Source: Candidatus Poribacteria bacterium
GTDB lineage: Bacteria > Poribacteria > WGA-4E > WGA-3G
Length of the DNA: 64,000 nt
Direction: 5' to 3'
Assembly (NCBI GenBank): GCA_963665235.2
Contig: CAXXLX010000001.1
Coordinates: 1,056,001-1,120,000, forward strand
Shown here: piece after piece, positions 1 to 64,000 of the stretch
How positions within the stretch are numbered: the first letter of the stretch is position 1
Layout of the letters: each line of letters begins with the position of its first letter
The notes under the pieces: model-generated
Database searches by the model: none
The model's input: the letters and a program-made list of their open reading frames with translations, nothing else
What the model was told of the DNA's origin: nothing
Position numbers and translations under genes: made by a program

Positions 1-67
1 TATAAATTGGAACTGCCATCAATCTTTTTTCTCCGAAAAGCGAAGATTGACACACAAGCACACCGTC

Positions 68-1381
68 CTAACAGACCCCGTACACGAACGCATTATCCAA
101 ATCGACTAACTTAACCCGTAGCACTTGATTAACGGCTGTGTCCGGCGCATCTACTAACACGCGGAGATAGTTATCCGTAAACCCTGCAAGTAGATTTTTC
201 TCACCTTCCCTACTATCCTCAATGAGTACGTCCTTATATTTGCCGAGCATTTTCTGTCTAAACGCAGTGCTGAGTTGCTCACCTAATGCATGCATTGCGC
301 GACTTCGCTCAGCGGAGACGTGCGGAGGGATTTGGTCCGGGTAAGTTGCCGCAGGCGTGCCTTTTCGGGGGGAATACCGGAACACATGTAGTTGACTGAA
401 ACCGATGTCTTCAACGAACTGAAGCGTCTCCTTGAAATCGCTATCAGTTTCGCCGGGGAAGCCGACCATTATATCCGTGGTAATACCGACATCGTCGGTA
501 AATTGCGTACGCAGTTTTTCGACGAGATGTGCGAACTGTCTTGTGGTATATCGTCGGCGCATTCTACGCAAAACGCTATCGGTTCCGGATTGAATGGGAA
601 TATGAAAATGCGGCATACACTTCGGAAGTGCAGCCATCCGTTCGGAAAGGATATCGGGAAAATACATCGGCTCAATAGAACTGAAACGGATGCGGAAAAT
701 GCCATCAATATCATGAATAGATTCTAAAATGTCAGCAATATCTTTGTCCCTACCCGTATCCATGCCGTACGCCCCCAGATGCACGCCAGTAATGACCACC
801 TCTTTAATACCGCCATCAGCGATACGATGTGCTTCGTCTGTGATGTCGTTGAGGGGACGGCTCGTCATTCTGCCGCGGACATAAGGAATAATACAATACG
901 TGCAGAAAGCGCTGCAGCCGTCCTGAACCTTAATCAAGGCCCTTGTCCGTTTTCCAGCACTGCTCACCCCTCCGCTGCTAAAACGGGCATGCTCCCGAAT
1001 TGCATCGTGTTGCACAGGTTGAATCTCCAACAGCGTCTCGGTATGCAGCGTATCTATATAATTTTGAAAATCGGCCTTCTCACGGTTGCCGAAGACACAC
1101 GTCACCCCCGGTATTTCTTCAATTGCTTCCCGGTCGCTTTCGGCGTAGCAACCCGTGACAAAAATCTTTGCATCCGGGTTTTGTCGGATAGCCCGGCGAA
1201 TAGCTTGACGTGCTTTTTGGTCCGCAGCATTTGTGACTGTGCAGGTGTTCAGGAGATAGAGGTCTGCTGGTTGCATATCGTCCACGATAGCGTACCCGTT
1301 GCGGACAAGTGTTTCGCGCATTGATTGCGTATCGTATTGATTAACCTTGCAGCCCATCGTGATAAGCTTTGCTGTTTTCAT
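68..1381 (-). CDS. mtaB: tRNA t6A37 methylthiotransferase (radical SAM, MiaB/MtaB family)
   Basis: N-terminal GCKVNQYD and NTCTVT motifs, CxxxCxxC (CSAFCTYC), DIMVGFPGET, FRYSPRKGT; adjacent to rsmE. Confidence 0.92.
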   Translation of the reverse strand: MKTAKLITMGCKVNQYDTQSMRETLVRNGYAIVDDMQPADLYLLNTCTVTNAADQKARQAIRRAIRQNPDAKIFVTGCYAESDREAIEEIPGVTCVFGNREKADFQNYIDTLHTETLLEIQPVQHDAIREHARFSSGGVSSAGKRTRALIKVQDGCSAFCTYCIIPYVRGRMTSRPLNDITDEAHRIADGGIKEVVITGVHLGAYGMDTGRDKDIADILESIHDIDGIFRIRFSSIEPMYFPDILSERMAALPKCMPHFHIPIQSGTDSVLRRMRRRYTTRQFAHLVEKLRTQFTDDVGITTDIMVGFPGETDSDFKETLQFVEDIGFSQLHVFRYSPRKGTPAATYPDQIPPHVSAERSRAMHALGEQLSTAFRQKMLGKYKDVLIEDSREGEKNLLAGFTDNYLRVLVDAPDTAVNQVLRVKLVDLDNAFVYGVC

Positions 1382-1452
1382 AAATCTTCAGAGAATGTCT
1401 ACCATTTTTTCGGTTAATGGTAATTGGTTAGAGATTTCTTATATTTCTTTCT

Positions 1453-1577
1453 TTGGTTATTGGTTATTGGTTTATGGCAACCATTAGCAAGAGAAAGAGG
1501 ACACTGACGCGCTTCAGATATGTTCTTAGAATCACAACATCTTGCCAATCGCCAATCGCCAATCGCTAATTGCCAAA
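1453..1577. repeat. Heptamer-armed palindromic intergenic element, copy A
   Basis: (GGTTATT)n left arm, CTGACGCGCTTCAG core, (GCCAATC/GCTAATT)n right arm; overlaps the rsmE stop codon; ends approximate. Confidence 0.75.
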
Positions 1578-2285
1578 TTCGTAAGCGGCAATAGCGACTG
1601 CTGCGATTGCCGCGGTTTCTGTTCTCAAGATATTTGCCCCAAGTGTCACGGGTGCACACCCACTTTCAACAGCAGTTTGAATCTCTTTATCGGAGAATCC
1701 CCCTTCGGGCCCGATAAAAAGCGCGATAGATTCCGCCTTCGGTGTGCTTCGCAGCACCGTCTTGATATGCCGTTCTGTCTCATTTTCCCAGAAAATCAGG
1801 TTGAGAGCAAAGGCTTTACCCTGAACAAAGCAGTCCTCAAAACGTTGCGTCCGGGAGAGTTCAGGTATCCACGGACGTTTACACTGCTTCGCCGCAGCAA
1901 GGACGACGCGGTGCCAACGTTCGTATCGGTTTTGACTCGGTTGTTGCAGTGCGCGTTCGGTGTGCATCGGCACAATGTGTGTTACGCCGAGTTCAGTCGT
2001 TTTTTGCAGAATTAATTCCATTTTCCTATTCTTCGGTATACCCTGAAAGAGGATGAGACTGGGCTGTGCCTTTCGGTAAAATTCATGCTTCAGTATTTTC
2101 GCCTTTGTCTCATTTACATTGGAAGTCGTAACCGTTGCAACATAAACGTTCCCTTTTCCATCCATAATTTGGATAGTATCCCCCGGCTCAACCCGCACCA
2201 CATTTCGGAGGTGATGCTGTTCGCTACCGGTAATCGTGGCAAAATCGCCCTGGAGCTGAGTTGGGAGAACATAGGCCGTGTGCAT
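1566..2285 (-). CDS. rsmE: 16S rRNA m3U1498 methyltransferase
   Basis: HHLRNVVR, QKTTELGV, IGPEGGFS, LGANILRTETA motifs. Confidence 0.95.
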   Translation of the reverse strand: MHTAYVLPTQLQGDFATITGSEQHHLRNVVRVEPGDTIQIMDGKGNVYVATVTTSNVNETKAKILKHEFYRKAQPSLILFQGIPKNRKMELILQKTTELGVTHIVPMHTERALQQPSQNRYERWHRVVLAAAKQCKRPWIPELSRTQRFEDCFVQGKAFALNLIFWENETERHIKTVLRSTPKAESIALFIGPEGGFSDKEIQTAVESGCAPVTLGANILRTETAAIAAVAIAAYEFGN

Positions 2286-2295
2286 CCTGTCTCCA

Positions 2296-2970
2296 TTAGG
2301 ACGTTACCTGTTCCGGGACAGTGCGTAGTTTTTCGATAACCGCTTCCGGTTGTTGACTGCCGAAAATGGCCGTGCCAGCGACTAAAAGTGTCGCACCAGC
2401 CTGAATAGCCAGCGGTGCAATCTCCACCGTTACACCCCCATCCACAGAAATCTCAAGCGAGCCCCCCATTTCCTGAATGTGTCGGTGCAATATCGCTATC
2501 TTTTCCAAAGTCTGCCGTTGAAAAGTTTGTCCACCGAAACCGGGGTCAACGCTCATCGGTAGCACAAGGTTGAGGCTCGATAGATACGGGATGACAGTCT
2601 CAGTCGGTGTATTCGGTGAAAATGCAAGCCCGGCCTTAATGCCGCGCGCTTTAATTGCTGCAAGAACAGTTTCAATATCATCCGCACACTCAACGTGGAA
2701 GGTAATGTAGTCGGCACCCGCTGCAGCGAGGGCATCTATGTAGCGGAGTGGGTGCATTACCATGATATGGACATCAAAGGGTACCGTTGTTTGCTCTCGG
2801 ACCGCTGCAATAAAAGGTGGACTGATACCGAAGTTCGGAACAAATTCGCCATCCATAACATCAAAATGGAGCAAATTCGCACCCGCAGCCACAATCCTTT
2901 CCACCTCTTCCCCCAACCGGGTAAAGTCGGCAGCTAGCAGTGAGGGGGCAATCCTGGGTTTGTTGTCCAT
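2296..2970 (-). CDS. rpe: Ribulose-phosphate 3-epimerase
   Basis: IAPSLLAADF, HFDVMDGEFVPN, SVDPGFGGQ, VDGGV; start placed at MDNKP behind GGAGG. Confidence 0.95.
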   Translation of the reverse strand: MDNKPRIAPSLLAADFTRLGEEVERIVAAGANLLHFDVMDGEFVPNFGISPPFIAAVREQTTVPFDVHIMVMHPLRYIDALAAAGADYITFHVECADDIETVLAAIKARGIKAGLAFSPNTPTETVIPYLSSLNLVLPMSVDPGFGGQTFQRQTLEKIAILHRHIQEMGGSLEISVDGGVTVEIAPLAIQAGATLLVAGTAIFGSQQPEAVIEKLRTVPEQVTS

Positions 2971-2988
2971 TGATTCTTCCTCCAATGA

Positions 2989-3969
2989 CTAATGATAGAC
3001 AACTTCGTCTAATTTCTCATCATTTTCATAGATAATTACGCGTGTTTCGCCAAAAACGCGAACCCGTTTTTGTTCCAAGTCAATCACTGTGCCGGGTGCG
3101 TAAGATTCATCGACCTCAGTGCGTTCACCGTATCCATCAATGACAACGATTCTGACATGGCGTGACAGCTCACCCTCTTCACTCACCGTGTGCTTGTGGG
3201 GTAGCAGCCTTCCGATGTTTCGAGTTTCGCCTTGAACGCCACTGACCTCAAGCAAAATGAGGTCTCCGCTTTGGACAAGGTCCCCGCCTATCGGTTTATG
3301 CGTAATGACACCCCCCACGGGGATTTTCGGGTGCGGTTTATATTGAACCTCAACATGGAGCCCACCCTCTTCAAGTGCCGACACAACATCATCTATAGGT
3401 TGATTCTGAAGGTTCGGCAACTGAATGTACCGGGGCCGTGTTCCAAGACTCATCAATAGGTTAATAGAGCTTCGACGGCGTTTCCTGCTACCTTCTCCTG
3501 GCGTTTGAGCGATGACAGTATCCGGCGGATAACTTCCCGAGTGGACATAAGCCACCCGATTCGGCGTAAAACCAGCAGTTCGCAGGGTATCATACGCTGC
3601 ATCCTTTGATTTCCCTATCACAGACGGCACCAGAATCAACTCGGTGCCAATACTCACCGTGATTTCAACCGGTTGATACGCTTTGATTCTAGTCCCTGAT
3701 GGCGGTTTTTGTGAAACAATGTGTCCCTTCGGGATGTCCCCACTACTTTGCAGCTGAATTGGGGCCGCAATTTGAAGTCCAGCCTCATCAAGGCTTCGGA
3801 CAGCAGCGGGATACTCCATACCGAGCAGGTTCGGGGTCGGCACCTCGGGGCTCTTAATCCATTGCGGAATAATAACGAAGACCATTAGCAAGCCGATTAT
3901 CCCCACCAAAGTCAGACAGTACAAAATAACCTTAATAGTCGCCCACAAGGTTTTATTTACTACGTTCAT
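2989..3969 (-). CDS. Membrane-anchored PASTA-domain protein (three PASTA repeats)
   Basis: N-terminal TM helix, repeated P(N/S)(L/V)xG...V(I/V)xQxP...VS(L/I)G units; typical fmt-PASTA-rpe context. Confidence 0.85.
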   Translation of the reverse strand: MNVVNKTLWATIKVILYCLTLVGIIGLLMVFVIIPQWIKSPEVPTPNLLGMEYPAAVRSLDEAGLQIAAPIQLQSSGDIPKGHIVSQKPPSGTRIKAYQPVEITVSIGTELILVPSVIGKSKDAAYDTLRTAGFTPNRVAYVHSGSYPPDTVIAQTPGEGSRKRRRSSINLLMSLGTRPRYIQLPNLQNQPIDDVVSALEEGGLHVEVQYKPHPKIPVGGVITHKPIGGDLVQSGDLILLEVSGVQGETRNIGRLLPHKHTVSEEGELSRHVRIVVIDGYGERTEVDESYAPGTVIDLEQKRVRVFGETRVIIYENDEKLDEVVYH

Positions 3970-3976
3970 CTTGTTT

Positions 3977-4130
3977 CCGATGATATTAACCTATATATTG
4001 AAGAGCAGGCTTGTAGCCTGAAGCCTGTGCAATACTATGTATTTCACATCTTATACGGTTTGCAAGTTGCTTATAGAAAGCAACCAGGGTTCATCTACCA
4101 AAGCACGCAGAAAAATCCCGCGTGCGCCGT
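3977..4130 (-). ncRNA. Putative omegaRNA/reRNA scaffold of IS607 copy 1
   Basis: Non-coding right end conserved between both copies with a variable hairpin; location expected for TnpB guide RNAs; 5' boundary is a guess. Confidence 0.55.
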
Positions 4131-5637
4131 TCAAATCTCTGTCCATCTTGAGTCCTGTGCTATCTTTGATAACTTTAGCACCACCTAAGTTTTTGACAAT
4201 CTCACCTGTCCACGACACGGTTTTTGATGTGTATGCTTCGTTAACATCTACCACGATACATCCAGTTTCTTTCGCTTTATGCTTTAGAAACTGTTTAAAA
4301 CGGTAATGGGAGAGGGTCAACATTTGGCGGACGGTTTTCTTATGGAGTTTGCGTCCACTTTTACAAGTCTTATGAGAAGTCTCAAAAGTGGGGAGCAAGA
4401 TAATATCAAAGTTGTCGACAAGCCACCGTGCAACTTTCTTATGAAGTTCATCCACAAGGTTTCTAATCCGTTTTCTGATACGATTTGCGGCACGTCTCAT
4501 GTTCTTCTTTGCCTGTTGCTTAGTTGCTTTAGTCGCACGGGAGAGTAGGTCGTCAAGATATGAACAAAGTCTTTGAATACGATTGATTGCATGGTGTCCG
4601 AGCCATCCGAACCCATGTTCATGAAAATATGTCAGGAATGTCCTAACACCGGGGTCAAGTGCGACGACACGTCCGTTTGGTTTTCGCTTTCGTATCGTCA
4701 CACTATAACTGACACACAAATAATAGTGTGCGCCATCTTTGACCAAGCGGGAGTCTTTGATGTTTTCAGGGAGACGCTCACTCAGTCTAAGTTTTCCTAA
4801 TTTTGTGTGATAGACACCCTTTTCAGATATGGCAGCTTTGGGTATAAAGATGCTATCTGAAGGGGTTCGTTTAGATTTAAAAGAAACAGATTGAAACTGT
4901 CCTGTTTTCTGACATTTCTGCTTCGCTGCGCGAACGGCAAGACAAGCATCCCGAATAGCAACTGACTTAATTTGATATGGAACAGGTTTAGCCCAATCGG
5001 GTAAATCGTCAAGGATACCTGTCTTAATCGCTATCCAGTTCGCTTGTGTGTCCGTGTCATTCAACAAAGCAACCGTTTTGTTGTAGGTCCAACGTGCTGT
5101 GCCTATCCATTGACGCAGCGTCTCACGTTGTTCGGTTGTTGGATAAACTCTTATCTTCTTTGATTTGGTCACGGTAACTGCGGAGGCCGTGTAGTCTGCG
5201 ACTGAAGACGTGCAGGATGGCGAGAAGATCCGACGTGAGTTCTTCTTGTGGACTGTGTTCTGTTTGGTCAAGAACCACGAGTTCGCCACCGTTTTGTTCA
5301 ACGAGGTATCGTATAAGGTCGATACCGAAACGGGCGAGTCTGTCCCGATGGGCAATAACAACTTCGAGCTTATCACCTTGCATAAGCCTGTCCAATAAGG
5401 TTCTAAACCCTTTTCTTTTGAAGTTAAGGCCACTTCCGATGTCTCTGATGATTTCTGCTTCGGGGTAGATACTTCGCATATATGCGACTTGTCGTTCAAG
5501 GTCATCTCTTTGCTTGGTGCTTGACACCCGGCAATAGCAAACAGTGGTAACTGATTTGGATTTGCTTTTGATGTATCCATCAACATCGTAGCGTCTATGC
5601 CCGCCTCCTGTGCGGATAATATCAATCTTTCCTTCAT
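4051..5637 (-). CDS. tnpB: IS607 TnpB, Fanzor2-like, with long N-terminal extension overlapping tnpA
   Basis: RuvC-I ALDPG, IILLPTFET (P at canonical E), VNEAYTSKT, DRDLNGARGI; GGAG 8 nt before the ATG at 5637. Confidence 0.9.
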   Translation of the reverse strand: MKERLILSAQEAGIDATMLMDTSKANPNQLPLFAIAGCQAPSKEMTLNDKSHICEVSTPKQKSSETSEVALTSKEKGLEPYWTGLCKVISSKLLLPIGTDSPVSVSTLYDTSLNKTVANSWFLTKQNTVHKKNSRRIFSPSCTSSVADYTASAVTVTKSKKIRVYPTTEQRETLRQWIGTARWTYNKTVALLNDTDTQANWIAIKTGILDDLPDWAKPVPYQIKSVAIRDACLAVRAAKQKCQKTGQFQSVSFKSKRTPSDSIFIPKAAISEKGVYHTKLGKLRLSERLPENIKDSRLVKDGAHYYLCVSYSVTIRKRKPNGRVVALDPGVRTFLTYFHEHGFGWLGHHAINRIQRLCSYLDDLLSRATKATKQQAKKNMRRAANRIRKRIRNLVDELHKKVARWLVDNFDIILLPTFETSHKTCKSGRKLHKKTVRQMLTLSHYRFKQFLKHKAKETGCIVVDVNEAYTSKTVSWTGEIVKNLGGAKVIKDSTGLKMDRDLNGARGIFLRALVDEPWLLSISNLQTV

Positions 5638-5710
5638 TTGCTAATCTCCGTAAGTGGTCTGGGGTGTAATCCAATAGTTTGCTTGCTTTCTTTGCGGATA
5701 CATAAGTCAT
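5123..5710 (-). CDS. tnpA: IS607 serine recombinase transposase
   Basis: MerR-like HTH then YCRVSS..Q.DDLERQ, DIGSGLNFKRKG, HRDRLARFG, EEL.SDLLAILHVFS. Confidence 0.93.
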   Translation of the reverse strand: MTYVSAKKASKLLDYTPDHLRRLANEGKIDIIRTGGGHRRYDVDGYIKSKSKSVTTVCYCRVSSTKQRDDLERQVAYMRSIYPEAEIIRDIGSGLNFKRKGFRTLLDRLMQGDKLEVVIAHRDRLARFGIDLIRYLVEQNGGELVVLDQTEHSPQEELTSDLLAILHVFSRRLHGLRSYRDQIKEDKSLSNNRTT

Positions 5711-5716
5711 GTATAT

Positions 5717-5745
5717 ATTATAACACATTTTTACCGAAATGTCAA
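5717..5745 (-). promoter_or_regulatory. Sigma70-type promoter in IS607 left end
   Basis: TTGACA-17 nt-TATAAT; ATG 6 nt after the -10 box. Confidence 0.75.
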
Positions 5746-5785
5746 GAAAAACATAGATTTTTTGCTACTGTTAATCAACCTCGCG

Positions 5786-6727
5786 CTAACCAAAACTTTC
5801 CCCAGTTTTGACGTGATATCCGTTAATAAAATCGCCTATTTCCATAACTTTTTTTGTAGCAGGTTGAACCTGTAAGAGTTGGAGTAAACCTTCCCCAGTA
5901 GCAACAAGCAGCTCTCGCTGCGGTGTAATTTTCAATGTCCCGGGGGCCCCTGTGAAGTCTGTTCCCTGTGGATACGGTATACTTCGGATAATTTTGAGCG
6001 GGCGGTCGTCTCGAAAAAAGGTGTAAGCCCCTGGCCACATAGCAGTGCCTCGGATGAGATTGTGAATCGCGGTTGCCGAATCATCCCAATTGATACGTCC
6101 GGTCTCCTTTGTCAGACGCGGGGCATGGGTCGCCTCGGCGTGATTTTGGGGTGTTGCAGATGGGGGGGCACCGGGCGGTAAGTCTGATAACAGTGCCGCC
6201 AATTGACGTGCACCGATGCATGCAAGTTTGTCCATCAACGTCTCCACTGTTTCTGCAGCACAAATCGGAAACCGTTCTGCACAGATAATATCGCCTGTAT
6301 CCTCACCCGCATCTAGTAGCATCAGCGTTACACCGGTTTCTGTTTCACCGTTAATCAGTGCCCACTGAACCGGGGCTGCGCCCCGGTACTTCGGCAACAA
6401 CGATGGATGTAGGTTGATAGTCCCGCATGGCGGTATATCCAAAACAGCTTGCGGGAGAATCTGACCGAAGGCAGCGACAACAGTCACATCCGGTGCAAGC
6501 TGTTTAAGGGTGTTTATGAAATCGGGCTGTCTCACCTTTTCCGGTTGATACACCGGCAAATTGTGTTCCGTAGCGACCCTTTTCACGGCCGATGGGGTTA
6601 AACGTTTTCCGCGTCCCTTCGGCCGGTCCGGTTGCGTGACAACCCCGATAATTTCAAACTTATTAGAGATAAGTCCTGTTAGCGCGGGGACAGCAAATTC
6701 GCTAGTGCCCATAAAAAGAATTCGCAC
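5786..6727 (-). CDS. fmt: Methionyl-tRNA formyltransferase
   Basis: MRILFMGT, VVTQPDRPKGRG, NLHPSLLPKYRGAAP, DTGDI. Confidence 0.96.
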   Translation of the reverse strand: MRILFMGTSEFAVPALTGLISNKFEIIGVVTQPDRPKGRGKRLTPSAVKRVATEHNLPVYQPEKVRQPDFINTLKQLAPDVTVVAAFGQILPQAVLDIPPCGTINLHPSLLPKYRGAAPVQWALINGETETGVTLMLLDAGEDTGDIICAERFPICAAETVETLMDKLACIGARQLAALLSDLPPGAPPSATPQNHAEATHAPRLTKETGRINWDDSATAIHNLIRGTAMWPGAYTFFRDDRPLKIIRSIPYPQGTDFTGAPGTLKITPQRELLVATGEGLLQLLQVQPATKKVMEIGDFINGYHVKTGESFG

Positions 6728-6739
6728 AATACGCCCCCA

Positions 6740-7363
6740 TCAGAATCGAAGCTGTAGTAAGGATATAGTGAGAAATTCAGAATCTTCACTGTAGCAATTC
6801 ATAGATGTTTCCAAAGACCGCCTACCGATGCTTTCCGATAACCGGCTGCCGATAGCCATTTGCTGTCGCAGGCTTGCGATGCTCCCATCAGATTCCCCAT
6901 CCCCTTTATCCGGCGGTGCTGCAGGGGGGCGCGTCGGCACACGGGATGCTGTCCTATCTTTATTGCGCGTATTTAACCAATCCCACACTCCGATTATAAG
7001 AGCTAGCGAAACTGCCCCAATCCCAATTCTTCTATAATCCTTCGGGTATAATACCGGGGAAATTTTATTTTCCCGAATCATCTTCACTCCCCGAACAGCG
7101 AAATAGCTATGAACTGCAGCAAAGGGGAACGAGCTTAATGTAATAATCTCAAACCGGCGTAACGCGCTTTCGCTATATTCTTCCTCCGCTTGTTCCGCTT
7201 GTTCTGCTGGCGGGGTCATCTCCGTTTGTGCTTTAGCGATTTGTGGCATTATGGCGAAAATAAAAAGTCCAGCGAACACGGCAAACCAATAATAGGCATT
7301 CGCCGAATGACGTTCTCTGCCTCCCCCGCCGCCTGCGGGAGAGTTATACCGAATTTTGTTCAC
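6740..7363 (-). CDS. Hypothetical membrane/exported protein
   Basis: 207-aa ORF in operon, signal-like segment plus two hydrophobic helices. Confidence 0.65.
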   Translation of the reverse strand: MNKIRYNSPAGGGGGRERHSANAYYWFAVFAGLFIFAIMPQIAKAQTEMTPPAEQAEQAEEEYSESALRRFEIITLSSFPFAAVHSYFAVRGVKMIRENKISPVLYPKDYRRIGIGAVSLALIIGVWDWLNTRNKDRTASRVPTRPPAAPPDKGDGESDGSIASLRQQMAIGSRLSESIGRRSLETSMNCYSEDSEFLTISLLQLRF

Positions 7364-7374
7364 AATTTACGCTC

Positions 7375-7953
7375 CTATACGGCAGTATTGCTCTGATTAC
7401 GGTATCGAAAAAGGTAAAAAATCAGCATACCCGCCCCGATACATACAGACACATCCGCAACATTAAAAGTAGGCCAAAATAGATGCTTGCTCTCTATACC
7501 AAACTGAAGAAAATCGATGACACGGCCCAAGTAGAGTCGGTCGATGAAATTGCCAACAGCACCGCCGAGTAGAAAACCGAGAGCAATTCGCATCCATCGA
7601 CTGTGTCGGAATTGGAAGTAATAGATGAAAATGAAAACTAACGCCACAATTGTAACACCGATAAGTAGAGCACGTTGGCCTGATAATATACCGAAGGCAG
7701 CACCTGTGTTTGTATCATGCCGCAGATTGAAAAAACCTGGAATAACCGAATAACCTGTTCCCCAGGGGATATAATGTTGAACAAGCCATTTGGTAATTCT
7801 ATCAAGGAGTAAGGTCGGAATAGCCACAGCTAACAACGGCAGAACCGACTTGATATAATAAAATATCGACAACCTACCAGCAGCACTGCTATCAGGATTA
7901 GGTTTTTGATTTGTACGCATTCTTAAGGGCCTTCCATTCCGATTTTGCGTCAT
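7375..7953 (-). CDS. lspA: Lipoprotein signal peptidase II
   Basis: DRITK, NTGAAFG, GGAVGNFIDR, VIDF, FNVAD; start uncertain. Confidence 0.95.
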   Translation of the reverse strand: MTQNRNGRPLRMRTNQKPNPDSSAAGRLSIFYYIKSVLPLLAVAIPTLLLDRITKWLVQHYIPWGTGYSVIPGFFNLRHDTNTGAAFGILSGQRALLIGVTIVALVFIFIYYFQFRHSRWMRIALGFLLGGAVGNFIDRLYLGRVIDFLQFGIESKHLFWPTFNVADVSVCIGAGMLIFYLFRYRNQSNTAV

Positions 7954-10543
7954 CCTGTTCAGGGACGCTTGGTAATTGGTTCCGGGTACTCAGAAAAACG
8001 CTAACGGGGGTTTTACCCATCTCATGATGAATCTCCTCCGCCAAAAAAGGAAGCAACGGCGCAAAACATTGAAGAAGAACGGAGCATATTGCCTCAAACG
8101 CTATCTTCGCCGAGGTGAAACGCTCATCCGCACCATCAATTTGACATAAACTGATATAGCACTGGAAATCGGCACGACAGAAGTCGAATAAGCAGGTCCA
8201 CATGCTGTAGAAATCGTTCTCCCGATAAGCCAATTCAAAATCAGCTAAAAGTTCCTTCGTCGCCAACACTGCAAGAGTGTCCGGGGATAGCAGTGTAGTA
8301 GCCGAACTTTTATCAGTAGCACCGGAGCTGGTCTCATCCCGAAAATGTACATATACCTGCGCCGCTTCTTGTAATATTCGTTTCAACTGGGTATATTTGC
8401 GCTTGTATCTCTTTGCTAGGGTCTCAAGTTGCGCAGCACCATCCGCCTTAGCTCTGACCTTATGTAAATCGGGAGCAATTGCAATAAGTCTCAGAACATC
8501 GGCCGGGTATTTCTGAAGCATCGCGTCCGGTATCTCCATCCGCCAAACTTTTTCCGGAATGTTTTTGAGTTGTAAACGTTTAAACGGATGGCACTCTTTA
8601 ATAGGCCGACTCAGTCGGAGTGTTGCAGCCAGAACGTTCAACTCCCCTAACCATTTCAGAAACGGACGACGGGGGGCGAAAACGACACTCACAGCAGATT
8701 CAACGGAGCCCTTCTTGAAATCCGAGCTATACAGAGCTTGAAGAAGATTCACAAAATAGTTATCGATATGGGTCAACTCTTTACGGAAATCCTTCGCATG
8801 ACAGTTCGAACAGGACGTATCTGTAGGCAATAATTCCTCAACACTCAAGCGGAACCAGTGTTCGGTGCCACCACGAATTGCACTCCGCACAACGCGGAGA
8901 ACGTTTTTATCCAAGATAGGAACGTTGCAATGGTCACAGCGCAGAATCGGCAGTGGAATCCCCCACCGACGTTGCGATGACACCCGCATATCCGCAACCT
9001 TCATCATCTCTTTACGGATAGAACCCCCAAGCCGCTTGTTATAGTTGTTCCAATACTCCTTGGAATTGTTGAGCTCCTCCGTTATACTACTACCGGTAAT
9101 AGCGAAGCACCAATGTTGATACGGACGGAAAACTGATGGACTGTTACAGTGTTCGCAACACAACTGTGTCTCTTTTCGCATGCGCGCTTTTATCAAATAC
9201 TCCCGATTTTCTAATTCACTGCGGATGAACTCCTCCGCATTAAACAGATTTAGACCACACAACGAATCGGCATCCTCAGTAAATCTACCCGTCTCATCAA
9301 AGATAGGCGTTATCTGTGTAGCAGCATCGAATTGAAGAGGCACCCCAGCACCTCCTGTTCCGGGAACCTTCGAAGGAGGCTTACCCTCCTGGCCAGGTCC
9401 AGATAATGCATGGATAATGCTGTAACTCAGCGGATGATGTGCCGGATTCAAATGGATGACACTTGCCGCTAATTCTGTCCCATCGAAGGAATTTGAAATC
9501 CGATCGAACACTGCTTCAGGAATTACGAAAAACGGAAGCTCCGTTAGTGAGAAAAGAGGATGTGACACAGTGTGTTCTATCAGCTGAGCCGTTTTCAATT
9601 TGGCGATGGGTATGGGATAATCGTCCCGCGTCGCGTTCGGGTTTTCAAACATTTTTAACTGCGGCTCAGCGAAAATCAGATAATCGCTCTTAAACTCCAT
9701 AAGCCAATAGTTAACCTCTTCGCGAATGCCTAAGGCAATTGTACCGGCTATCTCCCAGAGCTGCGATATCGGAAGAAGCATCGCAAAAAAAACATTCACA
9801 CCGAATTCTTCGAAACCGGTATTGAAGGGAAACTTGATGTATGTATGTGAGGTATCTGTCGGAACCTGTGTAACGGTTTTGCCGAGCTCTAACGGTGTGG
9901 TGCATTTTGGGCACCAATGGCTCAGTTGCGGTTCATCGAGTAGGTATTCTAAATCTCGCAATCTATCTAGAACGCTAAAAAGTTTAGTGTCATAGCGCGC
10001 CTCTAATGTTCTGTCGGTGGAGCTCCAGTCAGCAAAAATGCCGAGGGATTCCAACTTCTGCCGCTGCTCTTTCAAGAGCTCGCTATAGACTTGATGGCAC
10101 TGTTTTCTAAAACCGAGCAGATTCTCCGAGTACCCAGAGGGATTCTTCTGGACAACCCCTGCCTCAATACTAAGCGGATAGGTTTCCCAAAGCGGTGAAT
10201 AGGCAATATCCTTCCCACGCATCATCTCATATTTGAGAAAAATATCCTGATAAATTTTTTGCCGAAGTGTCTCAACAGTCAACACATGCACAGGGGTCGG
10301 CTTTTCGCGAATCACATACGCGGGAATGCCATCCGTTTTGTCCGGAAATACGTAGACATTCTCCGCTGACCATAAGCTAAGCGTTACAGCCTCGCGCGAT
10401 TTTTCCGCTGTAGGTACAAGCTTCCGCGCGCGAGTCGGCCTGTTCTCAATCGGCACCGATGCCTTCGGTTTTCTACCCCGTTTCCCGGAAGATGTCTTCG
10501 CCGAAGCGGATTTTGAAAATGCTTTTGTTTTTGTGATACTCAC
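7898..10543 (-). CDS. Isoleucyl-tRNA synthetase-like protein lacking HIGH and KMSKS (probable pseudo-synthetase)
   Basis: IleRS-colinear segments (LGIFADW, WCPKCTT, SSQRRWGIPLP, KYPADVLRL, FAPLLPFLAEEI) at the yggT-ileS-lspA position, but catalytic motifs degenerate; original start probably ATG at 11950. Confidence 0.8.
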   Translation of the reverse strand: MSITKTKAFSKSASAKTSSGKRGRKPKASVPIENRPTRARKLVPTAEKSREAVTLSLWSAENVYVFPDKTDGIPAYVIREKPTPVHVLTVETLRQKIYQDIFLKYEMMRGKDIAYSPLWETYPLSIEAGVVQKNPSGYSENLLGFRKQCHQVYSELLKEQRQKLESLGIFADWSSTDRTLEARYDTKLFSVLDRLRDLEYLLDEPQLSHWCPKCTTPLELGKTVTQVPTDTSHTYIKFPFNTGFEEFGVNVFFAMLLPISQLWEIAGTIALGIREEVNYWLMEFKSDYLIFAEPQLKMFENPNATRDDYPIPIAKLKTAQLIEHTVSHPLFSLTELPFFVIPEAVFDRISNSFDGTELAASVIHLNPAHHPLSYSIIHALSGPGQEGKPPSKVPGTGGAGVPLQFDAATQITPIFDETGRFTEDADSLCGLNLFNAEEFIRSELENREYLIKARMRKETQLCCEHCNSPSVFRPYQHWCFAITGSSITEELNNSKEYWNNYNKRLGGSIRKEMMKVADMRVSSQRRWGIPLPILRCDHCNVPILDKNVLRVVRSAIRGGTEHWFRLSVEELLPTDTSCSNCHAKDFRKELTHIDNYFVNLLQALYSSDFKKGSVESAVSVVFAPRRPFLKWLGELNVLAATLRLSRPIKECHPFKRLQLKNIPEKVWRMEIPDAMLQKYPADVLRLIAIAPDLHKVRAKADGAAQLETLAKRYKRKYTQLKRILQEAAQVYVHFRDETSSGATDKSSATTLLSPDTLAVLATKELLADFELAYRENDFYSMWTCLFDFCRADFQCYISLCQIDGADERFTSAKIAFEAICSVLLQCFAPLLPFLAEEIHHEMGKTPVSVFLSTRNQLPSVPEQDDAKSEWKALKNAYKSKT

Positions 10544-11945
10544 TACGGCTGAAGCCGTGTGCTTCTTTTAGCACATCGACCCTCCTATGTGATTCCTGCT
10601 TCCGCGTCTCGTGCCTCCTTCTGAAAAACAGAAGTGGGTTGAGGTCTTACTTGCGCTCCACAGGCGTTTAGGCTCTCGGTATATCCTACCGCGAGGTTTC
10701 TCAAGTTGATTGCAGCGTTCAGGTCTCTATCTGCTCTATATTGGCAGACACTGCAATGATAAGTTCTATCGGATAATGTTAAATCTGTTTTCTTATGGCC
10801 GCAGCTGCTGCAAGTTTTACTGGATGCAAAGAACTGGCAGGCTTCGGTTACAGGGATACCGCGTGCCTCGGCTTTCGTCTTTAGCAACAATAGGAACCCG
10901 CCTAAGGCACTATCACTCAACGCCTTAGCAAGTTTGCTATTCTTTAGCAAGTTAGACACTTTTAGCGTCTCAATAACAATGCCTGACGCACGATTGACAA
11001 TATCCGTGCTTGCTTTCTGATGTGCATCGCAGCGAATAGAGGTAACTTTATAGTGGATACGCTCAACGACGCGCTTCTGCTTGAACCAGTTTTTAGACTG
11101 CGGCACTTGACGGCTCAACTTCCGTTGGGCACGGGCTAACTTTCGCTCATAGCGTTTCAAAGGCCTCGGGTTCTCATATCGCGTCCCATCACTGCACGTC
11201 GCTAAGGTATTAATACCGACATCTATACCGATTATGGGGTGCGTTGATACATCAACAGCTTCGGTGTCCTCCACTTCAACGGTGATAGATACGAACCAAC
11301 GATGCGCCGTGCGACTTATGGTCACTTTTATGATTTTGCCTACGAAACGCAACTCTTCAAATGTCTTTACCCAACCTATTTTGGGTAACCTAATCCGTTT
11401 GCCTTCCACTCTCACGGAGTGGGCAGCTGTCGTGTAGGATTGACGACTGCCACGCTTTTTGAAACGCGGAAAGCCTGAACCGTTATCAGTCCAATTCTTG
11501 ATGGCAGTCCCTAAATTGTCGATACCATATAGAGCCGCACGCTGATCTTGCGCTGAGGTCCAATCATACTCTCGCTTTTTCTCATTGAAACGATTGTTTA
11601 GCGTGAAAGTAGATAAGAAGGTATCCTCAGCTAAATTCGCTTTAAAATCAGTCAGACCCATATTGTAGGCAAAACGGGCATAACCGCATTGCGCGCTAAA
11701 CCAACGCCGCTGCTTAAAAGTCGGAGCTAAGGCAATCTTATGGGTTTTGTATGGCATCGTCTGAACTCCTGTTAGGTTGCTGACTCGCCTCGGTGAAGGC
11801 GGAGACAGAGTAACCGCTCCGCCGCTGAGGCAGTCCTATAAGTACACCACAGGGATATATCCCATGTCAACTATTTTAGCTGCTGCTGCACGAGACACAC
11901 GGGTCGGACCCAACGCTAAAGCATTGGGATTGTTAAGCAAGACCC
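10533..11945 (-). mobile_element. IS200/IS605-family (IS1341-type) tnpB-only element
   Basis: Left hairpin CCCAATGCTTTAGCGTTGGG with guide CAAT matching target TGAA; right hairpin CACGGCTTCAGCCGTAGTG with guide GAAG, ending at TCAC. Confidence 0.85.
10585..11757 (-). CDS. tnpB: RNA-guided endonuclease TnpB
   Basis: GIDVG, IVIETL, SKTCSSCG...CSVC, DRDLNAAINL. Confidence 0.95.
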   Translation of the reverse strand: MPYKTHKIALAPTFKQRRWFSAQCGYARFAYNMGLTDFKANLAEDTFLSTFTLNNRFNEKKREYDWTSAQDQRAALYGIDNLGTAIKNWTDNGSGFPRFKKRGSRQSYTTAAHSVRVEGKRIRLPKIGWVKTFEELRFVGKIIKVTISRTAHRWFVSITVEVEDTEAVDVSTHPIIGIDVGINTLATCSDGTRYENPRPLKRYERKLARAQRKLSRQVPQSKNWFKQKRVVERIHYKVTSIRCDAHQKASTDIVNRASGIVIETLKVSNLLKNSKLAKALSDSALGGFLLLLKTKAEARGIPVTEACQFFASSKTCSSCGHKKTDLTLSDRTYHCSVCQYRADRDLNAAINLRNLAVGYTESLNACGAQVRPQPTSVFQKEARDAEAGIT

Positions 11946-11954
11946 TTCATGTCT

Positions 11955-12233
11955 TTAAGGTGAAGGTGTAGGATGCAACAATGTATTCAGAATGTGTAAC
12001 AGCACAAGTAATACAATAGGTGAAACGTCAATGCCAAAATTCCGGGTTAACGGTCCAAGCACTTGGCGAATCGGTTGTAGAACCGGGTCGACCATTTGAC
12101 TCGTCGCATGAAAAATTCTACGCACGGCTAAATTCCGAGTCCCAAACACAAACCAAGAGAGAACCGCATTTACAATAACGATTATCATATAAACTTCAAG
12201 CAAGTGACTGAGAACCCTAGCGAGCATGTTCAT
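11955..12233 (-). CDS. yggT: YggT family membrane protein
   Basis: AVLSWF, DPVLQPIR, IDVSPIV; follows yggS-proC. Confidence 0.88.
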   Translation of the reverse strand: MNMLARVLSHLLEVYMIIVIVNAVLSWFVFGTRNLAVRRIFHATSQMVDPVLQPIRQVLGPLTRNFGIDVSPIVLLVLLHILNTLLHPTPSP

Positions 12234-13066
12234 AGTGGTACGTTCCCTTCCTCTTTTGTGATCCCAAGTTGTTTCGCTCGTTCAGTCGCCGCAAGAATAG
12301 CCTCAGTGACTGTAGCCCGAAAGCGACCCTGTTCCAGAGCATAGAGACCCGCTGCAGTTGTACCACCGGGGGTAGTAACACGATTTTTTAATACCACTGG
12401 ATGCTCCTGTGTCTCCGCTAGCAACGTTGCAGCACCTAACACCGTATGCGTCGCAAGCGTTTGGGCATCTTGCCGAGGCAGCCCCACCTGAACCCCCGCA
12501 TCCGCTAAAGCCTCAATAAAAAGGGCAACGTAGGCAGGACCGCTACCGCTCATCCCTGTGACAGCGTTCAGATGCCGTTCCTCCATGATTAACGACGTAC
12601 CACATGCATCGAAAATTTTCTGTGCTGTGGCGAGATGGTCCGCACCCGCTGCGCTGCCCCCTGTTAGCACCGATATTGCTGCCCCTACCGATGCAGCAAT
12701 ATTTGGCATCACCCGAACAATCGCACACGGAACCTCAAAGTAAGACTCCAAGGACGTTGTCGTAACACCCGCTGCGATGCTAATCATCCATTGCGGAGAG
12801 GTTAAACTTCGGGCAATCTGTGGCAGAATGTGTGGCACCGCTACAGGCGGCACAGCACACAGAATAATATCTGTCGTCTCCACAAGCTCCGTAATATCTG
12901 CCGCACCGTTGACCTGCCTCTCATCGCAGAGTTTTGTTACGAGAGTCGTATCTAGGTCGGTAATCCAAATTTGCTGTGCTGGCAAAAGCCGGTCCGTAAT
13001 ACTTCTCACGATGATACCGCCCATTTTCCCAACACCTATGACCCCCAACCGCATGTTTTCAATCAT
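12230..13066 (-). CDS. proC: Pyrroline-5-carboxylate reductase
   Basis: GVIGVGKMG, SIAAGV, RVMPN, SGSGPAY, VTTPGGTT. Confidence 0.95.
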   Translation of the reverse strand: MIENMRLGVIGVGKMGGIIVRSITDRLLPAQQIWITDLDTTLVTKLCDERQVNGAADITELVETTDIILCAVPPVAVPHILPQIARSLTSPQWMISIAAGVTTTSLESYFEVPCAIVRVMPNIAASVGAAISVLTGGSAAGADHLATAQKIFDACGTSLIMEERHLNAVTGMSGSGPAYVALFIEALADAGVQVGLPRQDAQTLATHTVLGAATLLAETQEHPVVLKNRVTTPGGTTAAGLYALEQGRFRATVTEAILAATERAKQLGITKEEGNVPL

Positions 13067-13284
13067 TTTTTCCCTTGTTTCCACTTAGCCCAATATGGAC
13101 AAAATGTTGGCTATTAGGTTTATGCCTGTTAGCAAGAAGTCTCCGACGCGCGTCAAAAACATCATTAGAATAACAAACTCTTGCCAATTGCTAATCGCCA
13201 ATCGCTAATCGCTAATTTATGATACCGCCCATTTTCCCAACACCTATGACCCCCAACCGCATGTTTTCAATCATTTTTTCCCTT
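13011..13284. repeat. 66-bp direct duplication (13011-13076 and 13219-13284) flanking heptamer element copy B
   Basis: Identical ATGATACCGCCC...TTTTTTCCCTT on both sides of a 142-bp insert containing GACGCGCGTC and (GCTAATC)n. Confidence 0.92.
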
Positions 13285-14001
13285 TCCGAAAATTGCCCGC
13301 CCGATTCTAACTACATTCGCACCCTCTTCAATTGCAACCTCAAAATCGTTTGTCATGCCCATAGAGAGATACGGTAACGTGATTCCGGGAAATTGTTCCG
13401 CCTTCACCTGCTCAGCAAGTGTTCGCAACAACGCGAAAGCCGGACGGTTATCCGCAGCAGACTCACTTAACCGTCCCATCGTCATTAACCCAACGATACG
13501 TACCGCGGGATACGCCAGCGATTTCTCCATGAAGTCAAAGAGACACTCTGAAGACAAACCGTGTTTAGTAGCCTCGCCAGTTGTGTTTACCTGAATTAGG
13601 ACATCTGTTTTCTGGCCCCGCGCCTCCGACCTGCGTGCTATCTCGGCTAAGAGCCTCACGCTTTCCACCGAATGAATCAGCCCGAACATGCCGAGTGCCG
13701 ATTTCACTTTATTTCTTTGCAAATGCCCGATGAGATGCCACCTACACCCTATCACAGAGGTCGCCGCACGCACCTCTTCATATTTTTGCTGCGCCTCCTG
13801 CACCCGATTCTCACCTATATCCGTGACACCCGCAGCAAGAGCCGCCTCAATTTCTGATACCGAGCGTCCTTTAGTGACAGCAACAAGCCGTACCGAATCC
13901 GGTGTTCGACCGCTCCGTTGCGCAGCTGCTCTTATACGGTCCATGACATTATAAAGGTTGTCGGCTATCTGAGCGTCCACATTTTCCTCCAGAGCAAACA
14001 T
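13267..14001 (-). CDS. yggS: PLP homeostasis protein YggS/PROSC
   Basis: LVAVTK, GENRVQE, WHLIGHLQRNK, LSMGMTNDF, VRIGRAIFG. Confidence 0.95.
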   Translation of the reverse strand: MFALEENVDAQIADNLYNVMDRIRAAAQRSGRTPDSVRLVAVTKGRSVSEIEAALAAGVTDIGENRVQEAQQKYEEVRAATSVIGCRWHLIGHLQRNKVKSALGMFGLIHSVESVRLLAEIARRSEARGQKTDVLIQVNTTGEATKHGLSSECLFDFMEKSLAYPAVRIVGLMTMGRLSESAADNRPAFALLRTLAEQVKAEQFPGITLPYLSMGMTNDFEVAIEEGANVVRIGRAIFGKGKND

Positions 14002-14025
14002 TGAGCGACCTCAAGTACTATCTTT

Positions 14026-14427
14026 CTACTTAGACCGTGTAATGAATCCGACATCTTCATCCCAGTCAGGGTCTTCATCTTCGAAAGATTCTATGTCAAT
14101 GCGCCCCTTAACAAAACCATCTGGCACAATAATGCTTATAGGTCTGCTGCTGCAAAACAGTATACCGATAACGGCTAGTGCCACCGCACAACTTACAATA
14201 CCGATACCGACCATAACAATATGCGTCGCCTCCGTGTAAACTTGCGTGACCTGGACCGCACTTACCGATTCCTGTGACAAAAGATCCGGGTATTTTTTAT
14301 CAGGATAGTTGTAGCCCCGGCGGATAAAACGGAGACCAATGATACCCGTAACAACCGAGGATATTCCAAATATTGCACGTACTAGAAAGTTAAGCATCTT
14401 CTTTAGTGTCCAATTTTTAATTCGCAA
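14026..14427 (-). CDS. Hypothetical two-TM membrane protein
   Basis: Two hydrophobic helices and an acidic C-terminus. Confidence 0.55.
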   Translation of the reverse strand: MRIKNWTLKKMLNFLVRAIFGISSVVTGIIGLRFIRRGYNYPDKKYPDLLSQESVSAVQVTQVYTEATHIVMVGIGIVSCAVALAVIGILFCSSRPISIIVPDGFVKGRIDIESFEDEDPDWDEDVGFITRSK

Positions 14428-14506
14428 TTAAGATTGCAAGCCAACCGACTCAGGTACTTAATGATACCACCTTTTTTTTTCACAATGCAAATTTATTTTA
14501 CCACGC

Positions 14507-14632
14507 CGTAGGAGCGAGCTTCGCTCGCGACCCTCTAGTATTCGGGCAAACGGTTTCCGGCTCCCAAGCGAAACAACGCATCGACCATTCCAGTTCGTCC
14601 GTTCGTAGTAGGGCGATTCATCGTCCGTTCTT
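14507..14632. repeat. GTAG-type REP-like palindromes
   Basis: GTAGGAGCGAGCTTCGCTCGCG and GTAGGGCGATTCATCG; relatives near 19046, 33253 and 45575. Confidence 0.65.
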
Positions 14633-14698
14633 CATAATTGTCCCCCTTAGATACACAGAGGACATCCCGATACTCGTACGATAACCGACCGCCGACTG

Positions 14699-15475
14699 CT
14701 ATATCTCCACAAGTTGAATAAATGAAAGCATTCTACCTGTCTGCCCCCGCTCCGCACGATGTGAGTAAAACTTATCGGTCCAACAAGCAGTGCAAAAAGG
14801 GGATACCGAAATTGCCGAGGCGGGCACACCCTTTTCAATACATTGGTTAACATTAGCAGCTTGTAGGCTCAAGTGTGTTCCGTTATGTACATTTTTCCCG
14901 AAGTGCTGTGCAAATTGGTCAAGCAATTCAGAACTTACCGCATAGCAACACCTTTGGATAGCGGGCCCTAAGTGTATCAGGCAATCCCTTGTCTCAGTGC
15001 CGAAGCACATTCTCATCTGTTCCAGGGTGGTGTTAGCGATTCGTGCAAGAGTACCACGCCATCCTGCATGGGCAATTCCGATAGCCGGGGTTGCCACATC
15101 CAAAATGAAAATCGGAACACAATCCGCAGTAAAAACCCCTAACGCAGGACCGTGCTGGGCAGTAATAAGGGCATCGCCTGTTATTTCAGGTTCACTCTCC
15201 TTTTCAAGATGCCACAAGAGGGGCACCCCCATATCTGCCGTAACGACAGTCGTGCTGTGAATTTGGCGGCAATACTTTACCGTTCGCACACCTATCTGCT
15301 CAGAAAAAATCTGTCTATTTTGGAGAACCGCTGCCGGGCTATCCCCAACATGGGTAGCCAGATTGAGAGAGGCATAAGGTGTTTTACTTACACCGCCAGT
15401 TCGGAGACTCATCCCAGCTTTGACCAAAGCAGTTGTCTCCAACTCATGAATTGTGTGATATAGATGCGTTTTCAA
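14699..15475 (-). CDS. pgeF: Peptidoglycan editing factor / YfiH family
   Basis: SLNLATHVGD, QIHS, TADCVP, HAGWRG, FYSHR. Confidence 0.92.
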   Translation of the reverse strand: MKTHLYHTIHELETTALVKAGMSLRTGGVSKTPYASLNLATHVGDSPAAVLQNRQIFSEQIGVRTVKYCRQIHSTTVVTADMGVPLLWHLEKESEPEITGDALITAQHGPALGVFTADCVPIFILDVATPAIGIAHAGWRGTLARIANTTLEQMRMCFGTETRDCLIHLGPAIQRCCYAVSSELLDQFAQHFGKNVHNGTHLSLQAANVNQCIEKGVPASAISVSPFCTACWTDKFYSHRAERGQTGRMLSFIQLVEI

Positions 15476-15798
15476 GAGTAGTAATCTTCCCGGGGTGGAC
15501 TAAAAATATCGAGGGCGCGTGCCGGCTTATCAAAAGCCTTCGCGCTATGTTTTACATCAGAAGGGATAAGATAGACATCGCCTTCCTTGAGGACTCGGGC
15601 TTCCCCATCAATCGTCAGCTCAAATGTCCCTTCCAGGACCATGCCCATCTGCTCGTGTGGGTGGCTATGCTCCGCCACAACGCTATGCGGCGTGAGGTGC
15701 ACAAACGACAGCATCAGCTTCTCCCCATGAACTGTCCGGATTGTAATATCCTCAAAAATCTGTTGCTCGGGTTGTTCGTTGATATTGAAAAAAGGCAT
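15472..15798 (-). CDS. Cupin domain protein
   Basis: HSHPHEQ...IPSDVKH...DIFSPPREDY. Confidence 0.88.
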   Translation of the reverse strand: MPFFNINEQPEQQIFEDITIRTVHGEKLMLSFVHLTPHSVVAEHSHPHEQMGMVLEGTFELTIDGEARVLKEGDVYLIPSDVKHSAKAFDKPARALDIFSPPREDYYS

Positions 15799-15851
15799 AA
15801 CGTATCTACTCCTTACCGAATTGATTTAACGTGAAAATTGGGCAAAAAGTT

Positions 15852-16598
15852 TCAATAAGGAAAAGGCGTATCTGGGTCCAGCGGCTTAACGTAAAGCACC
15901 CTTTTACAACTTGCACAATAAACCAGCTTTTCATATTTCTGCGCCTCTTTGAGGTTTTGCGGTTGAATGGTGAGGCGACAGCTTTCACACGTTCCACTTT
16001 TGGAAAGTGCCACAAAATCGGTCTTGCGCCGCTCGAGCCATCGGTGGTATTGGTCTCTGAGGGCCTGTTCTATTTTGGGTAGAAATTCGGTCCGCCGCTC
16101 CAACTTTTCAGCCAGCTCCTTTTCCAAAGTACCCTTTTCTTGTCGGAGTTCAGCCACTTTTTGAGTTGTGCTAATATCTTCTTGAGCCACCTCTGCTTCA
16201 AGCTCAGCCAATTCCTCTTTCAATTGGTCGCACGTTTCCATGAGCTCCAGAATCGCCTCCTCAGTTTCGCTATCCTTCCGCTCGAGGTATTCTATCTGGC
16301 GTTCTAGCGCACTGTACGCATCATTAGAGGTGACCGTCCGTTGTTCGTTCCTATATTTCTTACGCTGCTCCGCGTTCATATCGAGCTCAGCATTTTTTGA
16401 ACGTTGTACTTTTTCCGCCTCAGCGAGTGCTTCGGAGATTTCGGTAATATCCTCTTTATATTTCGTTACACCTGCCGCCAGCCGTTCAATACGTTCTGGA
16501 ATAGCTTGGAGCCGTTCATGGATAGACAACAGCTCTCTATCCTGTTCCTGTAGTTGATATAGCAAAGCGAGCTGTTGCCTCAAAGATTCGTTAGCCAT
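15852..16598 (-). CDS. Coiled-coil protein with C4 zinc ribbon (DUF164/CT398-like)
   Basis: Long coiled coil then CESC...CASCKRVL. Confidence 0.85.
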   Translation of the reverse strand: MANESLRQQLALLYQLQEQDRELLSIHERLQAIPERIERLAAGVTKYKEDITEISEALAEAEKVQRSKNAELDMNAEQRKKYRNEQRTVTSNDAYSALERQIEYLERKDSETEEAILELMETCDQLKEELAELEAEVAQEDISTTQKVAELRQEKGTLEKELAEKLERRTEFLPKIEQALRDQYHRWLERRKTDFVALSKSGTCESCRLTIQPQNLKEAQKYEKLVYCASCKRVLYVKPLDPDTPFPY

Positions 16599-17418
16599 TC
16601 GTTTCAACCTCCCTTTCAACGAGGTATGCGAAAAAGATACCGAGTTGATACAGAATAAAAAGCGGAATCGCCATTAGCAGCATAGACCCCGGGTCCGCTG
16701 GGGTTAGCAAGGCGGAAATGACACAGATGCCTAATAGGGCGTGACGCTGCTTCCCGCGAAAACCGCGCCAGTCAATCACACCGATACGCGCAAGAAACGC
16801 CATCACTATCGGCAACTCAAAAGCGACACCAAAACCCAAAATTAAGTGTATCACTAAACTAATATAGTTCGCCAAATCCCATCGGTTCGGTAAATTCGGA
16901 AACAGTTGAGCCGAAAAATACAACACAACCGGTGTAACAATGAAATACGCAAAAACGGAACCGATGACGAAAAACGTCACAATCACTAAAAACAGCGGTA
17001 ACGCAAGCCGTTTCTCTTTGCGATTGAGCGCAGGAAACACAAACGCCCATATCTGATATAGCACTATCGGGAGCGCAAGCAGAATCCCCGCAGCAAATCC
17101 CAACTTTAGATACGCCATAATCCCTTCCAAAGGACCAACTTTGATTAGCTCCGCATTGATATTTGAAGCATTCGTCCGCAAACTGAGCGAAAAAAAACCT
17201 AAAGTCGACCCCTCAGCACCAACTGTCGCATCAATAGCACCTGACAGCAACGTATTAATAGAATTTTTGAGCGGAAACAGGACAACCATCTCCACAGGCC
17301 CGCTAAACGTTAAACACAGAACCGTAAAAACAGCAATAGCGATAGCTGAAATGATAATCCGCCGACGGAGCTCCTCAAGATGTTCCCAAAACGTCATCGC
17401 GACATCATTAGATTCCAT
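16591..17418 (-). CDS. tatC: Twin-arginine translocase subunit TatC
   Basis: MTFWEHLEELRRR, YQIWAFVFPAL, GVAFELP, LTPADP. Confidence 0.96.
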   Translation of the reverse strand: MESNDVAMTFWEHLEELRRRIIISAIAIAVFTVLCLTFSGPVEMVVLFPLKNSINTLLSGAIDATVGAEGSTLGFFSLSLRTNASNINAELIKVGPLEGIMAYLKLGFAAGILLALPIVLYQIWAFVFPALNRKEKRLALPLFLVIVTFFVIGSVFAYFIVTPVVLYFSAQLFPNLPNRWDLANYISLVIHLILGFGVAFELPIVMAFLARIGVIDWRGFRGKQRHALLGICVISALLTPADPGSMLLMAIPLFILYQLGIFFAYLVEREVETNG

Positions 17419-17438
17419 AGCACGCCTCGTTCACAGTG

Positions 17439-17660
17439 TTAGGTCGACTCCGGTGGACCGATGTTTTTGTCCTCATCTCCGTCAACATCTACATCGTTCG
17501 CCGCCTTTGTCAGTTCGTTTTTGATATCATCGCCCGCGCTCCTAAATTCCCGAATCGCTTTCCCAAGCGACCGCCCCATCTCAGGCAGCTTCTGAGGCCC
17601 GAAGACTACAAGCGCAATCACAAGGATAACTAATATTTCCATCCCGCCTGTTCCCATCAT
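17439..17660 (-). CDS. tatA: Twin-arginine translocase TatA/E subunit
   Basis: EILVILVIALVVFGPQKLPEMGRSLGKAIREF. Confidence 0.92.
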   Translation of the reverse strand: MMGTGGMEILVILVIALVVFGPQKLPEMGRSLGKAIREFRSAGDDIKNELTKAANDVDVDGDEDKNIGPPEST

Positions 17661-17786
17661 GTTCCTACTTCCTCCTTTGCTGAAATGTAGCAAACTCCCA
17701 ACTAATCAAAGTATATCATAAAATAGGCCCATTGGCAACTAAAAAAATTAAAATCGTTGACCTGCGCTCCCCGGTGTGCTATCATG

Positions 17787-18977
17787 TTAACGGCGGGGGA
17801 AAAACGTATCAATACCAGCCTCCACATCTTCTATCGGATGACCATACTGTTTCCGATAATTTTCGTGCGTATTCCGCTCCGTTTCCGTCAACTCCGTTAG
17901 CGGAAAATCAAGGCTTTCCTGACTACGTTTACCCGACTCGTTCATCGCAATATTCATCTCTTGGTCTTGCCTAGCGCGGGCAGCACCGTATTCCGGAGCC
18001 GTCCTGTTAAGCACAGCTGTAGCGATACTGAGAAGCTCGTCTGCCACCGCAATTTGTCCATCGGAGAGCGGATAGTTCTTGAACGGGTTTTCCCACGTCA
18101 CCATCTGTTCCGGGAGTTCCAACGTAATCTTTTCTGTCACGGTGACTCCATCTACGTCAATTGTGCTCCGTTCGGGCCGGTAAGCGATGCCTTTCGCACC
18201 AGATTCAAGGTCAGCGGGAGGGGTTACGTAAATATCTTTACCGACAATCGTGCCTCTGCTACCATCAATTTGGGAGATGCCCGTTTGTCCGCGACCCAAG
18301 GCGCGCGCATGAATGACATTGGAGTAAACCATAAGCGCGGTCGCCCCGTTATCGAATTCAATAAAACCAAGGCTCCAGTTCTCACGCGTATGATGCCGTT
18401 TCATCCGGTCAATAATCGGAATCACAGGACTTGTCTGTGTAATACCGAGTGCCGACTTCGGCTCACCACCAGCACGAAGACGAAGCATACTCATCCCGTG
18501 ATAACCCCCTTCATGAAAAATTCGGTAAATTCTAGCGACATCGCCTATAACGCCCGCTGCAATTACCTTCGACAGAAACCGCTCTTGAGGCGCGCGGTAA
18601 TAGTTTTCCGCCACCTCAAGCTTTACGTCATTGGCATCGGCACGTTCAATCATCAAATCGGTCATCGGTAACGTAACAGCGATAGGGGTTTCACAGAGGA
18701 TATGAACCCCCGCATCCGCCATAAAACAACCAATTGAGTGGTGTGCAACACCGGGGACAGTAATATCAACGACATCCAGGTCCTCCTGAGCTACAAGCTC
18801 ACGGACATTGGTATAGGGGGTTGCCCCGTACTGTTCGGCATAGCGCGTCGCTGTTTCTTCATCTATATCGCAAATCGCAACGAGATTGAAAACATCTTTA
18901 AGTTTCGCAATAACCGGTAGATGCGCGCCACCGCCGCGTCGACCCGCACCAATTAAAGCAATATTGAGTTTGGACAT
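17787..18977 (-). CDS. Gfo/Idh/MocA family oxidoreductase
   Basis: IALIGAG Rossmann start, LVAICD, HILCETP. Confidence 0.85.
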   Translation of the reverse strand: MSKLNIALIGAGRRGGGAHLPVIAKLKDVFNLVAICDIDEETATRYAEQYGATPYTNVRELVAQEDLDVVDITVPGVAHHSIGCFMADAGVHILCETPIAVTLPMTDLMIERADANDVKLEVAENYYRAPQERFLSKVIAAGVIGDVARIYRIFHEGGYHGMSMLRLRAGGEPKSALGITQTSPVIPIIDRMKRHHTRENWSLGFIEFDNGATALMVYSNVIHARALGRGQTGISQIDGSRGTIVGKDIYVTPPADLESGAKGIAYRPERSTIDVDGVTVTEKITLELPEQMVTWENPFKNYPLSDGQIAVADELLSIATAVLNRTAPEYGAARARQDQEMNIAMNESGKRSQESLDFPLTELTETERNTHENYRKQYGHPIEDVEAGIDTFFPRR

Positions 18978-19100
18978 ATATCAAAACTCCTTAGAACAAG
19001 TTTCATTTAAGATACCATTTTTCACACAGGCCTGTCAAGAGGATAGTAGGGCGATTCATCGCCCATCAGCCAATCGCTAATTGCCAATAACCAATAAACT

Positions 19101-19847
19101 ATGCTTGCCATTATTCTCAAAGACCTCCGTTTTTACACCAATTCGCGCAAATATCGACGAATCCATCTCCTAATTTTATGCGTGCTTACATTACTACTAT
19201 TCGTCACCGCCGTTGAATTTTACGCGCAACGCAGAACAGGAAACCCTATCACACTCGGGCAGCAGGTGTACACACTATTCATCATCGCCCTCTTCATCTT
19301 CCAATTCTGGGTGCCGAGACATGCCGTTGAAGCCCTGTGCCTAGAACGGACCTCTCATCCACATCTACCGGGGGATAGCGCGAACGCTGCACTGCTAAAG
19401 CTAACACCCATTGCAGCATGGAAAATACTAGCAGGCAAACTGGGAGCTGTTGTGCTCTGGACAATCTGGAGCATTTGGTTAGCAATACCCCTATTAGCAC
19501 TTTCAAGCTACATAGGCGGGTTGACAATATCGCAACTCCTGAAATGTGGTGTAGTGATATTAGGGAGTTGTCTCTTTTTCGCGCTGATTGGCATCGGGTG
19601 TGCGTTATGGTGTTCACCTATTAGTGCAAAAGGCATCAGTTACAGCGTTGCTCTGGCAATAACCTTCCTGCCCCTACTACCGATATCCCCCTTCGTGGAC
19701 ATTCCGATGTTAGAAGCAATAAGTCCCCTCTGCGCGTTACTATCAATTATTGGTTCAGGTGGAACATATCTTTGGGTGTGGAATATCTGTTTATTCGCCG
19801 TGTTATTTCTGCTGCTCTTCCCAATTCTGGCCATGAAGCTGCGCTAG
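19101..19847 (+). CDS. Multi-pass membrane protein (ABC-2 permease-like)
   Basis: About six TM segments, LLKLTP...ILAGKL motif. Confidence 0.6.
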   Translation: MLAIILKDLRFYTNSRKYRRIHLLILCVLTLLLFVTAVEFYAQRRTGNPITLGQQVYTLFIIALFIFQFWVPRHAVEALCLERTSHPHLPGDSANAALLKLTPIAAWKILAGKLGAVVLWTIWSIWLAIPLLALSSYIGGLTISQLLKCGVVILGSCLFFALIGIGCALWCSPISAKGISYSVALAITFLPLLPISPFVDIPMLEAISPLCALLSIIGSGGTYLWVWNICLFAVLFLLLFPILAMKLR

Positions 19848-19896
19848 CACGAGCGTTATATGTCCCACACGTAGACGCTAAATGGTATAATATTAA

Positions 19897-21876
19897 TTGA
19901 TGAATACGATAAAACAGACATCACATCCTCAACAAACACCGCAGTCCACCGACGGTTTGAGCTCCTCCCAGCCGAAAGCCGGCGTGACGTTTCGTGCAAT
20001 TCTGCTCGGCATTTTCCTCATCCCGCCCAACACCTATTTCATTATGGCGAATCATCTCCGCTTTTGGAGCACTTTGCCGACAACGATGTCCCTGATTTAC
20101 AACGTCGTCGTAACATTGGCGGTATTGACAAGTCTCAATTTGCTGCTCAAAAAATTGCTACCACGTTTCGCGCTTCGGCAGGGAGAGTTGCTTACCATCT
20201 ACGTTATCCTCTCGCTCTCCTCCGCAATTGCGGGGCATGACATGATGCAAACCGTTGTGCCTGTCATACCGAACGGGTTTTGGTTCGCCACACCTGAAAA
20301 TGAGTGGCAACAGCTCTTCTGGCGGCACCTACCCAATTGGCTTACACTCAGCGAACTCTCTGTCTTGCAAGATTTTTACGATGGCGATACAACCTTCTAC
20401 ACAAAAAAATATATAACCGCATGGTGGCAACCGATTTTATGGTGGACAGTGCTTTTGTCTGTCCTAATTTGGGTGATGATTTGTATCGACCTGCTCTTAC
20501 GGAAACAGTGGATAGAACGGGAACGATTGACCTATCCGATTGTCCGCCTACCGATAGAAATGACGCACACAGATGGGCGGCTCTTTAAAAACAAAATGCT
20601 GTGGGCAGGTTTCGCAATTGCAGGAAGCATCGACCTCATTAACGGTATCCACGCCTTCTTCCCCGCTTTTCCGGAGATACCGGTTCGCAAAGCAAACCTC
20701 GGTATCTATTTTACCGAAAAACCGTGGGATGCAATGGGATGGACCCCCATCTATATTCTCTCCTTCGGAGTCGGGCTCGCCTTTTTGATGCCATTAGAGA
20801 TGTCATTTTCGCTCTGGTTTTTCTACCTATTCTGGAAAGCGGAGCGTATTTTAGGGAGGGCTATGGGACTACAGATTTTGCCAGGCTTTCCTTACGATGG
20901 ACCCCAGGGAGTCGGTGCGTATCTCGCCATCGCATGCTGTGGACTATACGGGGGCCGCAAACACTTTTATGCAATTTTCAGAAACCTGTTCCGCAAAAAA
21001 GGGACCGGCATGAACACGTTGTCTCCCGAAGACGCAGACGCAACAGACTATCGATGGCCAGTAGCGGGATTGATAGCAGGGGTGCTTTTCCTTTTCATCT
21101 TTTCAAACTACGGGGGGATGGCAGTTTGGATGATTGCGTTGTATTTCCTTATCTATTACCTACTCGCGTTAGGCATCACCCGGGTACGTGCCGAAGTCGG
21201 GCCGCCGACGCATGAAATGTTTGTAGCGAACCCGCGGCGATTCATCTTAGATACACTCGGTTCGCGCCCGATTCCGCCACGGAGCCTCACCATGATGTCG
21301 CTCTATTACGCCTTTAATCGCGGCTACCGTGCACATCCGATGCCCCATACATTAGAGGGATTTAAACTCGTTGAAGTCGCAAACATGAAAGCCGGGCGAA
21401 TGGTCATAGCCATGATGTGTGCCGTCGTTTTCGGCATCCTCGCCGCGTTCTGGTCATACCTCGCCGTATCCTACGAAATAGGCGCGAACCCGGGTCTGGG
21501 AAACGGCGGCTATAACAGACTCCGCTCCTGGCTCTACTATCCGAGCGAAACGAACGTTCCCGCCGTCACCTTTATGGGTATTGGGTTTCTGTTTACGACG
21601 TTATTGTGGTGGTTGCGCACCCGTTTCCCAATGTTTCCGTTTCATCCCACCGGATATGCTGTCGCAAGCAGTATGTGGACATTTGGATGGCTCTGGTTCT
21701 CGGTGTTAGTAAGTTGGGCAGCAAAAAATCTCATCTTACGATTTGGCGGTATCCGTCTCTATCATCGAGTCTTACCGCTATTTTTAGGGCTGATTTTAGG
21801 TGAATTTATTGTCGGCGGGGCGTGGGTGTTAATTCGCCTTATCTGGGGAGTCTCTGTTTATTCATTCTACCGTTAG
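19897..21876 (+). CDS. Large polytopic membrane protein (OPT-like, DUF6785/6784-type)
   Basis: TFRAILLG, ELLTIY, QWIERERLTYPI, PFHPTGY, FLGLILGE. Confidence 0.7.
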   Translation: MMNTIKQTSHPQQTPQSTDGLSSSQPKAGVTFRAILLGIFLIPPNTYFIMANHLRFWSTLPTTMSLIYNVVVTLAVLTSLNLLLKKLLPRFALRQGELLTIYVILSLSSAIAGHDMMQTVVPVIPNGFWFATPENEWQQLFWRHLPNWLTLSELSVLQDFYDGDTTFYTKKYITAWWQPILWWTVLLSVLIWVMICIDLLLRKQWIERERLTYPIVRLPIEMTHTDGRLFKNKMLWAGFAIAGSIDLINGIHAFFPAFPEIPVRKANLGIYFTEKPWDAMGWTPIYILSFGVGLAFLMPLEMSFSLWFFYLFWKAERILGRAMGLQILPGFPYDGPQGVGAYLAIACCGLYGGRKHFYAIFRNLFRKKGTGMNTLSPEDADATDYRWPVAGLIAGVLFLFIFSNYGGMAVWMIALYFLIYYLLALGITRVRAEVGPPTHEMFVANPRRFILDTLGSRPIPPRSLTMMSLYYAFNRGYRAHPMPHTLEGFKLVEVANMKAGRMVIAMMCAVVFGILAAFWSYLAVSYEIGANPGLGNGGYNRLRSWLYYPSETNVPAVTFMGIGFLFTTLLWWLRTRFPMFPFHPTGYAVASSMWTFGWLWFSVLVSWAAKNLILRFGGIRLYHRVLPLFLGLILGEFIVGGAWVLIRLIWGVSVYSFYR

Positions 21877-21892
21877 CGGGATTATTTACACC

Positions 21893-22000
21893 GGGTGTGT
21901 AATCCGCAATTCTGAACAGTTCACAAAATGCAGACAGGTTCGCAAAAAACTCTTTCTCCGTGTCCTCTGTGTCCTCCGTGTAATCCGCGATTCTGACAGT
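21893..22000. repeat. AATCCGCGATTC(A/T)GACA intergenic module
   Basis: Same motif near 25898, 25994, 34089, 37086, 37226, and inverted partial near 45220. Confidence 0.75.
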
Positions 22001-22012
22001 TACGCAGCACAC

Positions 22013-23878
22013 TTAAGGCTCAAATTCCCAAAAAAGAATAGTACCGTCCCAACTCCCACTAACTATAGTGTTCCCATCAGGACTAAACGACACGCTACTG
22101 ACATCACCCGTATGTCCTTTGAGTGTTTCGATAAGTTGCCTTGTGCTTAGGTTCCATAGACGAATAGTTTTGTCCACGCTCCCGCTAACTATCGTATTCC
22201 CATCCGGACTAAACGACACACTATTGACCGGACCCGTATGTCCTTTGAGTGTTTCGATAAGTTGCCCTGTGCTTGTGTGCCATAGCCGAATAGTCCAGTC
22301 CCCACCCCCACTAACAAGTATACGAGCATTCAAACTAAAAAAGGACACGCCATTGACCGGACCCGTATGTCCCATGAGTGTTCTGATAAGGTGTCCGGTG
22401 CCCGTGTCCCATAGACCAATAGTCCTGTCCGAACTCCCACTAACTATCGTCCTACCATCTGGACTAAACGATACACTAGTGACATCACCCATATCTCCTT
22501 CGAGTGTTTTGATAAGGTGTCCTGTTATAGCGTCCCACAGACGAATAGTATTGTCATCGCCCCCACTAACTATCGTCCTACCATCCGGACTAAACGATAC
22601 GCTACTGACATCACCCCCATGTCCTTCGAGTGTTTTGATAAGGTGTCCTGTTGTAGCGTCCCACAGACGAATAGTATTGTCATCGCCCCCACTAACTATC
22701 GTCCTACCATCCGGACTAAACGATACGCTAGCGACATCACCCATATCTCCTTCGAGTGTTTTGATAAGGTGTCCTGTTATAGCGTCCCACAGACGAATAG
22801 TATTGTCATCACCCCCACTAACTATCGTCCTACCATCCGGACTAAACGATACGCTTTCAACCCACCCTGTATGTCCTTCGAGTGTTCTGATAAGTTGTCC
22901 TGTGCTAACGTCCCATAGACGAATAGTATTGTCATCACCCCCACTAACTATCGTCCTACCATCCGGACTAAACGATACGTTATAGACACGCCTTGTATCT
23001 TCTGGGAGTGTTCTGATAATTTGTCCTGTGCTAACGTCCCATAGACAAATAGTATTGCCATCACCCCCACTAACTATCGTCCTACCATCCGGACTAAACG
23101 ATACGCTTTCGACCCACCTTGTATGTCCCGTGAGTGTTTTGATAAGTTTTCCTGTGTTCGTATCCCATAGACGAATAGTCTTGCCATCACCCCCACTAAC
23201 TATCGTCCTACCATCCGGACTAAACGATACGCTTTCGACCCACCTTGTATGTCCCGTGAGTGTTTTGATAAGTTTTCCTGTGTTCGTATCCCACAGTTGG
23301 ATAGGATTGTTATAACTCCCACTAACGATACTAACGATAGTATTCCCATCTGGACTAAACGACACGCTAATAACCAACTTCGGATCTCCCGTGAGTGTTC
23401 TGATAAGTTCTCCTGTCCTAATGTCCCATAGACCAATAGTTTTGTCCATACTCCCACTAACTACGGTGTTACCATCCGGACTAAACGACACACTAGTGAC
23501 ATCACCGGTATGTCCTGTAAGCACTCTGATAGGCTTTCCAGTATTTGTGTCCCATAGACGAATAGTCTTGTCATCACCCCCACTAACGATAGTATTCCCA
23601 TCTGGACTAAAAGACACGCTATTGACCGGCCCTGTATGTCCTGTAAATAGGTTAAGTTCTTCCCCTGTCTGAACATCATAAATCCAAATCCCGATACTAC
23701 CACCAACAGCTAACCGCGTGCCATCTGGTGAAAACCGTATCTCATTTATAGAACCTTTACCAAGACGGACTTTCGCCCCCTTTGGTAAGTTCCATTGTGT
23801 ATAGTCTACAGCGAAAATGTTTGGGGTAACCATTAGGAGCACAAACAAAATCGTTAGCATCAAAAACATAGTTCGCAT
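22013..23878 (-). CDS. Secreted WD40 repeat protein (about 14 repeats)
   Basis: Signal peptide, LPKGAKVRLGKG lead-in, tandem GH...V.SVSFSPDG.TIVSG..D.TIRLWD units on 126-bp DNA repeats. Confidence 0.95.
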   Translation of the reverse strand: MRTMFLMLTILFVLLMVTPNIFAVDYTQWNLPKGAKVRLGKGSINEIRFSPDGTRLAVGGSIGIWIYDVQTGEELNLFTGHTGPVNSVSFSPDGNTIVSGGDDKTIRLWDTNTGKPIRVLTGHTGDVTSVSFSPDGNTVVSGSMDKTIGLWDIRTGELIRTLTGDPKLVISVSFSPDGNTIVSIVSGSYNNPIQLWDTNTGKLIKTLTGHTRWVESVSFSPDGRTIVSGGDGKTIRLWDTNTGKLIKTLTGHTRWVESVSFSPDGRTIVSGGDGNTICLWDVSTGQIIRTLPEDTRRVYNVSFSPDGRTIVSGGDDNTIRLWDVSTGQLIRTLEGHTGWVESVSFSPDGRTIVSGGDDNTIRLWDAITGHLIKTLEGDMGDVASVSFSPDGRTIVSGGDDNTIRLWDATTGHLIKTLEGHGGDVSSVSFSPDGRTIVSGGDDNTIRLWDAITGHLIKTLEGDMGDVTSVSFSPDGRTIVSGSSDRTIGLWDTGTGHLIRTLMGHTGPVNGVSFFSLNARILVSGGGDWTIRLWHTSTGQLIETLKGHTGPVNSVSFSPDGNTIVSGSVDKTIRLWNLSTRQLIETLKGHTGDVSSVSFSPDGNTIVSGSWDGTILFWEFEP

Positions 23879-23935
23879 CAGGTTGCCGATGATATTAACC
23901 TATCTATTTCCGTGGAATACTATGTATTTCACATC

Positions 23936-25519
23936 TTAGACGGTTTGCAAGTTGCTTATAGAAAGCAACCAGGGTTCATCTACCAAAGCACGCAGAAATA
24001 TCCCGCGTGCGCCGTTCAAATCTCTGTCCATCGTCCGACCTGCGCCATCTTTGATAACTTTAGCACCGCCTAAGTTTTTGACAATCTCACCTGTCCACGA
24101 CACGGTTTTTGATGTATACGCTTCACAAACATCTACCACAAGACACCCCGTTTCTTTTGCTTTATGCTTAAGGAACTGTTTGAAACGGTAATGAGAGAGG
24201 GTCAGCATTTGGCGTGCGGTTTTCTTATGGAGTTTGCGTCCACTTTTGCACGTCATTTGAGAAGTCTCAAAAGTGGGGAGTAAGATGATATCAAAGTTAT
24301 CTACAAGCCAGCGTGCGACTTTCTTATGAAGTTCATCAATAAGATTGCGTATTTTGCGGCGAAGCCGTTTTGCTGCGTTTCGCATATTGCGGCGTTGTGG
24401 GCGTTTTGCTTTTGCAGCCCGGCTGAGTAGGTCGTCGAGATATGAACAAAGTCGTTGGATTTTATTGATAGCGTGGTGTCCAAGCCAGCCGAAGCCATCT
24501 TCACAAAAATAGGTGAGAAACGTTCTGATACCGGGGTCAAGTGCGACAACACGCCCGCTTGGTTCTCGCTTTCGTATCGTCACACTATAACTGACACACA
24601 AATAGTAGTGTGTGCCCTCTTTGACTAAGCGGGAGTCTTTGATATTTTCAGGGAGACGCTCACTGAGTCTAAGTTTTCCTAACTTTGTGTGATAGACACC
24701 CTTTTCAGATATGGCACCTTTGGGTATAAAGATAGACTGTTTATCGTTTTTCCGACTACGGAACTTCACGCATTGAAATGTGCTTCTCTGCTGATAGTCT
24801 ATTTTCGCGTTCTGGACAGCTTGACAGGCATCCCGAATAGCAACTGACTTGACTTGATAAGGAACAGCCTTCGCCCAATCGGGTAAGTCGTCAAGGATAC
24901 CTGTCTTAATCGCCATCCAGTTCGCTTTTGTCTCAGGCTGACGCAAATAGTCAATCGCTTTGTTATAGACAAAACGAGATGTGCCTATCCATTGACGCAG
25001 CGTCTCACGCTGTTCCGGTGTCGGATAGACTCTTATCTTCTTTGATTTTGTTACGGTAACTTCGGAGTCCGCGCAGTCTGCAACTGAAGACAGGCAGGAT
25101 TGCGAGAAGATTGGATGTGAGGTCTTCTTGTCGACTGTGTTCTGTTTGGTCAAAAACCACGAGTTCGCCAACGTTTTGTTCAATGAGGTATCGAATAAGG
25201 GCGATACTGAACCGGGCGAGACGAGCCCGATGGGCAATAACAACCTAGAGCTTATCACCTTGCATAAGCCGGTCCAATAAGGTTCTAACCCCTTTTCTTT
25301 TGAATTTGAGACCACTACCGATGTCTCTAATGATTTCTGCTTCGGGGTAGATACTTCGCATATACGCGACTTGTCGTTCAAGGGCATCTCTTTGGTTTGG
25401 GCTGGACACCCTGCAATAGCAAAGAGTGGTCCTTGGTTTTGATTTGCTTTTGATGGACCCATCAACATCATAGCGTCCATGTCCGCCTCCTGTGCGGGTT
25501 GTCCCAATCTTTCCTTCAT
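23936..25519 (-). CDS. tnpB: IS607 TnpB, Fanzor2-like, long N-terminus
   Basis: ALDPG, IILLPTFET, VCEAYTSKT, DRDLNGARGI; AAGGAG 8 nt before the ATG. Confidence 0.9.
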   Translation of the reverse strand: MKERLGQPAQEADMDAMMLMGPSKANQNQGPLFAIAGCPAQTKEMPLNDKSRICEVSTPKQKSLETSVVVSNSKEKGLEPYWTGLCKVISSRLLLPIGLVSPGSVSPLFDTSLNKTLANSWFLTKQNTVDKKTSHPIFSQSCLSSVADCADSEVTVTKSKKIRVYPTPEQRETLRQWIGTSRFVYNKAIDYLRQPETKANWMAIKTGILDDLPDWAKAVPYQVKSVAIRDACQAVQNAKIDYQQRSTFQCVKFRSRKNDKQSIFIPKGAISEKGVYHTKLGKLRLSERLPENIKDSRLVKEGTHYYLCVSYSVTIRKREPSGRVVALDPGIRTFLTYFCEDGFGWLGHHAINKIQRLCSYLDDLLSRAAKAKRPQRRNMRNAAKRLRRKIRNLIDELHKKVARWLVDNFDIILLPTFETSQMTCKSGRKLHKKTARQMLTLSHYRFKQFLKHKAKETGCLVVDVCEAYTSKTVSWTGEIVKNLGGAKVIKDGAGRTMDRDLNGARGIFLRALVDEPWLLSISNLQTV

Positions 25520-25593
25520 TTGCTAATCTCCTTAAGTGATTCGGGGTCCAATCCAGCATTTCCGATGCTGGACGGCGCGGATACATAAGTCAT
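25005..25593 (-). pseudogene. tnpA: IS607 tnpA pseudogene
   Basis: Frameshift a few codons after ATGACTTATGTATCC and premature TAG at 25245 where copy 1 has GAA; 3' end approximate. Confidence 0.85.
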
Positions 25594-25688
25594 ATATATT
25601 GTAACACAAATATATTGAAATGTCAAGAAAAATATAGATTTTATGCTACTGTTCCGCAACCTCCTTCTGTTTAGTCCAGCATGGACGA

Positions 25689-25865
25689 TATGTTTATAGA
25701 ATTATGGCTGTTGGCTTATGGCTGTTAGCAAGAGAAAGAGGCTTCTGACGCGCGTCAGAGGGTTATCTATAATCACAACATCTTGCCAGGAGAGAAAATA
25801 ATGAAAATCGCAGATTTTCATCTATTTCTCCTTTCTGCCAATCGCCAATTGCTAATCGCTAATTT
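25689..25865. repeat. Heptamer-armed palindromic element, copy C, with extra internal hairpin
   Basis: TCTGACGCGCGTCAGA core, AATCACAACATCTTGCCA as in copy A, inserted GGAGA..ATGAAAATC/GATTTTCAT..TCTCC stem. Confidence 0.75.
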
Positions 25866-26021
25866 AAAATCCGCGAAATCCGTGTTCTCCGTGCTAATCC
25901 GCGATTCAGACAAAAAAACACAACATCACTTAATCCCAAAACCTTGACGCGCACACCTCTTAAAATCCGCGCAAATCCGATAAATCCGCGCAAATCCGAG
26001 ATTCAGACAACGCACGCCAAA

Positions 26022-26198
26022 TCCCTCTTCCCCTCTTCCATTCTCCCATTCTTCCCTTCTTCCATTCTCCCATTCTTCCCTTCTTCCATCCTTCCCCTCT
26101 TCCATCCTTCCCCTCTTCCATCCTTCCCCTCTTCCATCCTTCCATTCTTCCCTCTTCCATTCTTCCATCCATCCCTCTGACAAAAACTTTACACACCT
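26022..26198. repeat. Polypyrimidine octamer tract (TTCCATCC/TTCCCCTC/TTCCATTC)n ending in GACAAAAACTTTACACACC
   Basis: Directly visible; similar tracts at 37120-37145, 37262-37345, 42820-42875 and inverted near 45176. Confidence 0.88.
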
Positions 26199-26203
26199 CG
26201 CGC

Positions 26204-27580
26204 TCACAACAGTTGACTCTCCCACCATGAGAGATAATCTGCATCGCTTATATCGGGTGAAAGCCCACGCTTTTCCATACCCTGCCTGAAATTTTCAGCC
26301 ATGTGTTCATCCCAATAGGAGGTAACCTCTGGCGACTCCGGTGTTTCCCCCATATCCCCTGTCGCCTCTATCCACGTGTCCAGTTGTGCAGCCAGCTCAT
26401 CTCGAACCACCTCATAATTTCCATCAGCGGCTAGATTGTTAACCTCGTACGGGTCCGCCTGTAGGTCATACAGTTCCACCGCAGGACGGGTCTGTTGCAC
26501 GAACAGCTGTTGCGCCGGTGACAATTCGCCACTTTGCGAAAGCACCTGTAGCAGCGTCCACACCGGATATTGTAATTTTTTATACGAATTGAATTGCATA
26601 TAGGGCAGTTCAGGATGATAATTGCGAATGAGTTTATAGCGGTGCGTGCGAATACATCGAATCCGGTCATCGGTACCGTCACATCGGTCCCGCGCTGCGA
26701 AGATAGCCTTGCGCCGTGCTGCTTCAGGACCGAGGAAAATTTGTCCTTGCATATAGTCCGGTATTGGAATGCCAGCCAGCGACAGCGTCGTCGGCGTGAA
26801 ATCAACCCCACTGATAAGTGAATCATCGACAGTGCCGGGCTCAACCTGCCCTGGCCAGCGAACAATCAGCGGAATGTGAATACCGCCATCGTAGAGAAAT
26901 TGCTTGCATCGGACATGCGCACGCCCATGGTCGCTCATAAAAAAGACAACAGTGTTATCTGAGAGCCCCTCCGCGTCCAACCGTTCCAGAATTTGCCCTA
27001 CCTTCCGGTCCAAAATCTGGATACTTTCGAGATAAAGTGCCCAATCCTTGCGTGTAAGCAGATGGTCCGGATAGTAAGGCGGCACTTCCACATCATCCGG
27101 ATGAATTGGCCGTTCCGGGTCCGGTTTAAAAACGCGGTGCGTATCGGGAATGTTAATTTGGGCATAAAAAGGCTGTCCTTCCGGGCGTTCACGCCAATCT
27201 ATGCCATCAAAAGGCTGCTCACGTTTGAAGTTAAAATCGGTTTTACCGGGACGTTTATAGGGCGGGCCGGGGCTATTGCAAGTAAAATATCCCGCCTCTC
27301 GGAAGCAGTCAGTGATGAGCTGCATATCAGCTCGCAGCGGTTTATCCCGATTGCTCCGATGGTTATGAGCATCAAAATTGGTTTGATATGTCCCCGTAAT
27401 AAGCGTAGAGCGGCTCGGTGAGCAGACAGGACATGTAACAAACGCACTGGTATAACGCGTACCCTCCGCCGCCAGTCGGTCAATATTCGGCGTTTGCACA
27501 GCAGGTGTCCCGTAGCAGCCGAGTTCAGGCGAAAGATCTTCGCCATAAATCCAGAGAATGTTCGGTTGTTTCGCTGACAT
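26204..27580 (-). CDS. Formylglycine-dependent sulfatase
   Basis: PNILWI..ED, CSPSR, GKTD, SDHG; start at MSAKQ behind GGAGG. Confidence 0.93.
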   Translation of the reverse strand: MSAKQPNILWIYGEDLSPELGCYGTPAVQTPNIDRLAAEGTRYTSAFVTCPVCSPSRSTLITGTYQTNFDAHNHRSNRDKPLRADMQLITDCFREAGYFTCNSPGPPYKRPGKTDFNFKREQPFDGIDWRERPEGQPFYAQINIPDTHRVFKPDPERPIHPDDVEVPPYYPDHLLTRKDWALYLESIQILDRKVGQILERLDAEGLSDNTVVFFMSDHGRAHVRCKQFLYDGGIHIPLIVRWPGQVEPGTVDDSLISGVDFTPTTLSLAGIPIPDYMQGQIFLGPEAARRKAIFAARDRCDGTDDRIRCIRTHRYKLIRNYHPELPYMQFNSYKKLQYPVWTLLQVLSQSGELSPAQQLFVQQTRPAVELYDLQADPYEVNNLAADGNYEVVRDELAAQLDTWIEATGDMGETPESPEVTSYWDEHMAENFRQGMEKRGLSPDISDADYLSWWESQLL

Positions 27581-27590
27581 AATAACCTCC

Positions 27591-28436
27591 TTACACTGCC
27601 CCGTTAACATTACCCACCACATACCGACTACGGAACAGAGTTCGCCGCATCGGCGGCATCGCTTCAAGCAGTTTCGGATGCGGCTGATAAACCTTAGCAT
27701 AACCGCTGTCTACCGGACTGTATAGGTTGAATACCGCCAACCTATCGTTGTCGGTATTGGTCCACGTCGACGCGCTGTGCGTAAGTGCTTCTGTAAAAAA
27801 GAGGAGCGACCCTGCGGGGCAACCGTAAGTGCTCCAAATATCCGAATCCGGATTTTGGATTTCCGCTGGGGCCGTATAAACCGCCTTATGACTGCCGGTC
27901 ACTAAGAGGGTGCCACCTTGCCCCTTCTTGACCTCGTTCAGTTCCCACACAATACGGGTGTGCGGACTGTACCCTTTACCGGGAAAAGCATTATAGTAGT
28001 GTGCATCCCCGGGAAATCGGAGGAGCCCATTGCCATTGTGCGGACCAAAGTTCCCCATACTAGGCGTACGATAAAAGAGATGCGTGCTCTCAACAGAAAA
28101 ACCGTAGCATGCAGGACTCGTCACGGCTGGGTGTGCCGTAAATTCGTTTAGAAGTGAGACAACGAGCGGATGGTCAATCAATTTCTGAAGAGGGCCACCG
28201 AGCGTGCTACGTTCGTGTTCCGGAATAGATTCGGGGTCGTGGTGGAGGCGAAGTGCAAAATCACGCATCTCCGCCAATTCTGGCCCCGTGAAAACCGCGG
28301 GTATCAGCAACCATCCATGCGTATCAAAAGCATATTTCTGCTCCGCAGTAAGTTCGGGAACGGTTACACCATCAGCATTGCAGGTCGGCAGTTCACATGG
28401 ACCTGACGGTAATATTGAGCTGTCATGTATTTCCAT
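27591..28436 (-). CDS. PhyH-family Fe(II)/2OG oxygenase with HxG motif
   Basis: EQKYAFDTHGWL, HNG, GGTLLVTGSHKA, TEALTH, conserved R. Confidence 0.8.
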   Translation of the reverse strand: MEIHDSSILPSGPCELPTCNADGVTVPELTAEQKYAFDTHGWLLIPAVFTGPELAEMRDFALRLHHDPESIPEHERSTLGGPLQKLIDHPLVVSLLNEFTAHPAVTSPACYGFSVESTHLFYRTPSMGNFGPHNGNGLLRFPGDAHYYNAFPGKGYSPHTRIVWELNEVKKGQGGTLLVTGSHKAVYTAPAEIQNPDSDIWSTYGCPAGSLLFFTEALTHSASTWTNTDNDRLAVFNLYSPVDSGYAKVYQPHPKLLEAMPPMRRTLFRSRYVVGNVNGAV

Positions 28437-28449
28437 TTTCACATCCCCC

Positions 28450-29373
28450 TTAAATTTCGATAGGATACGCGGAGGTGCGATTGCCGAAATCTCCGTTAAC
28501 AACGTTTCCACCCGCGTAAGCCTCGCGAAAAAGCGTTTGACGTTGGGCAGGCATCGCCGCTATAAGTTGCGGATGCGGTGCCCAATTAGACCAACGACTC
28601 GCCACCGTGTTATACAAATTGGAGATACGCACTCGGTCCGGAGAAGAAATGCCAGCAATGTGCATCTGCGTCATCGATGCTGTCAAAAAGACAAGCGAAC
28701 CCGGCGGACACTGATATGTTTCCCAGAGCGATGAATTTGCTGACTGAACCCCTGCTGGCATCGAATATGCAGCCTTGTGGCTTCCTGCAATAAAGCGATA
28801 GTTATTTGTTTGTGCCTCAACCTCCGTGAGTTCCCATATCGCGCGCGTTAACCCGCTCCACCCGCGTCCGGGCACACATCGATAGATATGAGAATCGCCC
28901 GGCAATCGAAACAAACCGTGCCCGCTGTGTGGGGTGTCCTGTGATTCTGCGGGTGTAGCCCCGGCTCCGAAAATCAGCTCCGGTTCTTCAAGTCGGAACC
29001 CGTAGCACTCCTCACTCGCAGCGGGCGGGTATGCCAAAAACTCGTTTAAAAATCCGACAACAACCGGGTGGTCCGCCAACCTCTGTAGGGGTCCCCCAAG
29101 TGCACACCGCTGCGGCACTGGAATACTGTCAGGTTTAGTGTGCAGGCGTTCACAAAACTCCCGCATTTCTGTTATTTCCGTCGCCGATAAAACATCCGGA
29201 ATTAAAAGCAGCCCAATCCGATCGAAATCATATTTCTGTTTCTGTGTCGGAACGACAACAGACAAACCATCGGCATTAGTTTGTGTCAACGCTTCAGGTT
29301 CAACCTCAACAGCACTGCCGAGATTTTTATTCACAATAAAAGGTTTTTTCGTCGCAAGCTCTCTATAAGCCAT
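28450..29373 (-). CDS. PhyH-family paralog, divergent
   Basis: QKYDFDRIG, HSG, AGSHKA; the TEALTH position reads TASMTQ. Confidence 0.75.
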   Translation of the reverse strand: MAYRELATKKPFIVNKNLGSAVEVEPEALTQTNADGLSVVVPTQKQKYDFDRIGLLLIPDVLSATEITEMREFCERLHTKPDSIPVPQRCALGGPLQRLADHPVVVGFLNEFLAYPPAASEECYGFRLEEPELIFGAGATPAESQDTPHSGHGLFRLPGDSHIYRCVPGRGWSGLTRAIWELTEVEAQTNNYRFIAGSHKAAYSMPAGVQSANSSLWETYQCPPGSLVFLTASMTQMHIAGISSPDRVRISNLYNTVASRWSNWAPHPQLIAAMPAQRQTLFREAYAGGNVVNGDFGNRTSAYPIEI

Positions 29374-29589
29374 CAGTGTATTTCCTCCAGGCACAATGTT
29401 CGCGTGCATAGAGTATGCCACAAAACCGCTAAACTGTCAAGCGCATCACACACCCCACACCCAGGATTATTTAGTTCTCCATATTTTTCGCTGTTTGTTC
29501 AACACCCCTCTTATGTAGGTGCGTGCTGTGTCCTCTCTTCTGACAAAAAAACAAAAACACACCGCCCCCTCTTAGCCACAGCGGAGCGG

Positions 29590-29722
29590 TATGTTTATAG
29601 AATTTATGGCTGTTAGCTTATAGCTATTGGTAATAGCGAGAAGGTTGTGATGCTAAGCATATCTCTGCCGCGCATCAAAAACCTCTTCTTCTTGCTAATA
29701 GCCAATAGCCAATAGCCAATAA
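29590..29722. repeat. Heptamer-armed palindromic element, copy D
   Basis: ATGTTTATAGAATT start shared with copy C, (GCCAATA)n arm abutting the TonB receptor stop. Confidence 0.7.
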
Positions 29723-31990
29723 CTAAAAATGCAATTTATATAACAACTTCACATTTCTGCCCGGCTCCGGTTTCACCGACTTGATAAGAGACAGATGTTC
29801 TCGGTATTCCGTATTGAAGATATTTTCAAACTCAACAACCAGCATGCTCTGAAGTTGCCACACTGAAAAGTTGAGATAACCGCCAATATCATAGACGCGA
29901 TATCCAGCTGTCCGCTCCTCAAACTCACCCAGCCGGTCCTGACTTGCAGCAAAACGGGAGGTTAAATCGATATGAAAAGCAGGCTGCGCGTATCTAAAAA
30001 CGAGTTTACCGTTGAGCGGCGGAATGCGCTCCAACGGCTTACCGTTCGACGCAACTGTTCCGTTGACATAACTCATATTGAATTGGAGGTGAAAGTAGGG
30101 AAACATCTCCCCCTCAATCTGGAGCTCCGCACCATCCATCACAACGTCCTGGCCGGTATATTGATAAATCCATAACCACCCGGCTGCACCACTGCCCCAC
30201 TCCTTCGTTCCAGTGTTCGTCGGAATGAGATAGTTCTGTATCTGATTCCTGAACAAGGCTAGATTGAGTTTGACCCTATTACCTGAATATCGAGCAAAAA
30301 GTTCCGTACCATATCCGTTTTCATGCTTCAATTCAGCGTTCCCAATTTCGTAGGAATAGACCGCTAGATGCGGACCATCGCTGAAAAGCTCCTCAATACC
30401 CGGCGCGCGAAACGTTTTCATTAAGGTAGCCCCGGTGCTGACCCTGTCGGTCCAATAGTAGATGCCGGAAACAGCAGCCGATAGACCGTTAAAGTCGCGG
30501 CGTTCAACGGTACCAGCCCGAATGACAGTGCCGGGTCTAAACGGTTCAGCCCGTCTAATATCGTAACGGATAGCCCCTTGTAAAGTGAAGTTATTGAGGT
30601 TATACTGATTTAGATAGAAACCAGCCAATGCAAATTCGCGGGTGTGAGGTGTCCAGTAAAATCCGCCTGTTGCATGGTCCCGATATTCCCCCCAAACACC
30701 AACGATAGCGTTCTCTAACATGTAAGCCATCGCCGAGACATTGTAGGTTAGCACGCCGAATTCCACACCAAGCGTACCGTTGCCCTCTATCTCCTGATGC
30801 TGATAGCGGGTGTAGGCTGCCTGGAGTTTAATCTTATCAAGCCACGGCATCCCGAAACGATACGCCAACTGACCCTCATAACGTTGTCGGGCCAGGGCAA
30901 TGTTAACACCGGTAAGATGCCCCTCCGGGGAGCCGGGGACACCGTAATTCGAGCGGTAGCTGCTTCCAGAAACCCCCATGAAACCCCAGGGCTTAATCAA
31001 CGAAACCCCGCTTGAAAAATTGACATTCGACAAACCCGTGTTCTCAAGCGAACCGATTGGCGTTTGGATGTCCGATGCAAGACGGCGATTCCATGCAACA
31101 TTTCCTGCAAACTCCCCAATTGGAAAGGTGAAATCTGTCGAGGTTGTCCGACCCGAATTCACAGATTCACCTTGGAGCGTTAAATGCATGGCAAGCCGTT
31201 TCGGCAAAATTTCCTGGATATTACTGTTCTTAACATTGATGACACCGCCTAATGTACTTGAACCGTAGATAAGCGATGCAGGGCCACGCGTAATTTCAAT
31301 CCCCTCCGCAGCTGCTGGGTCAATTGATACAGCATGGTCCGCACTAGATGCAGATTTATCACCTGTACGTTCACCGTTTTCAAGAATCAGCAGTCTATCG
31401 CCACCTAACCCTCTAATCATAGGGCGTGCAACTGCACGGCCCATCATCCGTTGCGAAGTACCAACCTCGTCTGACAACGTATCCGCCAGGGTCATCCCTA
31501 TCCGTTTTTGAAGTTCAACCTCCGATAATACCAAGTCGGTTGTTTTAGCAAACTGTGAAATATCTCGGTTCGATCCGTGCACCGTAACCTTTTTCAATTC
31601 AAACAGCTGCCGCTCCAATTCAATCAGTAGTCCTTGCGTCTTTTCATTGACAACAACCGCCTCTTTAAGCGATTGATATCCCGTTTTAGCGAACCGAAGC
31701 GTCTGCTGTCCTTCTGGCACCGCCTCAAATTGGAACTGCCCGTTCGCGTCGGTAAGCACTGTCTTCTCAAGCGAAATGATATGGACAGTAACCCCAGCAA
31801 GCGTGTTCTGACGCAATACATCAATTACTTTCCCCCGCAGTGTCCAGGTTTTAACATGGGCACTTTCGGCGTTTTGGGGACAGCAAAACGGACACGTAAC
31901 GTTCAATAGGAGAGCAAATAGTAGGGAGGCGCGCCGCAAAAGCGCGCTTCCCAGAGAAGCTCTGTGCGTACAAGTACAAGCACATAACAT
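29723..31990 (-). CDS. TonB-dependent receptor, ZnuD-like metal uptake
   Basis: Carboxypeptidase-regulatory-like N-domain, plug RPMIRGLGGDR/DHAVSIDP/RGPASLIYG, GPHLA, C-terminal PGRN...F; start uncertain. Confidence 0.9.
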   Translation of the reverse strand: MLCACTCTHRASLGSALLRRASLLFALLLNVTCPFCCPQNAESAHVKTWTLRGKVIDVLRQNTLAGVTVHIISLEKTVLTDANGQFQFEAVPEGQQTLRFAKTGYQSLKEAVVVNEKTQGLLIELERQLFELKKVTVHGSNRDISQFAKTTDLVLSEVELQKRIGMTLADTLSDEVGTSQRMMGRAVARPMIRGLGGDRLLILENGERTGDKSASSADHAVSIDPAAAEGIEITRGPASLIYGSSTLGGVINVKNSNIQEILPKRLAMHLTLQGESVNSGRTTSTDFTFPIGEFAGNVAWNRRLASDIQTPIGSLENTGLSNVNFSSGVSLIKPWGFMGVSGSSYRSNYGVPGSPEGHLTGVNIALARQRYEGQLAYRFGMPWLDKIKLQAAYTRYQHQEIEGNGTLGVEFGVLTYNVSAMAYMLENAIVGVWGEYRDHATGGFYWTPHTREFALAGFYLNQYNLNNFTLQGAIRYDIRRAEPFRPGTVIRAGTVERRDFNGLSAAVSGIYYWTDRVSTGATLMKTFRAPGIEELFSDGPHLAVYSYEIGNAELKHENGYGTELFARYSGNRVKLNLALFRNQIQNYLIPTNTGTKEWGSGAAGWLWIYQYTGQDVVMDGAELQIEGEMFPYFHLQFNMSYVNGTVASNGKPLERIPPLNGKLVFRYAQPAFHIDLTSRFAASQDRLGEFEERTAGYRVYDIGGYLNFSVWQLQSMLVVEFENIFNTEYREHLSLIKSVKPEPGRNVKLLYKLHF

Positions 31991-32003
31991 ACCAATTCAC
32001 TCC

Positions 32004-32657
32004 TTATTGAACAGTTACGGGTATCGCAGAGGCTGCCGTGAAGTCCGGATGGTCCCCATGCATGAGCTGAAATGTGATTTGTGTCTCGCCCGCCTTTCGG
32101 CCGACAACCTCAAATCGCCACCGCTCTTCGTCCGCATGGTCATCCCCCTCATGGTCATCCCCCTCATGGTCATGGTCATCCCCCTCATGGTCATGGTCAT
32201 CCCCCTCATGGTCATCTTCACCTTCAGGCAGATGAATATCAATAATCGCGGGGTCATAATCCGTCAAGCGCAACATGAACATTTCCACTTCATCCCCCTC
32301 ATGGTCATGGTCATGGTCATGGTCGTCGTCCTCCTCTTCACTAACGGTGGTTTCCGCGCCGTCTGGGCCAAGAAAGGTGACATGCACCTCAATCTCTTCA
32401 CCGACACTCACTGTGAGCTTGCCAGTTGCGGTACCCTGAAATTGGCGATACGCCTCTGCGCCGTCGACCTCTAAGACAAAGCCGTCGACATCCGCATGGA
32501 ATGGTTCTTCATGATCATCATCATCAACAATAGGATTGTCAGTCTCGCCACAACCGCCAAGGAAGGGGAGCACTGCAACGAAACTCAGGAATATCAATCG
32601 ACAAATAGCGACAGAAGGGCCGCCTCTAAAAAAATGCTTTAACATTATATTCTCCAA
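32004..32657 (-). CDS. His/Asp-rich metal-binding lipoprotein
   Basis: LGGC lipobox, DHDHDH and (HEGDD)n tracts, LMHGDHPDF. Confidence 0.8.
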   Translation of the reverse strand: MENIMLKHFFRGGPSVAICRLIFLSFVAVLPFLGGCGETDNPIVDDDDHEEPFHADVDGFVLEVDGAEAYRQFQGTATGKLTVSVGEEIEVHVTFLGPDGAETTVSEEEDDDHDHDHDHEGDEVEMFMLRLTDYDPAIIDIHLPEGEDDHEGDDHDHEGDDHDHEGDDHEGDDHADEERWRFEVVGRKAGETQITFQLMHGDHPDFTAASAIPVTVQ

Positions 32658-32781
32658 TTAATTTTTTTAAGTAGCTGTAATAAAATAAATTCCAAATAAA
32701 CACGGGTGTCTTCGGGCTTCAATTAACTATTCCCGATTGAACGTAGAAAAACCCGACAGCACCCAACCATCTATAGATGCG

Positions 32782-33132
32782 TTAATCAGAGAATGTAGGG
32801 GGAGCACGACTACGGGGGTTAACAGTCGGTCGTAAAGGAGGGCGCGCGCCCTTATAAAGCGGCGGTTTAGACCTGCAAAAGTCAGGGGAGACAAACGTAT
32901 GGGCATAAACTTCAATCCCGACGCTCTGGCTGATATAGACACACGCAGCACAGTGCTCGTCAGCATGGCAGGGGTCGGCATGTTCATGTTCATGTTCATG
33001 TTCATGTTCATGTTCATGCTCATGCATCAGCACGGCAAAACTCAGAACCCCTACATACCAAAGTATTCCTAAAAGGAGTACCGTATTGAAAAAAGTCTTA
33101 TCGTTTCCCACAAATCTAAACACGTTTTGCAA
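32782..33132 (-). CDS. DUF2946/CruR-like leader protein (TM, (HE)7, CxxC, C-terminal RAPP)
   Basis: HCAAC and RSRAPP four residues before the stop, upstream of a TonB-receptor operon; start codon uncertain. Confidence 0.78.
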   Translation of the reverse strand: MQNVFRFVGNDKTFFNTVLLLGILWYVGVLSFAVLMHEHEHEHEHEHEHEHADPCHADEHCAACVYISQSVGIEVYAHTFVSPDFCRSKPPLYKGARPPLRPTVNPRSRAPPTFSD

Positions 33133-33204
33133 TAGGAGGGTGACCAGACGCGAGGTCCGCCGCTCCTTTCCTTAAAAAATGATTTTCTATTGAACGTGCT
33201 AAAT

Positions 33205-33234
33205 ATTATACCGTGACCATAGTGCAAATGTCAA
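33205..33234 (-). promoter_or_regulatory. Sigma70-type promoter of the metal-uptake operon (second copy at about 36993-37022)
   Basis: TTGACA-18 nt-TATAAT. Confidence 0.7.
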
Positions 33235-33380
33235 ATAAAATTTGAATCTTCTGTAGGAGCGTGCTTTGCACGCGATACCGTTCTAAAGAGACATACTTTA
33301 CACACCCGTTACCGATGGGTGTGTAAAATTTTTGTACTTAAACGTGAGTTTGAAAATAAATGTCCGTTTTCACTAATCTC

Positions 33381-34077
33381 TATAAATATATCGTCCCTAC
33401 GGGACTATGGGTTGTTGAAACATCTGCTTGTATAAATATATCGTCCCTACGGGACTATGGGTTGTTGAAACATCTACTTCTATAAATATATCGTCCCTAC
33501 GGGACTATGGGTTGTTGAAACATCTGCTTGTATAAATATATCGTCCCTACGGGACTATGGGTTGTTGAAACATCTACTTCTATAAATATATCGTCCCTAC
33601 GGGACTAGGGGTTGTTGAAACATCTGCTTCTATAAATATATCGTCCCTACGGGACTATGGGTTGTTGAAACATCTGCTTGTATAAATATATCGTCCCTAC
33701 GGGACTATGGGTTGTTGAAACATCTGCTTGTATAAATATATCGTCCCTACGGGACTATGGGTTGTTGAAACATCTGCTTGTATAAATATATCGTCCCTAC
33801 GGGACTATGGGTTGTTGAAACATCTACTTCTATAAATATATCGTCCCTACGGGACTAGGGGTTGTTGAAACATCTGCTTGTATAAATATATCGTCCCTAC
33901 GGGACTATGGGTTGTTGAAACATCTACTTCTATAAATATATCGTCCCTACGGGACTAGGGGTTGTTGAAACATCTGAAACTTCTATAAATATATCGTCCC
34001 TACGGGACTATGGGTTGTTGAAACATCTGCTTCTATAAATATATCGTCCCTACGGGACTAGGGGTTGTGGAAACATC
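33381..34077. repeat. Tandem array of 14 x ~50-bp units, each with a GTCCC-tac-GGGAC hairpin
   Basis: Unit TATAAATATATCGTCCCTACGGGACTA(T/G)GGGTTGTTGAAACATCT(G/A)CTT(G/C), starting every 50 nt from 33381 to 33931, then 33984 and 34034. Confidence 0.97.
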
Positions 34078-34164
34078 GTCCTCTGTGTAATCCGCGATTC
34101 AGACAACGCCGCAAATGCAAACCCCTAAAACTGTCCAAAGTTTAGTATATAAAGGGTAGCCCGG

Positions 34165-36612
34165 TTACAAAGAGGATTCCACAATCTCCGCTTGGGTCTT
34201 ACCGAAACGGGAGGAAACCTTTACTAAATCAAGGATATTTACGCGCCCATCCATATTCACATCCCCAACGAGACCATCGCCAATTTCACCGAATTGATTG
34301 GCAACCTTCACTAAATCCAAAATATTTACCACACCATCAGCATTCACGTCTGAGGGTACAGGAGTTATCGTCGTTGTTATGGTAAGCACAGCGGTTTTCG
34401 TGCTATCCGCGTGTGATGTCGCCGTAACGTCAATCTCATAGGTGCCCGGTTTTGTAAAGAAATCTCCCGCCGCTATGAAGATAACCTCGGCAGACGCACC
34501 GGCAGCTAGCACAATCTCTAACTGGCTAACCGGCTGTTCTGACGAACTTGTAGCAATGAATGTGCCGAGCACACTGCCCTCAATGCCAGCCTCTGCGGAA
34601 GAGTCAAGCACTATCGTGTCATCAGTATTCCCAGTGTTTGTAAGGGTAAGCATATAACTCACACCCGATAGCACATCCACGGTTGACCCAGTGCGTTCGC
34701 TATCCCCTTCAAACATCACCCTGTAAATAGGAGTAACTGGCAGAAGAGTCGTTGTAGTTGTCATTTTAGCGGTCTGTGTGCTATCCCCCTGGGAAGTGGC
34801 GGTAACCCTGACCGCGTAATCGCCGGCAGTCGATAGTGCAGTCGTAGACACTGTCATCGTCACTTCTGCTGAAGCCCCGGCGGATAGTGATACAGTGAAT
34901 TGACTTAATGTAGCAGCTGCATCGCCTATTGTTGTGATATCTATCACATCCGTTGTATTGCCAGCATTTGTGATTTTGAGGGTATAGCTAATCGGTTCAC
35001 CTGCTGCCGCTATCTCTTTTGTTAGATCACCCACGCCTGCTAATGTGACTCCGTAAATAGGGAGGATAGTAGTAGTCGTTGTAATATCAGCAGTTTTTGC
35101 GGTATCGTTTTGTGGTGTTGCTGTAAGTTTGACAACATAAGTCCCCGCGGTCGATAGTGTGGGATCGGACACTGTCACTATCACCTCTGCTGAAGCCCCA
35201 CTGCCGAGTGAAACAACAGACTGACTGACGGTAGCATTAACATCGCCTGACGTTGACAGGTTGAACGTATCATCTGTGTTGCCAGTGTTTGTGATTTTGA
35301 TTGTATAGCTAACTCCTGCACTTGCGTCTTCGGTCTCTTTTGTCAGCGTTCCTACAGCTGCTAACGTAACATCCGACCACGCGATGGGACGATGTAACGC
35401 GGTCGGATGTGTCTCGATCAATTTGGCGATATGCACCTGTCCCAATGCACGTGCTAGTTGTGCGGGTGTTTGTTTGCGCTTGTTCATGAGGTTGACCTTG
35501 ATGCTCGCTTGCGCTAACAGTAGCTCCACCATTACGCGGTCAGTGCGCTGCACGGCATAATGCAGTGCAGTCATCCCGCCTACATCGTAGGCGTTAAGGG
35601 CAAGGGTGGCATCGTCTTGCAGTATTTTACTTACCGTGTCAAGCGTCCCGTGCTTGGTCTCAAAAATTAGCGGATGCTTGGGGCGACAGCCGTAGGTTTC
35701 TTCCTCAAAGACATAATTGGGGAAGAAACAGTCTTCCACAGAGATGTCTTCGTGCAAGTACTTGTAGAGCCAGATGATGCCGTTTTTGTCATCTTCACTT
35801 AGATAGAAAGGTGGAGAATTTACAAAGGAGAAATCCGCCATGATGGATGACGGCTGCCTACCCATCGTGTGGGCGAGACCACCTGTGCTTAATCCGCCTA
35901 TGCTTAATCCGCCACCAACGTAGGTGTCAGCCAAGCCAAAGGCATGCCCTAGCTCATGCATGAGAATGTAGATGAGCTCTTGATCGCCATCGACGATACC
36001 GAGTGCTTCTTGCAGGCATACCCAAGGACCGTTGCCAGGACGGATGCCCATATATACTGTGGCGATGGATAAAGATCTGTCGCCTTTGCAGGCGAAGGTG
36101 ATGCCAGCGTCTAGCTCGGGCCAAGGGCGGTCAGGAACCGCACAGTCATCCATATCTGGCTGCCGCACGAAGATAAAGTCATCGGTAAACTGCTTGTCAG
36201 GGTAGTGGTCGCGCAGCGGCTGTATCCATGCTCGCAAGGCTTTGGCAATCAGTCCCTCAAGTTCTTTGTCCTTCTGCTTGAACTCATCAGGACAGTCAGC
36301 GGTGAAATTGTAGGCAATACGCCACTGGGGTCTATGTATTCTGTCCATCAAGACAGCAAGGCTGAATTCTCCTTTGAAGAGGTCTATAAACCCCTGTGCG
36401 GTGTGGCCAGTGTAAACCCGAAACCCCTGTGCGGGGTAGGCAGTATGAAAAAATAGACTGCACACCACTACCACCATAAAAATCCGGATTGTTTTTAAGT
36501 GTTTTCGTGTCCGTTGCATCTTTAATATGTTATCCTTTGGTTTGATACTAATTACGCCAGAGGGTATTAACCAAATAATGATGCACAAAAATGCAGCCTC
36601 TCTGAACAGCAT
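34165..36612 (-). CDS. Secreted zinc metalloprotease with ankyrin repeats, three Ig-like repeats and a dockerin-like C-terminus
   Basis: HELGHAFGLAD; GMTALHYA/TPAQLA; (Y.L.ITNxGNT.D) x3; DVNADGVVNILDLV x2; true start probably further downstream. Confidence 0.85.
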   Translation of the reverse strand: MLFREAAFLCIIIWLIPSGVISIKPKDNILKMQRTRKHLKTIRIFMVVVVCSLFFHTAYPAQGFRVYTGHTAQGFIDLFKGEFSLAVLMDRIHRPQWRIAYNFTADCPDEFKQKDKELEGLIAKALRAWIQPLRDHYPDKQFTDDFIFVRQPDMDDCAVPDRPWPELDAGITFACKGDRSLSIATVYMGIRPGNGPWVCLQEALGIVDGDQELIYILMHELGHAFGLADTYVGGGLSIGGLSTGGLAHTMGRQPSSIMADFSFVNSPPFYLSEDDKNGIIWLYKYLHEDISVEDCFFPNYVFEEETYGCRPKHPLIFETKHGTLDTVSKILQDDATLALNAYDVGGMTALHYAVQRTDRVMVELLLAQASIKVNLMNKRKQTPAQLARALGQVHIAKLIETHPTALHRPIAWSDVTLAAVGTLTKETEDASAGVSYTIKITNTGNTDDTFNLSTSGDVNATVSQSVVSLGSGASAEVIVTVSDPTLSTAGTYVVKLTATPQNDTAKTADITTTTTILPIYGVTLAGVGDLTKEIAAAGEPISYTLKITNAGNTTDVIDITTIGDAAATLSQFTVSLSAGASAEVTMTVSTTALSTAGDYAVRVTATSQGDSTQTAKMTTTTTLLPVTPIYRVMFEGDSERTGSTVDVLSGVSYMLTLTNTGNTDDTIVLDSSAEAGIEGSVLGTFIATSSSEQPVSQLEIVLAAGASAEVIFIAAGDFFTKPGTYEIDVTATSHADSTKTAVLTITTTITPVPSDVNADGVVNILDLVKVANQFGEIGDGLVGDVNMDGRVNILDLVKVSSRFGKTQAEIVESSL

Positions 36613-36643
36613 TACATCATCGCTATTTTAGGAATTTACGCCG

Positions 36644-36898
36644 TTACATGCAAAAGTCGGGTGAGACAAACGGAAGGACATAAACTTCAATCCCAACGCT
36701 CTGGCTGATATAGACACACGCAGCACAGTGTGCGTCAGCATGGCAGGGGTCGGCATGTTCATGTTCATGTTCATGCATCAGCACAGCAAAACTCATAACC
36801 CCTACATACCAAAGTATTCCTAAAAGGAGTACCGTATTGAAAAAAGTCTTATCGTTTCTCACAAATCCAGACACGTTTTGCAATAGGAGGGTGACCAA
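36644..36898 (-). pseudogene. Truncated duplicate of the DUF2946-like leader (RAPP tail missing)
   Basis: Near-identical to 32873-33234 but stops at SPDFCM; (HE)3 instead of (HE)7. Confidence 0.8.
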
Positions 36899-37034
36899 AC
36901 GCGAGGTTGCAATAGGAGGGTGACCAAACGCGAGGTCCGCCGCTCCTTTCCTTTAAAAGGTAAAAAATGATTTTCTATCGAACGTGCTAAATATTATACC
37001 GGGACCATAACGCAAATGTCAAGTGAAAATTGAA

Positions 37035-37345
37035 AGATGTTAGCAACAAACCTCTTTTTCGGTGTTTTCCGCGTCCTCTGTGTCCTCCGCGATTCAGACA
37101 AAACACAGGCGAAATCCACCCTTCCCCTCTTCCATCCTTCCATTCTTCCATGTGCATTCTGACAAAAAAGGCACAGATGTTAGCAACAAACCTCTTTTTC
37201 GGTGTTTTCCGCGTCCTCTGTGTCCTCCGCGATTCAGACAACACAGGCGAAATCCACCCTTTCACCCTTCCCCTCTTCCATCCTTCCATCCTTCCATCCT
37301 TCCATCCTTCCATCCTTCCATCCTTCCACCTCTCCCTGTGACAAA
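37035..37345. repeat. Tandemly duplicated composite intergenic element
   Basis: AGATGTTAGCAACAAACCTCTTTTT...GATTCAGACA...GCGAAATCCACCC+(TTCCATCC)n twice; inverted relative at 45175-45321. Confidence 0.85.
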
Positions 37346-37475
37346 AACTGGACGCACCCGATAAATAATTTATCCCTTGCTATTTTTTTGTATATCGTTT
37401 ATCAAATCTTCCGCTACAAAACCCCCATGCTTTAGCTGGGGGATGTAGTAGCGGTGCATGAGTTGAAATTTTAAT

Positions 37476-37504
37476 TTGACTTTTCCTCAAAAATGGGGTA
37501 TACT
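37476..37504 (+). promoter_or_regulatory. tnpB promoter
   Basis: TTGACT-17 nt-TATACT. Confidence 0.65.
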
Positions 37505-37595
37505 CTATTTAATGCCTTAGCGGAGAATCTATAGACTTCTCCGCCCCTTTTTAGAGGCAGGAAACCGAAAACTTTTCAAGGCAGGATACCCTTAG

Positions 37596-38798
37596 ATGTA
37601 TACCACAAAATACAAACTTTTTCGTGCCCCGCGTAATCGTAATCTCAAGCGTTTAACGTGGGTGGCCCATGATGTTTGGAACTATTTTTTAGGTTGGCAG
37701 CGGACGCGCTATTCTCTTGGTCTTGCGTATATGTCGCTTCCTGAGATGTCGCGTGCCTTTACCGTCCTTAGGAACTCACATCCTGAAGTGTTTTCGCATT
37801 GGCGTGAGTTAGACTCTTGGGCGGCGCGTGATATACTGCGGCGTTTAGACACCGGGTATCAGCGTTTTTTTAAGTGTATTGCGAAGCGTCCGCCTAAGTT
37901 TCGTTCATGGCGCAAACCGTATTCATTCACAATGTCCCCCTCTGGCTATAGTTTCTATGGTGATAGGGTCCGTATAATGGAAAAACAATATCGGTTTAAT
38001 CTAAGCCGCGAGATAGTAGGTAATATTAAGACAGTCACTATCAAAGCAGATAGCGTTGGTGACTTCTATATGTGTGTTGTAACAGATGACACCGTATCTG
38101 AAATCCTACCTAAGACGGGTAGTGCTGCAGGATATGATTTCGGTATCAAAACGATGTTCACTTGTTCCGATGGCACAGAATATGAGTCTCCTGAGTTCTA
38201 TAAAACCTCTATGGCGGATTTGTCTGTGGCACAACATGCCCATGCTAAGAAAGTAAAGGGTAGCAACAACTGTGAGCGTTCCCGCTTAAATGTGGCGCGC
38301 AAACACCGTAAAATCAAGAGACAACGTGAGGATCATCATTGGAAACTCGCGAAGCGTTTTGTGCATGAACACGATGACCTCTGTTTTGAGACGTTGACTT
38401 TTGAGGGGATGAAACGGTTGTGGGGGTGTCAAGTTTCTGATATTGCGCCCTACTCGTTTCATCAAAAGTTGCAACATCAAGCGGTCAAACACGGTAAAGA
38501 GGTTCACTATATTGACCGTTTTGAACCGACTTCTAAGACTTGTAGCCACTGTGGACAGCGAAAACAGCAGCTGGACTTGTCTGTTCGTCAATGGTGTTGT
38601 TCTACTTGCCATCAGAAACACCATCGTGACGTTAACGCTGCGATAAATATTTTAAAGGTTGGGGCGTCAACCTTTGGATTAGAGGATGTCAGCCTTGCTA
38701 TTGCGAGCAGCCCTCGCAGACTTCACCCGAAGTCTATACCCCACAATCCGCACCAGAAAGCATGGGATTCACTTTCAAAAGAATCCCCCTTGCTTTAG
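37596..38798 (+). CDS. tnpB: RNA-guided endonuclease TnpB
   Basis: GYDFG, LCFETL, SKTCSHCG...CSTC, HRDVNAAINI. Confidence 0.94.
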   Translation: MYTTKYKLFRAPRNRNLKRLTWVAHDVWNYFLGWQRTRYSLGLAYMSLPEMSRAFTVLRNSHPEVFSHWRELDSWAARDILRRLDTGYQRFFKCIAKRPPKFRSWRKPYSFTMSPSGYSFYGDRVRIMEKQYRFNLSREIVGNIKTVTIKADSVGDFYMCVVTDDTVSEILPKTGSAAGYDFGIKTMFTCSDGTEYESPEFYKTSMADLSVAQHAHAKKVKGSNNCERSRLNVARKHRKIKRQREDHHWKLAKRFVHEHDDLCFETLTFEGMKRLWGCQVSDIAPYSFHQKLQHQAVKHGKEVHYIDRFEPTSKTCSHCGQRKQQLDLSVRQWCCSTCHQKHHRDVNAAINILKVGASTFGLEDVSLAIASSPRRLHPKSIPHNPHQKAWDSLSKESPLL

Positions 38799-38877
38799 CT
38801 GGGGGAGTATGTCAATATATAAAAAGACGAGGCAGACAATCCATGCTGGTATCAAAACATAAAAGGAGTAGGCGATT

Positions 38878-39897
38878 ATGGCAGGAAAACTGAAAGTAGC
38901 AGCAGTCGGTTGCGGCGGTATTGGATATTTACACCAACAAGGATATCTCCAACACCCAGGAGCGGAATTGGTTGCGGTTTGCGATATAGATGCTGCCAAG
39001 GCAGAAGCGCGTGCAAACGAGCTCGGTGTCCCTAACTGGTATCCCTCCGTTAAAGAGATGCTCGCCAACGAGCCTTGCGACCTCGTTGACGTCGTAACAG
39101 CCGACCACTTGCACTTTGAACCCGTAATGGAATGCCTTGAAGCCGGAAAACACGTCATTTCCGAAAAACCGCTCTCCCTCTCTATCGACGAGGCGGAACA
39201 GATGGTCGCCAAAGCCGACGAGAAAGGCGTACACCTCGCAATAGATTACAATCGCAGGTTCGCACCGGGGTACGTACAGGCACGGAAATGGTTCGACGCA
39301 GGGGCTATCGGGCAAACCTATTATCTGGATATGAAGTTATCACAAGGGGGACCCGCCTCGACATGGAAAGGCGAGTACTACCTCCTATACGAATTGGAAA
39401 CTCACGCCATTGACATCCTGCGATGGTTCGGCGGTGAAATTGTCGGCGTTTGCGCAGAAATGGCAAAACCCAGAAAACATGAAGCACGCGAAGGTGAAGA
39501 CGCTTGCTATACAAGCATGGCAATCGCCGTACGATATGAGACAGAAGCCGTGGCAACCCTAATGGCAAGCTGGGATAGCGACTTCATTCATCCCATCGAA
39601 CGCTTAGAAATCTGCGGCTCCGCTGGCGAAATTGTTGTCGACAACGTCCTCAGCCGTGCAACTTTAATGAAACGCGAAAACCAGGTCGTTGAAGAATACC
39701 GACCCTCTATCTTTCGCATGGAACAACTCGCCTTCGATGGCACCTTTGCCCTCCGAATGGCCGCCCTAGTGGATGACCTGCTTGAAGACCGCCCACCTGA
39801 ACCTACAGGACGAGACGGTTTACAAGCACTGCGCGTTACAGAAGCTATCGTTCAATCATGGAAAGAAAGGCGAGAAGTCGAAGTTAAACTCGATTAA
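38878..39897 (+). CDS. Gfo/Idh/MocA family oxidoreductase
   Basis: VGCGGIG, GKHVISEKP, NRRF. Confidence 0.9.
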   Translation: MAGKLKVAAVGCGGIGYLHQQGYLQHPGAELVAVCDIDAAKAEARANELGVPNWYPSVKEMLANEPCDLVDVVTADHLHFEPVMECLEAGKHVISEKPLSLSIDEAEQMVAKADEKGVHLAIDYNRRFAPGYVQARKWFDAGAIGQTYYLDMKLSQGGPASTWKGEYYLLYELETHAIDILRWFGGEIVGVCAEMAKPRKHEAREGEDACYTSMAIAVRYETEAVATLMASWDSDFIHPIERLEICGSAGEIVVDNVLSRATLMKRENQVVEEYRPSIFRMEQLAFDGTFALRMAALVDDLLEDRPPEPTGRDGLQALRVTEAIVQSWKERREVEVKLD

Positions 39898-39906
39898 CGG
39901 CAAAAA

Positions 39907-40040
39907 TCTTAGTCCCAGTATTCGGGCAAACAGCCCGCTCTTCAAGGACGATATCTTTATAGAAAACCTATAACACCAAAACGCTTAGTCCCAGTATTCG
40001 GGCAAACAGCCCGCTCTTCAAGGACGATATCTTTATAGAG
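39907..40040. repeat. Two copies of a loop-expanded REP-like unit
   Basis: CTTAGTCCC-AGTATTCGGGCAAACAGCCCGCTCTTCAA-GGACGATATCTTTATAGA twice; insert motif also near 14537, 42520 and 45025. Confidence 0.85.
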
Positions 40041-40049
40041 GATAAAATT

Positions 40050-41933
40050 TTGAAGGCATTACCATTTACAGATATTACAATTACCGACCGTTTTTGGGCA
40101 CCTCGGCAAGCCACAAACGCAGCCGTAACCATCCCCCATGAAATTGAACAGTGTCGCACAACCGGTAGGATTGATAATTTCGCAAAAGCCGCCGGCCTGA
40201 TGGACGGAAATTTTGAAGGTATTTTCTTCAACGACTCAGATGTCCACAAATTGGTCGAAGCCGCTGCCTATACGTTACGCACACATCCAAACCCACAGTG
40301 GGAATCCGACTTAGACGACATTATCGACAAAATCGCTAAAAGTCAACAACCGGATGGCTATCTGAATTCCTACTTTACGTTAGTTGAGCCGCAGAAGCGA
40401 TGGCAAAACCTCGGCATGATGCATGAGCTCTACTGCGCCGGACATCTGTTCGAAGCGGGTGTCGCGCACTATCAAGCCACCGGCAAAGACAAGCTCCTAG
40501 ATGTCGCCTGTCAATTCGCCACGCTCATTGACAACACCTTCGGACACGGCAAACGGGATGGACTACCAGGGCACCAAGGCATCGAACTCGCCTTAGTGAA
40601 ACTAGCACGTGTAACAGGAGAGGCGCGTTACATGTCCCTCGCCGAATACTTCATTACCAAACGGGGACATTCCCCATCCGTTTTTGAACGAGAATTGGAA
40701 AATCCTGACCTCCCCGGAGGACTCGGAGCGTATAAACACCACTATACGCGAGATGATAAATATGAGGGAACGTATTCACAAGCGCATCTGCCGATACAGG
40801 AACAGACTGAGTGTGTCGGGCATGCGGTACGAGCCATGTACCTCTATGCTGGTGCCGCCGATATCGCCTATGAAACGGGAGACACCGACATTACGAAGGC
40901 ACTTGACGCACTGTGGCAGAACGTTGAAAAACGGTTATATATCACCGGCGGTGTCGGCCCGTCTGGACACAATGAAGGGTTCACAAAGGATTACGAATTG
41001 CCGAATTTCTCCGCTTATGCAGAGACATGCGCCTCAATCGGGTTGATATTTTGGGCACATCGGATGTTTCTGTTGAAAGGCGAGTCCCGTTTCGTGGATG
41101 TATTAGAGACAGCACTTTACAACGGCGCACTTTCCGGAGTTTCACTTGATGGCAAAGGATTCTTTTATCAAAACCCATTAGCCAGCCGCGGCGGAAGACA
41201 TCGACATCCTTGGTTCGGATGTGCTTGTTGCCCACCCAATATCGCACGGTTGCTCGGCTCCCTAGGGCAGTACATCTACGCACATACTGATAAAGCACTG
41301 TGGGTTAATCTCTATGTTGGCAGTACCGCCTCCACCACCGTAACAGGAAATATCCCCGTGAAATTGACACAGGAGACCGATTATCCGTGGGCAGGCGATG
41401 TCAAGATAACGGTTCAGCCGGAAACCCCCGCAACATTCAGCCTGAATTTGCGGATTCCGAGCTGGTGCGACAACTTTGACGTGAGCATCAACGGAGAAGC
41501 TTACAGAGCCCAAGCAGTCCCTAACGGTTACCTGACAATTGACAGGCAATGGCACGCTAACGACACGGTAGAATTGAACATGGCCATGCCGATAGAACGT
41601 ATACATGCCCACCCACTTGTTAGGGAAAACCTCGGGCGGTATGCACTGCAACGTGGCCCACTCGTCTACTGTTTTGAGGATATTGACAACCCCGATGGCA
41701 ATTTTGAAACACTCTCTCTGGGAGATGATGCATCTTTGGATGTCGTATTTGACGGTGAACTCCTTGGTGGTATCACGCGCCTACGTGGCACCGGCACAGT
41801 GTTCAACGCCGAGCAGTGGCAGAATAGCCTCTATCTTTCCAAACCGAGTGCTAAACAGATGGATGTCACAGCTATTCCCTACTATGCCTGGTGCAACCGG
41901 GGTGCAGGGCAGATGGCCGTATGGATACTTTGA
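40050..41933 (+). CDS. GH127 beta-L-arabinofuranosidase-like glycoside hydrolase
   Basis: HELYCAGH, GHAVRAMY, YAETCASIG, CACCPPN, IPYYAWCNRG. Confidence 0.93.
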   Translation: MKALPFTDITITDRFWAPRQATNAAVTIPHEIEQCRTTGRIDNFAKAAGLMDGNFEGIFFNDSDVHKLVEAAAYTLRTHPNPQWESDLDDIIDKIAKSQQPDGYLNSYFTLVEPQKRWQNLGMMHELYCAGHLFEAGVAHYQATGKDKLLDVACQFATLIDNTFGHGKRDGLPGHQGIELALVKLARVTGEARYMSLAEYFITKRGHSPSVFERELENPDLPGGLGAYKHHYTRDDKYEGTYSQAHLPIQEQTECVGHAVRAMYLYAGAADIAYETGDTDITKALDALWQNVEKRLYITGGVGPSGHNEGFTKDYELPNFSAYAETCASIGLIFWAHRMFLLKGESRFVDVLETALYNGALSGVSLDGKGFFYQNPLASRGGRHRHPWFGCACCPPNIARLLGSLGQYIYAHTDKALWVNLYVGSTASTTVTGNIPVKLTQETDYPWAGDVKITVQPETPATFSLNLRIPSWCDNFDVSINGEAYRAQAVPNGYLTIDRQWHANDTVELNMAMPIERIHAHPLVRENLGRYALQRGPLVYCFEDIDNPDGNFETLSLGDDASLDVVFDGELLGGITRLRGTGTVFNAEQWQNSLYLSKPSAKQMDVTAIPYYAWCNRGAGQMAVWIL

Positions 41934-41956
41934 ACTCGTCACAAGAAGGAACAGAT

Positions 41957-42499
41957 ATGAGATTAATAGCATTACCGTGCATCCTTATCCTTTGCGCAGC
42001 CATCCTATTTACCGGGTGTCCCGAACAGACGAAACAACCGATTACAGATATAATTACGCCATCCCCGCCGAGCTCTCTACAAAAGGCTACAGAGGCGATA
42101 GAACGTGTCAATCAGAGACGAACAGCCACATATCAAAAGGCGGAAGCCGCAGGCGACTTCTCCACCGTATTTATCGACTCTGAAATTATCCTCAGAGAAG
42201 AACTCGATTTTCAAAAGGGGTTTTGGGTCGAATTAGTGGACATTTATCGCAAAGAAAATTCTGAAAATTCGGAGGTAGTGGCAGGATTTAACGGCCTACA
42301 AACGGTTTTCGCTCAAAAATTGGAAGCAGGCACGCTCGGCATGTTTTACTTCGAATACATCAAAATTTTCGACCCGTTAATTGTCGAATATCTCCGGTTG
42401 TCCTATGAATTTCCCAATCAGAACGCAGAGGCCCTTCTGATAAAATACCGAGACTCCATTCGCAATCAAAAAGTGACCATAGTATTTCCTGAAAGTTAA
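41957..42499 (+). CDS. Hypothetical lipoprotein
   Basis: Signal peptide with FTGC lipobox; AAGGA upstream. Confidence 0.7.
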   Translation: MRLIALPCILILCAAILFTGCPEQTKQPITDIITPSPPSSLQKATEAIERVNQRRTATYQKAEAAGDFSTVFIDSEIILREELDFQKGFWVELVDIYRKENSENSEVVAGFNGLQTVFAQKLEAGTLGMFYFEYIKIFDPLIVEYLRLSYEFPNQNAEALLIKYRDSIRNQKVTIVFPES

Positions 42500-42714
42500 G
42501 AAAATCTAGCAGGAGCCTCAGTATTCGGGCAAACAACCCGCTCTTCTGGGCGGGGTCCCCCCGCCCGCTAGGTCCCCCTTTAAATCCCACTATCATGAGG
42601 ACGCTGCATGTTGGCCGAAAACCGCAAAAATTCTATATTATGAAAAATTGCCGAAAACCGCAATATAAAATTCTATATTACGAAAAATTTTTAAAAATCG
42701 TAATATAAAATTCT

Positions 42715-42808
42715 TAGGACTTACGCACTCCCCCCCGCCTGCGGGGGGGTAGGGGGGGGTAAACCCCTGCGAAAACCCGAGAAATCTGTTCTATTTGCGT
42801 AAGTCCTG
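42715..42808. mobile_element. 94-bp MITE with AGGACTTACGCA terminal inverted repeats and ATTCT target duplication
   Basis: TIRs at 42715-42727 and 42796-42808; uninterrupted site AAAATTCTATATTA present in adjacent tandem repeat units. Confidence 0.82.
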
Positions 42809-42916
42809 ATTCTATATTAACCCATTCATCCTTCCAATCTTCCACCTATCCCTTTGACCAGAACGTTACACACCTAAAATTGTCCAAAGTTGAGTATAGG
42901 GTAGCTACATCATATT

Positions 42917-44800
42917 TTATCGATGGAACCTCCGCTCCAGCTCATCGCGTCCCATTTCAACGATGATAGGACGTGAGTGCGGACAATTGAAAGGAAGTTT
43001 CGTCTCCGATAACTCTCGGACAAGGTTAATCATCTCCTTCGTGTCCAATGTGTCCCCCGCCTTAACAGCGGACCGACATGCGAGCGTTATCAGCGCGTTA
43101 TCAAGAGCCTCCGGTATTTCCACATCCGTATGCGGTTGCTCAGGAAGTTTATCAAGTAGGTCCGTGACCGTCTCCGCGGTAGTTCGGGTCGGCAGTATAG
43201 ACGGAATCGCCCGAATTAGTATAGTGTTCCCGCCGAACTCCTCCAGCTCAAATCCGAGTTTTTTGAAAAGCGCCTCATGTGCCTTGAAGATTGCAACTTG
43301 TTGCGGTGTAGCCTCCAAGGTAACAGGAAGCATCAACCCTTGCACAGGAATACCATCCTCCGCCAATTGGTTCACGAAACGTTCGTAAAGTACACGTTCC
43401 GCGGCAACGTGTTGGTCAATAAAGAAAACCTTATCCTCTCCCTCAGCGACAATATAGGTTTTGAAGAGATTCGTCTTCAGTTCAACCGTATCAAAATCGA
43501 GCAATTTGAGCATCGCACCTTCAGGAATCGGTTGCTGCGGCGGTTGCACCACAGCACCAGTACCCTCAGGTGTTTGTGCTGTTTCCTCCGCCTCTATCTT
43601 TTGCGTAGCTGCTTCCGTCCGGTCAGGCGTTTCCGTAGTAGAAGCGTGACTTTCCTGTGGAGCCTCCGTTTCATCAGTTGTCTCACTCGGTTGTGGTCGG
43701 GGTATAGGTGTTGTAGGTCGCTGCTCGGTGCTGGTAGGCCGGTGTTCAACCGTGCGCTGTTCACCAGTGGATTGTGATGTATCAATAGACGTTTCTATTT
43801 TCGGAATATACTTCTGTTTATGAATGACACTCCGAAGCATCCGGACGAGCCCGCTATAAATCATCCGTTCGTTCCGAAACCGCACCTCAATTTTGGCGGG
43901 GTGGACATTCACATCTACTGTATTAGGCTCCAACGTTAGAAAAAGCAGGGCGATAGCATGTCGGTCCTTCGAGATAACAGCCCCAAGGGCCTCCGTGAGT
44001 GCCGCCCCAATGATACGACTACGAATCGGCCGCTGATTCAGGAAAAAGAGTTGATACTCCCGATTAGCCTTAGTAAATTCAGGTTTACCGAGAAAACCGA
44101 ACAGCTGCAAATCCGGCAGCTCCTCTTCAAACTTGATGAGGTTGTCAGCGAATTCTTTGCCATATAAGAGCTGCACACGCTCCAGATGCGAATCGCAAGC
44201 GCGTACATCTATAACCGACCTCCCGTTATGTGATAACGAAAATTGAATCTTCGGATGTGCAAGCGCAGCCCACGTCACCTGATTCGTGATATGGTTCACC
44301 TCAGTCGTGTCCGTCTTGAGGAACTTGAGCCGGGCAGGCACATTATAAAAGAGATTGTTAATAGACATGTGTGTGCCGGGGGAACATCCACTCTCCTGAA
44401 CGGAGCGAAAAACGCCCCCTTCAACATTCACCTTCGTCCCCTCTATAGCATCAGCAGTGCGGGTCAGCAGCTCAAACTGTGAGACAGAGGCAATGCTTGC
44501 CAACGCTTCGCCTCGGAAACCGAAAGTTTGAACGTTTTCAAGGTCTTCCACGCGTGTAACCTTGCTAGTGGCGTGCCGTTCTAAAGCGAGGAGTGCATCT
44601 TCGCGTTCCATACCGACCCCGTTATCGGAGACACGGATAAGGCGTTTACCGCCTGCGCGAATCTCAACGCGGATGTTTGTGCTTTCCGCGTCTATCGCGT
44701 TCTCTATAAGTTCTTTGACAACAGATGCCGGCCGTTCAACGACTTCGCCAGCCGCAATTTTGTTAGCAACATCTGCGGTAAGTATTTTAATTTTTGGCAT
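42917..44800 (-). CDS. mutL: DNA mismatch repair endonuclease MutL
   Basis: IAAGEVVERP, ELIENAIDA, GFRGEAL, DVNVHP, DQHVAAERVLYE, CPHSRP. Confidence 0.97.
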   Translation of the reverse strand: MPKIKILTADVANKIAAGEVVERPASVVKELIENAIDAESTNIRVEIRAGGKRLIRVSDNGVGMEREDALLALERHATSKVTRVEDLENVQTFGFRGEALASIASVSQFELLTRTADAIEGTKVNVEGGVFRSVQESGCSPGTHMSINNLFYNVPARLKFLKTDTTEVNHITNQVTWAALAHPKIQFSLSHNGRSVIDVRACDSHLERVQLLYGKEFADNLIKFEEELPDLQLFGFLGKPEFTKANREYQLFFLNQRPIRSRIIGAALTEALGAVISKDRHAIALLFLTLEPNTVDVNVHPAKIEVRFRNERMIYSGLVRMLRSVIHKQKYIPKIETSIDTSQSTGEQRTVEHRPTSTEQRPTTPIPRPQPSETTDETEAPQESHASTTETPDRTEAATQKIEAEETAQTPEGTGAVVQPPQQPIPEGAMLKLLDFDTVELKTNLFKTYIVAEGEDKVFFIDQHVAAERVLYERFVNQLAEDGIPVQGLMLPVTLEATPQQVAIFKAHEALFKKLGFELEEFGGNTILIRAIPSILPTRTTAETVTDLLDKLPEQPHTDVEIPEALDNALITLACRSAVKAGDTLDTKEMINLVRELSETKLPFNCPHSRPIIVEMGRDELERRFHR

Positions 44801-44996
44801 GTATTTCTTAAAAACCCTATTCTTTGAAAATAGAGCCCTTTCCTTATGTATGTATGTGATAGTGCGGAGCGAGGCTAAAGAACAGAGCCCCCGCCCTCCA
44901 AATCCGGTTATCTTATTTCACAAAACAGGTATTTCCAATGTCTATTTTAACACAATCTATCCAAAAATGCAAGTGGGTGTGTAAAGTTTTTGTACT

Positions 44997-45162
44997 AACG
45001 TGAGTTTGGAAAAAGTTTTCCCTTAGTATTCCGGCAACCAGCTCGCTCCTTAGGAACGCTATCTTTATAGAAGCAGAGGGACACGCCCCAAATCTTAGTC
45101 CCATCGGGACGATACCTTTATAGGGGTTAGTGCAAACCGACATTTATTATCAAACTCACGTT
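44997..45162. mobile_element. MITE with AACGTGAGTTTG terminal inverted repeats carrying REP-like hairpins
   Basis: Perfect 12-bp TIRs; flanks GTACT/GCACT. Confidence 0.75.
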
Positions 45163-45394
45163 GCACTATGATAAATGGAAGGGTGGAAGGGTGGAGCGGG
45201 GCAGGGTGGATTTCGCGTGTGTTGTCTGAATGCACGTCGCATTTGGGCGAGGATGCCGCAAAGTGCGGTGGACACAGCGGACACAGCGGACGCGGAAAAA
45301 AGAGGTTTGTTGCTAACATCTACGCATTTTTTGCTGAATCAAGGAAGGTGCGGAGGACGCGGCGGAGGCGGAAAGAAGCGGGGTTTGGGTAACA

Positions 45395-45478
45395 TCTATA
45401 ACCATATCGCCCCGCTGGGGCTATTTTGTGTTTTGTTTGGGTTTTCTATAAAGATACCGCCCCGCTGGGGCTAAGAGC
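45395..45478. repeat. Two-unit REP-like array (GCCCC-gct-GGGGC)
   Basis: CTATAA....A..GCCCCGCTGGGGCTA twice; same architecture as the 50-bp array unit. Confidence 0.7.
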
Positions 45479-45650
45479 GGACTGTTCCCCTCAAGTTACG
45501 TTAGGAGGTCGCGTGCGAAGCAGGTTTCTACATAAGATGAATGTCGGGATTCCAGACAGGTCGAGGGGTGCCAGTCGCGTGCGAAGCACACTCCTACATA
45601 AGACATCGGACTGTTTGTACAAAAACTTTACACACCCGTAAAGTTTTTTC

Positions 45651-45679
45651 TTGACATTCACACAAATTTCTGGTATCAT
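45651..45679 (+). promoter_or_regulatory. Sigma70-type promoter
   Basis: TTGACA-17 nt-TATCAT upstream of the ATG at 45717. Confidence 0.65.
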
Positions 45680-45716
45680 GTTTCTATATCTATAATTCCA
45701 GTTTCGTAGGAATACC

Positions 45717-47684
45717 ATGCAGAACATTAATCCTCTATTTCCATTAATCCGTTTCGTCCTACTGTTTCTGCTCTGTGCAAGTCTTGCCTACAGTCAGGAG
45801 TATGTTATCGTAGACCGTGAAAACGGTGATAGGCTCACCGGAATTTGGCGCGGTGCAACTGAAACCCATTTCAATATTGAATACAACGGACAGGTTTTAA
45901 CGTTCCCGCTGGAAGGCGTTACGCTCAATTTCACGTCAAACCTACAAAATGTTCCGGACCAGAACTCCGAAAAACATTTTCGCAACGGACTTGACCTATT
46001 AACGTTAGAATTCCCCGAATTAGCGAAACGGAAGTTTGAAGCTGCCCTAGAGGAATTTCCAAACCACGCCAACGCCCATTATCAACTCGGTTTACTGCTA
46101 AAGGTTGATGGACAGATAGACGAGGCTCTGAAACATTTCCGCTCAGTGGCGAAAATAGACGCAAAGAATTTTGACCTTGTACCGCTGCTCAAGGAAATCG
46201 GTGACGATGCCCTTACGACAGAGGCGTACGTTCAAGCTGTCAACGCCTACCTGCTAATCTTAATCCATTACCCTGAGCATGAATCCGTTGAAATGCTCAG
46301 CTACCAAACAGGTTTTCTGCTCTCCGAAAAATTAGATAACCCTGAAGCAAGCTTGGAACTGCTTGAAAAAGCGATTACGCAATTTCCGGATGCCTACGAA
46401 CAGGAGAAAGCCGTTTACCAGATTGGAACGTTACAGGCCGAAATAGGCAAACCTGAAAATGCCCTGCATACCCTGGAAAACCTTGTCAGACTCTACCCCG
46501 ATGGTGAATGGGTCGATGATGCGCACTTGAAACGTGCAATTATCTATCTCCACCTCGGGGACAATGAAAAAGCCAGCGAGGAAGCCACCCTTGTGCGAAA
46601 TATGACCGAAGACACCTTCTTAAAGGAGCAAGCCCGGAAAGTATTAGAAGAGAGCGCCTGGGATGTCTACACAAATGGATTGCCCGACACCCAAATTCAG
46701 GCAATTGCCGTAGATGGCACATCCCTCTGGATAGGCACACCGCAAGGGATAGCACAAATCGAAACTGACAACGCCAGCGGTTGGGAAGTGAATGAAGGGG
46801 CTGCTTGGCAGATTAACAATCATTTGCCAGTCGTACCGGATGTCACAACTATTGCTGTTAGTGCATCCGAAATTTGGGTCGGCACCCGAAATCAGGGTAT
46901 TCTCTATTATGACAGAAAAACGACTGAAGTAAAAAATTACGCGCTCACCGAAAATTTACGCAACGCATGGATCCGAGACATCAAGATGGATAAAAGCGAA
47001 ATCTGGTTCGCTACCGAGGCGGGAGTCGTTCGATGGATGCGTGAGAGCGGGACGACGCTGCACTACCATGCAAGCAACAGCCCGGTTCCAAATAATATTC
47101 ACACATTGGCACTCACACCAGAAACGGTGTGGATAGGCACATCTGGTAACAATATCGCTATCTTTGACCGGGAATTCGAAATCTGGAATCCTTACAAATC
47201 CACCGAAATTGCCCCGGAAACCCAGATTGTCAAATTCAGCGTCGTTGACGAAAAATTGTTTTTAACCTGGTTCAATACAGAAAACAGGGAGAACGGTTAT
47301 TTTCAATCAGACTGGGATGGTGCGCGGGGTGTTTCTTTCACAATATCAAGCGGCAGTGACGCAAAAACAGTGTTAGATAACATTTACATCACAGGTATTG
47401 TCGATACAACGGAAGTGCAACCGCCTCCGCCACCGGTTCCAGCAGATGAGGAAACTCAACCGCCCCCGGAACCGCAAACGCCGCTGGTCCTGTGGCTTGC
47501 TACAAACGACTATCTGGCTATCCAGCACACCCGCTCCGAGGCATGGGACGACAACATCGGATATCCAAAGATAGTATTGGAGGACTCAACGCTTCAGTGT
47601 ATTGTCCTCAACAAAGACCGGGTATGGATAGGCACAACAAACGGCATCGCAACAATAGACGAAAAAACACTGAAAACAAAATAG
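45717..47684 (+). CDS. Secreted TPR protein with C-terminal beta-propeller
   Basis: Signal peptide, TPR helices (AHYQLG, YP...), repeated (L/I/V)W(I/V/F)(G/A)T blades. Confidence 0.8.
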   Translation: MQNINPLFPLIRFVLLFLLCASLAYSQEYVIVDRENGDRLTGIWRGATETHFNIEYNGQVLTFPLEGVTLNFTSNLQNVPDQNSEKHFRNGLDLLTLEFPELAKRKFEAALEEFPNHANAHYQLGLLLKVDGQIDEALKHFRSVAKIDAKNFDLVPLLKEIGDDALTTEAYVQAVNAYLLILIHYPEHESVEMLSYQTGFLLSEKLDNPEASLELLEKAITQFPDAYEQEKAVYQIGTLQAEIGKPENALHTLENLVRLYPDGEWVDDAHLKRAIIYLHLGDNEKASEEATLVRNMTEDTFLKEQARKVLEESAWDVYTNGLPDTQIQAIAVDGTSLWIGTPQGIAQIETDNASGWEVNEGAAWQINNHLPVVPDVTTIAVSASEIWVGTRNQGILYYDRKTTEVKNYALTENLRNAWIRDIKMDKSEIWFATEAGVVRWMRESGTTLHYHASNSPVPNNIHTLALTPETVWIGTSGNNIAIFDREFEIWNPYKSTEIAPETQIVKFSVVDEKLFLTWFNTENRENGYFQSDWDGARGVSFTISSGSDAKTVLDNIYITGIVDTTEVQPPPPPVPADEETQPPPEPQTPLVLWLATNDYLAIQHTRSEAWDDNIGYPKIVLEDSTLQCIVLNKDRVWIGTTNGIATIDEKTLKTK

Positions 47685-47685
47685 A

Positions 47686-48546
47686 ATGAAACGTCCGCAA
47701 CCGACCTGCACAAAACAGATTACCCGTTGGCATCAGTCGAAACCGATGCCCACTAAAGACGAGCTCGTTGTTGAAGAACCGCTTGAAATTCGGGTTAGTC
47801 AACAGAGTTTAATCGTTGTTATGCGGACCCCAGGGCACGATTTTGAATTAGCAGCCGGTTTTCTTTATACCGAGGGCCTCATAACGGAGAGCGATGATAT
47901 TGAAATCATAGCGTACTGCGATGATGAAGGGCAGGCTGAAGTGGAAACAGACACACAAAAACCGCTCCTATCGCCGATGCAAAACATCGTCAACGTGCAG
48001 CTCGGACAAGCACTGAACCTAGAGACACAAACGGGATGGCAGCGAAACTTTCACGCAAACGCCAGCTGCGGGCTCTGCGGCAAAATGACAATTGAATCCG
48101 TTAAACATCAGGTGCCCCCGTTGCGGACAACGTTTCATGTGAATCAAGCTGTCTGTTATCAACTCAACGACCGCTTACGAACCGCACAATCGGTCTTTGA
48201 AAAAACGGGGGGGTTACACGCCGCGGGGCTGTTTGATGAAAATGGAGAACTTCTCATCATCAGAGAGGATATCGGAAGACATAATGCGGTAGATAAGGTT
48301 ATCGGACAAGCGTTGTTGGCTGATATGCTGCCGCTTGGTCAGCATATTTTGATGGTAAGCGGACGGGCTAGTTTTGAAATTGTACAAAAGGCACTATTCG
48401 CTAGAATCCCGATAGTCGTTGCCGTCTCGGCTGCGTCCACACTTGCTGTCGACCTTGCAGAAGAAGGGAATCTCACCTTAATCGGTTTCATGCGGGGACA
48501 AAGCATGGCGGTCTATAGCCGTCCAGAGCGAATTCGGCAGGAATAG
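47686..48546 (+). CDS. fdhD: Formate dehydrogenase accessory sulfurtransferase
   Basis: EEPLEI, MRTPG, SCGLCG, TGGLHAA, REDIGRHNAVDK, SGRASFE. Confidence 0.95.
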   Translation: MKRPQPTCTKQITRWHQSKPMPTKDELVVEEPLEIRVSQQSLIVVMRTPGHDFELAAGFLYTEGLITESDDIEIIAYCDDEGQAEVETDTQKPLLSPMQNIVNVQLGQALNLETQTGWQRNFHANASCGLCGKMTIESVKHQVPPLRTTFHVNQAVCYQLNDRLRTAQSVFEKTGGLHAAGLFDENGELLIIREDIGRHNAVDKVIGQALLADMLPLGQHILMVSGRASFEIVQKALFARIPIVVAVSAASTLAVDLAEEGNLTLIGFMRGQSMAVYSRPERIRQE

Positions 48547-48642
48547 GAAAAAACGAAAATAGATGGCTGGCAAAGTTTTTACTATCTTTTTTGTATCGTA
48601 ACGTCTCTATAAGATTAAATAAAACTTAAAAGGAGTAAAATA

Positions 48643-48933
48643 GTGATAAATTTCATTTTAGAGAGCCTCCAACTTTTCGTTAATCTGATATTCCTCGCGG
48701 TTGTTGTTGGCACCTTAGGCATCTCGGCACTATACGCCGGGCGGTTAAAAAAACGGTACAATGCGCCCTTCCCATGGAGCAAAACGGCGGCTATCGTAGG
48801 TATCGAAGTCCTGCTTTGGATTGGGTTTAACATCTTCTTTGAAGCATTTCAAGCCAACTGGTTATGGATTTCAATCGCGTCTGTTATTCTTATCGTTTTG
48901 ATTGTCTCGCGAAAAAAGCGGAAATATACCTGA
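48643..48933 (+). CDS. Small three-TM membrane protein
   Basis: AGGAG RBS, hydrophobic helices, basic tail. Confidence 0.65.
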   Translation: MINFILESLQLFVNLIFLAVVVGTLGISALYAGRLKKRYNAPFPWSKTAAIVGIEVLLWIGFNIFFEAFQANWLWISIASVILIVLIVSRKKRKYT

Positions 48934-49013
48934 ACTAACAAATTATTCATTGTAGGCACTTTCAAAACGTGCCTACAATGTGCTAAATTAACGCGGAAAC
49001 AGGAGGCGGAAAC

Positions 49014-50066
49014 ATGCCCCGAACAGGAAGAGCTGTAGTAGCCTACGGCAAAGATTTTGAAATTCGCGAATACCCGATCCCCGAACCTGCCCCGAACACC
49101 CTGCTACTCCGCCAAGAGTTAGCCGGTATATGCGGTACCGACCTGCATAATTGGCAAAACGGTTTCCAAAAGGAAATCCTATTGGGGCATGAAAATGTCG
49201 GCATCGTTGAAGCAATCGGGGAAGGTGTCACAACGGACTATGTTGGTAAACCGATTAAAGAGGGAGATAGGCTCATCTTTGCACCGGGGACAAACTATGG
49301 CGGTTACGGGTTTCAATGGAATCCGGATGAAGCTCCCCATTTCCGTGGCGGGTTCGCCGATTATATGTATCTGACCTATCCCAACACCTGTTTTATGAAA
49401 ACGGATGCATCGCCAGAGGTTGCAGTCCTTACAGAGCCTTTCACTGTAGGCGTTCATGCAGTGATGCGTGGGGAGATAAAATTAGGCGATACAGTTGTCG
49501 TGCAAGGGTCAGGGGCCATCGGTCTTGTAACGCTTGCCTGTGCAAAATTGAGCGGTGCCGCAAAAGTAATTATGGTCGGTGGCCCCGCCGGACGCTTAGA
49601 ACTTGCAAAACGGTTCGGTGCAGATGTCACTATCGATATTGAAGAGGTACCCTCCGCTGAGGAGCGGACAGAGCTTGTGAAAGCGGAAACCCCGCGCAGT
49701 GCTGGCGCAGATGTCGTCTTTGAATGTGCTGGATTTCTCCCCGCTACCCCTGAAGGCTTGGGTTACACGCGACACAGCGGCACCTTTGTCGAAGTCGGTC
49801 ATTTTGTAGATATGGGCTCAATTGATTTCAACATCAATCAGCTGCTTATGCGTAAAAATCTTCGCGTTGAGGCAATTTGGGGCAGCAGCTATGAGCACTT
49901 CGTCCGTGGACTGCCGCTTCTCGAAAAAAGTGAATTACCCTTCGCAGATATGATTAGTCATCAACTGCCGCTCTCCCAAGTTGAAGATGGGTTTAAGGCA
50001 CTTGATGGAGGTTACCGTATTAACGGCGAAACAGCAATCAAAATCGCTGTCCGCGCCGAGGGATAA
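49014..50066 (+). CDS. Zinc-binding (MDR) alcohol dehydrogenase
   Basis: GICGTD, GHE, GSGAIG. Confidence 0.9.
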   Translation: MPRTGRAVVAYGKDFEIREYPIPEPAPNTLLLRQELAGICGTDLHNWQNGFQKEILLGHENVGIVEAIGEGVTTDYVGKPIKEGDRLIFAPGTNYGGYGFQWNPDEAPHFRGGFADYMYLTYPNTCFMKTDASPEVAVLTEPFTVGVHAVMRGEIKLGDTVVVQGSGAIGLVTLACAKLSGAAKVIMVGGPAGRLELAKRFGADVTIDIEEVPSAEERTELVKAETPRSAGADVVFECAGFLPATPEGLGYTRHSGTFVEVGHFVDMGSIDFNINQLLMRKNLRVEAIWGSSYEHFVRGLPLLEKSELPFADMISHQLPLSQVEDGFKALDGGYRINGETAIKIAVRAEG

Positions 50067-50261
50067 TAGACCGAACACATTAATATAACCTAAGTTGCCA
50101 CATAGTAGCACAAACTTCCTAGTTTGTGTCATAAGGGCGCAAACTGGAAGTTTACGGTACAAGATATTGGCGAATTATAATCATTTTTTGCCTAAAGACG
50201 GAGTGCCCATGTCTAAAAACTTATAGGTAGCAACTTGGATTAATAGAGGAGATTAAAACTC

Positions 50262-51281
50262 ATGTCAAAAACCTATCGCGTTGGCTTCGCCTCCTTAGTC
50301 CACGACCACGTCTGGGGAGAGCTGAATCGGTGGAAGGCGCATCCAAACGTTGAAATCGTCGCAGCAGGTGATGTCAACGCGGAATTACGCGACCGATTCA
50401 AAGCGGAAAGTGGCATCAACACCGTCTATGATTCATGGCAGGACATGCTAGAAAAAGCGGAGCTGGACATTGTTCAAGCATCAGCAGAAAACAACGCAGG
50501 CCCGGATATCGTTGAAGCTGCAGCAGCGAGAGGAATTCACGTCGTTTCCGAAAAACCGATGGCAGCACGACTGGACCAAGCGGAGCAGATGCTTAACGCT
50601 GCGGAAAAAGCGGGTACCGCTCTGATGATTAATTGGCCTACTGCTTGGAGCCCTGCCCTCAATACGGCAATGCAGCTTATCAAAGATGGCGCAATCGGTG
50701 ATGTTTTCTATTTCAAATGGCGTTCCGCACATAACGGGCCAAAGGAAATTGGATGCTCGCGCTACTTCTATGAGTGGTTATACGATGAAGAGAAAAACGG
50801 GGCAGGGGCATTGATGGATTACTGCTGTTATTGCGCGGATATGTGTGCCTACCTACTCGGTTTACCGGAACAGGTAACAGCCTTCCGGGGCACCTTTGTC
50901 AAAGACTATCCCTTGCCGGACGATAACGCCGTTATCCTTATGAAATATGGAAACGCCTTCGGTATTACGGAAGCCTCTTGGACACAGAAGGTTGGTTATG
51001 TCACACCAAATCCCGTGGTCTACGGTACAGAGGGCGCGCTGACGGTAACCGGCAATCAGGTAAACCTAAGCCCTGCAGGCGGCGATGCACACACCGTAGA
51101 CCCCGACCCACTTCCGGAGGGCAAACGAAACGCCCCGGAATACCTCATTCACTGTCTGGAAACGGGTGAACCGATTGAGGGGTTATGTTGTCCCAAAATC
51201 AGCCGAGATGCACAAGAAATCCTTGAAGCAGGCCTCATTTCAGCGGACAGCGGACAGGTCGTCAACTTACCGATGACGTAA
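50262..51281 (+). CDS. Gfo/Idh/MocA family oxidoreductase
   Basis: HVVSEKPMA, GAGALMDYCCY. Confidence 0.85.
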   Translation: MSKTYRVGFASLVHDHVWGELNRWKAHPNVEIVAAGDVNAELRDRFKAESGINTVYDSWQDMLEKAELDIVQASAENNAGPDIVEAAAARGIHVVSEKPMAARLDQAEQMLNAAEKAGTALMINWPTAWSPALNTAMQLIKDGAIGDVFYFKWRSAHNGPKEIGCSRYFYEWLYDEEKNGAGALMDYCCYCADMCAYLLGLPEQVTAFRGTFVKDYPLPDDNAVILMKYGNAFGITEASWTQKVGYVTPNPVVYGTEGALTVTGNQVNLSPAGGDAHTVDPDPLPEGKRNAPEYLIHCLETGEPIEGLCCPKISRDAQEILEAGLISADSGQVVNLPMT

Positions 51282-51324
51282 GTGCGAACGTCCGGCAGCT
51301 CGCTAGTGTTCTGTTTATCTTAAA

Positions 51325-51450
51325 TATGACTATTGGCTTTTGGCAAGACGCTTCGATACATCAAAGGATACATCAAAGCGGTTTGATGCGCGTCAGAGGT
51401 TTCAAATACCTCTCTTGCCAACTGCTAATTGCCAATTGCTAATTGCCAAA
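51325..51450. repeat. Heptamer-armed palindromic element, copy E
   Basis: TGATGCGCGTCAGA core, TCTTGCCAA then (GCTAATT/GCCAATT)n. Confidence 0.7.
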
Positions 51451-51473
51451 TTACAAGAAAGGAAAATGTTATT

Positions 51474-52232
51474 ATGAGCGATAGAATTCCGATTGCGTTA
51501 CAACTATATTCCGTTAGAGAAGATTGTGCTCGAGACCTATCCCTTACACTGCAAGCAGTCGCACAGATGGGATATGAAGGCGTTGAATTTGCTGGCTACT
51601 ACGACCGGTCAGCAGAAGAATTGCGGGATATGTGTGACGACCTTGAATTAAAAGTTGTCGGCACCCATACCGGTTTGAACACACTCCTCGGAGATGAACT
51701 TGACAAAACAGTGGCGTTCAATCAGATTCTCGGCAATCCGTATCTGATTGTCCCGGGGTTACCCGAACAGTCCCGGAACTCACGGGAGGCTTGGTTAAAC
51801 ACAGCGAAACTTTTCAACGAAATTGCGGAAAAAATCGCTGACCAAGGGATGTTCACCGGGTATCATAATCATGCTGTTGAATTTGCACCGATGGAGGGTG
51901 AACTGCCTTGGGATATCTTCTTCGGAAACACCCGGGACGATGTCGTTATGCAACTTGACACCGGTAATTCCCTTCACGGCGGGGCTGATTCCGTACCGTT
52001 TCTAGAACGTTATCCCGGCAGAGCGAAGTTAGTGCATCTGAAGGAATATTCGGCTACTAACAACAAAGCCCTCATTGGGGAAGGCGATGTCCGTTGGGAT
52101 GACCTATTTGAGGCGTGCGAAACTATCGGGGGCACCGAATGGTATATCGTTGAGCAGGAAAGTTACGCGTACCCTCCGATTGAATGTGTAGAACGTTGCT
52201 TGGAAAATCTACGGAAAATGGGAAAAATATAG
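51474..52232 (+). CDS. Sugar phosphate isomerase/epimerase (TIM barrel)
   Basis: LQLYSVR, GYEGVEFA, YHNH, QLDTG, HLKE, IVEQE. Confidence 0.9.
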   Translation: MSDRIPIALQLYSVREDCARDLSLTLQAVAQMGYEGVEFAGYYDRSAEELRDMCDDLELKVVGTHTGLNTLLGDELDKTVAFNQILGNPYLIVPGLPEQSRNSREAWLNTAKLFNEIAEKIADQGMFTGYHNHAVEFAPMEGELPWDIFFGNTRDDVVMQLDTGNSLHGGADSVPFLERYPGRAKLVHLKEYSATNNKALIGEGDVRWDDLFEACETIGGTEWYIVEQESYAYPPIECVERCLENLRKMGKI

Positions 52233-52234
52233 TT

Positions 52235-52978
52235 TTGAACGGGACGGATGCTTTGCGGTCAGAAGGCCGGGCATACACCGTTGAGACGGAGCTCCTGCTC
52301 TGGTGGGAAGATTTCTACCTACCTGTCTTTGAGTATGTCCTGCCGAAAATGGGAACATTAGCGGGCAAAAAAGTGCTTGAGTTAGGCACAGGCACGGGGG
52401 GCACTGCGACGCTGCTTGCTAAACAGGGGGCATCTGTTTTCGGCATCGATCTGTTGTCTTTTCGGCTTGTTGAAGCGAAGGAACGGGCAATTCAACACGA
52501 CGTTGCCGAGGCAGTTCACTTTTCGCTGATGGATGCAACGCAACTTGCATTTCCAGACAATACCTTCGACTTTATCATCTCAAAATCTGTCTTGGTTTTC
52601 ACCGAGCATGCGGAAACGGCGAAGGAGTGCTATCGTGTTCTGAAACCGGGGGGCAAGGCAATTTTCATAGAAAATATGCAAAACCACCCGATGGTGTGGC
52701 TGTATCGCAAGGTATTCCTGAAATACTCCCGCGAGCTGCACTATTTTTCACTTGCGGATATTGAGGCAATTGGCGGGGAATTTGAGCAGATGGAACATCG
52801 TCAATTTCATCTCTTCTCCTTAGCCGCGCTGTTCTGGAAACGCGCTATCCCGATTCAACCGTTTTACCGGTGGACCTTTCGACTTCTCAAAGCAATTGAT
52901 AGCAAGCTTTTAAGACTGTTCCCGACACTCAAACGTTTCTGCTGGATTGCTGCGATGATTTGCCACAAAGAACGTTGA
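52235..52978 (+). CDS. Class I SAM-dependent methyltransferase
   Basis: VLELGTGTG, FPDNTFD, RVLKPGG; start uncertain. Confidence 0.88.
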   Translation: MNGTDALRSEGRAYTVETELLLWWEDFYLPVFEYVLPKMGTLAGKKVLELGTGTGGTATLLAKQGASVFGIDLLSFRLVEAKERAIQHDVAEAVHFSLMDATQLAFPDNTFDFIISKSVLVFTEHAETAKECYRVLKPGGKAIFIENMQNHPMVWLYRKVFLKYSRELHYFSLADIEAIGGEFEQMEHRQFHLFSLAALFWKRAIPIQPFYRWTFRLLKAIDSKLLRLFPTLKRFCWIAAMICHKER

Positions 52979-53063
52979 ACGTTTCACCTTGTTCGGGCGA
53001 GAAGCCCAATGCTTTAGCTTTGGGAGGAAAGCCCGCTAACCCCGTTGGTACATCGTTTTTAAC

Positions 53064-53092
53064 TTGACATTGACCATAAAACATGGTATAAT
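53064..53092 (+). promoter_or_regulatory. tnpB promoter
   Basis: TTGACA-17 nt-TATAAT. Confidence 0.75.
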
Positions 53093-53188
53093 TAAAGTAT
53101 TAAGTTGGCGGACATTCTTAGCGTTACCGCTTGGTAATGTGTCCGCTTCCCACTAAGAAGGGGATAAACGCTTGATGCTTAATATACT

Positions 53189-54451
53189 ATGAAACTAACT
53201 TTCAGATACCCTGTGTATCCTACGAAAACACAGGAAACAACATTATTAGACTGGCTTGCCCATTTGTGTGAACTTCAGAACTCTGCTCGCCATGATCGCA
53301 AGGTCGCTTGGGAAACGGAACGCGAAAAAGTTTCTTGCTACGACCAACAACGGAAGTTGACGGTTGCGCGTAAAAAATACGATGACTTTCGCGAAGTCCC
53401 ACAAGATATGCAAGTCTGTGCTTTGGAACGTAACGATAAAGCCTTCGACGGTTTCTATAGACGCTGCGAAGAAGGCACTGCGAAAAAAGGGTATCCAAGA
53501 CACAGAAAAAGCATAAAGTCTATGTCGTGGAAACTCCGCAAGTCCAAAGGTATTCGCGAGCATCCGATACGCGAAACAGCATGGAAACACGACCGTTTGA
53601 AAGTCCCCAAACTTGGCGAAGTCAAAATCTATATGCACCGCCCGCTTCAAGGGGATCCCAAAGGCGTTACGCTCGTTAGAAAAGCAAGTGGCTGGTATGC
53701 TCATATTACCTGTGAACTCACGGACACCCCGAAGGTTGACCCAACAACTGCTATAGCTGTTGATATGGGAACGATGCATTATCTGACAACATCCGGAGGC
53801 GAAAGAGAGAACAACCCACGCTGGTATCGTCAAGCAGAAGGTTTAACCCAAAAACATTCCAAAGACCTTTCTCGAAAGAAAAAAGGTAGCAACCGTTCAA
53901 AGAAACAACAACACAAACTTGCATTACACCACGAGCGAACCGCGAACAGACGCAAAGACTTTATTGGCAAACTCATCTACAAACTCTACCACCACAAGAA
54001 AAACAGTGTATTAGTGGCAGAGGACTTAAGCGTTTCTAACATGGTCAAGAACAAACACCTCAGCAAGAGTATTAGCGATGCGTCTTGGGCAACCTTCTTT
54101 GAGTGGTGTGGAAACATAGCCGAAAGAGACGGTTTCCATTTCCACCAAGTTGATCCCAAAAACACTTCGCAAATCTGCTCAAGTTGCGGTGAGAAATCGC
54201 CAAAGAACCTCTCTCTGGCGATACGGACCTTTAATTGCAGTTTCTGTGGCACGTCTTTAGACCGAGACCACAACGCTGCATTAAACATTCTTTTTAAGGC
54301 AGCTGCTGCCTTTCGTGGAGAGCGGTGGGTTACCACCCTCTATGAAGCGAGAAACAAGAACGAAGCACAAGACAAAGGTTTAATAGACGCGGTACAGTTA
54401 ACGCTGTTCGATGCTCTTAACAAGCCCAAGTCTTTAGGCTTGGGTAGTTGA
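53189..54451 (+). CDS. tnpB: RNA-guided endonuclease TnpB
   Basis: AVDMG, LVAEDL, TSQICSSCG...CSFC, DRDHNAALNI. Confidence 0.94.
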   Translation: MKLTFRYPVYPTKTQETTLLDWLAHLCELQNSARHDRKVAWETEREKVSCYDQQRKLTVARKKYDDFREVPQDMQVCALERNDKAFDGFYRRCEEGTAKKGYPRHRKSIKSMSWKLRKSKGIREHPIRETAWKHDRLKVPKLGEVKIYMHRPLQGDPKGVTLVRKASGWYAHITCELTDTPKVDPTTAIAVDMGTMHYLTTSGGERENNPRWYRQAEGLTQKHSKDLSRKKKGSNRSKKQQHKLALHHERTANRRKDFIGKLIYKLYHHKKNSVLVAEDLSVSNMVKNKHLSKSISDASWATFFEWCGNIAERDGFHFHQVDPKNTSQICSSCGEKSPKNLSLAIRTFNCSFCGTSLDRDHNAALNILFKAAAAFRGERWVTTLYEARNKNEAQDKGLIDAVQLTLFDALNKPKSLGLGS

Positions 54452-55600
54452 CAAACTTTGATACACTACCTGTCCATCCAAAATTGTTGCTATCAAATCC
54501 ATTTCACAAGTTATCTGATTCCATGTAAAAACAATCAGGTTCGCTGCGCTGTTTTCTTCCATGCTGGCAACCCTCTTTTCCACACCAAGTAGTCGGGCAG
54601 GCTTTAAGGTTGCCAGCGACACAGCCTCCGCCAGCGAAATACCTGCAAATCGCACGCTGTTTTCTATCCCCCGCGCCAACGCGATTGCTGAACCGGCGAG
54701 ATATTCTGTCCCGACCAAACGGATACGCTGCGATGCAGTCAACTCCACCGCCTTACCAGCAAACTGATAGCTGCCGGGGGGCATTCCCGCTAAGGAGGTC
54801 GCGTCGCTAATGAGAATGCACCGCGCCACTGTTTTTGCCCGCATCATCGTTTTCACAACAGCAGGCGGCAGATGATGTCCATCAACAATAAGGCTTGCGT
54901 AAAGTTCATCTGCGGCGAGCTGCTCCCAAATATAGTTTGGGTGCCGTGGTATAAGCGCGTGTGCTCCGTTGCCGAGGTGTGTGGAAAGCTTCGCCCCTGC
55001 ATCAACCGCTGCATGAATATCATTCGGCGCGGCATCCGTATGGCCTAACGCCACAACTATACCGTTTTCAACTAATTTTTCAATAAACGGAATGGCCCCG
55101 TTTGTCTCAGGGGCGAGGGTCACAATGCGAATCATCCCTTCGGCGATGTCCTGCCACTGTCGAAATTCGTCCCAGTCTGGTTCCCTGACATGTTCTAATG
55201 GATGTGCTCCACGTGGTCCATCCGCCTTAGAGATATAGGGCCCTTCAAGGTGAATTCCGAGTATGGAATGGGCAACCCTTGCGTCCATTTTACACGTTTC
55301 CACAACAGCCCGGAGCGAATTTCCGGTATTTTCAAAGGAGGCAGTTATCACCGTAGGGCATAAGAAACCTGTGCCGACACGCCAGAGCGCACGAACCATG
55401 GCACACACATCCGCTGCTGTGACGGTGTCAACATTGAGTTCAAAACCAGCAAACCCGTTCACCTGGATATCTACAAGGGCAGGGGCAATCCATGTTGTGC
55501 TGTCAGCAGATGCTGCCTCCTGAATGGACTGAACGCGTCCATCGTCAAGAACAACTTCGATAGGTGTGTTATTGAAAATCTCGTGTCCACTAAATTTCAT
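54434..55600 (-). CDS. nagA: N-acetylglucosamine-6-phosphate deacetylase
   Basis: DIQVNG, GIHLEGP, GAH, TLAPE, GHT, THLGN, DGHH, SDA. Confidence 0.9.
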   Translation of the reverse strand: MKFSGHEIFNNTPIEVVLDDGRVQSIQEAASADSTTWIAPALVDIQVNGFAGFELNVDTVTAADVCAMVRALWRVGTGFLCPTVITASFENTGNSLRAVVETCKMDARVAHSILGIHLEGPYISKADGPRGAHPLEHVREPDWDEFRQWQDIAEGMIRIVTLAPETNGAIPFIEKLVENGIVVALGHTDAAPNDIHAAVDAGAKLSTHLGNGAHALIPRHPNYIWEQLAADELYASLIVDGHHLPPAVVKTMMRAKTVARCILISDATSLAGMPPGSYQFAGKAVELTASQRIRLVGTEYLAGSAIALARGIENSVRFAGISLAEAVSLATLKPARLLGVEKRVASMEENSAANLIVFTWNQITCEMDLIATILDGQVVYQSLSTTQA

Positions 55601-55602
55601 AA

Positions 55603-55755
55603 AATGTGAGTTTGAAAAAAGTTTTGACCTAGAGCGTTCTGTGGTAGTTTTAGCAAAAAACAGCACAAACTAGGAAGTTTATGCTACAATTATTCCGCTT
55701 TTTTCGCGATGAAAAAGGTTTAGAGCAAACGGATATTTATTATCAAGCTCACGTT
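55603..55755. mobile_element. MITE of the AACGTGAGTTTG family with CATAA target duplication
   Basis: AATGTGAGTTTG...CAAGCTCACGTT; CATAA at 55598-55602 and 55756-55760. Confidence 0.75.
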
Positions 55756-55794
55756 CATAAAGATTGCTCGTTGCCAGAGTGCTACCCGTGTTTT

Positions 55795-56361
55795 CTATAG
55801 CTTTCTGAGAACCAATTTTTCCGAATTCCCTTGTAGAGTGAGTCTATTTTTCCGTATAGTCCCCGCGTAATTTTGAATACCCCCAAAGTCAAGAATGATT
55901 GCCTCTTCAAGCTCCTCCTCGGTTTGACCATGGAGCAACTCCCCCAAATCCTTTGGGTCATATATAATATCAGCCCTGTCTAGAATAAGTGATACGGTTG
56001 AACCCGATACAGTGTAAGTCCCGTTTAGTTCACGAGTTAGCGTGAATTGTTGAACCGTCTCCGCATCTAGTGGAATTAATATCTGCCAACTGACATTCCA
56101 GAACCATGAATTGTTAGCGGTAAAGACAAAGCTATTTTGGGTAACCGTTATTTCTTTCTCGCCATAGCTAAACGCTAAAGACTCCTGAAATATTTCACCA
56201 TCAATTGACACGACTTCCCAAGAACCGAGTAAATCTTCCGCTGTTACTTCAAACTGTTCTTCATCCGGCGATTCTTCATCATCGCCACCGCAACCAATTA
56301 ACAGTCCTGACAAAATCAGACCGCAAAGTAGGATAAGTAGTGTGTAATTTTTATTTCGCAT
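55795..56361 (-). CDS. Lipocalin-like lipoprotein
   Basis: LIGC lipobox, LLGSWEV, GTYTVSGS. Confidence 0.7.
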   Translation of the reverse strand: MRNKNYTLLILLCGLILSGLLIGCGGDDEESPDEEQFEVTAEDLLGSWEVVSIDGEIFQESLAFSYGEKEITVTQNSFVFTANNSWFWNVSWQILIPLDAETVQQFTLTRELNGTYTVSGSTVSLILDRADIIYDPKDLGELLHGQTEEELEEAIILDFGGIQNYAGTIRKNRLTLQGNSEKLVLRKL

Positions 56362-56523
56362 CTATTTTCTGGGATTAAAACCCTAGGTCTTTAGACTTTA
56401 GGGAAAATCCGCCTCCTTCGCTAAGTTTTGCAGCAAAGCGGTGCAGATGTTTTCCTGCACACCCTGCTAAATGCAAAGTATACCATACCCTTTACTAAAA
56501 AACAATTTTTTAAAAAATTCTAG

Positions 56524-56552
56524 TTGACATATCCGCTAAAATAGCATATACT
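56524..56552 (+). promoter_or_regulatory. Sigma70-type promoter
   Basis: TTGACA-17 nt-TATACT. Confidence 0.65.
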
Positions 56553-56637
56553 TTATCATAGAGGTGCGCGTTGTCGGAAACCGCACCTGACGAATGAACG
56601 AAAAACGCAGGTGGACAAACACACTATGGAGGCAGAA

Positions 56638-57420
56638 ATGGAATATCTAACTTACGGAAAAACAGGTTTAGAAATCTCACGTCTCTGTTACGGCGCAGGT
56701 CGACTCACGGATACCTGCAAAACATATCAAGCCGGTGCCAAACTCATGCTGAAGGCATTTGACGAAGGGATTACCTTCTGGGATACCGCCGAAGGATACG
56801 GAACACAACCGCACCTCGGCGAGGCTGTCCGACAGCTTAACCGCGAAGAAATTGTCATTCAAACGAAGACAGCTGTCAAAGATTACGACAGCGCATCCGC
56901 CAGTATCGGCAAAGCACTGACCGAATTGCAAACGGACTATGTAGATGTGATGCTGTTACATGCAATCTCTTCCCCTGAAGATTTGGCAACGCGGGAACGC
57001 GAAGGCGCGTTTGATGCGTTCCGGGAAGCAAAAACCGCAGGAAAAGTCCGTGTCATCGGGTGCTCCACACATATCTACACGGGGGCGGTCATGGATGCCG
57101 TTATCGAGCATCCGGAAATAGAGGTTATCCTCACAACGGCAAATAAAGAGGGTAGAATGTTAGAGGGTGGCCCTTTTGACAAACATCTCGACTATATTCA
57201 ACGTGCATATCACCTTGGGAAAGGCATCAGCATTATGAAGGTTGTCGTAGCAGGCGATATTCCTGCGGAAGATATGCCTGAATGGATTGAATGGGGGTTC
57301 AATCTTGAAACCGCACACGCGATTAACCTCGGCATGACTGAGGAACGGCACATCACGTTGGATGTTGGAATAGCGCGCGCCAGTGCAAGGCAGCGGCTAA
57401 TCGAACGCAAGGCAGCATAG
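56638..57420 (+). CDS. Aldo/keto reductase
   Basis: GKTGLEIS, WDTAEGYG, TK, LQTDYVDVMLLH. Confidence 0.9.
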   Translation: MEYLTYGKTGLEISRLCYGAGRLTDTCKTYQAGAKLMLKAFDEGITFWDTAEGYGTQPHLGEAVRQLNREEIVIQTKTAVKDYDSASASIGKALTELQTDYVDVMLLHAISSPEDLATREREGAFDAFREAKTAGKVRVIGCSTHIYTGAVMDAVIEHPEIEVILTTANKEGRMLEGGPFDKHLDYIQRAYHLGKGISIMKVVVAGDIPAEDMPEWIEWGFNLETAHAINLGMTEERHITLDVGIARASARQRLIERKAA

Positions 57421-57453
57421 CACGTCTACCGGGAAAACTTCGGAGCAAAAACT

Positions 57454-58263
57454 ATGATGACCCCTGAACAACGTTATCTTTTCGATGTCACCGGATATCT
57501 CCATATAGAGAATGCGGTTAGCGGCGAAGCATTGAAAGCAGCCCAAGCAGCAGCGGATGCATATATCAATGCTTCCCCTGAAGACCTGCCCCCTGGATTT
57601 GACTCGAGCGGCAAACACCTGCCGAACGGTTTCGCTTTCTCTAGGGCTTTGGAAGCACTCACAATGCTGCCAGCAACATGGCCTATCATCAAAGAGCTGA
57701 CCGATAACAGACCGCAGCTTGCACGCGGCACGATGATTGCGGATAGAGCAGGATTAGTGGAATCAGAGGAGGCTCTACGCCTGCATTGCGCGAGAGAAGA
57801 CTATGGTCGCGATAGGAACTGTTTTGAGAATCGAAACGGGAGAATCTATTGCGATGATTTTGTTGTCTTTCCCTACCTGACAGATGTACATCCGGGGGAT
57901 GGGGGGTTGTTAGTTGTTCCCGGCTCACACAAAGCGGAATTCGAGCGCCCAGAACATATCTTCAACAACGGAACGATTGATGATGTCAATCAAATTCCGC
58001 GAGGTGTAGAGAATATTACGCCAAAAGCGGGAGATGCCGTGATTATCTCTGAACTTTTGACCCATGGCGCATTACCCTGGAAACCGAAAGACCGCTACCG
58101 CTGCTTTCTTGTTTTGCGCTATAGACCGCAAGACCGGGGGGAAAGTCGCGTCCCGGAAGAGGTCCGAGAACGGTTAGCACCGGAGACGTTGGAGTTGATT
58201 GCGCGCGCAACCCCCGCTCACATCAAAGAAATTGTTAAAAAGGACGTTGTCACGTTGACATGA
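57454..58263 (+). CDS. PhyH-family Fe(II)/2OG oxygenase with HxA motif
   Basis: EQRYLFDVTGYL, LHCA, DGGLLVVPGSHKA, ELLTHG. Confidence 0.82.
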   Translation: MMTPEQRYLFDVTGYLHIENAVSGEALKAAQAAADAYINASPEDLPPGFDSSGKHLPNGFAFSRALEALTMLPATWPIIKELTDNRPQLARGTMIADRAGLVESEEALRLHCAREDYGRDRNCFENRNGRIYCDDFVVFPYLTDVHPGDGGLLVVPGSHKAEFERPEHIFNNGTIDDVNQIPRGVENITPKAGDAVIISELLTHGALPWKPKDRYRCFLVLRYRPQDRGESRVPEEVRERLAPETLELIARATPAHIKEIVKKDVVTLT

Positions 58264-58283
58264 ACAATCTCGGTATGTAGCGG

Positions 58284-58886
58284 TTAGCGCGCCATCAAAT
58301 TAATGGACCCAATTGATGATTCAATGGCTCGAAGTTCCGTTTTGTATACATTTCTGGGAACGTGGTAATCGACCGCAAAGACCGCGCTTTCAGGGGCATC
58401 ACATATCAGCTTGATAAGCACAAACTCGGAAGCAATTACCATCAATTGATGCACGCGAAATGTCCCTTTCATAAAAATCGTCCGCTGAATCGTTGCTTTC
58501 GGAAAATTTTCACGGTAAGCGGTCTCCAGCGTTTTTAATAAGGTTTCGTCTGGCGCAATTTCCACGCCATCCAATCTTGAGACGATACACATCGCTCGCG
58601 AACTTTCATTCAAGAAAATCCAGCGGGGGACTACCTCAATCTCCTGTGTGAGTTGACCCTTCAATTGATCGGGAACCTGTGCTAGCAGTGAATCGTCAAC
58701 TTTTTCCCAACCCTTCGGAGGGGCTATCATGATTTTGAGGGTTGTATCTGTTATTCGGGGCCCCAGAACCGTTTTATCCACATTAAATTTGAGCGTTTCA
58801 TACTTGTGCTTTTGAGAATTGGGGGAATCACACCCGATTGCACTGCCGATTATGATTCCGCACAATAGCAGATGTAGAAATTTCAT
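58284..58886 (-). CDS. Hypothetical lipoprotein
   Basis: AIGC lipobox, AAGGAG RBS. Confidence 0.7.
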   Translation of the reverse strand: MKFLHLLLCGIIIGSAIGCDSPNSQKHKYETLKFNVDKTVLGPRITDTTLKIMIAPPKGWEKVDDSLLAQVPDQLKGQLTQEIEVVPRWIFLNESSRAMCIVSRLDGVEIAPDETLLKTLETAYRENFPKATIQRTIFMKGTFRVHQLMVIASEFVLIKLICDAPESAVFAVDYHVPRNVYKTELRAIESSIGSINLMAR

Positions 58887-58948
58887 GTTTCCGCTCCTTG
58901 ACAAGGGGTTGGGATAAAAGTGCTATCTTCTCGCAGCCCGAGAGAAGG

Positions 58949-59722
58949 TTACCTATCAAACGGCACGTTACCTTCTTGTGCCCCGCCGCCTTCTCGTGCT
59001 CCGCCACCTTCTCGTGCGCCACCACCTTCTATTGACACGCCGCCTTCGCGGGTATAATAGGTGTAAATTGCCCTTCTCTTGAGAACACCGAACAGCAGTT
59101 TTTCGTAGGTTGATAAATCATATAAGGGGAGTTCTCCCTCGTGTATCTCGTTGTAAAAGTCCAGGTCAATGTATGCCCAGACCCCATCCCATCTGTTGAG
59201 GTGCCCCGGTTGATTCTTATCCTCCAAGATATCGGCAAGGACACCGCCTGACGCTTCTTTTCCCGCAATTTCATGTACGTTTACCCGTGAAATATAGGCA
59301 TTGGAATAAACGAGCGTTTCGCCATCGAGCCAAATCATGCCATCGTTGAGAATCTTGTCCGGTTCGCCGAGCTCTTCGACACTCTGCTTGACGATGGTAT
59401 CTGCACCTTTTACCGGTTTATCTGTGATGTAACCAGCCGCTCGCAACCGATTGTTTTTGAAGGTATAAACCAGTTTGATAGGAATCCCGTTCAGCCGATG
59501 ATTGAAGATAAGCACATTTTCTGTTCTGAAATGTAGCGACTTCCCCTGTTCTGCAAGTAAAACCCGCTGTTTGTTGTAACCCCATCGCGTTTCGCGAAAA
59601 TTGTAGTCCAGCTTCTTCGATTCAGATAACATCTGTCCGAGGTTCGCACATCCTAAAGACAGCATTATCGGAATTAACAGTAGCACGTTTTTGAATCTGC
59701 CTAAGTCATAATATCTTTTCAT
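58949..59722 (-). CDS. Hypothetical lipoprotein with C-terminal (EGGGAR)n repeats
   Basis: SLGC lipobox, FRETRWG, 18-bp tandem repeats near the 3' end. Confidence 0.7.
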   Translation of the reverse strand: MKRYYDLGRFKNVLLLIPIMLSLGCANLGQMLSESKKLDYNFRETRWGYNKQRVLLAEQGKSLHFRTENVLIFNHRLNGIPIKLVYTFKNNRLRAAGYITDKPVKGADTIVKQSVEELGEPDKILNDGMIWLDGETLVYSNAYISRVNVHEIAGKEASGGVLADILEDKNQPGHLNRWDGVWAYIDLDFYNEIHEGELPLYDLSTYEKLLFGVLKRRAIYTYYTREGGVSIEGGGAREGGGAREGGGAQEGNVPFDR

Positions 59723-59795
59723 GATGTATCTCCTTATAGATTACGAAGTGATAATCTGTTATTGAGGCTAAATTACAAAGAAGATGGCCTCCGCT

Positions 59796-60383
59796 TCAAA
59801 CTCTTGGATTAATTAGCTGGCCAAAGTAAATTGTGGAACGGCCCGAAATTTTCCGATAAACCGCAGGTTGGTTATGCAACTTACCTTTGTCCTGAAAAGC
59901 TTGTGTTCCTCCCTTTCTGGGGTCATTAGGACGGACAACACTTATAAACCGGTATTCATAATCGTCTAGGAATTCATTTGATTCCCAGAACAATTTTCCG
60001 ATACATCTGCAGTAACTGATGAAGCACGCTGCGCCCTTTAATTGTTGGACGACATGTGATGCCCTTTTAGAGTCCATTTTCTGAGTTTCAATACAGACAA
60101 TCCACTTTTTTGCGTTCTCCTCATTAGATATAATCACAAAATCGGCCCGCTTTCGTTGACCCTTCGCGTCATTAAAAACAGCAAGCGGATGCTCAAAATT
60201 TTCTGCTCTTATAACAATGGAGTCATGAGGCAATCCCTTGATTTTCACTGTCGTGCCAGATTGTGCGTCGGTTAGGTGAACGGACGGTTTACCCGGCCCT
60301 GATTGCAACGTAACTAGAGCATCGGGCTTGAGCATTTCCCGCAATATCTGTATGTCATTCACAAGGTTTACTCTTCCTCCCAT
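59796..60383 (-). CDS. Hypothetical protein coupled to AAA ATPase (possible PD-(D/E)xK nuclease)
   Basis: RADFVII...CIETQK...QL pattern; abuts or overlaps the ATPase stop. Confidence 0.6.
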   Translation of the reverse strand: MGGRVNLVNDIQILREMLKPDALVTLQSGPGKPSVHLTDAQSGTTVKIKGLPHDSIVIRAENFEHPLAVFNDAKGQRKRADFVIISNEENAKKWIVCIETQKMDSKRASHVVQQLKGAACFISYCRCIGKLFWESNEFLDDYEYRFISVVRPNDPRKGGTQAFQDKGKLHNQPAVYRKISGRSTIYFGQLINPRV

Positions 60384-61741
60384 ACAATTTCGTCCTGAAT
60401 CCTGTTCATCTCATCAATTGTGCTGTCGAAGCTGGGGACCCCAATACCGAACTCAGGATGGACATCAGCCGGGACGAGGGTGTCCCCTCTTTGCCGCCGC
60501 TTCTGCCCCTCTTCCAACGGTAACAACGCCTTTTCCGCTACGTATACTTTAACCTGTTCTGCCGTAATTAACTCGTCTTTTTGATAGCCGTTTTCTTCAG
60601 CGATTCTCTTCAGGTGCGGTTTGTCATGGTTGAGCATGATAAGGGTGTTCAGCTCCTTGACGATGTAATCGCTATGGGTGGTGATGAAGACCTTAACGCC
60701 TAAATTAACAAGCCGCGCGAAAAGCCTGGCAATACGCCGTTGATTTTCCGGATGCAGGCTTGATTCCGGACCGTCTACCATAAGCAAATCCCCTTCTTCA
60801 GCGATGTGATGAAGGTAGAAGCTCAGGTCTAGGAGTGAGCAGACAGTACTCGAACTCTGGGGAATTGTCAACTTCAACCGTGTGTCTTTGGGAATAAAGT
60901 AGAGCTGGTCCTGCTGTGTTATGACATAATCCCCGCCGACGATGTCCGCAAAGTCTTCCAAAACTTCAGGATGTTCTTTGGCGATAAAACTCCTCCTTTT
61001 CGTGATATCTTCAAGCTGTTGTGCAAACGCCACGTTGCTTTCTACCGGGGCGGGATAACTTTGATATGACTTGAACAGCAATTCGCGTAGCTCAAGATGT
61101 TTTTCGGCTTGCCACATCTCCTCAAGCAGTCGGTTCCGCGCAAAATTGAGCTCTTTCCGAAAAATCGCTATCCCTGTACGCTCCGCTGAAGATATGAACG
61201 GAGCGGGCAGCGAATCAGAAAAAATCGCATTTGTGACAACAAAATTGATAATCTTTCGGACAGTGAAATCATCAATCTCCTTTTCTATTTCCAAGGTAAG
61301 TGTGAGGTCTTCGGCACCTTTCCGCTTTGAAATTATAAAAGATGCTCCCTGAGGGCTCTCAACTCTGCCGTTAAACTCTTTTTGGCGTAAGTCAATTTCG
61401 TCTGTAAAGAGGTGAAACTCACTATTCTGAAATGTGCCTTCGGATGCAGCAAAAAATTCGTCCAATCGGTTAGTATACGCCTCACAAGCTTTTGAGAGGA
61501 TCTGATTCGTTGTTTGTGTCAACCTAATCTTGATAACTTTCTCTGAGAACAAGTTTCGAATTTGCGAGTTGTCAATGGGAATATCGATGAGACTCCGCAG
61601 AGAACGTAAGAAACCGTAAAGCGCGTAAGTTGCATAAGTCTTGCCGGTGTTGTTTTTCCCGCAGATGATAGTCAAATCTCCGAGCGAGAATTCCGCCTGT
61701 TTTAAGACCCCGACGTTTTTTAATCGGACTGTAAGGCTCAT
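60368..61741 (-). CDS. AAA_15/AAA_21-type ABC-like ATPase
   Basis: Walker A GKNNTGKT, AERTG, LLMVDGPESSLHP, ITTHS. Confidence 0.88.
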   Translation of the reverse strand: MSLTVRLKNVGVLKQAEFSLGDLTIICGKNNTGKTYATYALYGFLRSLRSLIDIPIDNSQIRNLFSEKVIKIRLTQTTNQILSKACEAYTNRLDEFFAASEGTFQNSEFHLFTDEIDLRQKEFNGRVESPQGASFIISKRKGAEDLTLTLEIEKEIDDFTVRKIINFVVTNAIFSDSLPAPFISSAERTGIAIFRKELNFARNRLLEEMWQAEKHLELRELLFKSYQSYPAPVESNVAFAQQLEDITKRRSFIAKEHPEVLEDFADIVGGDYVITQQDQLYFIPKDTRLKLTIPQSSSTVCSLLDLSFYLHHIAEEGDLLMVDGPESSLHPENQRRIARLFARLVNLGVKVFITTHSDYIVKELNTLIMLNHDKPHLKRIAEENGYQKDELITAEQVKVYVAEKALLPLEEGQKRRQRGDTLVPADVHPEFGIGVPSFDSTIDEMNRIQDEIVWEEE

Positions 61742-61777
61742 ATTAATCCCTCCATAATTGTGCCTATATCATTTCAG

Positions 61778-63856
61778 TTATGATAGCATTCCTACAAACG
61801 TCTCAATATCCGTTGTGGGGGTTTGGCAGGCGTAATTTTCACAGACATAAACCGTTGACGTGTTATCAATCTGTGGCTTATTTGCAAGAAGGGGTAACGT
61901 TGCGTCATCAGCGGGTTCACGCAAGGCGACGATTTTGTGAGGCAAATAGATGCCGTGCAACGCGGACAACATCGCATCCGTTTCGGTATCGCCTCTCTTA
62001 CCGATGATGGCAATTTCCTTGGGGGTAGAAAGCAGGAACGCCAATTCACAAAGCAATTGTCCTGACCCTGAAGGCATCCGTTCCATCTGATGGAAGTAGA
62101 GCTTCAAGGTCTCAACGGCTTTGTCGTGGAATTCCGGTGCGTCGAGGTGTTTGGCAAGGCGCAACAGACTGTGAATCGCCATGGATGCCCCAGCAGGCGT
62201 GGCACCGTCGTAAGCGGATTTGGATTGAACGATAAGCACTTCGTGTGCTTTGCCTGTGAAGAAAAATCCATCACCCGCTTCATCGCTGAATTGGTCAATC
62301 ATTAGATGCGCAAGCCGTTCCGCTTCCGTGAGCCATCGAGGTTCAAAACTGGCTTCGTAAAGCGCGATTAAGCCAGCGATGAAATAGGCGTAATCTTCAA
62401 GATAGGCATTGAGGTGGCTTTTGCCCGCACGATAGGTTCGCCAGAGGAGCCCATTTTCCTGTGAGAGTGTCGTCAAAACGAATTCGGCAGATTTTTCGCA
62501 TGCAGCGAGGTATTCAGGTTTCCCAGTTAATTGGTACCCCATCGCCATGCCGCGGAGCATAAGTCCGTTCCAGCTGGTCAAAATTTTGTCATCCAGCCCC
62601 GGCTTAATTCGTTTCTCTCTCGCGTCAAATAGTTTTCGTCTACCCTCTGATAGGAGCGTCTCCAATTCCTCGAGCTCCATTTGCAGTTTTCGGGCAAAGA
62701 TGTCTGGCGGTGTTTGAACGTGGAGGATGTTCTCTCCCTCAAAGTTGCCGTGTGGTGTGATGTCATAAAATTCACAGAAGACCTCAGCGTTTTCTTCCCC
62801 GATGATGTCTTCGACTTCAGGGGGCTCCCAGACAAAAAATTTGCCTTCTACGCCTTCACTATCGGCATCCTGTGTAGAATAGAAGCCGCCATTTTCTGCG
62901 TCGTACATCTCGCGTAGGACGTAGTCGAGCGTTTCGGTGGCGATATTGCAATAGAACGGATTTTGCGTGGCTTGATATGCTTCAAAATAGGCGACAACGA
63001 GTTGCGCGTTATCGTAAAGCATCTTCTCAAAATGTGGTACGAGCCAACGTTCGTCGGTAGAATATCGGTGGAATCCGCCGCCGAGTTGGTCATACATACC
63101 GCCGCACGCCATCTTTTGCAAAGTGAATTCAACCATCTCAAGCGCGTTCGCATTCCCGCTGTGATGCCAATACCGCAGTAGGAAAGGCAACCCCATACTG
63201 GGCGGAAATTTGGGGGCATTGCCGAACCCGCCGTAGTGCGAATCGAATTGGGTGCGGTAGTGTTGGAATGCATTGGTCATGAGTTCTTCCGTGAGTTCAT
63301 GCTCATGCGGGTCAACGATGTTGCTTATCTGATTGAGCTGCGTCGTAATCTGGTCTGCCTGTTGTAGCACTTGCGCGTTCTGCTCGTTGAACGCCTCTGC
63401 TACGGCTTGCATCACCTTCGGGAAACCGGGTCTACCGTATCGGTCAGTAGGGGGGTAATAGGTGCCACCGTAGAAGGGTTTGAGGTCCGGTGTGAGGAAG
63501 ACAGTCATCGGCCAGCCGCCGTGGCGGGTCATGACTTGGACAGCGTTCATATAGATTTCATCTAAATCGGGCCGTTCCTCTCTATCCACCTTGATATTAA
63601 CGAACAGTTCGTTCATGATAGCGGCGATGCCCTCATTTTCGAAGGATTCACGTTCCATGACGTGGCACCAGTGGCATGCGGAGTAACCGATGCTCAGCAG
63701 GATAGGTTTCTGTTCGCGTTTTGCACGTTCTAACGCTTCCTCACCCCACGGATACCAGTCAACGGGGTTGTGGGCGTGCTGGAGTAGATACGGACTTGTT
63801 TCATGGATAAGGCGGTTGGTGTGTTTGGGTGTGTTTTGCATGTGTGTTTTCTCCAA
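61778..63856 (-). CDS. Thioredoxin-domain plus six-hairpin protein (YyaL/SPATA20 family)
   Basis: [43 protein letters not shown]. Confidence 0.93.
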
Positions 63857-63900
63857 TATGTGGGTTTCTAATTTAGAAGGCGTTCACGTGCTTGAGACAA

Positions 63901-63927
63901 CGGGCGGAGAGTGTGCATTCCCGCCCG
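63901..63927 (-). terminator. GC-rich hairpin downstream of the tRNA
   Basis: CGGGCGG...CCGCCCG stem; U-tract weak. Confidence 0.45.
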
Positions 63928-63943
63928 AAGATTGATGAGAAAA

Positions 63944-64000
63944 TACCGCTACGGGGATTCGAACCCCGGTTTGATGGCTGAGAACCACCCGTCCTAACCC
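63944..64000 (-). tRNA. tRNA-Glu(CTC), 5' part outside the window; CCA not encoded
   Basis: Anticodon arm GGTGG-TTCTCAG-CCATC, T-arm CGGGG-TTCGAAT-CCCCG. Confidence 0.9.

Follow-up and report, generated by a model that had tools for sequence, protein, structure and literature searches.

A small IS607-type transposon with a tnpB gene of the RNA-guided nuclease family targets the purine-GG core of ribosome-binding sites, and many of its copies lie a few bases before the start codons of host genes. The elements belong to an IS607-family clade of a family of uncultured bacteria; related loci and the named relatives of the host fmt protein carry the label Candidatus Poribacteria. Two copies were found in the window, the whole 64,000-nt stretch of DNA that was analysed (Table 1). 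The original prediction had placed the GG of both IS607 copies exactly 7 nt before a host ATG, and mapping of the junctions bore this out; its coordinates took in a few flanking bases.

Table 1. Features of the two element copies and of their host loci, in window coordinates.
Feature	Position	Strand	Remarks
IS607-family element copy 1	3977-5778	-	1802 nt; left end starts TTGATTAACAGTAGC, right end closes ..TTAATATCATCGG
GAGG of host at left end of copy 1	5779-5782	-	GG exchange core 5779-5780; putative TAM/target (family logo)
PASTA-domain protein gene, host, downstream of copy 1	2989-3969	-	326 aa; three PASTA stretches
fmt (methionyl-tRNA formyltransferase), host, upstream of copy 1	5786-6727	-	
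Host flank presumably copied by guide RNA	3957-3976	-	7-nt spacer and PASTA ATG; position deduced from published IS607 TnpB systems
tnpA, copy 1	5123-5710	-	serine recombinase; N-terminal MerR-like HTH, C-terminal catalytic domain
tnpB, copy 1	4051-5178	-	375 aa; downstream of tnpA, same strand
Putative sigma-70-type promoter, left end of copy 1	5717-5745	-	TTGACA, 17 nt, TATAAT; 12/12, TG before -10; consensus match only
Conserved structured 3' region, ..UCGG end	3977-4127	-	putative omega/reRNA scaffold; overlaps tnpB end
IS607-family element copy 2	23886-25659	-	1774 nt; about 84% identity to copy 1; right end ..CATCGG
GGAGG of host at left end of copy 2	25660-25664	-	GG core 25660-25661; flank reads ..AAGGAGG
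WD40-repeat protein gene, host	22013-23878	-	621 aa; signal-peptide-like start
tnpA of copy 2, pseudogene	25002-25586	-	one in-frame TAG after ..MQGDKL; N-terminus altered
tnpB of copy 2	23936-25063	-	ORF intact; start approximate, set by homology to copy 1

On the minus strand, the left flank of copy 1 consists of the fmt stop TAG (5786-5788), CGC and GAGG, and this GAGG is the former Shine-Dalgarno (SD) sequence of the PASTA gene. The right-end GG of the element (3977-3978) is followed by AAACAAG (3970-3976) and the PASTA ATG (3967-3969), giving a GG-to-ATG gap of 7 nt. fmt was located directly upstream of the PASTA gene in 11/11 related loci examined, and the PASTA proteins of all 11 start with MN/MK..LN.TLFA at the aligned ATG. 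The alignment of the ATG and the conservation of the protein N-terminus in these loci indicate that the PASTA start is genuine. In copy 2, which shares 99.9% identity with the copy at C1:1045758-1047530, CAACCTG (23879-23885) separates the GG from the WD40 ATG (23876-23878), again a gap of 7 nt. Close empty alleles were found for neither window copy, the nearest relative being only 68% identical in DNA, and the window loci were therefore checked by synteny and start codon only. Elsewhere in the genome, a search for tRNA next to the derivative at C1:4312487-4313422 found none, and an ORF of 116 aa that lies between two derivatives had no Pfam match.

By their protein sequences, both window elements are members of the IS607 family (serine-recombinase TnpA plus TnpB). 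The TnpA of copy 1 contains PF00239 at residues 57-178 (Pfam, E 1e-19) and a MerR-type HTH at residues 6-43 with a score under the Pfam cut-off, and its catalytic domain matches PDB chains of ISC1904, ISC1926 and IS1535 TnpA (E 1e-29 to 3e-16). The N-terminal HTH with a C-terminal catalytic domain is an IS607 feature, as are tnpB downstream of tnpA on one strand (the two overlap at 5123-5178 in copy 1) and GG at element end and target with no target-site duplication, as seen in the junctions and in an empty allele. The same holds for a left-flank TAM unlike the right-end motif of the element, from which discrimination of self from non-self is predicted. For terminal inverted repeats, the left and right ends were compared by eye and were dissimilar. 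TnpB carries the Pfam domains PF07282, PF12323 and PF01385, and its candidate RuvC residues D175, E266 and D348 were invariant in 15 homologues (57-83% identity). Its best solved match was the Mimivirus TnpB-like L79 (PDB 9b0l, E 7e-25), a Fanzor-type relative with the same DPG..R.FLT and DRD.N.A motifs. L79, which is encoded by a eukaryotic virus and is longer (520 aa), has CxxC pairs, unlike the TnpB studied here (SWTG, DSTG). Because the zinc-finger cysteines of this match are absent from TnpB, its activity is not assured, and we regard it as a candidate active nuclease. A TldR-type nuclease-dead TnpB repressor was rejected, since the candidate triad is invariant and the gene lies inside a many-copy mobile element.

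In copy 1 the putative left-end promoter stops 6 nt ahead of the ATG of tnpA, whose mRNA may therefore lack a leader. No terminator-like site was found at the right end of the element, which, together with a perfect left-end promoter, makes read-through into host genes plausible. The host SD at the left end was also considered as a driver of an element ORF and rejected, because no left end offers a start codon at a distance of 5-11 nt, and in many of them TAA stands at this place. Within the last ~150 nt of the element, 32 pairs were predicted, 16 with compensatory changes among 22 copies including MITEs of 275-447 bp, and conservation ceases exactly past the GG. This region is a putative omega/reRNA scaffold with correspondingly predicted RNA boundaries. 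The RAGATH-18 reRNA class was rejected, as the right-end RNA had no Rfam match to it; over window 3800-6000 at E up to 1, the sole Rfam match was NsiR1 at chance level (22 bits; gathering score 39). Contigs with sequences of the family were present in four runs from a single RNA-library study. They matched the element body at 90-99% and ended at 3977 and about 5780, indicating that they derive from other copies, and the flanks of the copy 1 locus were not covered. In two runs, one contig apiece extended 255 nt beyond the right end of another copy, which is not proof of transcription.

Left ends were mapped by BLAST against the window copies, and of the 58 left flanks mapped, the 52 with a terminal GG were used for a logo; three copies of one genome, for which the BLAST placement was off by 13 nt, were left out (L205, L206 and L210; flanks by eye AAGGG, GAGGG and GAAGG). 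The target was 5'-D-R-R-G-G/W, the slash marking the junction, in A-rich flanks (AAGG 22, GAGG 20, AGGG 7, GGGG 3; n=52). G was present at -1 and -2 in 52/52 flanks, A (42) or G (10) at -3, A (29) or G (23) at -4, and C only once at -5, and 58/69 sites had A or T at +1. The logo had no informative position outside -5..+1 and was identical for sites just before start codons (SD-placed, as defined below) and for the others. Right ends finished in GG in 71 of 74 cases, and 70 of these 71 intact ends read ..TCGG, the remaining one TTGG. At -3 and -4 the right end of the element reads C and T, respectively, where the target flanks have a purine at both positions (52/52). RRGG is the probable TAM of TnpB, as read from flanks in which TnpA choice and TnpB-driven retention are inseparable. 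The original prediction, in which the TAM matches the 5' flank of the left end, agrees with this constant purine-rich motif distinct from the element's TCGG. Its GAGG target stands as a Shine-Dalgarno core but proved too narrow. When a fixed left-end pattern was applied to the loci of 28 relatives, no left end was recovered, and a metagenome scan with a 15-nt right-end pattern returned 118 stretches, none of them element-related (chance matches).

Strand exchange is scarless at one GG. The empty allele of a 447-bp derivative in a sister genome reads flank..GAAGG/AAAACC.., with 0 mismatches in 40+40 nt and a single GG. Exchange at GG had been predicted, with empty alleles proposed as the check, and this allele gave flank-GG-flank with no duplication. 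A second empty-allele case, in two genomes, reads AAGGGG/TAACTATG and GAGG/ATACCATG.

A site was called SD-placed when a start codon lying 5-11 nt past the GG opened an ORF of 60 aa or more. At least 74 right-end junctions, 69 of them unique, were mapped in 19 genomes, with 7 matches per genome scored at one step and the two copy-richest genomes sampled in part. Among the matches listed, 30 of the 69 unique sites (43%) were SD-placed and 39 were not (binomial P = 4e-9 against 0.142, copies of related genomes being not fully independent). The offsets (5:2, 6:2, 7:4, 8:11, 9:7, 10:1, 11:3) peaked at 8-9 nt, where natural RAGG-to-start spacing also peaks in the host genome. Half of the eight independent insertions in the host genome were SD-placed (offsets 6, 7, 7 and 8), the others lying at 15, 33, 37 and about 63. 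Nine more sites of the family were 13-21 nt ahead of a start, just upstream of a real SD. In a sister-clade control, mostly cyanobacterial, 7/44 sites were SD-placed (Fisher P = 0.004). Young copies, defined by at least 98.4% identity to another copy within one genome, were SD-placed in 10/22 cases and in 4/5 of a burst with at least 99.4% identity; for MITEs without tnpA and tnpB the count was 8/23 sites. Insertions within ORFs numbered four convincing cases, in ORFs of 179-363 aa, and at most 9/58, so avoidance of genes is incomplete.

In the host genome, a start codon of an ORF of 60 or more codons was found 5-11 nt downstream of 9.6% of all RAGG sites (7503/78540) and of 14.2% of the non-coding ones (1904/13457), and in 200-kb samples of two relatives this held for 12.0% and 10.3% of non-coding RAGG sites; these nulls use a home-made gene finder that gave 83% coding in the host genome, probably too low, so that too many sites count as non-coding and the null comes out too small. 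The GG-to-ATG comparison with random sites that the original prediction had proposed thus came out in its favour, 30/69 against nulls of 10-14%. Insertion at ribosome-binding sites holds as an enrichment at true SD spacing but for less than half of the sites, and the predicted avoidance of ORFs holds as a mostly non-coding location with the exceptions just given. A position-weight null on -5..+1 alone gave 14-17% and did not raise the expectation; the composition of the flanks did. With the RRGG motif, A-rich flanks and non-coding location taken together, the null was 41% in the host genome and 28% and 33% in two relatives, and the excess over it was marginal (P = 0.004 at 0.28, 0.05 at 0.33 and 0.39 at 0.41); the training set for context consisted of 27-30 insertion sites without SD placement, possibly 5'-UTR-like, so that context may partly proxy for nearness to a gene start.

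We consider it probable that the SD bias follows from the RRGG target, its A-rich context and the loss of intragenic insertions, which would account for most of the bias; the interpretation in the original prediction is partly supported. No special recognition of ribosome-binding sites is needed, since motif, context and non-coding location predict 28-41%. TnpA, a small serine recombinase, would swap strands at the GG common to element ends and target, and because of this shared GG both insertion and excision would be scarless. The accepted target, D-R-R-G-G then A/T and usually AAGG or GAGG in A-rich DNA, would also serve TnpB as TAM. The guide RNA would consist of the right end and about 16-20 nt of flank, a length that was assumed for the flank at 3957-3976. 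As the element's own right end reads TCGG, a filled site would be spared and an empty RRGG site cut, and the element would then be regained by recombination, as in other IS607 elements. RRGG in A-rich DNA is the SD core, which in the host stands 8-9 nt before starts, and insertions within genes would be lost, leaving about 4 in 10 surviving copies between SD and start codon. Such copies are always co-oriented with the gene, and their guides would cover the start codon. How the SD bias divides between target choice and selection is inferred.

That the clade prefers ribosome-binding sites by active choice, TnpA target and TnpB TAM having converged on the host SD core, is unlikely, though by no means negligible. 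More specifically, it is improbable that the transposase, alone or with TnpB, actively picks real ribosome-binding sites beyond the short motif, with the bias arising at insertion; local DNA melting, the state of transcription or translation, or a longer composite signal could be the cue. Young copies have an SD share like that of old ones, no convincing intragenic case occurs among the 22 young sites although 82% of RAGG sites are coding (64238/78542), the SD share is about threefold above the motif-only non-coding null, and the nine sites upstream of a real SD point the same way. However, the logo is uninformative beyond its six positions, the spread of offsets over 5-11 nt indicates that the ATG itself is not read, and the A-rich-context null reaches 28-41%. 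Moreover, the available portions of two reports describe IS607-type TnpA as inserting broadly at a short motif in E. coli (10.1101/2023.11.20.567912, PMC6188088), and lethal or harmful insertions would be absent from assembled genomes even in young bursts.

It is very doubtful that copies are retained for a benefit, whether because promoter and read-through usefully alter downstream expression or because TnpB and its RNA regulate the gene. The perfect consensus promoter, the right end without a terminator-like site and the 255-nt extension in two RNA-library runs agree with such retention, as does the co-orientation of every SD-placed copy with its gene, which is given by motif construction. 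Against it, the genes that follow the copies are unrelated to one another (PASTA, WD40, an oxidoreductase-like protein of 334 aa and the 116-aa ORF), MITEs lacking both genes are SD-placed as well, the swap of RAGG for TCGG should weaken translation, and the RNA-library contigs prove no transcription. Mere coincidence in the two window copies, which the presence of only two cases and the frequency of short ATG offsets near GG-rich leaders might suggest, has virtually no chance of being correct and is already refuted by the family census (P about 4e-9), by offsets that follow natural SD spacing and by the PASTA start codon kept in 11 relatives.

The target logic has parallels in published accounts. 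In CboIStron of Clostridium botulinum, TGGG serves both as the target of TnpA and as the TAM of TnpB, and UCGG closes the scaffold (10.1101/2023.11.20.567912). Our elements have in common with it a serine TnpA with TnpB, a strictly required GG core, a TnpA target equal to the TAM, the UCGG scaffold end and a -3 position that distinguishes self (C) from target; they differ in the RRGG target, mostly RAGG, and in having no group I intron. The available portion of that account makes no connection with ribosome-binding sites. For ISFba1 and 22 other IS607 TnpBs, the guides are RNAs derived from RAGATH-18, and the TAMs, also seen beside left ends, are AGGAG in 18/22 strains and GAGGG in 4 (Cell Res 2024, PMC11061315). 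An IS607 TnpB with a purine-rich, SD-like TAM is thus shared, whereas here there is no Rfam RAGATH-18 match and the TAM is 4-5 nt, closing on the GG core. The terms 'Shine-Dalgarno', 'ribosome binding' and 'insertion site' have 0 occurrences in the text of PMC11061315 apart from its supplements. The TnpB of ISXfa1 (Xylella) cuts a GGG TAM and not its own CGG (10.1101/2023.08.09.552727), and IS607 of Helicobacter pylori inserts at GG with no duplication (eLife, PMC6188088); the authors suggest that TnpA inserts promiscuously and that TnpB then filters the resulting profile. GG exchange and the lack of target duplication and inverted repeats are common to these and our elements. In contrast to their (G)GG, for which the portions available report no further preference, purines are found here at -3 and -4 with A favoured at -3, and many copies are SD-placed. 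The distinction of TAM from self, RRGG vs TCGG, parallels TGGG vs TCGG (10.1101/2023.11.20.567912) and GGG vs CGG (10.1101/2023.08.09.552727). A full-text literature search, with most subscription journals outside it, found no paper linking IS607/TnpB targets to ribosome-binding sites.

The target of an RNA-guided transposon can thus coincide with the host signal preceding a large share of genes. Such overlap provides many conserved non-coding landing sites and sets guide RNAs over start codons, which bears on the repeated taming of TnpB nucleases into RNA-guided regulators. For annotation, SD-placed copies separate genes from their ribosome-binding sites, and the compact 375-aa TnpB with its short purine TAM is a possible editing tool. 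If active choice were true, the landing sites would be conserved 4-nt stretches, free of genes, that precede roughly a third or more of the genes in this genome; the elements would enter them always in the sense direction, and their guides would cover start codons. The published IS607 elements with AGGAG or GAGGG TAMs would behave likewise, and such elements would be precursors from which RNA-guided regulators acting at translation or transcription starts could readily arise.

Copies 1 and 2, the two IS607-family elements in the window, are summarized in the table below. A Pfam search showed that TnpA carries an N-terminal MerR-like helix-turn-helix followed by the resolvase catalytic domain; TnpA matches solved structures of this domain from three IS607-family members, ISC1904, ISC1926 and IS1535 (E 1e-29 to 3e-16). 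Three Pfam families of TnpB/Cas12f-like nucleases are present in TnpB, and its residues D175, E266 and D348 are invariant in 15 homologues. The tnpA of copy 2 has become a pseudogene, interrupted by one in-frame TAG and changed at its N-terminus; the tnpB reading frame of this copy is open.

Features of the two IS607-family elements (window positions)
Feature	Position	Strand	Remarks
Element, copy 1	3977-5778	-	1802 nt
Sigma-70-type promoter, left end, copy 1	5745-5717	-	TTGACA, 17 nt, TATAAT; perfect consensus match
tnpA, copy 1	5710-5123	-	ORF; resolvase catalytic domain
tnpB, copy 1	5178-4051	-	overlaps tnpA
Tail of copy 1 past tnpB		-	74 nt; ends TTAATATCATCGG
Element, copy 2	23886-25659	-	~84% identical to copy 1

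The best solved match of the copy 1 TnpB is the mimivirus TnpB-like protein L79. The two CxxC pairs of L79 are replaced by SWTG and DSTG in the window protein, where TSKTVSWTG is invariant in the 15 homologues, and the zinc finger seems to have been replaced across the TnpB clade. The tnpB frame has no stop over about 150 codons 5′ of the homology-based start, across tnpA in another frame (4051-5637 and 23936-25519, - strand). Many database TnpB homologues are entered as 523-549 aa, a length that could stem from the habits of gene callers or from an overlapping extension that is conserved. The left-end promoter (5708-5745, - strand) fits the consensus at 12 of 12 positions with a TG extension. 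No Shine-Dalgarno sequence (SD) was found between it and the tnpA ATG, and the promoter ends 6 nt before this ATG, so that tnpA is perhaps leaderless; an element with SDs as landing sites may do without one for its own transposase.

At copy 1 the left flank consists of the fmt stop codon followed by CGC and GAGG, and the right flank of AAACAAG leading into the ATG of a gene for a PASTA-domain protein. Copy 2 has AAGGAGG on its left and CAACCTG, followed by the ATG of a WD40 protein, on its right. The spacing of exactly 7 nt from GG to host ATG given in the original prediction was thus read in the sequence at both copies. Judged by alignment, the PASTA start codon is genuine, since in 11/11 related loci examined fmt lies directly 5′ of the PASTA gene and the protein begins MN/MK..LN.TLFA at the aligned ATG. 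No close empty allele of either copy was found among the genomes compared, the nearest relative having 68% DNA identity.

The 5.3-Mb assembly of the host genome contains eight independent insertions and one locus duplicated on a short contig. Six insertions are 1.6-1.8 kb long, and the other two, of 444 and 936 bp, are derivatives with internal deletions; none of the eight lies inside a long ORF. Left flanks end in RAGG at seven and in GAGGA at one, and the right end is CATCGG in all. The distances from GG to the next co-oriented long-ORF start are 6, 7, 7, 8, 15, 33, 37 and ~63 nt. The duplicated locus, at 1735-3537 of the 34-kb contig C3, repeats the copy at 1029459-1031261 of contig C1 with identical flanks and represents either a duplication in the assembly or a further haplotype. 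Copy 2 is 99.9% identical to a copy at a different locus (C1:1045758-1047530). Given this identity the twin may well carry the same in-frame stop; in that case, recent mobilisation in trans by TnpA of the other subfamily would be indicated. Outside the window, at C1:4311660-4313422, the 444- and 936-bp derivatives lie in the same orientation and bracket a 116-aa ORF for which a Pfam search gave no match. The second of this pair has the left end GAGGA and an extra CATCATCGG 4 nt beyond its right end.

For a wider census, 112 genomes from the host's taxonomic family were screened with two queries, the 15-mer of the right end and the final 204 nt of copy 1, and element ends in the fetched loci were mapped by BLAST against the window copies. 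We mapped 74 right-end junctions from 19 genomes. Three loci with degenerate right ends (L192, L193 and L217) were left out and orthologous duplicates were merged (L071 with L069, L196 with L194), giving 69 unique sites; loci L200, L201, L203 and L211, where the right end was not seen, were never counted. A site was called SD-placed when an ATG, GTG or TTG 5-11 nt past the right-end GG opened an ORF of ≥60 codons. SD placement was found at 30 of the 69 sites, in a census that covers 7 to 40 scored candidates per genome in the closed related genomes and includes kin genomes that are not independent. The offsets were 5 nt (2 sites), 6 nt (2), 7 nt (4), 8 nt (11), 9 nt (7), 10 nt (1) and 11 nt (3). 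At nine more sites a start comes 13-21 nt downstream, and several of these are just 5′ of a stronger SD. Four copies are inside ORFs of 179-363 aa, and at most 9/58 could count as intragenic.

Short derivatives (MITEs) of 275-277 bp and 442-447 bp in related genomes (L242-L253, L194-L198, L204, L212 and L214) are reduced to the left end plus the structured RNA region at the right end. Many MITE copies in two closed genomes are near-identical, up to 100%. In L046, a locus of a related genome, a right-end-like ..GGTTAATTCTATCGG precedes a full copy's left end by 12 nt, which suggests tandem or nested insertion.

A target logo was built from the 52 of 58 mapped left flanks that end in GG. Positions -1 and -2 are G in 52/52, position -3 is A (42) or G (10), position -4 is A (29) or G (23), and C occurs once at -5; 58/69 sites have A or T as the first base 3′ of the right end. 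GAGG, originally proposed as target and TAM (the target-adjacent motif of TnpB), is present in 20 of the 52 flanks, but AAGG (22), AGGG (7) and GGGG (3) are used too. The logo is the same at SD-placed and other sites, indicating that the motif is the element's own and not that of the SD. The flanks are A-rich on the element's strand (~40% A; non-coding RRGG sites in two relatives have 29%). The six flanks outside the logo comprise one GAGGA, two ending in AG (L046, L064) and three mis-called (L205, L206, L210).

Recombination at a GG dinucleotide, given as known for IS607 in the original prediction, is supported by a 447-bp derivative in one genome, whose empty allele in a sister genome consists of the left flank (..ATCATGAAGG) joined to the right flank (AAAACC..) with 0 mismatches in 40+40 nt and a single GG, a scarless exchange. 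The empty alleles of a second derivative, in two genomes, read AAGGGG followed by TAACTATG and GAGG followed by ATACCATG, so that both keep an SD at a distance of 5 nt from the ATG. Directly 5′ of the left end of the L198 MITE is an unrelated repeat of ~95 bp (query residues 245-347) that is missing from the empty allele; dozens of copies of it occur in one related genome, the sister of that carrying L198.

The same start-codon criterion was run on every RAGG site of the host genome, with gene calls from a home-made codon-usage model (4113 genes, 83% coding).

Frequency of SD placement among insertions and among candidate target sites
Class of sites	SD-placed
Full-length copies	16/35
Short derivatives (MITEs)	8/23
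Copies with unmapped left end	6/11
All RAGG, host genome	9.6% (7503/78540)
Non-coding RAGG, host genome	14.2% (1904/13457)
Non-coding RAGG ≤150 nt 5′ of a co-oriented predicted start, host genome	38.4% (1402/3648)
Non-coding RAGG, 200-kb samples of two relatives	12.0% and 10.3%
Weighted by -5..+1 logo	14-17%
Plus flank composition of non-SD sites, non-coding, host genome	41%
Plus flank composition of non-SD sites, non-coding, two relatives	28% and 33%

Measured against random sites, as the original prediction had suggested, 30/69 is far above the plain nulls of 9.6-14.2% of host RAGG sites (P = 4e-9). Over the nulls that include flank composition, a small model of 27-30 sites, the excess is only marginal (P = 0.004, 0.05 and 0.39), and this weighting lowers the coding share of weighted sites from 82% to 58-72%. 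Natural RAGG-to-start spacing in the host genome peaks at 8-9 nt, like the insertion offsets. By the same criterion, 7/44 sites were SD-placed in a sister clade used as control (TnpB 52-66% identical, mostly cyanobacteria, right ends ..GTATCGG). Four sister-clade copies on one cyanobacterial chromosome (L313-L316) have identical flanks and ~3.5-kb spacing, indicating a tandemly amplified segment.

Of 22 copies that share at least 98.4% identity with a further copy in their own genome, 10 are SD-placed, as are 4/5 in one burst of five copies with at least 99.4% identity. Young copies thus already show the bias, an argument for some contribution of target choice; the bias is also compatible with early loss of harmful insertions, which would be absent from any assembled genome. 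We consider the motif in A-rich DNA, together with loss of genic insertions, to be the probable explanation. Active choice of initiation regions, the main rival, appears rather unlikely.

At an SD-placed copy the host SD is orphaned at the left end, with TCGG where RAGG stood. No terminator-like site was found at the right end. In four runs of one RNA-library study, contigs of related copies cover the element body and stop at both ends; one contig in each of two RNA-library runs extends 255 nt beyond the right end into the flank of another copy. Read-through may account for this, as may DNA carry-over in the library.

Sequence conservation across 22 copies, among them end-only MITEs, spans the final ~150 nt as far as the GG and is lost beyond it; the predicted fold of this region has 32 pairs, 16 of which show compensatory changes. 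The right end is ..TCGG in 70/71 intact right ends, and targets have purines at -3 and -4. This is the same self/target logic as in published IS607 elements: one element has TGGG as TnpA target and TnpB TAM and a scaffold ending in UCGG (bioRxiv 10.1101/2023.11.20.567912), an IS607 TnpB cuts GGG and spares CGG (bioRxiv 10.1101/2023.08.09.552727), and exchange occurs at GG without duplication (PMC6188088). For the present family we infer TnpB activity, the TAM and the ends of the right-end RNA from sequence.

SD-like TAMs, AGGAG and GAGGG, are reported for another IS607 TnpB class, the RAGATH-18 class (PMC11061315), and a word search of its text gave no match for 'Shine-Dalgarno', 'ribosome binding' or 'insertion site'. 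In contrast to that class, the window element gave no RAGATH-18 match in an Rfam search. In the full-text collection searched, which includes few subscription journals, we found nothing linking IS607/TnpB insertion to a Shine-Dalgarno sequence, ribosome binding site or start codon. The mechanism is already known; what is new is that the target coincides with the host SD, about four in ten copies being so placed.

Follow-up and report, generated by a model that had tools for sequence, protein, structure and literature searches.

Why would the tnpB reading frame of an IS607-family element stay open for some 170 codons inside the gene of its own recombinase partner, and what could the stretch read there contribute to the nuclease? 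The question is raised by two element copies in the window analyzed here, a 64,000-nt stretch of the Candidatus Poribacteria contig CAXXLX010000001.1 (GCA_963665235.2). A sequence-only reading of this DNA had noted the overlap in both copies, likened the overprinted part to the N-terminal region of Fanzor2 and suggested that this domain arose by overprinting the recombinase gene. In light of the analyses presented below, we consider it highly probable that the window encodes a TnpB of the DPG/shifted-glutamate group whose N-terminal region is dual-coded in tnpA, is the counterpart of the N-terminal domain (NTD) of the solved ApmFz2, and arose by overprinting.

Element copies and their overlapping genes

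Copy 1 occupies 3977..5778 (-) and copy 2, 84% identical to it, 23912..25661 (-). Genome-wide there are seven copies at 84-93% identity, six of them full and one truncated, and the flanks of the six diverge exactly at both ends: the left end of copy 1 reads ...AGG|TTGATTAACAGTAGC and its right end ...GGTTAATATCATCGG|, with GG at both junctions, the ends being common to all six in the copy alignment and the flanks unrelated. The loci closest to the window element lie in Candidatus Poribacteria genomes (75-82% identity). Short contigs in four RNA-library runs of one study match most of the element at 90-99% similarity; with neither strand nor start readable and possibly stemming from DNA, they do not prove transcription and carry no weight as evidence here.

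In copy 1 tnpA (5123..5728, -) encodes a 201-aa serine recombinase of the IS607 type with a MerR-like HTH and a resolvase catalytic domain, scoring 176.5 bits against NCBIfam NF033518 (cut-off 110) and matching the Pfam families Resolvase (PF00239, E 1.1e-19), MerR and HTH_17; by the predicted TnpA type the element belongs to the IS607 family. The long TnpB ORF (4051..5637, -; 528 aa) is of the type with a rearranged RuvC-II, also termed bacterial Fanzor2-like or "pro-Fanzor", and scores 126 bits against NF040570 (cut-off 100). Its equivalent in copy 2 is intact (23936..25519, -; 527 aa), and the ORF coordinates in both copies thus bear out the 527-528 open codons described earlier, about 170 of them inside tnpA. 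The dual-coding stretch (5123..5637, -) comprises tnpA codons 31-201 with the tnpA stop and, shifted by +1 with respect to that gene, TnpB codons 1 to ~171.

Three parts can be told apart along the TnpB protein: a variable, predicted disordered N-terminal tail (residues 1-77; 5407..5637, -), a conserved N-terminal domain (residues 78-157; 5167..5406, -) that carries the motifs PYW (80-82), LxLP (93-96), KT..SWF (115-122) and IFS (137-139) and is the predicted counterpart of the RuvC-R and thumb of ApmFz2, and the canonical body of WED/REC, RuvC and TNB modules, which begins with KSKKIRVYP at residue 158 (4051..5166, -). Pfam matches fall on this body: HTH_OrfB_IS605 at 157-194, OrfB_IS605 at 309-407 (27.4 bits, below the 30.5-bit cut-off) and Cas12f1-like_TNB at 444-508 (E 3.9e-15). 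The RuvC residues are D328 (4654-4656, -), E467 (4237-4239, -) and D501 (4135-4137, -), set in the motifs ALDPGVR for D328 and NEAYTSKT for E467, the latter just before YTSKT, and P416 of ILLPTFET occupies the canonical RuvC-II Glu position; the DPG, the Pro and the shifted Glu are as the sequence-only reading had them. The three RuvC residues align with the catalytic region of ApmFz2; over 91 sequences D328 and E467 never vary, and D501 reaches at least 90% conservation. With a profile score above the cut-off and a RuvC D..E..D triad, the protein is assigned to the TnpB nuclease family. The rearranged-RuvC-II group is defined, in the passages that introduce it, by DPG, a replaced RuvC-II Glu and a catalytic Glu moved to immediately before the zinc-finger position (10.1101/2023.08.09.552727), and the DPG, P416 and shifted E467 of the window TnpB assign it on sequence to this Fanzor2/rearranged-RuvC-II group. 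The C4 zinc finger of the TNB is itself absent, as YTSKTVSWTGE...KDSTGLKMDRD contains no CxxC pairs; the first CxxC is missing from 64 of the 65 aligned members of the bacterial-plus-IMG/VR tree cluster, and viral relatives keep both pairs. A presumed omegaRNA scaffold region (3977..4200, -), comprising the 3' end of tnpB and the right end, is placed by analogy with the TnpB and Fanzor2 loci of PMC10530073; within it no Rfam family reached threshold and the fold z-score was not significant (-1.17).

Proposed start of the TnpB frame inside tnpA

In the mechanism that we propose, translation of TnpB would begin not at the usual KIRxYP N-terminus but at an ATG lying ~91 nt inside tnpA. Some 155 TnpB codons would then be read +1 to the recombinase, and one stretch of DNA would yield both the catalytic domain of TnpA and the N-terminal region of TnpB. 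In copy 1 this ATG lies at 5635-5637 (-), and the Shine-Dalgarno-like motif reported 8 nt upstream is indeed there, as GGAG within tnpA codons in copy 1 (5646-5649, -) and as AAGGAG at the same position in copy 2, although only 13 of 37 nonredundant relatives have such a motif at -15..-6. The position of the ATG is more regular: in 29 of the 37 loci the first one in the TnpB frame falls at tnpA codons 29-32, and in most loci a stop precedes it by 0-5 codons. The usual N-terminus corresponds to V156, which is GTG in copy 1 and GTA in copy 2, so that the latter has no start codon at this point, as had been observed.

A start near KIRVYP, with the upstream frame open but outside the working protein and the extension dispensable, is the alternative that fares best, and we still regard it as improbable. 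A start-like codon (ATG, GTG or TTG) is present near the usual N-terminus, at positions 143-157 of the window protein, in 20 of the 37 loci, the RefSeq entries for the Nostoc PCC 7120 and Trichormus relatives begin at internal starts of this kind (392 and 403 aa), and residues 1-77 are apparently unconstrained; a short TnpB isoform made from an internal start is accordingly possible on codon evidence. However, the other 17 loci have none of these three codons among the 30 that precede the usual N-terminus, the frame is open where 6-10 stops would be expected, the motifs of the extension are as strongly conserved as the catalytic residues and persist where tnpA is gone, and ApmFz2 possesses, in its solved structure, a domain that aligns to the extension.

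Still less probable is a programmed +1 ribosomal frameshift that would fuse the N-terminal HTH of TnpA to TnpB and dispense with an independent start in tnpA. Such a fusion can be found in the genome, where a 1-nt deletion in the copy at G000:C1:1045784-1047532 joins TnpA and TnpB in an open frame of 550 codons, and in a few relatives the open TnpB frame reaches as far upstream as tnpA codon 9; the stop just ahead of the conserved ATG in most loci nevertheless speaks against it, as do the relatives that encode the domain without any tnpA.

Openness of the +1 frame and constraint within the overlap

We surveyed 78 TnpB-related loci from genome contigs of at least five phyla (Poribacteria, many cyanobacteria, Latescibacterota, Chloroflexota and Pseudomonadota), 74 of which could be evaluated: upstream of the TnpB core at least 140 codons are open in 65, 90-139 in five and fewer than 90 in four, so that stops in the extension frame are uncommon among homologs. 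TnpB always lies +1 relative to tnpA across the related loci, and in the 67 with a near-full tnpA match the +1 frame holds 8 stops (in five loci) versus 571 in the +2 frame. A sample picked by TnpA alone gave 79 loci, 68 of them with intact tnpA, and 61 of these 68 have no +1 stop; among the remaining seven, four have no TnpB downstream and one a decayed TnpB. Synonymous resampling of tnpA, which keeps the TnpA protein and its codon usage, predicts 5.9-10.4 stops per locus (P(0) ≤ 0.003), and in a control IS607 family of a different kind, taken from related Poribacteria, every one of eight loci shows 11-16 +1 stops, the open frame inside tnpA not exceeding ~52 codons. The window-type frame is open even where TnpA identity is only 45-60%, and a profile made from the extension alone retrieves 1150 cluster representatives at E ≤ 1e-3. 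Both frames of the pair are therefore open over a long overlap beyond what composition predicts, and the extension is a conserved predicted coding region and no chance opening. That the long frame is an unselected by-product of tnpA codon or amino-acid composition, or of shared ancestry among close copies, might be suspected from the 84-93% identity of the genome copies and their mere two independent tnpA-loss lineages, but has a negligible chance of being correct in the face of the per-locus resampling probabilities, the stops in the other tnpA family, the openness at low TnpA identity and the +1 stops that begin to appear in tnpA loci without TnpB.

Constraint is visible on both proteins. 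Third-position entropy in tnpA falls from 1.3-1.5 over codons 1-60 to 0.77-1.0 over codons 101-200, and for TnpB outside the overlap it is 1.2-1.6. In the TnpB frame all 91 sequences have W82, and conservation at P80, L93, P96, S120, W121 and F122 is 90% or higher. The second codon positions of TnpB are the most variable ones in the overlap (entropy 0.98 vs. 0.41 and 0.72): here the tnpA frame dominates. Non-synonymous to synonymous counts among the genome's own copies, 75:36 for the TnpB frame and 56:54 for tnpA, show no selection on the extension, in a setting where tnpA dominates and tnpA-loss lineages number only two; stop events counted against a consensus background were set aside, being artefacts of codons hit more than once and of the truncated copy. 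From stop counts and alignments across the wider set, the TnpB frame is shown to be kept open and its motifs to be under selection.

Not all of the extension is alike in this respect. Residues 1-77 are poorly conserved, tnpA codons 1-60 retain high third-position entropy, and the tails of some viral relatives are ~55 residues shorter with the motifs still present; the main role of residues 1-77 may be to reach the start codon. An N-terminal domain of ~155 residues had been proposed at the outset: an open extension of that length stands, but its conserved and predicted folded portion is confined to about 80 residues (approximately 78-157).

Correspondence to the Fanzor2 N-terminal domain

The best solved relative of the window TnpB is ApmFz2 (mimivirus L79, PDB 9b0l, PMC11832414), at E 1.9e-24 with the sequence alone and 1.3e-67 with the 91-sequence profile. 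Both proteins have a DPG RuvC-I, a Glu shifted to just before (Y)T(S/T)KT and an N-terminal domain ahead of the KIRxYP start, and profiles that include the extension align its (N)SWF motif to N82-S83-W84-Y85 of ApmFz2, where, in the interface description of PMC11832414, Asn82 and Ser83 contact the omegaRNA pseudoknot. A viral intermediate without tnpA aligns to ApmFz2 from chain residue 52, and an hhalign comparison of the extensions alone, cores excluded, reached a probability of 94.3% (E 1e-7). It is important to note that diversity of the profile matters: one built from close relatives only reached 9b0l from position 150 and not the NTD. The P[FY]W motif was not located in ApmFz2, whose residues 1-52 have no resolved structure. 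The sequence matches to the ApmFz2 NTD depend on few motif residues.

Structure prediction covers the same region. An AF2 model built on the 91-sequence alignment has a mean pLDDT of 81.2, with 92 for residues 81-90, 87 for residues 121-130 and less than 50 for residues 1-77; it replaced an earlier one made from 34 sequences (mean pLDDT 57), in which residues 1-152 were unfolded. VIA superposition on 9b0l gives Z 28.7 and an rmsd of 3.7 over 407 residues, matching model residues 78..518 to chain residues 53..518, of which the output names the first and last aligned residues. Chain residue 53 is the start of the NTD as delimited in the structural sections of PMC11832414. The other TnpB and Cas12f chains listed, 8h1j included, align only from model residue ~154. 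Canonical IS607/ISDra2-type TnpBs (PDB 8h1j, 8iaz) accordingly share the WED/REC/RuvC/TNB body (Z 23-27 over model residues ~154-518) but have no N-terminal domain, their ORFs possibly overlapping tnpA slightly according to the portion of PMC9956272 that deals with them. Residues ~78-157 are thus shown, by sequence and predicted structure, to be the counterpart of the ApmFz2 NTD, and the model places a domain of the RuvC-R and thumb type ahead of the WED start, upholding the likeness to Fanzor2 that had earlier been drawn. This domain of Fanzor2 has been described as unique among solved TnpB-type structures.

By extension from the ApmFz2 cryo-EM structure, the part spanning the PYW helix, LxLP and NSWF would pack on RuvC and touch the omegaRNA pseudoknot, and the basic stretch before KSKKIRVYP would act as a "thumb" on the target DNA beside the TAM. 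The two proteins also differ: ApmFz2 and viral relatives have four zinc-finger cysteines and the window protein none, the latter is bacterial and hence by definition a Fanzor2-like TnpB and not a Fanzor, and the N-terminal tail of the window protein is not known to serve as a nuclear localization signal. ApmFz2 is, like the window TnpB, carried by an IS607-type element, as stated where PMC10530073 treats its locus. Bacterial IS607-linked TnpBs with rearranged RuvC-II, described in the relevant passages by Yoon et al. (10.1101/2023.08.09.552727), share the DPG, the C-terminally shifted Glu and the serine recombinase partner; such proteins go by the names TnpB2, pro-Fanzor or RIIr in the corresponding section of the review PMC13565253, which also mentions a possible derivation of Fanzor2 from a cyanobacterial IS607 lineage, consistent with the cyanobacterial relatives found here, whose culturable hosts include Nostoc sp. 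PCC 7120 and Anabaenopsis elenkinii. An IS607 TnpB clade ancestral to Fanzor2 had been invoked at the start; membership in the DPG/shifted-Glu group holds, but a quick tree places the window clade as sister of the viral group and, on such sequence comparison, not as its demonstrable ancestor.

Persistence of the extension and origin of the domain

The extension had also been claimed to outlive tnpA, and several lines of evidence agree. All six full copies in the genome keep the long TnpB frame open, with tnpA broken in four, representing only two independent losses (copies c3 and c4 differ at two positions). In copy 2 tnpA carries an indel near its start and a TAG stop, the GAA>TAG change amounting in the TnpB frame to K>R (ISSKLLLP to ISSRLLLP), as the sequence-only reading had discerned, together with a synonymous change at a Ser codon. 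Eleven ORFs from contigs of giant-virus MAGs or of other viral origin have no tnpA, its former frame holding 11-33 stops in every case, and P[FY]W is kept in nine of them (L191, L157, L173, L177, L219, L172, L187, L224 and L225), several of which also have the LxP and SW[FL] motifs. Other viral-contig loci still overlap tnpA, namely those of a chlorovirus-sized contig (L137/L149) and of giant-virus MAGs (L144/L166 and L181). Persistence after the loss of tnpA is thus supported, as judged from predicted ORFs, in the Poribacteria genome, on Nostoc PCC 7120 plasmid alpha and in viral relatives.

Younger frames laid over older genes are well known from viruses and mobile elements, their products being largely disordered with short conserved motifs. 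As in such cases, synonymous variation in the older gene, here tnpA, is reduced; unlike them, the new frame encodes no small protein of its own but a domain joined to a preexisting enzyme, and it survives loss of the older gene. The direction of the overprinting follows from the identity of the overlapped part: because this is the resolvase catalytic domain (PF00239), of a family named far beyond IS607 elements, the nuclease frame would be the younger one, which supports the suggested origin as a matter of logic. By the same logic, TnpB would have been extended upstream into tnpA, giving birth to a domain de novo, and the domain would then have been kept through decay or loss of tnpA, as in the broken genomic copies and the tnpA-less viral Fanzor2-like genes. 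We further think it likely, with less assurance than for the origin of the window protein, that the Fanzor2 NTD as such originated de novo in bacteria, in a second frame across the part of the IS607 recombinase gene that encodes the catalytic domain, that it became an integral component of the nuclease in contact with both RNA and DNA, and that giant viruses inherited it, first overlapping tnpA and later alone, with the overlap welding nuclease and transposase together.

So far, the N-terminal extensions of Fanzors have been regarded as acquired later. The relevant main-text passages of 10.1101/2023.08.09.552727 and those of PMC13565253 make no mention of a TnpB N-terminal domain that lies within tnpA, and a full-text literature search returned no paper describing one for TnpB; the "dual-coding tnpB locus" of a 2026 cyanophage preprint concerns an antisense ORF and not an overlap with tnpA. 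If our proposal holds, the Fanzor2 NTD would be dated to bacteria and its source named, and it would be an uncommon, well-documented instance of overprinting that gave rise to a functional domain of an enzyme, traceable from dual-coding elements to stand-alone genes. Nuclease and transposase would moreover be genetically welded, such that deletion or recombination could remove neither without harm to the other, and the overlap offers a testable explanation for the tnpA-tnpB linkage in the IS607 lineage of the window element. Public annotation can cut the domain off, as on Nostoc PCC 7120 plasmid alpha, where a 392-aa annotated CDS lies inside an ORF of 553 codons, and where bacterial members are cloned for genome editing on the basis of such annotations, they may, by analogy with ApmFz2, miss a region in contact with the guide RNA and the target DNA.

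The overlapping tnpA and TnpB frames

The first of the two IS607-family elements in the window, copy 1, lies on the minus strand with its left end at 5778 and its right end at 3977, where matching of the flanks of the six full genomic copies ends; comparison of the six places GG at both junctions. Its tnpA (5123..5728, minus strand) encodes a 201-aa protein that scores 176.5 bits against the NCBIfam 'IS607 family transposase' model (cut-off 110), and its TnpB ORF (4051..5637, minus strand; 528 codons; NF040570, 126 bits, cut-off 100) begins 91 nt into tnpA in the +1 frame, so that 5123-5637 is read twice. TnpB proper runs from residue ~158, with the Pfam HTH_OrfB_IS605 match beginning at residue 157; here, the residues ahead of that point are termed the extension and the canonical body from KSKKIRVYP the core. 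Copy 2 (23912-25661, minus strand) is 84% identical to copy 1 and retains an intact TnpB frame of 527 codons beside a broken tnpA. The details cited in the sequence-only reading are all present: GGAG 8 nt ahead of the TnpB ATG in copy 1 and AAGGAG at the corresponding site of copy 2, GTA in copy 2 where copy 1 has GTG at V156, a GAA>TAG change in the copy 2 tnpA that is K>R in the TnpB frame, and the DPG motif, Pro416 and Glu467 before YTSKT in the window TnpB.

The right end of copy 1 falls 8 bp upstream of a neighboring gene's ATG (326 aa, 2989..3969, minus strand; interval 3969-3977), and the element may therefore influence how that gene is expressed, or the gene's leader may be a target of the element's guide. 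A GC-rich hairpin (AGGCTT...AAGCCT, ~3995-4030) lies just within the right end of genomic copies 1-4, with a shorter sequence instead in copies 5 and 6, the window's copy 2 among them. The latter is flanked by a gene for a 621-aa WD40-repeat protein (22013..23878) on one side and by low-complexity sequence (25926..26244) with overlapping EEWK/GR-repeat-rich ORFs on both strands on the other.

Maintenance of the second frame

The long TnpB frame is kept in 6/6 full genomic copies, four of which have a broken tnpA; because these copies are close kin, we place the weight on other genomes. Among the 78 TnpB-related loci of our genome_contigs sample, 74 were judgeable, and the frame upstream of the core is open for at least 140 codons in 65 of these, for 90-139 in five and for fewer than 90 in four, such that stops in the extension frame are not common among homologs. 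The loci span Poribacteria, many cyanobacteria, Latescibacterota, Chloroflexota and Pseudomonadota, and the TnpB frame is +1 relative to tnpA without exception. Where a near-full tnpA hit was available (67 loci), tnpA holds 8 +1 stops in total, confined to 5 loci, versus 571 in the +2 frame. Selection of loci by TnpA similarity alone (n=79) gives the same picture: the +1 frame is stop-free in 61 of the 68 with intact tnpA, and the seven exceptions include four without a downstream TnpB and one with a decayed TnpB. One +1 stop each is present in L248, L277, L299 and L304, close tnpA relatives without downstream TnpB, as would be expected where the second frame has lost its use.

Resampling of synonymous codons with each TnpA protein preserved, carried out for 37 non-redundant loci, predicts 5.9-10.4 stops per locus and a probability of no stop of at most 0.003; as these loci were picked for their open frame, the result lies in the locus fractions and not in the zero-stop count. 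A control IS607 family from related Poribacteria carries 11-16 +1 stops in tnpA at every one of 8 loci, and no more than ~52 codons of its TnpB frame are open inside tnpA. The open second frame is not due to chance. Control-family loci (L308, L310, L311, L322, L323, L331) have a tnpA of ~225 codons and no deep overlap; intact copies encode a canonical-size TnpB (open frame 363-404 codons), with 12-13 matches in some genomes.

Entropy at tnpA third codon positions falls from 1.3-1.5 (codons 1-60) to 0.77-1.0 (codons 101-200), with 1.2-1.6 at TnpB third positions outside the overlap; synonymous tnpA change is therefore restrained opposite the conserved segment of the extension. Across an alignment of 91 sequences W82 never varies, and P80, L93, P96, S120, W121 and F122 each reach at least 90% conservation, a level shared with D328, E467 and D501. 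The tnpA frame is nonetheless dominant in the overlap: variability there peaks at TnpB second positions, and substitutions among the source genome's own copies fit tnpA better than TnpB.

The extension and the Fanzor2 N-terminal domain

The closest solved relative of the window TnpB is the mimivirus Fanzor2 ApmFz2 (PDB 9b0l; E 1.9e-24), whose N-terminal domain comprises a RuvC-R part (65-91), with Asn82 and Ser83 contacting the omegaRNA pseudoknot, and a basic 'thumb' (109-130) on target DNA (PMC11832414). Profile alignment and modeling show the conserved, dual-coded N-terminal region to be the counterpart of this domain in sequence and predicted structure. In a profile built from extensions, '..SWF' falls on T81-N82-S83-W84-Y85 of ApmFz2, and positions 114-510 of the 91-sequence profile align to 9b0l chain residues 76-509 (E 1.3e-67), whereas ISDra2-type TnpBs align to that profile from position 159 only. 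A tnpA-less viral protein (L172) gives one continuous alignment from chain residue 52, pairing LFIPNGD with IYVPNKD and TNSWF with TNSWY; with cores removed, 28 bacterial extensions match 8 tnpA-less viral N-termini over 53 columns (hhalign 94.3%, E 1e-7). An AlphaFold2 model built from the 91 sequences with no templates (mean pLDDT 81.2; <50 at residues 1-77, 92 at 81-90, 87 at 121-130) has 9b0l as its top structural match (Z 28.7, rmsd 3.7, 407 residues), with model residues 78..518 on chain 53..518; in contrast, alignment of all other TnpB and Cas12f chains among the matches listed starts at model residue ~154. Together, the alignments and superposition bear out the resemblance to Fanzor2 proposed in the sequence-only reading.

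The frame's first ATG falls at tnpA codons 29-32 in 29/37 loci, codon 48 in four, codon 37 in one and codon 9 in three; in 17/37 loci no ATG, GTG or TTG lies within 30 codons ahead of the usual N-terminus, and in 20/37 one does. Since internal ATGs ahead of residue 78 vary in position and some viral relatives with tails ~55 residues shorter keep all motifs, we assign the domain to residues ~78-157 and treat residues 1-77 as a variable tail. Of the proposed ~155-aa N-terminal domain, only the latter half, about 80 residues, is thus taken as domain. In L015, L019, L020, L023 and L067 the open TnpB frame extends further back, to include an ATG at tnpA codon 9, and overlaps nearly all of tnpA. L005 (G000:C1:1045784-1047532, outside the window in the source genome) is a copy in which loss of 1 nt, at 41 nt within the overlap, puts the start and HTH of tnpA in frame with TnpB, making a naturally occurring TnpA(N)-TnpB fusion of 550 open codons.

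By analogy with the structure of ApmFz2, RuvC would be braced by the PYW-helix, LxLP and NSWF segments, which would also recognize the omegaRNA pseudoknot, and the basic stretch before KSKKIRVYP would clasp DNA beside the TAM. The TAM may be located in the GG-containing left junction; the guide RNA may derive from the right end, for which an Rfam search and folding gave no support.

Persistence without tnpA and origin

The would-be tnpA frame contains 11-33 stops in 11/11 inspected ORFs from giant-virus MAG contigs and other viral contigs, yet P[FY]W is kept ahead of KIRxYP in nine (L191, L157, L173, L177, L219, L172, L187, L224 and L225), several of which also retain the LxP and SW[FL] motifs. 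These ORFs, and the intact frame in copies with broken tnpA, uphold the claim that the extension outlives tnpA. At other viral loci, such as a 344,691-bp contig (L137/L149) and giant-virus MAGs (L144/L166, L181), tnpA is still overlapped by TnpB in the +1 register, and those extensions that were measured span 182-202 codons. On the Nostoc sp. PCC 7120 plasmid pCC7120alpha (NC_003276.1), a 553-codon ORF with the extension motifs (L337, 1444..3105) encloses an annotated 392-aa 'transposase' (1930..3105; RefSeq via the PLSDB gene table), and all that is left of tnpA is 95 aa from its C-terminal end; the Trichormus variabilis homolog is annotated at 403 aa.

IS607 elements, TnpBs with rearranged RuvC and their kinship with Fanzor2 are already described in earlier work (10.1101/2023.08.09.552727; PMC10530073; PMC13565253), as is a slight tnpA/tnpB overlap in IS607 (PMC9956272). 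Full-text searches of openly available literature turned up no account of a tnpA gene that also encodes an N-terminal domain of its nuclease partner, and none joining 'TnpB' with 'overprinting'; the words 'overlap' and 'N-terminal' are absent from the 2026 review (PMC13565253). The long forms lie unremarked in databases, as an extension-only profile matches 1150 cluster representatives at E<=1e-3.

Within tnpA the overlap covers the resolvase catalytic domain, and the Pfam family to which this belongs is named far outside IS607 elements; the TnpB frame is therefore the younger one, which supports overprinting of the recombinase gene. A quick tree of TnpB cores, rooted on the other IS607 TnpB family, places giant-virus sequences at the base of the ingroup and the window among Poribacteria, in a clade nested within a cluster of 71 bacterial and IMG/VR rows (support 89). 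The overlap predates the split of the viral and bacterial sides because both have it, and in this tree the window clade is the sister of the viral clade, not its shown ancestor. The window clade has lost the TNB zinc-finger cysteines: the window TnpB (4051-4300, residues ~446-528) reads YTSKTVSWTGE... for YTSKTCGxCG and has no second CxxC. The first CxxC is absent from 64 of the 65 cluster rows in the 91-sequence alignment, and the plasmid copy of Nostoc PCC 7120 retains the cysteines, as do the giant-virus relatives.

Follow-up and report, generated by a model that had tools for sequence, protein, structure and literature searches.

A type-1 isoleucyl-tRNA synthetase paralog stripped of its catalytic motifs is probably maintained at the ileS-lspA locus as a non-catalytic protein

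Why should a gene at the usual address of the isoleucyl-tRNA synthetase (IleRS) gene keep a long open frame once the motifs by which the enzyme works are gone? The question is raised by one gene, here called psi-ileS and its product psi-IleRS, in the window, the whole 64,000-nucleotide stretch of DNA that was analysed (Table 1). An earlier note, made from the letters of the window, had described the frame as uninterrupted and colinear with IleRS, and both the Pfam matches (tRNA-synt_1, 72.5 bits; Anticodon_1, 32.3 bits) and the predicted fold agree. The AF2 model, which the note had suggested building, is of good quality (pLDDT 86.7, pTM 0.86), and its top Foldseek matches in the PDB are the type-1 IleRS structures 8c9f/8c9e (E 9e-35, TMq 0.69, 865 aligned columns); the overall IleRS fold is thus predicted to be retained. 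Against the equivalog TIGR00392 (NCBIfam) the protein scores 172.1 bits for a cut-off of 621.4, which places it below the functional-enzyme threshold. The description of the paralog as full-length needs a small correction, since the C-terminal zinc-finger domain of IleRS1 (CxxC...CxxC, ~120 aa) is missing from the window protein; it is absent also from 83-93% of the family rows, and among the orthologs those furthest removed, L019, L021 and L023, still carry it. Public records label proteins of this type 'isoleucyl-tRNA synthetase' or 'class I tRNA ligase family protein'.

Table 1. Features of the psi-ileS locus, in window coordinates
Feature	Position	Strand	Basis or remark
lspA (signal peptidase II)	7375..7953	(-)	frame overlaps psi-ileS 3' end
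psi-ileS (dead IleRS1 paralog, psi-IleRS)	7898..10543	(-)	881 codons as listed, no stops
Helical anticodon-binding-type domain, res 691-881	7901..8473	(-)	Pfam Anticodon_1; no IleRS1 C-terminal zinc domain after it
Lost KMSKS loop = NIPEK, res 661-665, before KYPADVLRL	8549..8563	(-)	alignment
CxxC pair 4, C578/C581, zinc site	8801..8812	(-)	alignment, family conservation
CxxC pair 3, C536/C539, zinc site	8927..8938	(-)	alignment, family conservation
CxxC pair 2, C463/C466, zinc site	9146..9157	(-)	alignment, family conservation
GTGxVHxAPxHGxxD remnant = ASVIHLNPAHHPLSY, editing domain	9422..9466	(-)	second His kept, Asp -> Ser
Lost editing motif WTTTPWT -> LLPISQLWE, res 256-264	9752..9778	(-)	alignment
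CxxC pair 1, C211/C214, zinc site	9902..9913	(-)	alignment, family conservation
LWETYPLSIE for GWDCHGLPIE (GWDxHGLPIE), res 118-127	10163..10192	(-)	alignment; Trp and final Glu alone kept
Lost HIGH site = TVET, res 89-92	10268..10279	(-)	alignment
Basic disordered N-terminal tail, res 1-44	10412..10543	(-)	net charge +12; pLDDT 33-46
TnpB-only IS200/IS605-type element, 1413 bp	10533..11945	(-)	just after native psi-ileS start codon
tnpB ORF inside IS element	10585..11757	(-)	Pfam OrfB_IS605 and Cas12f1-like_TNB
Native ATG of psi-ileS	11948..11950	(-)	cut off from gene body by IS; 1.4 kb upstream
yggT	11955..12233	(-)	upstream neighbour in conserved order

Motif positions were defined by aligning psi-IleRS with five IleRS1 proteins that carry the motifs and with the PDB structures 8c9e/8c9f. 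HIGH, GWDxHGLP and KMSKS are all replaced, as had been read from the letters, and the editing motifs WTTTPWT and GTGxVH are likewise degenerate. The stretch aligned to EGxDQxRGWF reads APRRPFLKWL, and the only survivors of this pocket motif and of GWDxHGLP are two Trp and the Glu of LPIE. These losses extend across the phylum: HIGH is found in none of 19 full-length orthologs (eight family-level groups) and KMSKS in none of 21. Among 30 family rows, the pocket residues are rarely kept (GWD Asp in 24%, EGxDQ Asp in 17%, EGxDQ Gln in 10%), and the CP1 editing site retains its Thr-rich motif in 0-7%, its first His in 21% and its Asp in 38%. More broadly, 23 motif-bearing IleRS1 proteins share 147 positions at a conservation of 90% or more, and 78 of these positions are kept in fewer than 30% of the 30 family rows, PPYANG, HIGH, GWDxHGLP, TTTP, EGxDQxRG and KMSKS among them. 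From these replacements we infer that psi-IleRS no longer charges or edits tRNA. Mupirocin-type inhibitors occupy the adenylate pocket; a role as a decoy for such compounds was considered and rejected, because that pocket is erased in psi-IleRS.

If this protein does not charge tRNA, another should, and the active IleRS had been expected to lie elsewhere. The same genome does encode a second, intact ileS (G000:C1:115489-118023), whose 1056-aa product carries GVHH and KMSKS, reaches 951.6 bits to TIGR00392, and scores 1029-1040 bits against the type-2 IleRS of P. megaterium, as against 328-336 for type 1. Across the phylum, apparently Poribacteria, 121 genomes were sampled, and 119 of them have an ileS above the TIGR00392 cut-off. 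Canonical IleRS was not found in G120 (81% complete) and G009 (120 contigs), and querying the latter directly with the IleRS2 protein also found nothing; we assume assembly gaps in both. The type-2 IleRS is, on this evidence, the predicted working enzyme of psi-IleRS carriers. That psi-IleRS is still a working synthetase with motifs altered beyond recognition would fit the retention of the whole fold, and the apparent lack of any other IleRS in G009, which is rated 99% complete. This reading is extremely unlikely, however: HIGH, KMSKS, the GWD Asp and EGxDQ, which is to say all the ATP-, ribose- and amino-acid-binding motifs, have been lost together, nearly every genome has a canonical IleRS2, and psi-ileS has been deleted outright in 13 genomes.

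The origin of the gene can be approached through phylogeny and gene order. In a quick IQ-TREE analysis, with SH-aLRT support only and with long branches that make finer placement unsafe, a single clade (SH-aLRT 100) within the IleRS1 clade (support 100) holds 14 of 15 family rows, and L019 stands apart on a long branch. The canonical yggT-ileS-lspA order that had been pointed out for this locus holds well beyond the window, with lspA downstream on the same strand at all 28 psi-ileS loci and yggT upstream at 22 of them. A neighbour of 207 aa is conserved as well. The intact IleRS1 genes of three Armatimonadia-type MAGs (L057-L059) are likewise found upstream of lspA. Judged by tree and locus, psi-ileS is the putative in-place descendant of an ancestral type-1 ileS. 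One Armatimonadota genome has an independent dead IleRS1, also upstream of lspA.

Whether the gene is maintained is a separate matter. Of 120 other genomes of the phylum, 107 have strong psi-IleRS matches. These carriers come from eight family-level groups, between which pairwise identity can be as low as 24%, and the gene is intact in nearly all of them. The median dN/dS is 0.178 (43 pairs) or 0.175 (46 pairs), well below one, as had been anticipated for a maintained protein; the corresponding medians are 0.051 for IleRS2, 0.081 for proC and 0.125 for lspA. By domain, the values are 0.138 for the N-terminal Rossmann half, 0.198 for CP1, 0.115 for CP2 with the C-terminal Rossmann half, and 0.274 for the helical domain. 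All these omega values come from orthologs; the nearest ones sampled share 53-54% identity with the window copy and dS is saturated, so that the window copy has no omega of its own. It does retain 68 of the 69 family-conserved positions. These positions (68-69 at least 85% conserved among 29 representatives less than 60% identical) include the eight Zn cysteines, an SxQRxWGxPxP block and D682/R685. Compared with the active IleRS2, the dN/dS is higher by a factor of 3.5, which means that constraint on psi-IleRS is relaxed. The gene is absent from 13 of the 120 genomes, in groups f2 and g8, and the five of these that were inspected have lspA directly after yggT; such clean deletion in two lineages suggests that psi-IleRS is useful but dispensable.

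The window copy has its own irregularity, an IS element placed at its start. The joint 10532->11946 is present in contigs from the DNA run and from the RNA library. The listed GTG start, together with the first codons, proved to be the end of the inserted element and not native sequence; position 3 of the family is Met in 83% of representatives, and the native ATG lies beyond the insertion. Because the element removed the native start, the window copy may be poorly expressed. Contigs of the RNA library (run X6) cover 15 of 17 bins of psi-ileS, a weak signal given that DNA carry-over is possible; bins without cover were given no weight.

Could psi-ileS then simply be a redundant gene in slow decay, a pseudogene that happens so far to be undisrupted? 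Non-synonymous evolution about 3.5 times faster than in IleRS2, the losses in two lineages, the single in-frame stop in each of two orthologs (G024 and G037), and the IS insertion would all suit such a history. We nevertheless consider it very unlikely, as decay is difficult to reconcile with a gene intact in nearly all of 107 carriers at such divergence, with a dN/dS of 0.18 and a confident AF2 model, and with the near-complete set of conserved positions in the window copy itself. A subtler possibility is that the frame is held open only because expression of lspA needs ribosomes or transcription to pass through psi-ileS, the protein itself being idle. The overlap of the psi-ileS stop with the lspA frame in the window, the unvarying adjacency of the two genes on one strand, and the position of the dead IleRS1 of the Armatimonadota genome are in keeping with this. 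Selection for an open frame alone, however, predicts a dN/dS near 1 rather than 0.18 overall and 0.115-0.27 across domains; the invariance of the Zn cysteines and of Trp, Gly and Pro is what one expects of a folded protein, and in the lineages without the gene lspA sits straight after yggT. We regard this explanation, too, as quite unlikely.

What the preserved parts of the protein might do is less easily read. All four CxxC pairs remain, as had been recorded, and none of the eight zinc Cys falls below 85% conservation across 29 diverse members of the family. The Lys/Arg-rich N-terminal tail was also correctly noted; it is strongly basic over the first 44 residues and disordered in the model, and among 131 family members the first 40 amino acids have a median net charge of +6. 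The claim that the anticodon-binding helical region remains stands only in part. The helical domain keeps its fold but no conserved reading head: the R-N-x-x-R residues of its helix are lost, each being found in just 3-21% of the family rows (30 in all). A tRNA- or RNA-binding role is weakened by the loss of these residues and by the absence of the C-terminal zinc domain; the mild acidity of the protein body (pI 6.27) also counts against the favoured explanation.

The strongest constraint (omega 0.115-0.138) falls on both Rossmann halves and CP2, and P82, W119 and W631, which by reference to T. thermophilus IleRS we take to be elements of the isoleucine pocket, survive and are conserved in the family. 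Such a pattern could point to a different enzyme, an aminoacyl-tRNA-dependent transferase like SbzA or the cyclodipeptide synthases, or to a binder or sensor of isoleucine. SbzA, an IleRS homolog, is reported to transfer Ile from Ile-tRNA (PMC9437257). In the pocket of psi-IleRS, however, no group of newly conserved polar residues marks the family, and nearly all the residues that are conserved are positions of the ancestral scaffold. The neighbourhood is also that of housekeeping genes and not of a biosynthetic cluster: the window neighbours are lspA, yggT, proC, yggS, fmt, a Cu-oxidase_4 (PF02578) family protein and IS elements, with no natural-product gene cluster around psi-ileS. Proteins of 1543-4405 aa included no fused forms at E <= 1e-20, which is weak evidence. 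A new enzyme or isoleucine sensor is likewise quite unlikely, if slightly less so than the other alternatives. Rfam gathering thresholds, applied to the window and seven orthologous loci, yielded only a tRNA at the window's end, and neither a T-box nor any other leader close to psi-ileS.

Taken together, the lost motifs, the second intact IleRS, the phylum-wide orthologs and a dN/dS well below 1 uphold the proposal of a maintained non-catalytic protein, and we think it very probable that psi-IleRS is a dead but maintained pseudo-synthetase. The likely explanation of the whole, held with a shade less assurance, is an in-place remnant of IleRS1 that was kept for a binding role after IleRS2 took over. 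In this scenario, the ancestor of the phylum would have had IleRS1, and a type-2 IleRS encoded elsewhere would have assumed tRNA charging. The old copy would then have lost the residue sets for binding ATP and isoleucine, for forming the adenylate and for editing, and would have been retained under purifying selection as a folded, zinc-containing protein of ~860-880 aa. A new role outside catalysis is probable, and our first guess would be a non-catalytic protein that binds RNA or tRNA or serves as an adaptor. Such a protein would work by binding, most likely to RNA or tRNA and without reading the anticodon, and might use the preserved Rossmann/CP core together with the basic tail gained at the N-terminus; or else its partner may be a protein. 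RNA/tRNA binding as the actual mechanism is a tentative suggestion, with the balance of probability somewhat against it.

Textbook synthetase-derived pseudo-enzymes are truncated forms or duplicates. With psi-IleRS, a whole housekeeping synthetase would have been replaced by another type and then kept through the history of a phylum with both active sites erased, which makes it a clean natural experiment in the uses of an aminoacyl-tRNA synthetase scaffold besides catalysis. It also means that current public annotation labels overstate proteins of this type. A full-text literature search, including the available portions of PMC5388404, PMC9437257 and PMC4861432, turned up no earlier account of a dead IleRS1, although paralog lists in supplements, such as that of PMC5388404, might hold such proteins. 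The independent Armatimonadota case suggests that the same course may be followed generally where IleRS2 has displaced IleRS1. In its boldest form, which we consider doubtful, such displacement would repeatedly leave an exapted dead IleRS1 at ileS-lspA, in Poribacteria as a long-lived RNA/tRNA-binding regulator or sensor, with early stages in Armatimonadota and perhaps Wallbacteria. As a sensor, psi-IleRS would be a bacterial counterpart of the HisZ- or GCN2-type sensors derived from synthetases.

Among known systems, the closest in build is IleRS1 itself (8c9e from Priestia megaterium; 1ffy/1qu2 from Staphylococcus aureus), with which psi-IleRS shares the CP1/CP2-split Rossmann domain, two zinc knuckles, the helical domain and the lspA locus. 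It differs in lacking HIGH, KMSKS, GWDxHGLP, EGxDQ, the editing motifs and the C-terminal zinc domain, and in having a basic N-terminal tail. HisZ has HisG as its partner; unlike HisZ, psi-IleRS has no known partner. In gene content, the nearest parallel is provided by Bacilli with both IleRS1 and IleRS2, which are described as both active, with complementary roles (Zanki et al., bioRxiv 10.1101/2022.02.09.479832). As in those Bacilli, an ileS1-type and an ileS2-type gene occur in one genome, but in psi-IleRS carriers the ileS1-type gene has lost its catalytic motifs and IleRS2 would be the sole enzyme. A precedent is the archaeal LeuRS-I, which has a disrupted CP1 domain, binds tRNA and makes adenylate, but cannot aminoacylate (PMC9437257). 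Like LeuRS-I and HisZ, psi-IleRS is a synthetase paralog that stands beside an active enzyme, under selection and, by prediction, without aminoacylation. Unlike in LeuRS-I, its adenylate site is gone, and it would differ further in belonging to another synthetase family, here in bacteria, and in having arisen by displacement rather than by duplication.

psi-ileS encodes a dead paralog of the type-1 isoleucyl-tRNA synthetase (IleRS1) that, judged from alignments, appears to have retained the scaffold of the enzyme and lost its chemistry. Its 881-codon frame is uninterrupted, as the earlier note had reported. When the product, psi-IleRS, was aligned to five IleRS1 proteins with all four motifs and to PDB chains, the proposed loss of every named signature was borne out: HIGH has become TVET, GWDCHGLPIE is LWETYPLSIE, WTTTPWT is LLPISQLWE, EGxDQxRGWF is APRRPFLKWL, and KMSKS is NIPEK, immediately ahead of KYPADVLRL; the Asp of the editing-site HGxxD is Ser. 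As described previously, the protein has four CxxC pairs and a basic N-terminal tail. The term "full-length" does not hold: it lacks the C-terminal zinc finger found in IleRS1, and residue 873 aligns with residue 802 of a 921-residue IleRS1 chain. Pfam recognizes tRNA-synt_1 (72.5 bits, residues 55-687) and Anticodon_1 (32.3 bits), and the top NCBIfam model is ileS, yet the score of 172 bits falls short of the 621.4-bit cut-off. The closest solved structures are type-1 IleRS from Priestia megaterium (8c9f/8c9e, E 1e-27) and S. aureus (1ffy). The structure modeling proposed as a check gave an AlphaFold2 model (input alignment of 70 sequences) with a mean pLDDT of 86.7 and a pTM of 0.86, pLDDT falling below 50 only at residues 1-38, 396-401 and 743-747. 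A Foldseek search of the PDB ranked IleRS first (8c9f, E 9e-35, TMq 0.69, 865 aligned columns), followed by ValRS and then LeuRS; on this model, psi-IleRS is a genuine, folded IleRS-type protein.

The same losses extend across the phylum. Strong matches to the psi-IleRS family were found in 107 of 120 other phylum genomes, including every genome in family-level groups f1 (81/81), f4 (3/3), f5 (4/4), f6 (1/1), f7 (2/2) and f8 (1/1) and in genera g10 and g12 of group f3 (15/15). As anticipated, HIGH, GWDxHGLP and WTTTPWT are missing from each of the 19 full-length orthologs, which represent eight family-level groups, and KMSKS is absent from 21 of 21 when two partial orthologs are counted. In a representative library of 1.84 billion proteins, 48 clusters match psi-IleRS at E <= 1e-30, and the best 20 of the 48 (P0013, P0121-P0138, P0140) have none of the four motifs where they belong; the HTAH at residue 119 of P0121 is unrelated. 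Homologs at 40-51% identity are named "Candidatus Poribacteria" by public sources, and the phylum is named here after these labels.

The expectation of dN/dS below 1 also held. Pairwise Nei-Gojobori estimates among ten genomes of genus g2, restricted to pairs with dS of 0.1-2 that are not independent of each other, gave a median of 0.178 for psi-IleRS (43 pairs), compared with 0.051 for the type-2 synthetase IleRS2 (55 pairs), 0.081 for proC (44 pairs) and 0.125 for lspA (51 pairs). Within psi-IleRS, medians were 0.138 for the Rossmann N half, 0.198 for CP1, 0.115 for CP2 with the Rossmann C half and 0.274 for the helical domain; the N-terminal tail gave 0.563, an unreliable value since its frames were taken from stop to stop. 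At 68 positions the window protein carries a residue that is at least 85% conserved among 29 representatives sharing less than 60% identity; the eight zinc cysteines are all among them, as are W119, the SxQRxWGxPxP block and D682/R685 of a GADxxR-type motif. The window protein departs at one of 69 family-conserved positions (Val to Ile). A set of 23 motif-bearing IleRS1 has 147 positions with at least 90% conservation; the family retains 39 of these in at least 80% of its rows, a further 30 in 30-80% of rows and the other 78 in less than 30%. psi-ileS thus looks like a maintained gene.

The proposed yggT-ileS-lspA order is conserved, with lspA downstream on the same strand at all 28 orthologous loci and a recognizable yggT upstream at 22. 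The order that recurs phylum-wide, with neighbor families confirmed by Pfam, is a Cu-oxidase_4 (PF02578) gene, a 133-aa ORF, yggS, proC, yggT, psi-ileS, lspA, a 207-aa ORF and fmt; the 207-aa ORF remains in place even where psi-ileS has been deleted. Intact IleRS1 genes in three Armatimonadia-type MAGs also have lspA next downstream, and E. coli and B. subtilis share this ileS-lspA linkage. A quick IQ-TREE analysis of 54 rows separated IleRS1 (support 100) from IleRS2 (support 98) and grouped 14 of the 15 family rows as a single clade (support 100) within IleRS1; the most distant ortholog, L019, stood apart on a long branch. The lspA/yggT linkage and the placement within IleRS1 argue that psi-ileS is probably the ancestral ileS1, which stayed at its locus when IleRS2 became the working enzyme.

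An active IleRS had been predicted elsewhere in the genome, and the 5.31-Mb, four-contig assembly indeed has a single ileS above the family cut-off, whose product carries GVHH and KMSKS. This canonical enzyme falls in the IleRS2 clade and scores 1029-1040 bits against the P. megaterium type-2 IleRS versus 328-336 bits against the type-1 enzyme. Across the phylum, 119 of 121 sampled genomes have an ileS above the cut-off. With the IleRS2 protein as a direct query, no match was found in G120 (81% complete) or G009 (rated 99% complete, 120 contigs); we read both absences as assembly gaps, for G009 only probably. G009, in which the dead paralog is present and the canonical IleRS was not detected, is the single outlier to this picture. 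In genera g8, g9, g10 and g12 (groups f2/f3; e.g., G020:C1:6496228-6498432), the match of the canonical IleRS to TIGR00392 is split in two (541-562 bits, positions ~130-860; 671-699 bits with in-frame neighbors) and its frames are 1120-1194 aa long, against 1045-1146 aa in most other groups, a pattern that suggests inserted sequence close to the N-terminal part.

Coordinates of features in the window and, where a contig is named, in other sequences
Feature	Position	Strand	Remarks
psi-ileS	7898-10543	-	ORF as listed
TnpB-only IS200/IS605-type element	10533-11945		1413 bp; basis: IS-free joint, TnpB gene
Native psi-ileS ATG	11950-11948		Four bases past yggT stop
207-aa ORF	6740-7363		Beside lspA; no Pfam match; position conserved across phylum
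133-aa ORF	14026-14427		Beside yggS; no Pfam match; position conserved across phylum
Second mobile element	4051-5728		Adjoins fmt; 528-aa TnpB-like ORF (HTH_OrfB_IS605, OrfB_IS605, Cas12f1-like TNB) overlapped by 201-aa ORF, putative serine recombinase by appearance
Low-GC stretch	4001-6000		GC falls to 0.438
tRNA gene	63944-64000	-	Cut by window end; Rfam RF00005, 33 bits
Canonical ileS (IleRS2)	C1:115489-118023		1056 aa; 951.6 bits
psi-ileS ortholog, G024	G024:C1:841961-844429		One in-frame stop (G024 and G037: TAA and TGA)
psi-ileS ortholog, G037	G037:C1:214787-217282		One in-frame stop
P0183 gene	L056:4001-6844		Armatimonadota MAG contig (G121)

The gene has also been lost. Groups f2 (nine genomes) and g8 (four genomes) gave only weak psi-IleRS matches, landing on the canonical enzyme, and in the five of these 13 genomes inspected lspA directly follows yggT; psi-ileS was cleanly deleted at least twice. 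The in-frame stops of two orthologs could reflect pseudogenization or sequencing error. In the window, the previously listed ORF start has to be revised, as its first codons belong to an inserted IS. Contigs from one DNA run and two RNA libraries join 10532 directly to 11946, skipping 1413 bases that hold a TnpB gene (OrfB_IS605 and Cas12f1-like TNB domains); the population sampled is polymorphic for the element (one DNA-run contig and two RNA-library contigs have the IS-free joint). Because the IS lies right after the native start codon, the flank past its downstream end holds the first coding bases of the gene. The IS-free product starts Met-Lys-Lys, like its orthologs, and in 83% of representatives Met occupies family position 3; the 881-aa frame of the window would begin at a putative GTG within the IS end. 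In run X6, RNA-library contigs with 97-100% identity to the window span 15 of 17 psi-ileS bins, which is only a hint of transcription since DNA in RNA libraries is not excluded.

What might such a protein do? Family conservation revealed no new polar cluster hinting at a new catalytic site, no biosynthetic genes were found by Pfam among the window neighbors, no Rfam leader was found in the window or at seven orthologous loci, and no fused forms were found, the last being weak evidence (proteins of 1543-4405 aa). From these results we commit to reading psi-IleRS as a predicted non-catalytic binding protein. The tail is disordered with a net charge of +12 (131 family members have a median of +6 across their first 40 residues) and resembles the lysine-rich extensions by which eukaryotic synthetases bind tRNA. 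Constraint is highest in the Rossmann/CP2 core, which in active enzymes holds the acceptor arm. These features, together with the precedent of LeuRS-I, which binds tRNA without charging it (PMC9437257), favor nucleic-acid binding. Anticodon-specific binding of tRNA-Ile is disfavored because just 3-21% of family rows retain the R-N-x-x-R residues of the helix, the C-terminal zinc domain is lost and the body is mildly acidic (pI 6.27). Binding of RNA or tRNA via the core and N-terminal tail would be the likeliest single mode, though less likely than not; binding a protein partner and sensing a small molecule share the remaining probability.

Weaker matches in the representative search include further IleRS1-like proteins with broken motifs, some named by their sources Armatimonadota or Candidatus Wallbacteria. 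HIGH and/or KMSKS are degenerate in P0153, P0157, P0169, P0176, P0179, P0242 and P0248, among them a 1266-1438-aa form labeled Candidatus Wallbacteria. In the P0183 gene, upstream of lspA, HIGH, the Thr-rich motif and KMSKS are missing; the relatives of P0183 at L057-L059 retain HLGQ (a HIGH variant), WTTTPWT and KMSKS. The same genome has a second ileS (917.7 bits, 1113-aa frame) besides the dead copy, and its relative G122 has one ileS only, at the lspA locus. This dead IleRS1 is independent of the poribacterial case, and therefore the path on which, once a second IleRS is present, the resident IleRS1 erodes without closing its frame has begun at least twice. Full-text literature searches turned up no description of a catalytically erased IleRS1; they returned IleRS2, MupA/MupB, SbzA, LeuRS-I and HisZ, none of which is such a protein. 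psi-IleRS belongs with a known class, the synthetase-derived pseudo-enzymes.
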